This document shows positions 1 to 64,000 of a stretch of DNA of 64,000 nucleotides, one piece after another; position 1 is the stretch's first letter; every line of letters begins with the position of its first letter. The stretch covers positions 434,001 to 498,000 of the forward strand of contig MU056134.1 of assembly GCA_013239625.1 (NCBI GenBank). Direction: 5' to 3'. Below the pieces are notes generated by a model, which was not told the origin of the DNA, ran no database searches, and worked only from the letters and a program-made list of their open reading frames with translations. This DNA comes from Lama guanicoe (taxonomy: Eukaryota). Position numbers and translations under genes: made by a program.

Positions 1-735
1 CCATTTCCAAGAGTGGTGGGCAGGTAGAGCTGAGATAGATAATTCTTTATATCAGAAGTAGAAACTGAGGCCCAGAGGATTAATTAAATTGTCCGAGGTC
101 CTACAGAAAGTAAGTTGCAGAACCCAGATACCAAATGTCGCCCTCCTCCCCACCCCGTGGTCTGCACACTTGAATCCCAATGTTCTGATAAATAATATAG
201 TCTGTTCCATAAAATAACCACTGATATCACTGTCCTGTAGTTATTCTCACATCCGCCTCCTCTACTGGACTGACAGTCCATTCCTTCCAGGTAATGCCTT
301 GGTCCCAGCTTATTTCCGAGGCTGCAGTTCCTGGCATTTACAGGCTTAAATGCTGCCCTACAATTAATTAAATTTCATAAAATCAGATGGTTGGACCAGG
401 TACTTTCCAAGTTCCCTTTCACCCTATAAGTCTGAGATAATTAAACTAACAGTTTAAAGAGTTCTGGGAACCAGGTGACCTGGGTTCTGGTCCCACCTGT
501 AAGGCTATCTGTGGTGTAACTTTGGGAAAGTCTGCTTCCCATCTCTGGACTTCAGTCTCCACATTCTGAAAGGGAGGCTTGTGGTCTCCAAGGTCCCTCC
601 ATTTTTGCCATGTGTAATAATCTCTACCCGTCTCGAGGTTCAGCCTTACCAGGCTTCACAATGTGCACCTGGCTAGCACCAAGCATTGCCTCCCCATCAC
701 CCCAGCGAAGTTCCACCTAGGGCCGAGGCGCTCAC

Positions 736-916
736 CTTCAGCCAGTCCCCGTAGTGGACGTAGCCCCCGATGTAGGCAGCGTAGGTGCTAATGGCCAGCT
801 GGAGGGCCGCCCCCAGAGCGAACCAGCGCCGCTTCACTCCAAAGGACATGAAGCTAGCGCACAACACGGCCGCCCCCATGTCGAAGTACAGGTAGGGCAC
901 TGGGATGTCGGGCTTC
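736..916 (-). CDS. TMEM101: Transmembrane protein 101, coding exon 2 (remaining exons lie left of the window)
   Basis: CAG acceptor 917-919; KPDIPVPYLYFDMGAAVLCASFMSFGVKRRWFALGAALQLAISTYAAYIGGYVHYGDWLK; GTGAG donor at 735; phase matches exon 1. Confidence 0.96.
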
Positions 917-1179
917 CTGGAGCCAGGAGGGGGAAAGGAATGAGGACAGAATGAAGCGGGGAGAAGAGCCATGAGACCCCTTGAGTTCCCGTAAGCTCCA
1001 CTGCTCCCCCAAACCGAAGCCCCCTCTCATGGCCAGGACCCCCGTACTAGGCTTGATACCCACCTTGCACCAGACCAGAGCCCCTAACAAGTCCGAGGTC
1101 CCACTTCCTCCCAGTACAAGGATCCCAGTTTCTGGGTCCCAACGTCTTGTTCACCTCACCGCACCCCCATTCCTGGGAC

Positions 1180-1500
1180 CGGCCGGACCACCCCCACCGC
1201 ATTCGGCAGCTGCGCTGCCCGCTCACCGACGCGCCTCAGCCCTCTCAGCGTACAGCATGAGCTGGCTGAAGCAGCCCCAGAAGGGACAGCGTGTGAGTAA
1301 CACCGAACCCAACTGCATGATCAGCTGCAGCATCCACCGTCGCGAACCCATCTTCGACGCCATCTTGAGGAAGGGCAATCCGCCGGCCTCACTCCGGCCA
1401 GGGACGCGGGCGCGGAGATGCGACGCGCAACTTCCGGGTCTCGCGGGGTTTTGTGGGTTTCCCTCCCCACTCCTTCCGTTGGGAAACAAAGCTCTCGCTC
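1180..1500 (-). promoter_or_regulatory. TMEM101 CpG-island promoter
   Basis: CpG-dense; YY1-type CAAGATGGC over the ATG; ETS-type ACTTCCGG near 1430; TCTCGCG near 1439. Confidence 0.75.
1227..1363 (-). CDS. TMEM101: Transmembrane protein 101, coding exon 1
   Basis: ATG at 1363 gives MASKMGSRRWMLQLIMQLGSVLLTRCPFWGCFSQLMLYAERAEAR; GTGAGC donor at 1226; 137 nt. Confidence 0.96.
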
Positions 1501-1660
1501 TCTAGTTCTGAGCTGTAGGAAGTGTTCTAGCTCCGGGATTCAACCCTTCCTTCAGCCCATGGAGACTTAAGGGTTCCCCTTGTAGCTGCAAAATTAAACA
1601 CTAGAGTAGATTAAGGAACAGTAAGCGAACTAGTTTTTGAATGCCGCTAAACCTGGCCTC

Positions 1661-1996
1661 TGCAGGGAAAGTGGAGTTACTCCCATTCCCTGGCGGACAT
1701 CGGGTTCCCAGTGGCTCAGCTATATTATCCAGCATGCGCAGTACCCATGTATCGCTATATAAGCCTGACGCGCTGTGCAAGCTCAAAGGTTAGGCCATAG
1801 GTCATAGTTGGATAGATGCCGGCTATGTTAGCCTTGATATAAAAGGCAGAGGGGCCTTGCTGCCGCCGCTGCAACTGAAGCCTGTGTATTCCACCTAGCA
1901 ATAAAGGCGTGTCAGAGATACCTAGGGCTCCGCAAGTGTTCTTACGTCTGCCCGAATTCCAAGTGAATCTGCCAGGCCTTGAGCCCTTGCAGTACA
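1661..1996 (+). repeat. 5' LTR (336 bp)
   Basis: TGCAGGG...AGTACA; TATAAAA 1838-1844; AATAAA 1900-1905; aligns to 7433-7778. Confidence 0.93.
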
Positions 1997-1998
1997 AT

Positions 1999-2016
1999 CG
2001 GTGTAGTTGGCAGGAT
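1999..2016 (+). other. Primer-binding site, tRNA-Ser
   Basis: CGGTGTAGTTGGCAGGAT versus the tRNA-Ser 3' complement TGGCGTAGTCGGCAGGAT: 15/18 match, two mismatches are CpG>TpG. Confidence 0.85.
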
Positions 2017-2032
2017 TGGCCGTGGACTGGTA

Positions 2033-3425
2033 TGGAACCCTCTGCACCCCCAGTGGGGTGGACTTGAGGGGTGGCCCTCGACGATTACGTGGTACTCGGT
2101 GGCGAGCCTTCTTTCTGCTTGGGCACCACCCCAGGACAGGCCCGAGGTGAATGGGTCCCCTGCCCAAGTGGGAAAGGCCCTGCAGAAGGTGGAGGAGTCC
2201 CTAGAAAAGCAGAATGCCCACAGGGCTGCCAGGACCGTGGGGTGGGTGTTCCTCACAGCCCTGTGGGTTGAAACCAAAACCTCGCTGTGAGAGGCAGCGA
2301 AGGTTTGGGAGTTACAGGGAAAGGAAGAGGCTTTGGAATCCCGCATCTGTGCCCTAGAGGAAGATTTACAGACCCTGGAGAACTAACTGTTGCCCCCGTT
2401 GGTAGTGGTAAACTTCTCTGAATAAGGAGAGCCACGACTGCGAGCCTGACCAGTAACACAGCAGCAGCAGCAGCCGCAGCAGCCGCAGCCGCAGCAGCCG
2501 CAGCAGCAGCAGCCGCAGCAGCAGCAGCAGCAGCCAATGGCCCCAGGAGAACAGATTGCTGGCCCACTGCAGATGACTGAGTTTACAAGGTACCACCCAT
2601 GTACTCAGGCAGAACTGGTGGAGTTGGGCAAACAATTTCGCCAAAAGCCTGGGGAGCCATTGGCAGCCTGGATATTACTCGTGTGAGACTTAGGGGTGGA
2701 AGGGATTATCTGTACTCCCCACGAAATGGAAAAATTAGTCTCAATGACCCTGCATCCGTCCTCAAGGCAAAGGCTACAGAATAGCCAGTGCAACAGCCAG
2801 AGTAACCATTCCTTGTTGGATTGGGTAATGGCCGCAGTGCACATGGTGTGGGCCAATGTGGAGGACGTGCCCGAGACTGTAAGTAAATGGCAGTCCTATG
2901 CGGAACTGGTGCAAGTGCTCTGAGAGTTAGGGGTGCGACAGGCTGTGTTCAATGTAAAAACATATGGCCCTGATGAGGAGGGGTTTACAGCAGAATGAGG
3001 GATTTGGTGTTGCAAAACACCCCCTCAACATCTCTCAGGTCCCTTAGGATTAATGAAGTCACCATGGTGGTGGCAAGTTTGGGGAAGGCAGAAAGCCATC
3101 GTCAGCAAAAGGGCATACGGGCCATCACCTGACAACTGGGGAAGTTAGCTAAGAAGACTGGGAAACCCATCAAGGCCACATGCACTCAGATGTGGGTAGA
3201 CCTTGCAGAGGCTGGTGTAGATCAAACTTAGAGAAAAAACCTAATACTTATTTACTAGAGTTATGATAACAGTTCGGGGAGGATCAGAGGCTCACCCCCA
3301 TGAAAAGGAACACCCCTGTGAAGAGCAACAAGGAGTCCCAGTGGACCCGAGTAGTACCTCTTGAGGACCATGTGCTACCCCAGGAGGTACCCAGGGGAGG
3401 GGATACTTTATTTACATTTAAATAG
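2033..3425 (+). pseudogene. ERV gag remnant (class III type); boundaries approximate
   Basis: GWPSTITWYSVASLLSAWAP...GWVFLTAL; ELVELGKQFRQKPGEPLAAW; EMEKLVSMTLHPSSRQRLQ; SLLDWVMAAVHMVW; multiple stops. Confidence 0.8.
2459..2533 (+). repeat. Interrupted (CAG/CCG)25 trinucleotide repeat within ERV gag
   Basis: 20 CAG + 5 CCG triplets; reads Q5PQ2PQPQ2PQ4PQ6 in the gag frame. Confidence 0.95.
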
Positions 3426-6260
3426 GATGAAGGCCAAGGAACCCTTCTACAGGGGGTGGGCAGGGACCAGAGGCCCCATGTGGAGCTTGCTATCTGCTGG
3501 TCCCTGACCAATGTACAGCAGGTATTGGCCTTGATGGACACAGGGGCTGAATGCCAAAAACTCACTCATGGCAACCCGGATAAATTTTAAAGCCCGGTGT
3601 CATGCATAGATGGCTATGGGGGGAGAAGTATCCGGGAAAGCTATACAACTACCCCTTGGGATAGTGCAGTTGCCCCCTAGGAACTATAAAGCTCATGTTT
3701 CCCCAGTACCAGAATATATACTGGGCAGAGACGTGCTCCAAGGCCCATGGCTACAGACAACCACTGGTGAGTTCCGCCTGCGAGTATGGGTGGTGAAGAT
3801 GGTAGAACGGGGATGCACAAAACACCCTCCAGTGCAGCTCCCTGTTCCCCAGCGGGTCACCAGTACCAAACAATACAGACTGCCAGCAGGTCATGATGAA
3901 ATTACTGGCACCACTGCAGAATTGGAAAAGGTGGGTATTTTATGGCTGGCCCATAGTCCGTTAATTCTCCTGTATGGCTGGTGCTTAAACCCAGTGATTC
4001 TTGGAGAATGACTCTGGACTGCCCAAAGTTAAATGCCACAGTGCCCTCGGTGGCCGAATTGATGGATCAACTAAGCCATAAGCTGGGCATTTACCATTTC
4101 TTGGCCAATCTGGCTAATGCTTTTTCTTCTATTGACATCACCCCTGAGAGTCAAGATCAGTTTGCCTTCACCTGGGAAGGGTGACAATGGGCATTTAGGG
4201 TCCTACCTCGGGGATGTTTACATAGCCCTACATTGTATCATGGTTGGTAGCCTCCGACCTAGCTGGATGGGAATGGCCACCTACAGTGTCCATGTACCAT
4301 TACATTGATGATGTTCTTTTAACTAGTGATTCTCTTGCAGACTTGGAGAAGGCTGTGCCCCTTCTGTTGTCACACATGAAAACGTGGCTGAGCGCTAAAC
4401 AAAAACAAATTGCAAGGGCCTGGATTGTCTGTCAAGTTCCTGGGGGTTGTGTGGTCGGGTAAGACTAGAGTTATTCCTGATGCGGTTACTGATAAGATAT
4501 AGGTCTGTCCTACCCCAACTACAGTGAAGCAGTTACAGACCTTTCTGGGTTTGTTGCGGTACTGGAGAGCTTTTGTCCCCTACTTAGCCCAGTTGATACG
4601 GCCTTTGTATGCCCTGGTACACAAGGGAGCCACATGGGATTGGACCCCAGATGCAGGACGGGCCTTTCCTGATGCCAAGAGAACAATTAAGGTGGCTCAA
4701 GCCTTACATGTTTTTGATCCCACCCGGCCCTGTGAATTGGACATGATGTCACTCCTGCAGGATTTGGTTGGGGTCTGTGGCAGCATTCAGAGCATTTGCA
4801 ACAGTCCATAGGGTTTTGGTCCCAACTACAGAAGGGAACAGAAAGCCGGTTTTCTCTCATGGAGAAACAGTTGGCTGCCATATACGCGGCATTACTGGTG
4901 ACTGAGAGTATAACTGGCTTGACGCCAGTGACGGTACAGACCACCCCCCCATAGTGGGTTGGGTAAGAGAGGACCTTGAGGCTCCGAGGTAGGGCAACGC
5001 AAACACCTACACTGGCAAAATGGTGGTGGGGGCAAACTTACAGCAGCAGAGTGTGTTCTCCACTAGCCCTTTACGCGCGGAGCTCCAGGAGGTCCTGGAA
5101 CTGGTGACTTACGTGGATAGTATATCCTCCGCCAAGCCCCCTTTGGAGACAGAACCAGGGGTTAGTTCCTACCAAGAAGGTAGGGACCCCGTGCCAGCAG
5201 ATGCATGATATACAGATAGTTGAAGGCAAGGGCAGCCTCCGACTTGGACAACGGTTGACTTCCAGCCTGCGTCTGATACTATTTGGTATGATACCGGGAC
5301 TGGCCAGAGTAGCCAGTGGCCAGAACTATGTGCAGTATGGTTGGTTGTAGCCAATGAACCATCACCCATTGCTGCCTGTACTGACAGTTGGGCAGTCTAT
5401 AGAGGACTGACTCTATGGATCTCTACCTGGCATTTCAATAAATGGGACATGCATAGGCCCTTGTGGGGCCAGGCCTTGTGGCAGGACCTATGGGAGTTGG
5501 GACCAGAAGCAGGTGACTGTGTTCCACGTGACTGGACATGCACATTTGGCCTCACTGGGGATTATGAGGCTGATACCGTGGCAAAGTTCAATGACTAGAA
5601 ACTGCCCCGCGAGATAAGGCTCCCGACAGCCATGTGGCGCAATGGCTGCACTGACACCTGCTACACACAGGGCAAAAGACAATGTAGGCAGCTGTGCATG
5701 CCTCAGTCCTACCAGTGACCTTGGCAGAGGTACAGAGTGCCAAACTCGCTGGCAAGTGGACGTTATTGGCCCGCTGCCTGCCCCACTCTTAAGGCTACTG
5801 TTATGCCATCACTTGTGTAGGTACTGCCACAGGCCTGTGAGTGGCCTATCTGGCTCAACACCCAGATCAGAGGGCTGTGTTGCATGTGCTAGCACGCCTC
5901 TGCGCAGCGTATGGACGCCCTCTGGTGAATGAAAGTGACCAGGGAACTCATTTTACTGGAGCCCAAGTGCAAAGATGAGCGTGGGACATGAACATTGAAT
6001 AGAAGTTTCACGTCCCTTATAACCCAAAGGCCACAGGTATTATAAAGCAGAACAACAGCCCATTGAAGCAAGGACTGCAGACCACTGCGATAATGCCAAC
6101 TTTGGCAGGATGAACCAGAAGGTTATGGGATGTCCTGTGAGCACTTAATGAACGCAGCCAACAAGGTGGCCTAGCCCCAGTAGAAGCATTGTCCGTCGCG
6201 CCACTGCACCTATCCAGGTCCAAGTCCAGATGAAGGATATTTTGCTAAAACCTGGATTCA
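3426..6260 (+). pseudogene. ERV pro-pol remnant (protease, RT, RNase H, integrase)
   Basis: DQRPHVEL..ALMDTGAEC (~3531); ILGRDVL; QYRLP; WRMTLD; LANAF; QFAFTWEG; YIDD 4301-4312; LQTFLGLL.YWRAFVP; TDSWAVYRGL; WQVDVIGPLP (~5750); SDQGTHFTG (~5934); PYNPKATGIIK. Confidence 0.92.
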
Positions 6261-6269
6261 GACAACAGG

Positions 6270-7400
6270 GTTTGTTGGGACTAACACCCTAGCTGATTGG
6301 GCGCACACTTACGTGACAATTGCTAACCAGTCGGCTTGCTGGATCTGTACTGAATTACCTGTTAGCGCCTCAAATGGGCTCCCATGGAAAAGTAAATCAG
6401 CCACTGAGGCTAATTGGACTTGGTTAAGGTTGTGAAATGACACTAACCCACAGTGGAACTTAACCAAAAAGAAAGGTATTAGCTGGGGTAAGAGAGCGTG
6501 TAAATGCTCTTAGCTCTAGATGGGATATTCAATATGGGATGGTCTCGGCAGGTTGACAGTGGATTGCACAGTGGATGTTGCACCCATCCCCCTCTGCACT
6601 GAATTTGGACAGAAGGGCCCATGTTGAATGGACCCCGCCTGGCCTATGCATTAATGTTACCCAAATGACGCAGAAGGAGAAATGGGGAAAGAGGAATGGC
6701 AGCTTGGCCTGGCCTGTCCCTTACAGGAGCCTTTGGGTCTGTGGGCAGAATGGCAGCCATATCTTCTCCACAGTTGGACTGGACGATGTACATGGGGGTG
6801 GCCACTTCTCCCTGCGCAGGTAATGCCTACCTTACAAACCTGCCCAAGTAATTGAAGAGTATTTAAGGCACGCCACGGAGTATAGTGTACCCTTGGTGGT
6901 ATTATCCCTTAGCCCCTTTTTCCCCCAAGGGGCCACCATAGTGACAAAAGCAGAGGTCACTGCTTTAGCAGTGCACGTGGCCAGGGCATTCATTGAGACC
7001 CATAAAGCCCTGGGCCTCCTTAATGATGAGGTATAGCAACTACGAAAGCTAGCTTTACAAAATCCTATGGCACTTGGTATTTTTGACAGCCTCAAAGGGC
7101 AGTGTGTGAGCTCTTATAGGGTCAGATTGCTGTGTTTATGTTCCAGATGCTCACCATATCAGCCAGGCTCTAATGGCCTTGGGAAAAGAGACAACAGCTG
7201 TTGAACACCTGACTGGAGACCCCCTACAAGAATGATGGGGATCACTGACCTCCAAGTGGCGCTTGGTAGCAGCCATTCTGGGAGGATCTGCTTGTGTATT
7301 AGAGACCTGCTGTTGCAGTCTCTATTGTTGCTGTGGATCATGGATGCAAGGGTCCATCCTTCTCGCCAAGGGACCTTCGCGGAAGACAACTAATGCGTAG
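6270..7400 (+). pseudogene. ERV env remnant, gamma-type (N-terminus apparently deleted)
   Basis: SU CWIC motif 6337-6348 followed by GLPW; LWVCG and WTGRCTWG; TM ISD-like LQNPMALGI from 7055; CX6CC as *ALIGSDCC 7107-7133 (first Cys mutated to TGA). Confidence 0.88.
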
Positions 7401-7432
7401 ATTGTGCGGCGAGTGACCCTCAAGGGATGGAA

Positions 7433-7778
7433 TGTAGGGGAAATGGAGTTACTCAGGCTCCCTTGCTGGACATCCAGTGCCCAGTGGCCCAGCTATGTTA
7501 TCCCACATGCACAGTACCCATGTATCATTATATAAGCATGACTTGTGCTACACAAGCGCAAAGGTTAGCCCATAGGTCATAGTTGGATAGATGCTGGCTT
7601 TGTTAGCCTTGATGTATATATAAGGTGGAGGGGACTTGCTGCCGCCACCACCACCATTAAAGCCTGCATATTCCTCCCTGCAATAAAGGCATGTCAGAGA
7701 TACCTACAGCTCCGTGAGTGTTCTTCCGTCTGCCTGAATCCCGAGTGAATCTGCCAGGCCTTGAGTGCTTACAGTACA
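7433..7778 (+). repeat. 3' LTR (346 bp)
   Basis: TGTAGGGG...AGTACA preceded by purine tract AAGGGATGGAA; followed by TSD GCCTC; roughly 80-85% identical to the 5' LTR by eye. Confidence 0.93.
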
Positions 7779-7783
7779 GCCTC

Positions 7784-7930
7784 CAACCCTAACTGTGACT
7801 TTGGGCATGTCGCCTACACTTTCCAAGATTCATCTGGGAAATGGAGGTGACATCTACCTCACAAGGTTGTTGTGAGGTTGAAATGTGACGTTGGTCCTAG
7901 AACATAGTAGGGGTTTAATAAATGGTGTAC
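7784..7930 (+). mobile_element. MIR SINE fragment flanking the provirus
   Basis: CTGTGACTTTGGGCA...CATCTGGGAAATGG...CTACCTCACAAGGTTGTTGTGAGG...AATAAATG resembles the MIR core and tail. Confidence 0.7.
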
Positions 7931-9499
7931 ACAACACACACACACCTCAGAGGAAATCCCTCTGCTTCTATTTAAGTTCAAAGTAAGGGGTTCTCCTAAG
8001 AGCCACTCTAGAGAAGTTTGGTCTTGGCCTGCCTTTCTTCTGTCCCCTGAGAGACATGGACATAGGGGACCTCTCAAACAGTTCATTTTCTCCAATGCTC
8101 CCACTCTGCAGCAGGCTTACAACTGGTCTCCCCCACTTCTTTGGCCTCTTTTGTTCTCAACTCCTCTATTCTGAGTTTACCTGCTACCTAGGCTTCTGGC
8201 AAAAATCATCTCAACCTGAGACCCAAGCATCCTGATCCCATCGCCACCCCTCATTCCATTATTTCTAATAGGGATGAAAGGCAATCAGGGAAGATGGCCT
8301 TTTTAATCCTTTAGACCATCTTGACTCCCACTCCACCTCACTTATTTCCCACATGGTCTCAGGAGCAACTTCGTCTGCTCCTGCAAGGACAGAGCTTCAG
8401 CTAGATCCTGGCCAATGAGGTGAGGGCCTCAGGTGGAACACCTATGCACCCATGTGTATTCCTGCACTATGTGCTGAGTGCAGCCTCAGCCCAGGAATGG
8501 CAAGAGGAATCTCAGCTCTAGCTACCTGCCCTGCTGGCCTCCTGCTAGAGCCTCACCCCACAAAAGCAATGGCAATCAGCTCTCAGGAAGCCAAAGCCCT
8601 GAGCATGGGGATGGGGGACAGGTTGAGGAAATCTCCAAGGCCTTTTGGCCTTATATCCAGGGGAGCAGGACCCCGCCCTGCTTTTTCTAAGAACAGGTAT
8701 TCCTCCCCTCCACCTCCTCCTACCTTCTGGAGCCCCAGGTCCTGCTCTTTCTCTTGTCAGGATGGCAGCTTGAGGCCCCTTGGAGCCCTACCTCAAGTCA
8801 GGAAACAGACAGGTGTCTCCTCTCTGATTCCTACTTCCTAAAGCGTCTAGGCACAAAGGAAGGGAATGTTCTTTCTTGTTCTCGTTAGGCCTGAGGCTCA
8901 AACACTCCCCTCTGGCCTTCAAGGAGTGCCCAGCATCTCCTGGAAGAGGGGCGTGGGGCCAGCGTGTTTGTACCCAGTGCTTCTGCCTTGCCCAAGGAGG
9001 CCAAACTAGTTAGTTTCTCTCTAGGTTCCCAAGTGTGCTCACAAGCTCCACCCAGCAAACTCTTAAGAGAATAATGGCCACATAGAAGAGTTGGTTACCA
9101 AGGGCCAGGGCATCTCATTAAAGGCTTCATTATAATCCTCAACTGAGACACTCATCTCACAGATTAGGGAACTGATGCTTGGTAAGGCCAGGGAAGTTGC
9201 CAAGTCATACTGCTAATTACTGGCAGAGGTAAAATCTGACACAACTCAGGCCTTTCTGAATCCAGTTGTGCTCCTAACTACTAAGCTCCTGTGCCCCAAA
9301 GACTGGGCCACTGTCCCCCATGTCAGCCAAACACCCATCTAAGAAGTCAAGGTCACATGTAAGTAACACAGATGAGGCCCAGAATGGGAAGAGCAGCTGA
9401 GCCACCACCAACCTGAGGTATTGGTCTGAGCCTGTGGTTGATCACAGACTTGAGCCACTTTGAATTAATTCAAGTGATCTGGTTCAAGCAAATTATACT

Positions 9500-10200
9500 A
9501 GAAAAACATGAGGAATCATTGTCAATAATCTTTGAGAAACCATTATAAACAGAAGGTTACCAAAGATTTGAACACAGTACAAGTTCCAATTTTCAAGTCA
9601 GATAAGTAAGTGTTAAGAACAGTTAACAAAGTGCAAAAAGGGCTCATTGAATATGTAGTCTCTCACCAGTGACCTAAAACATGATGGCCACTAGGTGCCC
9701 ACACAAGTTCACTAAAAATAAGTTATATCCAAACTTTATTTCCTTTAATACTTATTAGATGGCTATCACAGACAAACATCTGGATCTTATTTAAGTCTTT
9801 CATGATGTCCCTTTGGGTAAGATGAAAGCATAAAGACAGTACACAAAATTGGGATGGATAACTAGTATATTGGATTATAGCACCAAGAGTTTTTAAAAGC
9901 TCTTAAGAGTTTGGCTAAAAATAAGCCATGTCACTGGAGAAGACAAGATAGCTCCCAGTCATCATCTACCTGTTTAGCAACTTCGGGGCCCCTCACTTAA
10001 GGGCATGAAGAGCAAGGACTAGGATGCAGGAGACCCGAGCTCTAGCCTGTTCTGCTGCTCGGAGGACAGTTATCACATGTTGCTTCTCAAAGTAATGAGC
10101 TCCCCATCAGTGAAAGTGTCCAAGTAGGGGCAGAATGTTGAAGATGCTGTAAGAGAGGCTATTTAAACTGGGAGGCTGGACTATTCCATATAAGCTTCAA
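9500..10200 (+). mobile_element. Degraded CR1/L3 LINE fragments
   Basis: CR1 ORF2-like SIIFEK...VPIFK and FTKNK...FISF remnants; L3-type 3' end GTAATGAGCTCCCCATCA...GTGTCCAAG. Confidence 0.55.
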
Positions 10201-10699
10201 GATCACTGGCATTTCTAAGTACTAGATACCTGTGCTGAGCTAGAGACTGCAACTGGCCCACTCCTGGAACTAGAAGCATCTGTTAGCACACTGTTCACAC
10301 ACTGACTTCTGGAGTTACCTGGCTGCATAGCCTTCCCATAGCCAGTGCACGCGGATGACAGCAAGTCACTTTCACACTCATCTGAACAAGAACTTCCGTA
10401 TTTGATGCGAGCATGCATCTGGAGGCGTCAAGGGTCCACTGCTATCATCACTCCCCCTTACAAACTCTGAGCCGAGCTCCCTTCTCACTCCACAGCGCAG
10501 ACCTGATAAACCTCCCATCCCACTTGTACCCGACTATCCACCTTCTGTGTCTATACTTAGGTCACTCAGTACGACTAACAGTCATACAGTGGACACCTAG
10601 TTACACCCTAACGCACAAGCAAACACCTCTAAAGGGCACTCAGTAATCTTACAATAGTTCCCTCGCATGTTTACTGAGCCACCAGCCATGTCCTCCCTC

Positions 10700-11420
10700 A
10701 CCCTCATCTCCCTGCCAAATCAACAAACTCACCTGCAACTATACTGTCTTCTCCTTCTTTCCTCTGTATCATGGGGGAAGGGCCCCCTCCTATCAGAGGC
10801 CAAAACCTCCACTGTGGCCATGGATCTCATCCCTCACTTCTTGGCATTCAGGACAAGGTCATAAATCCTAAATGTCTAGTTCCAGCCCGGTCCTCTCCTC
10901 TGAACTCTAAGCTCATTTATCCAGCTGCCCATTTGCCATCTTCTCTTCAGTGTTTCATGGGCAAGACAAAAATCACAAAACAGAATTCCATTTTCCCACA
11001 AACCTCTTCCTCTCCCATTGTTCACCATCCACCAAGAAGTCATTCTTAGTTCCTCTCTTTCCCTCACCACCCTGCCCTGCCATCCAATCGGTCCTGCGAT
11101 CACGTTTGTCACCACCATCTCCTGCCTGAACCACTGCAACAGCCATTTCTTAATGCCAATAATCTTTCTACTTCCACTGTTGCCCTACTGCCCACTGAAG
11201 CCTTACAGTGGCTACAAGGCCCTGCATGCTCTCGCTCCTGCCAGTTTCTCCATCTTGCTCACTAGGCTTCAGCCACCTATATTCTAATAGTTCCTAAACA
11301 TCCCAAGCTCCTGTCAACCTCCACTTCAGCTCTTGTCGGTCCTTCTATCCAAGCTCTCTTGGCTGGCACCTCTCTTCTGATTTCAGCTTAAATCACCTCT
11401 AAGAGCCATCCCAGAACATT
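10700..11420 (-). mobile_element. L2 LINE fragment
   Basis: L2-like pyrimidine-rich motifs (CTCTGAACTC..TATCCAGCTGCC, CACCACCATCTCCTGCCTGAACCACTGCAACAGCC, CTACAAGGCCCTGCATG). Confidence 0.6.
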
Positions 11421-13866
11421 CTCTATAGAGCAGTACCTATACCTCCCTACAGTAAGCATAAGCAACTACTTTAAGCTAGGACAGACCAGAAACGAGGCCA
11501 GATCAGAAAGCCACCACTTGTTTGTCCCTCCACAGAAGACTAACTGCTGGAGTCAGCATTAGGATTAGCTGGGGTAAAGGGGAGAGAGATTAGTTGAGAA
11601 GTCAGAATTGCCTTACCCTCACCTCGTCAGTTCAGGAATTTAGTTTTCTAGTCTTTTCAACAAAATTGGAAATTACGGGAAAATGGGACAGGGAGGCCAG
11701 GTAGGAAGGCAAGCCACAATCTGATCTGCCTTGGTCCCAGCTGCCAAAATCTGCTCTGGAGAAACCGGGGGAAAAGCCCTGCTTTTTTTCAAGCTGGAAC
11801 CAGGTAACCCTCCTCCCCAGCTCCTTCCACATGTTTACTCTCTCATCTTTTGTCCGAACTTAACTTCAAGCTTTCCTCAAAACCCAGTCTTCCTGGACTA
11901 CTTTTCATCTTGGCTCAAGCAACTTATCCAGTTATTAAGCTGAAGATTTTCAAAACTCTACTTTTAGTCTTCTCTCGACAGCTGGGTGCTAGGGAATAAT
12001 ACATTATCCTTGCCTTAGAGCCTCAGAATTCCCCATTAGACCATTAAAGATAAACCTAAACAAATAACTACGATGCAAGTCATACACGCCACATGGCATG
12101 AGTGATATAAACAAACTGTAGGAATCACTTTTCATTTTCATTGTCGAGAATGGCTTCACAGGTGGCTTTGAAGCAAGGTATTGTAGGATAAAACAGTGAA
12201 GATAGAACAAGATAGACTATTGAGGTTAGAAGTAATCTGAGATCACCTAGCCCCCATACCATATATAGATATTCTAAGATGCTCAACAGATTATAGAGTG
12301 CACTTTGTGGGCTAGAGGGGTCAGAGAACTAGTTGGCAAGTTTCTTTTGATATGGTAAAGTGTGTTGCATTTTCAGAAATGCAAGAGGCAGAAAGAAGCA
12401 TGTAAAAATCTAGAGGACATGAAAGATGTCAATAATGTTTTGGGGGTGGTAAATGGACAGTGTTTGCCTTATTTTCTAGTTTTCTTGTGATGATCCATGT
12501 AAAGCTTTTACAATATAAAAGAACAAAACTCATTTTGAAACTTTACTACCCAGCAGCAGTCTATCACCAGTGGATGGCAGCCCAAGAGCATCCCTTTTTC
12601 ATCTGCAAGGTACTCTGTGCTGTAATGTTAAACCCCTTAAGTTTAGGCAGCACATGCTGATGATTTCAAGTTTCTTAAAGGGGAATTCTCTGGAGGCACT
12701 TAAAGCAGCCTCCAGCAGTGATGGGAAAGCAATTCCACCATGTAAACAATGACCATCCTCCAACCCAGGTGACCAAGTCCAGTTCCCAAACTCTTGTCCC
12801 AACATTCATCCTGTGCACTGCAGCTTCTAGAATTATATGTTCTCATTACACATTCTCAGTATCTTCCATACCAACAGGACAGTAAATTCCATCTCTGTGT
12901 ATGAAGGCAAGCCCTCTACATCTTCCTTTATCAGTACGTCCTATGGGAGAACAGATTTTGACACATACATTCTTAGCTTCAAAAATGTCAAAGAGCCTTT
13001 ACCCTGAATCAGTGGTTCCCAGACTGGAGCCTCTTAACTAATATACAAAAACAAAAACAAAAGTCAGCAATGAGCTGTTCAAACTTAAACAGCACAGATT
13101 CAGTATCAACTCACTATGGTGAGGGTGTTTATACCACACTGACTGGATGCTCTAACTAGCAGTAAACCCAAAGGCACATACGTGGTAGCAAGAAGGTAAT
13201 GGGGTGCTAGGGTGTAAAGGTGTGTGTGTGAGGAGAAAAAGAGAATGCCTCAAAATCAAGGAGACATTAGAAAACTGCCTGTACACATTCCACCACAGAT
13301 GCAAGCCCTCTGTACCACACTCAACAGTTTAATGTTCTTTCAATCTGGGGGGCCATTTCTGCCACTCTCAAGTCTCCTCTGTGTTCCTCTCCAAACCTGG
13401 CTCACACAAGTGAGCAACACACACACCACAGTTCAGAAAGTCAACAGGGTAGCATTAGGAGCCCACAAGTGATAAAGCCTGGGGTCTGTTCCAGCTCTGC
13501 CACCATAGGCAGTGGCGGTATTCTCAAATCACTTAGCCCTGGTAGAACCCACTCACCTTCGCTGAAATGAGTGGTTTTCAAATTACAATCAAAGAAATTC
13601 TTCAGACACTGCAGGGAAGAGGTAGGGGTGGGATTTGTGAGAGGCTGAGAGGCCAGGGCTCTGAGGCCCCCTACCCCTGCCCAAATGTTTTACTGTTAGC
13701 CATGTTTTACTAAAATGCCATCTAAACAAAGACTTCTAAAACAAAGTTGGGGCCTCTGAAAATCAGCTAATCCAATCTCATCTCCAGATTTAATCATCCC
13801 AGGACCAAGCTAACATTTACATTAACATTCACAGAGCACCTTCTAAGTATTAATGGGGAGTATTTA

Positions 13867-13997
13867 GGGGGACGGTATAGCTGAAGCAGTAGAGTGCATG
13901 CTTAGCACACACAAGGTTCTGGGTTCAATCCCCAGCACCTCCTCTAAAAATAAATAAATAGATCTAATTACCTCCCCCTAACCCCGCCCACAAAAAA
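13867..13997 (+). mobile_element. tRNA-derived SINE (camelid Vic-1-like)
   Basis: GGGGG..GGTATAGCT..AGTAGAGTGCATGCTTAGCA..GGTTCAATCCCCAGCACCTCC; A/B boxes; A-rich tail. Confidence 0.8.
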
Positions 13998-14876
13998 TGC
14001 CTTACCTAACACTTTGCACCAATTCTAGATGAGTATTAGTTCTGTGTTTTTAGTTGCATTAGTTGTACAGTTAGAGAAACTAAGGCTTAGATGGGTAAAA
14101 TGACTTATCCAGTCACAAATGAGGAAATGGACGTGAGGATTTGAAGCCAACTATTCATGTCTCCGAAGTACTTGCTCTTCCTTCTATACTGCCTGTCTTT
14201 CCCACCATATTAACTGCACCTTTTGAACTGCTCAAAGTTCCCCTGGATGGTTTCACAAAGAGTCAAAACTGCTTCTTACCAGAAACAGTTGGTACCGCTG
14301 TTTTCCACTCACAGACCTAGACACTAGGGCTGTGGTGGGAGGCGGGGAGGGCAGTGATGACATGGGACATGAGGCATAGAGCCTTTTTCCAGGCTTGCCA
14401 TTTCCCATTAATCACGTTCACTTTTTCAATCTCATTCCTTAAGTTTTCTAGATCATGCAAAGGTCTATTCTCTTCTCCCTCTTTTACCTTCTCCAGAAGT
14501 CTACATTTCCATGCAGACTAAATCAAAGGCTTCGTACTTCAAATCAAGTTCTGACCAATGGCAGGTGAGTATGAAAGTACACTTCTCAGTCTTCTCTCAT
14601 TTCTCCTCCAAACAGTTCTGTGACAAATAGTCATACGTATGTACTCACCCCCTTTATTCCTCTACAACTCCCAACCCTGGATCCCCTTCTTAAATTACAC
14701 ACTTTGTACTGTATTTCTGGATGAATTCTCAAGGGTAGAAGGAGAGAGAGTAAAGAATAGGAAGCAGAGTCTAAAGGGAAACGTTATACCAAACATGCAT
14801 CCTGAGACACTCTCCCTCCAGGGCCTTTAAAGCAGTACAAACCCGAGACATGAGTGATGGTTAAAAAAATTTGGGT

Positions 14877-14882
14877 TTTATT
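14877..14882 (-). terminator. LSM12 polyadenylation signal (3' UTR about 14860-16411)
   Basis: AATAAA on minus strand at the end of an AT-rich UTR segment. Confidence 0.7.
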
Positions 14883-16411
14883 GTTTTTGCTAAACAATAC
14901 TAAAAAAAAAAAAATTTCATTTTGAAGGCAGGGCTTGAATTATTTAATTTTGATCCATTTATTTAATTAAAAAAAAAAGGAAGGGGAAAGAGATCATGGC
15001 CAAAATAATAGTAGTTAATCCCCACCCCACCCCCGAAGCTCTAGCCAGTCACATGAGCATCACCCACTCCCACACAGTGCCTGATATTCAGAGGGTGGCA
15101 CACTCTACCCCACTGGACTGCCTTGAAGGCACAGGGGTAACAGGTGCCAGTTTTAGCTCTCAGCAGGTTAGTCAAACCAGACAAACTGGTGGGCTAAAGT
15201 CCAGAAATTCTTCCCAGGTTTTCTGCCCATTGGCTGAGCACATACAAACTGTCGTAAGCTTATACAATTTCAAGGGGTGGGGAAGGGCATAAGAGCAGGA
15301 GGTTGGCAGGAGAAGAAAAACAATAGGTCATCCAAGCTTCCTCCTGGGCTAGTGGCTCTGGATACAGACTTAAGAGAGGTTGGGATAGGTGGACTCCAGA
15401 TTTCTCATGAAAGAAAACCATCCCTCGAGGAGGAGCTGAGATGTGCCGTGCAAAATAGTTCTTCCTGCAGAGGGCACAGGAGAAAGGGCAGTTGATGCTC
15501 CTGTCTAGGAGACAGGAGAGTGATGAGGAGGTTCTTCTAGTACCATGAAGTAAGACAAAGGCAGAGGGAGAATCCTGAGGTTTTGGCCAAATGTGAGACG
15601 GTACACACACAGTTCAAGACTAAAAAGCCACCAGGAACCCTCAAAGCCAGATCCCATCCGCATACACTGGCTCTACAAAGTGCTGCAGAGGATTCTCGCT
15701 GTGAACTAAGTCAGGTTAGTTGTCTGGCTATGGGTGGTGGGGAGGGCAATAAATTTTTATTTTCAGAGGAATGAGGTGGGAAGAGNNNNNNNNNNNNNNN
15801 NNNNNNNNNNNNNNNNNNNNNNNNNNNNNNNNNNNNNNNNNNNNNNNNNNNNNNNNNNNNNNNNNNNNNNNNNNNNNNNNNNNNNNNNNNNNNNNNNNNN
15901 NNNNNNNNNNNNNNNNNNNNNNNNNNNNNNNNNNNNNNNTCTGTCTGCTGCTCTAGTCTCAACTTAAGTATCACAGTCAGCTTGTTACTTTTATTTTGGA
16001 AGAGAAGATGTAAAAGTTTCTTTCAATCACTTAGAAGGCAAGTGTAGCCACTTATAAAAACAGAATGGCAGAGACAGACTGGGAAAGGAAAGTCAGAGGT
16101 AAAAGGGCAGAGCAGAAAAGGAATATTCAAAAATAAAATTAACAAGGTGACTGTTCCAGAAGGGAGCTGTGAAAAGGACATGGTGGACCAAAGTCTGTTA
16201 GTCAAGTAATGATTCAACTTTTAAATTATTCTCTTGTTCTTTTGTTGGGTGTTTTTTTTTGTTCAAGTCTAAGATTTGGAAATGCCGACCCTCTGTTAAC
16301 AAGAGCCAACAGGAAATATAGGATCCCTTCCCTCCCCTGGCCTGCCTCCGCTGAAGCCACCACCATCGCCTCCTTGGCTGGATGCTGGAAGAGTCCTCCA
16401 TATGTGTGGAC

Positions 16412-33577
<17,166 letters not shown>

Positions 33578-35879
33578 ACGGGGCGTGCTGACGTCACGCT
33601 CCGGGGCGTGGCCTGGGGCTGGGTGGGGCGGGAGCCTAGGTGGTACAGTAAAGAAGAGGAAATAAAGGGGAATCTGAATAATTGTGTTTGTGCAGCTATG
33701 CCCGCTTAGTAAGGTGCTTGCATGGTCCATTTTAGAAGTTAAAGATAAATGACCTACGTGGAATGAAAAAGAGGAGAAAGGAAATGCAGTCTCCATTACA
33801 TGCACCCCTTGCTTGACACACGAATTTAATGAATGAACTCTATCATTTTACATATGAGGAATCCGAGCTCCAGAGGACTTAATGAAACTTGCTCAAAACG
33901 ATTATACCTAATTACAAATTGGTAATGGAAACAACATTGGCCGTAGAATTAGCCAAACCGGAACTGGGATCCCACTAAGTTGTATGACCTTGAGCAAATT
34001 ACTAAACCTGATCCTGTTTCTTTACTCCTTCTCTATTATCACTACTGAGCATCCAACAACCCTTCGAAGTGGGAATCAATATCCTCATTTAACAGATGGA
34101 GAAACTAAATCTTAGACTAAACTTTGTCCAGGGTCGCTCATCTAACAAGGATTCAGTCTACCTGTTTCCAAAGACGCTGAGCTGCTATTTACTGCTCTGC
34201 TATATTAGGTAATACTTGATAGAGTACTTAGGTTATATGAGATAATGTGTACAAATGCATGGCATTTAGTAGATCTTTAATAAATGGTACTTCCTGTGTT
34301 ATCACCTATCACCCTTGGAACTCAGGATGCTTCCCCATCTTGCCCTTTTCTCTAGAAAACAAGGCAAAGGGCTATACTGAGGAGCAGTGGCAGTGACAAA
34401 GGAATTTTGGGCCCCCCATTAATAACCATCTTGTATACAAAACAGTCTTCTTAAGGTGTAAGTACTATGCAGATGCATTTTCAAGCACGACCATCACCAA
34501 TTGCTATCCCTAACCCACCTACCCTTCCACTGTAGAAATTCTAGAGCCTCCTGTATGAATAACAACAGGTTGATCTTTCTCTAGTTCAGAGGGAGGCAAT
34601 GGGCCAGTCCTGGCACTACTTAACCTGAACAATTTCAAAAGTGTTTCCTTGCCTTGCAAGAGACATTAACTTCCTAATGTTCGGCCAATATTAGTACAAT
34701 CACTGTAATAGAAATAAGCATTCTGCTCCCTCATACTTCAATTCTTTCAGAGAACTTTCCTGTCTCCCCCATAACAAATCATAGGTAACTGGCACTCCAC
34801 TTTTTATATGGCATTGTAATTATAGGTTTTCATATATGACTGCCAGGCACTCTTAGGAAAAGCTTCCTGAAGGAAGTGAAAAATCTGAGATGTGAGGACA
34901 AAGAGGGAAAGAGTGTCCATGTTCCAGGCAGAGGGAACCACACATGTCAGGATCCCTAAAAGGAGAGAGACTTGGTAATTTAAGGGATGATAAAGTAGCT
35001 CAGAAATATTATGAAACAGAGTGTGGGAGTGGGCTATTGTTTGTCTGGCTAGAACCCAAGCAAACTTTCAAAGCCTTAGAAAATTTAGGCTTTTACCCTG
35101 GGGCAATTGAAAAACACTTAGCAAGGGAGTGAAATGAGATTTTTATCCAGCTTCCTTCCCCCACACCTTTTTAATCAGTGAAATTAATCTCTTAACAAGA
35201 AGAGCCCAGATTTACAGTCTCATTTTCACCCCTCAAAAAACTCTCCAAGAACAAAATTGCTTGAGATAGGAACTGGGGAGCCACTTCAACAGTCTCCTCC
35301 TACCACTCCTCTGCCTCTAGGCAGGACCTCACCTAGGAGAGCTGAGATTTCTATTTTCTGCGTGTGTTCCTCCAGAGAATTATTCCAGATTTTGTCGTGG
35401 GTGTTTGCCCCTCCTCTTCCCGTACTAACTCAGCTACTACCTCATGATTTATCTGCCCAGCGGGGTTTTGGAAGAGAGGTAACGGAAGGAGATGGACAAG
35501 GCAACCTTAGAACTGGGAGGAAGTGACTTAGACTGTGCTATATGTAAGAACTCTCAAGTCTTCAGGGAAGACTCCTCAAAAATCAAGAGCCTTATTTGTC
35601 AGCCTCCAAATCAACAGCGAATGAATTCGGGCGAGAGAGTCTTGGGCTAGGGGAGGAAGGCATGGACCAATGAGTTGTGTGTGCAAACTTATTAGAGTCC
35701 GGCTTCCGCGTGGACCCGTGATTCCTGGCTCCCGGGAGCAGGGGTTGTTCCTAGCTCTCTCTCCAAGAGATTTCGAAATATCTTTGGAAGGTAGCGGTAC
35801 TGAAGGAGAAAGGTCTGGTCTGGAAGGAATCCTGGCCCTGGAGATTACATATCTATCTTCACGACAGCAAAGGAAGAAC

Positions 35880-36277
35880 TCTTGACGCGCCGCCGATCCT
35901 CAGATTAGTCTGTCCCTTGACCCGGAACAGCAGCAGGAGCCGCCTCTACACCCGATGCCCACGTGCCGGCAACAGCAGCCACGTGGGGCTCTACGGAAAC
36001 GCCTTCGCAAAGATTTGTCCCCTGCGCTGCCCAGTAGAAAGGAAGGCCGGGGAGGAGCTCAGGAGGAAACGGTACCGGGTGGGAGGCCCGGCTCACCCTA
36101 GCCTGGGACTGCCGGGGGCGGGGTAAGGGGCGGGGTTTCGCCGGCCGCAGTTGTGGGGCGGGGTCTCTACTTGGACGGGTGGGCTTTAGAGGGCAGTGAG
36201 TAGCAGCTTCCTTGTCTCCTGGGCTCCTCATCTTCCGCCCTAGATCAAACGCTGGCCGGGTCGGCTTCTGGGTCGCC
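35880..36277 (+). promoter_or_regulatory. G6PC3 CpG-island promoter / 5' UTR
   Basis: CpG-rich; three GGGGCGGGG boxes at about 36115-36163; CCGGAA ETS site; CACGTG E-boxes. Confidence 0.75.
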
Positions 36278-40375
<4,098 letters not shown>

Positions 40376-40647
40376 CTTGAGGTGCATCCTACTGCCACAT
40401 TCCCTCTCACAAGGCCAACACTCCGTGACCTCCATACTCCAGGAGGCAGCCCGTCCCCTTCCAGCTTCCAACAAGCCCTGCTCATCTTGAATTTTCCACT
40501 TCTCCCACCACCTGTCTTAGCCCCAAAGAAGGGCCTTCTATCTCCCAGGAAGACTGGTCCTCTTTCCTGTCCCAAGTCCCCAAAGAGCAAAGGCAACAGT
40601 AAGACCAGCGGGTTCCTGAAACACTGTGAGGGGCTCAGAGCAGCCCC

Positions 40648-40653
40648 AATAAA
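40648..40653 (+). terminator. G6PC3 polyadenylation signal
   Basis: AATAAA about 270 nt after the stop codon. Confidence 0.75.
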
Positions 40654-41082
40654 GCCCTTCAACACCTCTGGCCTCCTCTCTTGCCTCTGTGCCAATCTCC
40701 ACTGGACTTGCCTGTGTGGGTGTTAATTGGAACCCTTGCCAGGCCGCCTGTTCTACACCCGCTCCAGCCCTGTTCCCACAGAGGTAAAGTCAAAAGGAAA
40801 AAAGAGACCTTCAGCTCTGGGCCCCCTACCCACCATCACCACTTAGGCCACACAGAGGTCCCAGGAGATGCTGTGGCTATGTTCAGTGAAACCTTGTTCT
40901 TAACCTACTGGACAGAGATCCCGTTCCCCCGACCCCAGCCTCTTGTTTCCTATATCAGCTAGTCCAAGGGCTGGAGAAAAGAAAAGCAGATTTTTTGGCC
41001 AGGAGGGGGAATGAGAGCCTCTACTCCATTTGGGAGCCCAGAGAACAGAGACACGGCCCCAGAAGGCACTGCCAGGAACAAG

Positions 41083-41088
41083 TTTATT
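41083..41088 (-). terminator. HDAC5 distal polyadenylation signal
   Basis: AATAAA on minus strand about 1.6 kb after the stop codon. Confidence 0.7.
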
Positions 41089-42639
41089 TACACAAGGACA
41101 CACAGTATAACAGGTTACAAAAAGACTTTACTGAAATCCATGTCCAGGGAGACAAAGCAAGGAGTGGGTTTACATGAAAACCAGACTAGCCATGGGGAGA
41201 GGAAGGGGTAAGGGGCCCAGAGCTGGGGCTCAGCATGGGAAGGCCTGGTACACTGGGCCCAGCCCCAGCCCCCAGGAGGCTCTAGAACACACAAGACATA
41301 AGCGCACGATGAACCAAACGGTGGTGGTGGTAGTGGGACTCCTGCCCTCCCCTGGTTCCCTCAACCCTGCTCAGGCCCCCAGCAGGATAATAAATATGTA
41401 AACAAATTGGTGGGGCCCTGGGGATGGGAGGAAAGAAAGTATAAGTGGTATTGGGAAGAAAGAGGGAGGAAGACTCAGCCCCCTAGGAACTGCTTCCCAT
41501 CTTTGGTTTCCCACAGGCTGGATAGCATTCTCTAGAAGCCTTGAGGGCTCCCAGCCCCGGAAACAAGTCGGCTAGGCTGCGCTCCTGGGAAAAAGAAAGG
41601 GCAGCACCCAGCCCCATCCTGGTCTTAGTTCCTTTGGGGTAGTGGCCCAGAAAGGAAGCCCAGGAGGAAGGGAAGCTATAACTGAGGGCAGACTCCTGGG
41701 TTCTGGCCCTGCCCCTTCTGGACCCCCCACTCTCACCATCCCCAGGCTTCGAAGCCAAAGGCCCAGGAGGGAGGTGGGCCACTGACCCTTCTGCTGGCAG
41801 CATTCTGGGTGTCTGGGGAAATGTGGTCCTGAACAGCAGGGGGGCTCTCACTAGCCTGGAGCCCCCCTGCAGGGACCACCGTCTCCCCCTTCCCAGGCTG
41901 TGCCAGCAGAAGGGCAGGAAGGCCGACAGAGTAAGATGGAGAGCAGGCCTGGTTCCTTGGCTCCTCAGAACCCAAGAGTCCAGTCCCATTCCCTCCCCAC
42001 ACTTTCACCCTCTCCAGCCTCTGAGAAGGGGAAATAGGCCCTGAGGAGTGTCAGGCAAGACAGCCCTGCCCACAGACCTCAGGCACACATCCTCACATCC
42101 GAGAGCACAAACCTTCCCTTCAGTGCTGAGGGCAGGAGAAAGGGGTCTGTGTGGAGATGGTGGGGACAACAGGGGAAAAGGGTGAGCATCGCAGGGCAGG
42201 AGCCCACCTCCCCTCCACTCTACCTTTAGACTGTAAAGGGACCCTCCAGATCCTCCCCTGGGGCTGGAGAGGGGAGGAGGGTGAAATTAAGGCATTTCCC
42301 CCCAAGTCAGCTGAAGCCAAGGCACCGAACTTCCTGTTCCCTCTTCACTCAGAGACCCCAGAACCAAAAGGTACTGTCTAGGCCCTGAAGCCCACCTTGA
42401 GCTGGCCCACGCTCCAAGGGGGACAAGGACAGAATGCAGGAAGTAGGTGTGGGATACGAGGGGGAAGGGCTGGAGAGGGTACCCCCACCACCACCCCCAC
42501 GCCCTACAGAGGGAGCAAACTTCTAGAACTGAGACGTGGGCCACGGAGGCAAGGGGAGCCTGAGGCAGCTTAGAGGAGCAGGAGGGGCGAGGCTGAGAGA
42601 CCCACACAGCACTCGTTGTTGAATGTGTGACTTTTTGTT

Positions 42640-42645
42640 TTTAAT
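42640..42645 (-). terminator. HDAC5 proximal polyadenylation signal
   Basis: ATTAAA on minus strand about 55 nt after the stop codon. Confidence 0.5.
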
Positions 42646-42700
42646 AGAAAAAATAAACAAAATCACAATGATGAAGCCCAGAGGGATGGGGGCCAGGGCG

Positions 42701-53720
<11,020 letters not shown>

Positions 53721-56700
53721 CTGCAAGAAGAGACAGGAAGGGGTCAGAGGGCCCAATCCCAGACCCCATCAGGCCCTGGTAGCCATGCCTGGGGCCCAGA
53801 AAGCTACCAGGCAGTACTAGACCCAAAGCTAATAGAAGGGGTGGGGGAGTCAAATCGCCAGCTCAGTGGATACAGCCTTCAGCTTTAATTAAATGAGCCC
53901 CAAGCCATGAACCTCAATAAGAAAACGTACATGAGCAAAGCAGGGTACCTGGAAAACTGAGTGCTCAACACATAATATTGTCATTGATAGTTAAGGCCCC
54001 AGGGCATTTTATGTGAATTGCTTTAGTGATAAGGAAACTGAGGTTCAGAGAAATTGAAGTAACACGACCAAAGGCATACAGCCAGGTGATCCATGAACAA
54101 AGTGTGAATCCAAATCCTGTGCTTTTAACCACTGTCCTTCCTGTGCCTCCTCCCCTACCTCTCAACACCACATACTCCCTGCCAAGCAGCCTATACCAGA
54201 GGAGAAACTGAGGCACAGAGGTTGGTTCTAGAACTGATGGGGCTGGCAGCCAGGGGTCTCAGTATGCCTAGGAGAGGCCAGTGAGGACCTCTGGACATCC
54301 CTATCCGGTCCCCTTTCCTCTGCCCCACACCCAGCTGGGCAGATGGGGTGGAAGGGAGAGGCTATGGGTACAGGGAGTTGGGTGGGAGCAGGAGGCCGCA
54401 GAGAAAGGGGGTGCAGGGCTGCACCAAACCAGGGACGGGAGGGGGCNNNNNNNNNNNNNNNNNNNNNNNNNNNNNNNNNNNNNNNNNNNNNNNNNNNNNN
54501 NNNNNNNNNNNNNNNNNNNNNNNNNNNNNNNNNNNNNNNNNNNNNNNNNNNNNNNNNNNNNNNNNNNNNNNNNNNNNNNNNNNNNGGAGCTGAAGCAGAG
54601 ATCTCAGAACTTCAGTCCCAGGGAGAACCTGTTGGGAAGGGGAAAGGCTAGAAGTATCTGCTGGTCCCAAGAACTTGGGTCCAGGCCCCAATGTGGACAA
54701 TGGGCCGAGGGGCCCCAGGGAGTGGCAAAAGATTCCAATGGACTTATGGGAAGGATAGGTCTTGATCCCTGTACACTGTCCTCTGGTCACTGAATGTCAC
54801 TCCCCACCACTGCTCTGTAGTTGCCAGGGCAACTAGGCAAACACCACGCCAGCAGGGAGCCCCAAGCCCAGCCCACACCCCACAAAGCCTCCTGACGCCA
54901 GCAGGAAAGGGAAGGCAGACTACCCACTGCCTGGGAAGGAGGAAGTGAGAGAGGCAGGGCCAACCCATCATGTTTCTTTTCCATTTCTTTCTCCAAAGAA
55001 AGCCCTTACTTTCCCCACTCCAGCCCAGGGAGGCCACAGGAAGCTGGGAAGACTTTCCTGTGGCAAGGAGGCCTATTCCAACTGAGGCCTAGAGAAGGAA
55101 AGACCCCACCATCCTGATGGTTGCCAGTATCTCTGCCCTTGGGAGCGGGCCTCTGCCCAGGCCCCCGCTGCCATCCCTATCAGGAGTGGAGAGGCAGCTG
55201 GGAGAGGGAGCTGAGAGGGGGGCTAAGGACTGAGGTAAGAGGGGCTCCCATACCCACTGTAGCCTATGAGCCTGGATCTCCCCAGGGAGCCTACACTGAA
55301 TGAGTGTCACCAAGGCAGGGACAAGGTCTGCTGAAGGTCTACCCTCATGGTTGAATATGGCCCCTGGAACCCACTGGAGCTGGGAGTGGGGAGGTAGCCT
55401 GAGTATAATATCTCTCTCGCTCCCCACCAGCCCTTCTTCCCCCAGCACTGACGGGCACATTCCTCTGTGGTTTGCCCGCCAGCCACACTGACGACTCTGC
55501 AGCCACAAGGCCAGAGCCACATCTGCAGGAGTGGCCAGATGTGGCCAGGAGGGTGGGGTTACACACACAAACTCACTTTCCCTCCCACCCATGTCCTGCC
55601 CCAGCATTGGGAGGAATGGCCCTTGGAAACTGCAGAGGACCTTTCTGGAGGTGGCTGGCCCCGTCCACGATGCAAAGGCAGGGCGGCAGCAAGGAGCCAG
55701 CAGTCAGCCTTGGGTGTCCCCGGCCCTGGAAACGCTCAGCAAAGCCCCAGGCTGGCTGGAGAGTTATCTGTTCCTAGGAAAGGCTGGCTTGGCCCATGGC
55801 ACTCTGATTGCTCAGCCAAGAGATGGACAGGCTTCAACCTGCTGCTGCCGGCAGTGCCGGGGCTGCAGGAGCCGGATGCCAGCCCGCCCGCCCAGGGAAG
55901 GGCAGAGGTCCAAGCGCTCCTGGCTCCCGGCAGATAACCCTGCTTGGGCTGGAACTGCCGCCAGCGGTGCTGGCTTCCCTTGCAGGAGCCTTGCAGAGAG
56001 GGCACGGGCTTGGGTGAGGGGGACTCTCCCACCAGGGCTCCTGCACAGCTGCCACCACCGCCGCCGCCACCGCAGCAGAGATGCTAGGTCTCATGCCGCA
56101 TAAGAGCCGCAGCCCCATTGGTATGCAGGTGGTGGGGTGGCCAGCGGGCTCCTTGTTCCCACACAAGCAGGAAGCTCAGGCGACTGGAGAATATTAATCT
56201 GCAGGCCCTGTGGGGCCTGGACAGGATACGGCACCCCATGGGTCTGCCAGGTAGTAGCCTGGCTCCATTCAAGATGGAAGGGGCTATGGCTGGGCAGTAG
56301 GAGTCAGGGAACGGCTGGGGGCAGGCAGAGAGGACCCCAAACGTAGTTTTCTGGGCACAAAACCTAGAGCCTGGCTGGCCTGGCCATCCCTTGAGGATCT
56401 GTGCCCTCTGCCAGTGTGGCATGAGCAGAGCAGGTGGCAAGGGCTGCCAAGGGCCCCAAGCACCTGGAAGGGGAAATGGGTGTGTCATGACAGGAGGAGG
56501 CTCTTGACCGCCTCCTGGTGGAAAGGGAGGATAGTAGGCGGAAGGACACTGATCCCTAAGAGAAACAGGCTGGAGACTGGCTAGCAAAGGCCAGGGGAGG
56601 GGTCAGCGGGAGGGCATGGCCCTCCGCGGACCCCCTACCCCCATGCCTCCTCCAGACATGAACTGCAGGAAGCCAAGAGGAAGCCAGCAGAGGGACCTCC

Positions 56701-59700
56701 TGCAGAGGGAAGACAGAAGGTCTGCTCTGTTCCAAACTCTACCCCTTCTGGGGACTCTGACCCTGCCTCCGCGGAGCAGTGGCCTTAGGAACAAGCAGCA
56801 ACAGCATCCTGTCCTCTGGCCTTTGGTAGGACTGACCAACACTGTCTCCCTGGAGAAGCCCTAGCCCAGGTAGCTGGGTGGGTAGCCACTGGAGTCATCC
56901 TGCACACACCAGGCTCTAGCTAAAGGGGGACCACCCTGCTCAGCTCATGGGTACAACTGAGTAGTGACAGCAACACCTTAGTGACACCTCCTTACCATCT
57001 AGCTGGGCTTCTGATCTCTCCATGAACCCCACCAGCCCTGTAGGGGCTCCCACAACAGATTGTTCGGGCAGCACAACCATGGATAGCCTGGCTCCTCCGG
57101 TGGGGTGAGGGCGATGACAGGTGTTGACAGGGTAACCTCTGGGATGACTGCCAGCAGAGACTAAAAAGAGAGTGTCCAGGCAAAGGGACACAGCCCCCGA
57201 GCAGTCAAGGGATTTGAGGACATGAGAAGCAGGTTTTAGCAGCACCTTTGGGAAAACGGTTCAAAATAAAAAACCAATCTAGCTGCCCAAGAGTAAGGCC
57301 AAGCTTTCCTCCTGTTCTGAACACAACTCAAGCCATGGCCCAGCTCTCAGCCTTCTCTTGGAAAAGTCACCAACTCCAGAATCCCTGGGACCCAAATGCT
57401 AGCATCAGGGAAATGGTACCTTGAGCTCCCCCTGGAAAAACCCTGGAGGGAGGGGGGCACAACAGTGTATGGACCCACCCGGCAGACCTAAGCTTAAAAC
57501 TTGACTCTAAAAAGACCCTGCTCCTGGGAGCCACCAGCCACAGAAGGCTGGGGGTGTGGGGGGAGTCAGGGTTCGTGGAGTAGGAACGCATTAAGCAGTT
57601 TGGAAAGTCTACACAGGATGAAAATGAGGCCTCTACAGATAAGCCCTGGATCTGAGAAGCTGCCCCAACAAAAGAGGGGAGAGGGAGAAAGAGGCCTTTG
57701 AGAGCATCTGTTTCAGCCCCCACGTAACACAGACGAGGAAACCAAGCTTCTTAGGCTGCTGTGCAAAAATGGCCACCAGCTAGGTAGGAGGGATTCAAAC
57801 CCAGGTCTTCTGACTCCCAGCTCAGGCGGGCTCCCTCTGAACACTAACCCGTGCAGCACTCACTCCAATGTGGGGCATCCCAGCTGCTCAGAATGAGCCA
57901 GCCCTGGATAACTGGCCCCTCTAGGCAGCAGTTCACCCCATGCCCTCCACCAGGACCCAAGCCCCCAGGGTCTCCCTCACCAGGGTGGGGAGTCAGCAGC
58001 TTCCTTAAATGTCTAGTGACCTCATTCTGTCCCTCTGGAGAATGGGAAAAGGCTCTTGCCCCTTTCTTGGCCTTGAAGGATTTTGGAAGGAGGCAGGGAA
58101 CAGCATTTCACACTCCTCCCCATGACGCAATGACCCCTCCCCACCAAGGACGGTTTCCCATGATCTATTTCTGTGCTCTTACGTGACTAGTGAGGCCAAT
58201 TTAGACTCAACAGGTTCTACCACAATTCAGACAGCGTTTCCACATGTGCAAGCTGGGGATGACTCTCACCTAGCAATTTTCACAGCGCCTCATGCAACGC
58301 AAGCGAACACACACCACGTGATGGCAAAGAGCGAGAGCTCTCGAGCAAGAGAACGCCAGAGTCCAAGTCAGGCTCTGCCACCTCCTAGGCCCAAGGCCCC
58401 AAGCTGTCCCTGTGCTCCGGGAGGGCATCTCTGAGATGGGAGTAAGAATAGCACCTACCTCCCAGAGCTGTTAGGGCTCAGGAGAGATAACACTGCAGTG
58501 GAGCTTGGCATAGAGCCTGGGAAAATCTCAGGAGGTACTAGTCTAGGCTGTTATTAATGGCTCCTGACATTCTTTGTGTCCTGGACCCCTTTGGGAGTCA
58601 AGTGAAGCCTATGGACTTCTCAGAATGCTTCTAAAGTCCATAAAATAAAATACTTAGAATTACTTAGGGACAAACTCACAGATGGCTTGAATTCTAAGGA
58701 AGCCAAGTTCAGACCTCTGCCAAAACGAAGCCCCAGTTCTCTTATTTCAGACTGTCCCAAGGTTGCTCTGTGGTCCTGTCCTAATCAGAGCTCTTCCAGC
58801 GGGGCCCACATAACACAAGCTGGAGTGGCCAGGAACTGGATCCCAGCACTGGGGAAGGTGTCTCTGGGAAGGGCCTCCTCCCAATGGCAGCACTTCTAGC
58901 CTGTCCCTCCTGTCCCCCCTTGCCTTGCTACCACCAAGAAGGGCCACTCTGTCCTCTGAGGCTCAGTCCACAGTGGTGGGCTCCATCCATCCCTCAAAAG
59001 CAATACTTAGCACAAGTTTTGGTCCCCGCTCTTGGGACCCCAGCTCCCAGCACTCAGAAAGTCTTCCCGTGGCAGGTGACATCCCTTTCCCCAGGACTAT
59101 TCCACATCCTCCCGGGGCCAGGACTCAGGAGACCCTAAGCTCCTCTTCTCACAAGGCAGGAACAACGTGAAACTAACTTCAAAGACTCCTAGAAAGGCAC
59201 TGCAGGAAGGGCCTGCAGATCAGTGACTCAACTCCCCCCACTGACAGAGGAGGAAAGCCAGGCCAGAGATGGAAGAGATTCATCCAACGTCACCTTGAAA
59301 GGAGGCATAGGAGCCGGGGCTTAACCCTGGGTCTTCTGGCTCTCTCTTGCCTCCCACTAAAAAACAAGAGAAATCTCGAAGGCTGCTCCTGAATTTAATG
59401 AGAGAGGGAGTAAGGAGCCAAACTCTGCATTAAGGATCCAGAGATCCAGACAGGGCACCTGGTTGGCCCTAGAACACCAGAGCCCAGGAGTGCGGGGGAA
59501 AGGGGGTCCAAGTGAATGGAACCCCCCCAAAATCTTGAGGTAGACTGTGTCTCTGAAGGACCTCAAGCTGAAGGGATGCACAGACCTGGTGGAAAGTACA
59601 AAGCATCTCACTGGTGAAGATGGAGTTAGTCACTGATCTTGGGCTGCTCTCTGGAGGAGTAGACTCACTTCTCCCAGCCCAGCCACTTCCAGGAAACCCT

Positions 59701-60201
59701 TGGGCACCAAGCTAGAGGCAATTAAAAGGCACACTAACCATTCAAAGCCTGCAGCTGTTGCTGAGACTGTTCGCTGCATACCTGGGGTGGACGGCAGGAG
59801 CCCCAGTGCGGGAGCCCTGCCTCTACTCCTCGAGCACAACCCAGCCCTGAGCGTCCAGCAGGGCGCCCTGTCCACCTGGCCACTTGCTATAATCCCCTAC
59901 CCTGGCTAGGGTTTAGACACCTGCTCCCCAGTGTCTCAAGACATCCTCCCTCTCCAGACTGCCAGGCTGCTGGGAGCTGGATATGACTTCAACTGAGGCA
60001 ACAGCCTACCTCCCTCTGCAATAGGCCCCTCTCCCAAGAGCCCAAAGCCCATTGAGGCCTTCTAGGGAGACTGGTGACACCCACTGGCAGGCTGCTAGGC
60101 CCCATGACCCTGTCCACATGACCCCTGTCCACAAAGCCCTTCCTCCAAGTATGGTCTGAGCCTACTCACATCCGAATCATCTGAGATGTGTTAAAAATGC
60201 T

Positions 60202-60396
60202 TGTTCCATAGCACAGGAAACTATATTCAATATCTTGTAATAACTTATGGTGAAAAAGAATATGAAAATGAATGTACATTCATGTATGACTGAAGCATTA
60301 TGCTGTAAACAAGAAACTGACACAAGATTGTAAACTGAATATACTTCAGTAAAAAAAATATATATATATATATATATATACACATCAAAAAAAAAA
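60202..60396 (+). mobile_element. 5'-truncated L1 3' end with (TA)n/A tail, inserted in a MER5-like element
   Basis: ATAGCACAGGAAACTATATTCAATATCTTGTAATAAC..GACTGAAGCATTATGCTGTA..AGAAACTGACAC..TTGTAAACTGA; TSD-like AAAAATGCT / AAAAGTGCT. Confidence 0.8.
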
Positions 60397-63300
60397 GTGC
60401 TGGTTCAGGGGCTGCCCTCGGAAATCCAAACCTTGTGGTGGGGATTGAGGCAAAGCTTGGGAATCTGCTTTTGAATACATCCCCTTGGTAATTCTGTGGC
60501 AACTGTAAGTTTGAGAACTGCTTTCTCACAGTGTCCCCCGGCTGGCTGCACTCATCTCTGCTGCCAACCTGACAGCTGTTACAGCTGTGCATATGGACAC
60601 AGTTAATCCGATTTCCTGTCTGGCAGCTGTGCAGCAGGGAAGGGACAGCTGAGGGTCTCAAAAACAAGAAGACGGGATGAGATAGGAGGGGATGGGGGCA
60701 GGGGAGGTAGTGTGAATGGGACAGGGTGTTCAACTGTATTCCTGAGCCCCCTTCTCCCTCTTTGGCTAAAATCCCTACAAGGAGGGAAAAATAACTGATC
60801 AAGTGGGTTATAGAAAACAATCTCCTCTCAGAAACCTCAGGACCCACCCCCTTCCCCACCCAAGGCCAGACTGGTCTCTATAGTCTAGGAGTACAAACTT
60901 TGGAAGTATAAAGACAGGTGCGCCACATAAGGTTGTGCAGGCTATGTACTGCACAAGGCCACCCAACTGAAGGGGCAAGTTGGGGGCTGAAATCTAGCCT
61001 AGGTTCCAAGTGCTAAGCCATGCCATGCACTCTAGCATGAGAATACAGCCACCTGGAAAAAGGGCTGCCTTTTAAAAATTTGCACAGGGAAGCTCTTATG
61101 TGGGTGAGCAGCGGCCCTACACAGAGACCTGATCAGCTGTCACTTACTCTGTGACTTTGGGCAAGTTCCCTAACCTCCCTGATCCTTCTCAATTGTAAAA
61201 CATGGCTATTAAAACCTTCCTAGAAGAGATAAGGTAAGGAAAGCACCTGATACCCTTGTCATTTAGCACATTACAATATTAATTCCCTTCCCACCCAGTC
61301 TTGCTCTTCCTACCTTCCCTGCGCCCCTACACCTAGACACCCACACACCTAACCAAGCTTGGAATGGTGTGAAGAATGGGAGTAAGAATATCAGGGGAAA
61401 CTCCAATACCAAACCCAAACCTCATGGTGCTTCTCAACATCCACAGCATCCCTTCCTGGCATAACCGGGATTCACACCGTCCCTCACCAGGGAAAGGAGA
61501 CTTCTCCTCCATGCCTGTTCATAACAGCCTGCATGTTGCCCAAGCAGCAGCTCTGCCCAGTCCAGCCCAGAAGAAAACCCAAGACCCAACAGAAGGGAGG
61601 CAGGGGATCCCCCAGCACTGTGTCCCTGGGACTCCCACACCAGGGTTCAAGCTCCTGGGCTACCCGAGCCGGGACCAAGCCTGGATGAGAGTGCCCACTG
61701 TGTGCTGGGCTGTTGCAGAAGAGCCAGGCAGAGACCCCCTCCTTCAAGGAAGATCTGATGGCACTAGCAGAAGCTGTGATCTGTCCCCCTCCTCAAGCAG
61801 GAACAGCAGAGAATGCCCCACATCCTTCATGGGTTCGCCTGCCAAGACTCTGGCTCCCCCACTGGGGCAACTTACCATATCTGTCTATCCACCCAGAGGG
61901 CCAAGCCCCAGAATAGAGCTCAGGACTCCTGCTGTCCACCCTGGATGCCAGCCCCCTCAAGCAACATTCATTCATCCGTGTGCCAGGCACAGTGCTAAGT
62001 GCTGGGGAATGGCAGTGCACCAGACAGCCCAGAGAGAAAAGGACGCCTCTAAAACAGGGCTCCAAAGACCGGCTGCTGCAGTGGGCAAAGACTTCAGGAC
62101 AAGCACCCATCCCAGGAAGCCCCCTTTCCCCAAACCCTCCAGCTTGGGAGGCCTGACAACACACACTGCCCAAGAAGCGTCCCTGGACACCTGCTTTTTT
62201 AGCCACAGGCTTTTGCATCCTGTCTGGAGACTGATCAAGAGATGGGGAGAGGAGGCGGAGAATGGGGCCCGGTGGGGGGGCGGGGAACACCAGGCTGCCT
62301 GGGCCCTCATGGCCGTGTTTATCCGGGGTGGATTTTTTTTTAACCCAAAGGTTAAAGCGTTTCTATTTGAAACATCTATTTACATTCCAGAGTCCAAAAA
62401 AAAAACAAGGCAGCAGAGCTCCAGGCCTATATCTGTCCCCAGCCGCGTCACAGACACGGCATCAGAGCTGCGCAGGGGGAACATTCTTAGCCCTCTCCCC
62501 GAGCTGCTGAGGTGACTCACACCTCCCTCCTGCCAGCATGGACCACGCCACCGCTCAGGCTAGGCAGTGTGTGTGTGTCGGGTGATGGGGGGACAGGGAT
62601 CTGAAGAGCGGGACTGGCCAAGGGGTGGGGGGCCAGTCTGTGCAAAGCCAGGAAGCCTTACAGAAGGCATGGGGGGCAGTGGGGTTCCAGCCTGCGAGGA
62701 ATCTGGGGCCTAACTTGAAAGAGGATGAGAACATGCTGAAGAGGAAACTTTAGGCCAACTGCCAACTGCTTCTGGGAGGCAAGGGACAGTGGGGACAGGG
62801 CAGGATGGGTGGACTGATATGGCATCTGCCAAATGCGGTGGAGCTGCCCCCAAGCAGATGCCCTCCACAGTCAGCCCTTTGCTTTCCAAGAGACCACCAT
62901 GACTCCCAGAGGCTTCAGGGTAAGGGTCAGCAAGCAGGGTCTTCAGTTAGAGCTGTGGGCTCAACTAGACCAGGGCTAGACCAGCCCTCTACCTTTATAT
63001 CCCTCCCAGGGGGACTGTGGAGAGACTCTGCATGGGGTTACGCACTCATCCTAGGGGCCTGCATGGGCACCCTCAGGGCTGGCCCCTATGGGCATGCTCT
63101 GAACCTAGGAGACTCCCAGGGCATCCCTGCCTAGGCAGATGGTAGGCCCTATTTGAAGGGTTTTCCAAATCTTCCCCAAAACCTTCATCCTTTTACACTT
63201 TCCAGTCCAGCTGCAACCTTAACCCTGGACGGCTTGGAGTTAAATCACAGGTACCTGCACAAGCACACGGCTCCCACCTTCCAATTCAAGGCCTGGGACC

Positions 63301-64000
63301 CACACCCATGTACCCAGAGGCAAAGACTCCCCAAACGTACACACACAGACACCCACATCCAAGTGCCCAGCCACTACCAGGAGGGGCCAAGCAGGCATGG
63401 GTCCAGCAGGCCCCTCCCTAGAGGAAGCATCTTGTGGTGCCGGCCTGGTGGGGAGGCTGTGCCAGAAAGGCCTGATGCTGCCAACAGGTTCCTGGGAGGG
63501 AGGGAGGGAGTGGCCCAGCTCAGGGGGATCCCACCCCCAGCCAAGAGCCAAAAGAATCCCTGCTGAGAAGGTGACAGGAGCTAGCAATCCTCAAGCCGTA
63601 TGAGCCTGAGTAACATCCTTTCATTCTCATAAGGTGGGAATAAACCAAGGCCTGGGGAAGGAGAGATACGGGGAAGTCAGCGGCCAAGGCCCCCGACACC
63701 CTAGCTGCCAGCCTCTGCCCATTCTACCACAGCTGCATCAAGCCTCCTCCCCAAGTGTGATTCCCAGGGCTCTCCTGACTAGCAACTTGCAGAAATCACT
63801 GCACTGGACCCTCTGCCCCCAAGAACCCAGCCAGAAAAGCAGGGGGAGCCTTTATTCTTATGGACATTCCGGTTATAGCTTCTTTCCTTGCCCAACCTGG
63901 GGAGAGGACAGCCTGGTGGCAAGTCACTGACCCATTTCCTCCCCTCTGACCATGGTGCCAACTAGGCCAGGATCCTCTAGTAATCCACAGCCCCCAGCAG

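Follow-up and report, generated by a model that had tools for sequence, protein, structure and literature searches.

The window, by which we mean the whole 64,000-nucleotide stretch of the Lama guanicoe genome analysed here, carries a provirus on its forward strand. Its LTRs, delimited by alignment of the pair, occupy positions 1661–1996 (5′ LTR, 336 nt) and 7433–7778 (3′ LTR, 346 nt, with AATAAA at 7682). Both have TG..CA termini, and an exact 5-bp target-site duplication (TSD), GCCTC, is found at 1656–1660 and again at 7779–7783; the two LTRs and the TSD described in the first-pass annotation were thus confirmed with exact limits. The first coding exon of the host gene TMEM101 lies on the reverse strand (1226–1363; Pfam PF15111, E 3e-12), head to head with the provirus. 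The 5′ LTR is located upstream of the gene, 298 nt from its start codon, and is oriented away from it. Further downstream, a SINE that we take to be of camelid type occupies 13861–13990. Roughly ten internal copies were detected in the genome, the window provirus among them, and exact 5-bp TSDs are also present at copy L032 and at solo LTRs L008, L018, L020 and L028. In the LTR tree most branching orders lack resolution (3 of 27 starred), and no subfamilies are claimed.

Over the initial 105 columns of the LTR alignment, a recount gave 19 differences, the same number as given previously for the first ~105 nt. The K2P distance of 0.18 between the two LTRs upholds the proposed age of tens of millions of years, and we place the provirus at about 35–60 My. 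LTR pairs of sibling copies show the same divergence (0.16–0.19). One value, 0.44 for L035, was discarded because the LTR limits were wrong.

The primer binding site (PBS, 1999–2016) matches tRNA-Ser(AGA) in 15 of 18 positions and the next best isotype in 11, in agreement with the first annotation; this comparison sampled 16 anticodon types, one Leu type among them, and used a tRNA-Ser gene from the same genome. Ser(AGA) is the best PBS match in all seven copies compared (13–16 of 18). Among solved structures, the RT is most similar to foamy-virus Pol (E 7e-14; MLV RT, E 0.012). In an RT tree built from 29 rows after exclusion of a short one from the set of 30, read through broken frames by likeness to a galliform query, the family of the window provirus is sister to an element of the Iberian mole (98/97) and lies apart from the dUTPase-bearing ERV-L-like clade. 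The RT phylogeny suggested in the first-pass annotation groups the family with neither class I nor canonical ERV-L; HERV-S itself is absent from this tree and was compared by eye. In that comparison, gag, protease, RT and SU/TM are far closer to published HERVS puteins than to those of HERVL. Pfam TLV_coat was matched by two of three siblings scanned and by none of the TM frames of the window copy, and the best PDB match of a sibling TM is syncytin-1. The assignment to ERV-S is upheld by the foamy-like RT, the RT tree, the Ser PBS and the HERVS-type puteins, and the window provirus is a member of the HERV-S (ERV-S) lineage. Relatives occur in mole, pangolin, bat, sloth and galliform birds, so the lineage is not restricted to camelids; the accessible part of PMC12402889 reports HERV-S-related ERVs in 29 bat species.

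The provirus was initially called complete, a description that does not hold: its longest stop-free stretch is 133 codons, and two internal deletions are evident relative to siblings. The gag relic (2030–3423, approximate limits), HERVS-like when compared by eye with the HERVS Gag putein, is interrupted by stops and frameshifts. Its frame includes a CAG/CCG repeat (2459–2535) that is shorter in siblings, and no zinc-finger family was detected in three read-through frames of this degraded gag. The pro-pol relic (3424–6262; PR, RT, RNase H and IN) has many stops and frameshifts, and both motifs reported for it were found, YIDD of RT at 4301–4312 and WQVDVIGPLP in integrase. A broken gamma-type env relic (6265–7430) was recognized by motifs and by Pfam and PDB matches of siblings. 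From its announced motifs, CWIC in SU (6337) and an ISD relic (7055) were recovered, but CX6CC could not be read in one frame, as a frameshift cuts the motif and only SDCC remains at 7122. All three siblings aligned retain 84–85 nt of integrase missing after 5739, and about 430–450 nt at the pol/env border missing after the junction at 6258–6267. With the latter deletion went the end of Pol (a dUTPase-fold and an SH3-like part) together with its stop, and the env acceptor lost its pyrimidine tract. Since this is the position where class III elements have their dUTPase, the earlier statement that no dUTPase could be found is unreadable from the window copy. Both deletions had been overlooked, as had the segment with the dUTPase fold and the env leader exon described below. 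The provirus codes for no functional product.

In siblings and in bird elements, the segment lost from the window copy is predicted to adopt a dUTPase fold (Z 9.2–10.6). Two models were predicted (pLDDT 89 and 82), and among the Foldseek matches listed, 39 of 39 are dUTPases. Compared with a dUTPase, the modelled galliform domain gave a VIA Z of 10.6 (rmsd 3.5, 109 aligned) and the camelid sibling domain 9.2 (rmsd 5.3, 111 aligned). Patterns of catalytic motifs 2, 3 and 5 were matched in 2, 0 and 0 of 132 homologues, many of which are fragments, and in four of five ERV-L-like controls. At the sequence level, Pfam dUTPase was found in none of 90 members scanned; phmmer, hmmsearch and hhalign were all negative for a link between the post-integrase segment and dUTPases; profile-profile comparison scored 13 (shuffles: mean 11, maximum 17); and a region search with the galliform domain matched only itself. 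The predicted models suggest that the HERV-S lineage has likely kept a dUTPase-shaped, probably inactive domain, and that what was taken as a lack of dUTPase in ERV-S is likely a pseudo-dUTPase. Our literature search, which did not extend to the original HERV-S papers, found no description of a degenerate dUTPase in ERV-S.

The second feature is a likely Env-leader exon inside RT (4341–4458), preceded by an AG acceptor and followed by a GTAAG donor. It is 118 nt long in the window copy and 120 nt in 7 of 10 copies, and its hydrophobic leader is read from the frame overlapping RT. Annotated intact Env proteins of sloth (XP_037699820) and bat (XP_019586352), both computed protein models whose loci are known from the proteins alone, start with a hydrophobic leader matching this overlapping frame: residues 1–24 correspond to it, and the remainder to env 1.8 kb downstream. 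The sloth leader scored 64 at position 4397 of the window, compared with 46 for the best of 100 shuffles on 64 kb, and scores above 46 at the RT site were obtained in 9 of 10 targets with the sloth leader and in 8 of 10 with that of the bat. The same sites recur in RefSeq models: P0035 of Camelus ferus has an exon from DLE to VVWS, and P0167 and P0015 (the latter from armadillo) exit RT at VVWS. A pyrimidine tract and TAG stand immediately 5′ of SU in all five siblings aligned; splice signals flank the RT exon and precede SU, with matching phases. Among copies holding the region (absent in 2 of 12), the acceptor AG is kept in 10 of 10 and the donor GT in 9 of 10. These dinucleotides coincide with conserved Pol codons, and the overlapping peptide is largely set by the Pol sequence. 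That both persist in related, defunct copies is therefore, by itself, weak evidence. A first env exon (start codon and donor) inside the LTR was also considered and rejected, as no more than 3 of the 27 aligned LTRs have the GT.

A second ERV-S family in the same genome, with closest annotated proteins from Camelus, shows a corresponding arrangement. The overlapping frame is open across the RT exon in all five copies (background, 9–11% of windows), and of the 1017 11-mers along pol in the one copy scored, the most hydrophobic lies in this frame. At the PBS end, four of the five have an ATG and a donor in matching phase. One copy of this family retains all three env pieces and 400 open env codons, while its pol is broken by at least 13 stops and 4 frame changes; on its sequence, it is a candidate for co-option. 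Altogether, the HERV-S lineage likely took its Env signal peptide from an exon within pol, and Env mRNA was likely doubly spliced. The env leader exon was not described in the literature searched; the original HERV-S papers lie outside that search and may bear on novelty.

RNA assemblies revealed two GT..AG joints at the window provirus, both using an acceptor inside TM (7123–7146). In one contig a gag donor, GTAAGT (2879–2884), is joined to 7147; in the other (X15), which uses the RT donor, 4457/8 is joined to 7146/7. Each joint is represented by a single contig whose shorter arm spans 29–30 letters and which derives from a relative diverged by 3.4%. A third joint, 6428 to 6576 (GT..GA), was rejected as splicing since it equals a deletion in sibling L031. 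The junction between RT exon and SU was absent from all reads and contigs examined. In the window copy, with the env acceptor tract deleted, the RT donor would now join the site inside TM, and the resulting spliced RNA would be non-coding and transcribed away from TMEM101.

Such joints also suit the view that the RT exon merely reflects cryptic sites used after integration, with Env singly spliced, its leader decayed or unrecognised, and the element an ordinary dead ERV-S. Other cryptic sites are indeed used (gag donor 2879, TM acceptor 7147 and, in the C. ferus model, an acceptor within IN), the splice dinucleotides fall in conserved Pol codons, and every supporting protein is a computed gene model. 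The RT acceptor ranks 24th of 198 pol AG sites by pyrimidine score, and most copies of the window's family have a broken leader frame. However, two distant hosts share the leader in the same register with SU, and the sister family has its ATG and donor in the required phase. Moreover, in four of five siblings the open stretch ahead of SU contains neither a Met nor a hydrophobic run, and both are likewise missing from the part of the open 444-codon frame of L081 that lies ahead of SU. We consider the cryptic-site reading rather unlikely, and slightly more so the proposal that the segment after integrase encodes a dUTPase which has diverged but stays active, or else a beta domain particular to this lineage and without relation to dUTPase. 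Hosts as far apart as galliform birds, mole and camelids have elements that retain this segment in the Pol frame, which implies a function, and sequence methods give no dUTPase link; nevertheless, two independent sequences are predicted to fold as dUTPase and stand well apart from unrelated folds, the position is that of the ERV-L dUTPase, and catalytic motifs 3 and 5 are missing.

It is still less probable that the TMEM101 promoter has recruited the insertion for its regulation, whether as bidirectional promoter or as lncRNA, as its proximity to the start codon, spliced sense RNA in runs from two studies, and the same insertion in a relative 3.4% diverged might indicate. Divergent transcription from CpG-island promoters is common, and LTR divergence equal to that of siblings makes no constraint visible. 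The idea that the TMEM101 island has protected the CpGs of the 5′ LTR was likewise dismissed: with 13 CpGs, this LTR is no outlier among 30 of the family (0–31). Least credible, and in effect refuted, is the classification as canonical ERV-L or as a gamma-like class I element. YIDD and a 5-bp TSD are common to ERV-L and the env is of class I, but neither the ERV-L set of tRNA-Leu PBS, no env and a dUTPase with catalytic motifs nor a gamma-like RT was found, and the Ser PBS in 7 of 7 copies, the RT tree, the PDB ranking and the HERVS-type puteins all disagree with it. The locus as such is an ordinary, neutral fossil, usable as a marker of camelid ancestry.

The explanation we favour, and hold to be quite probable, is that of a defective HERV-S provirus of ~35–60 My whose Env signal peptide was likely overprinted in RT, with Env likely produced by double splicing and Pol ending in a predicted, likely inactive dUTPase fold. 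The virus would have been primed with tRNA-Ser, and its env RNA would run from a donor just 3′ of the PBS through the 120-nt RT exon to an acceptor at the pol stop. The Env start codon would lie in the RT exon in the window's family and at the PBS end in the sister family. Extending the overprinted Env signal, double splicing and non-enzymatic dUTPase fold to the HERV-S lineage as a whole, from bird to primate hosts, is more tentative, with chances somewhat below even; the same holds for repeated domestication of the three-exon env (in sloth, horseshoe bat and one camelid locus, the camelid lineage having lost the artiodactyl ARTenvV). Screens for captured env genes seek a single long frame that opens with ATG and encodes a signal peptide, and leaders on upstream exons are missed or misannotated. 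With start and signal on upstream exons, host-kept ERV-S envs may be under-counted, camelids included. An overprinted leader, if true, would explain why class III pol stayed tied to this class I env. A dUTPase fold without active site would shift this ERV-S/ERV-L marker from lost to repurposed and hints at a further role for the Pol C-terminus. Camelid or laurasiatherian ERV-S with a leader exon or dUTPase fold were not described in the literature searched, Repbase Reports and bioRxiv supplements being outside its scope.

Comparable solutions exist in other viruses. Env of alpharetroviruses starts with Gag codons and that of snakehead retrovirus has a leader exon, so that the Env start is likewise supplied by an exon upstream of env. 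Their leader is located at the 5′ genome end, whereas in the lineage of the window provirus the hydrophobic signal itself is likely overprinted on RT and a second splice would be needed. HCMV pp71/UL82 and MHV-68 ORF10, which have a dUTPase fold without catalytic motifs, are among the fold matches of the predicted domain (Z 8.6 and 6.9), but their origin is unrelated and their function is not transferable to the Pol segment. The nearest Pol relatives by RT identity are the mole element LOC129144682 (64%) and galliform class III elements (cluster P0001, 55%). They share the same post-integrase segment and differ in their long open Pol frames. The galliform cluster presumably represents the AviERVIII/Birddawg group, for which a C-terminal dUTPase-like trace is already noted in the portion of PMC4724089 supplement 2 available to us, a partial precedent. 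XtERV-S of Xenopus tropicalis, as far as covered by the accessible text of PMC8278194, is similar in its Ser PBS, class III gag-pol, gamma-type TM, 5-bp TSD, CWIC near the SU N-terminus and a post-integrase segment recognised as dUTPase by modelling. It differs in being ERV-L-related and intact, and in having, at the pol stop, a signal peptide of its own of 19 residues; in the same text, ERV-S is regarded as being without identifiable dUTPase (Yedavalli et al. 2021). The closest likeness is to HERV-S (HERVL18/LTR18), which according to the sections of Vargiu et al. 2016 (PMC4724089) at hand shares the Ser PBS, class III Pol, class I Env, LQNRMALD-type ISD and the lack of a sequence-detectable dUTPase, with Gag, protease, RT and SU stretches matching by eye; the host is different and the LTR differs by eye. 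There, HERVS is entered as DU-, without an env splice scheme in those sections, and its Env putein begins within the Pol C-terminus without visible start or signal peptide. Beyond HERV-S as described in that part of the source, the lineage of the window provirus has the predicted dUTPase fold and the likely leader exon nested in RT.

The provirus lies upstream of TMEM101 and is oriented away from it, starting 298 nt from the TMEM101 start codon. Its 5′ LTR (1661-1996, 336 nt) and 3′ LTR (7433-7778, 346 nt), both with TG..CA ends and flanked by GCCTC, confirm the LTRs and target site duplication of the first-pass annotation. The proposed tRNA-Ser primer site was also recovered: 15 of the 18 nt of the PBS (1999-2016) match host tRNA-Ser(AGA), and among the 16 anticodon types compared, Ser(AGA) fits best in all seven family copies. 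Contrary to the earlier description, the element is not complete: its longest open stretch has 133 codons, and relative to the three siblings (other copies of the family) aligned it lacks 84-85 nt of integrase and about 430-450 nt at the border of pol and env; the reported CX6CC motif in env is split by a frameshift. RT, RNase H and integrase traces were detected by Pfam in three read-through frames. The locus belongs to a known lineage and is dead. A CAG/CCG repeat in the gag frame (2459-2535) is expanded in the window copy only. Elsewhere, the minus strand at about 14800-16510 and 18840-18960 carries the 3′ UTR and final exons of a host gene that we take to be LSM12, presumably the usual neighbour of TMEM101, and three copies of a tRNA-like SINE (13861-13990, 28293-28388 and 36814-36924) are presumably of the camelid Vic-1 type.

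Of 336 aligned sites, 53 differ between the two LTRs (K2P 0.18; 0.157 without CpG), which places the insertion at 36-41 My or 52-60 My under assumed rates of 2.2e-9 and 1.5e-9 per site per year, respectively, in agreement with the suggested age of tens of millions of years. Four sibling LTR pairs give K2P of 0.16-0.19. Genome searches, whose counts are lower bounds, returned at least 40 LTR matches among 72 candidates (71-82% identity, query excluded), at least nine env-end matches besides the window, and at least five close RT matches. Of the window's sampled words, 90-95% are present under five organism labels. Both host junctions are crossed by RNA-library contigs ~3.4% different from the window, so the insertion is older than a split of that depth, which likely lies within camelids. 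Among other family loci, L040 (G000:C55226:5837966-5841644) consists of two solo LTRs in opposite orientation, 3 kb apart. The solo LTRs L016 and L019 carry 31 and 28 CpG, far over the family median, possibly owing to unmethylated or GC-biased sites.

Assignment to ERV-S was supported by several comparisons. The closest solved structure to the window RT is foamy-virus Pol, and that to a sibling TM is syncytin-1. By Pol, the family comes nearest to a mole gene model and to a galliform cluster of 525 members. An RT tree with 29 rows, HERV-S not among them, places the six copies of the family as the sister group of the mole element (support 98/97); a second camelid family and a piece from armadillo lie nearby, and the rows bearing a Pfam dUTPase lie apart. 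Likeness to HERV-S was judged by eye against printed puteins: in the portion of PMC4724089 (supplement 3) available, HERVS puteins match the window Gag, protease, RT and SU/TM, whereas HERVL puteins do not match. The window family shares all the markers given there for HERVS, namely a Ser PBS, a class I Env and DU-. Its nearest relative, the Iberian mole LOC129144682 (P0003), has an 825-aa open Pol frame and is either a young element or a gene that has been retained.

Another, younger ERV-S family (the sister family) is also present in this genome, with some 30 loci (including L041-L044 and L075-L081, e.g. G000:C8898:3495000-3504500). Its RT is ~68% identical to that of the window, its PBS is near-perfect for tRNA-Ser, its LTR is unlike the window's, with pairs 89-95% alike, and it has annotated proteins in Camelus. 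Those proteins, together with the SINE noted above, suggest that the host is a camelid.

A TM query retrieved intact, annotated Env proteins of sloth (426 aa) and a horseshoe bat (418-483 aa), which match env of the window and siblings from residue about 24-28 onward. Their residues 1-24 match an overlapping frame within RT (4341-4458), 1.8-2.3 kb upstream, ending at GTAAG (4459). This match beats the best of 100 shuffles in 9 of 10 targets for sloth and 8 of 10 for bat, and the leader shows mild hydrophobicity, with an 11-residue Kyte-Doolittle peak of 1.7-1.8. An acceptor AG stands 116-120 nt 5′ of the donor in 10/10 copies, nine of which retain the donor GT. All five siblings that could be aligned end pol with a TAG that follows a pyrimidine tract and directly precedes SU, and as acceptor its phase fits the RT donor; the open stretch before SU has no Met in four of them. 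Camel and armadillo gene models use the same RT splice sites. The RT donor is joined to an acceptor at 7147 in one RNA contig, and a gag donor to the same acceptor in a second, from another study, as would be expected with the env acceptor tract deleted. The armadillo NDFIP2 model (P0015), with an ERV-S RT exon spliced on, exits RT at the same donor position.

The sister family has the leader frame open in 5/5 related copies, compared with 9-11% of windows elsewhere in pol; the frame contains no Met, and four of the five copies carry an ATG at the PBS end together with a donor in matching phase. The env AG acceptor was found at 4/5 distinct loci seen. Window-family copies have a Met inside the RT exon in four of six cases, and the leader frame is interrupted in most. 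Against the scheme, the proteins supporting the leader are gene models, the splice dinucleotides fall within conserved Pol codons, and each RNA joint rests on a single contig; no leader-to-SU junction was seen directly in the RNA contigs. On balance, an Env leader exon within RT is probably a feature of the ERV-S lineage. The sloth (P0171) and bat (P0172-P0177) proteins, 'PABLB Env-like' in RefSeq, resemble envs of the HERV-S lineage whose leader derives from RT, and these genes may have been domesticated; several isoforms exist for the bat gene.

One sister-family locus, L081 (G000:C1320:1288400-1294900; LTR K2P 0.11), shares 82-83% identity with other copies. Its pol carries at least 13 stops and four frame changes, while the PBS-end ATG and donor, the RT exon of 120 nt and some 400 codons of env are open throughout. 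At the rate of disruption seen in pol, env alone would stay open by chance with a probability of 0.0007-0.007, a figure that takes no account of there being some tens of copies; L081 is a candidate host-kept env. It has neither a Met nor a hydrophobic run before SU. The furin-type R-x-x-R site and the first cysteine of CX6CC, both present in sloth and bat Env, are missing, which makes a fusogenic role doubtful. Stop-free gamma-type env matches of more distant families were also noted (G000:C4216:29127034-29128314, C55226:32612524-32613273 and others). The available part of PMC9604959 gives the ARTenvV frame as missing in camelids.

Sibling Pol runs ~150 codons past integrase, a stretch lost from the window copy. 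No sequence method applied linked this segment to dUTPase, and PMC5753468 and PMC4299795, as far as available, describe dUTPase as absent from ERVS or the avian branch. A profile search gave 132 homologues, 89 of which were picked by length and coverage for modelling. AlphaFold models of the galliform and sibling L032 domains (pLDDT 89 and 82) resemble dUTPases: all 39 Foldseek matches listed are dUTPases, and VIA-align to dUTPase-fold proteins gives Z of 10.6 and 9.2, with top ranks all of this fold; for L032, unrelated folds score no higher than 4.4. The final 50 residues are modelled as an SH3/Tudor-like barrel. A dUTPase fold in this segment of the HERV-S lineage is thus highly probable on the models. 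Patterns of dUTPase motifs 3 and 5 occur in none of the 132 homologues vs 4/5 ERV-L-like controls; 17 hits to the motif-1 pattern likely stem from the barrel. With the fold predicted and motifs 3 and 5 absent, the lineage likely retains a pseudo-dUTPase. The earlier statement that no dUTPase was found concerned the window copy, from which this segment is missing.

We found no description of the leader exon or pseudo-dUTPase in ERV-S in the literature searched, which was available in part and lay outside key older papers and repeat libraries. Relative to that literature, these two lineage features would be new, while the lineage itself is known. A dUTPase-like trace already on record for AviERVIII, in the available part of PMC4724089, is a partial precedent for the pseudo-dUTPase.
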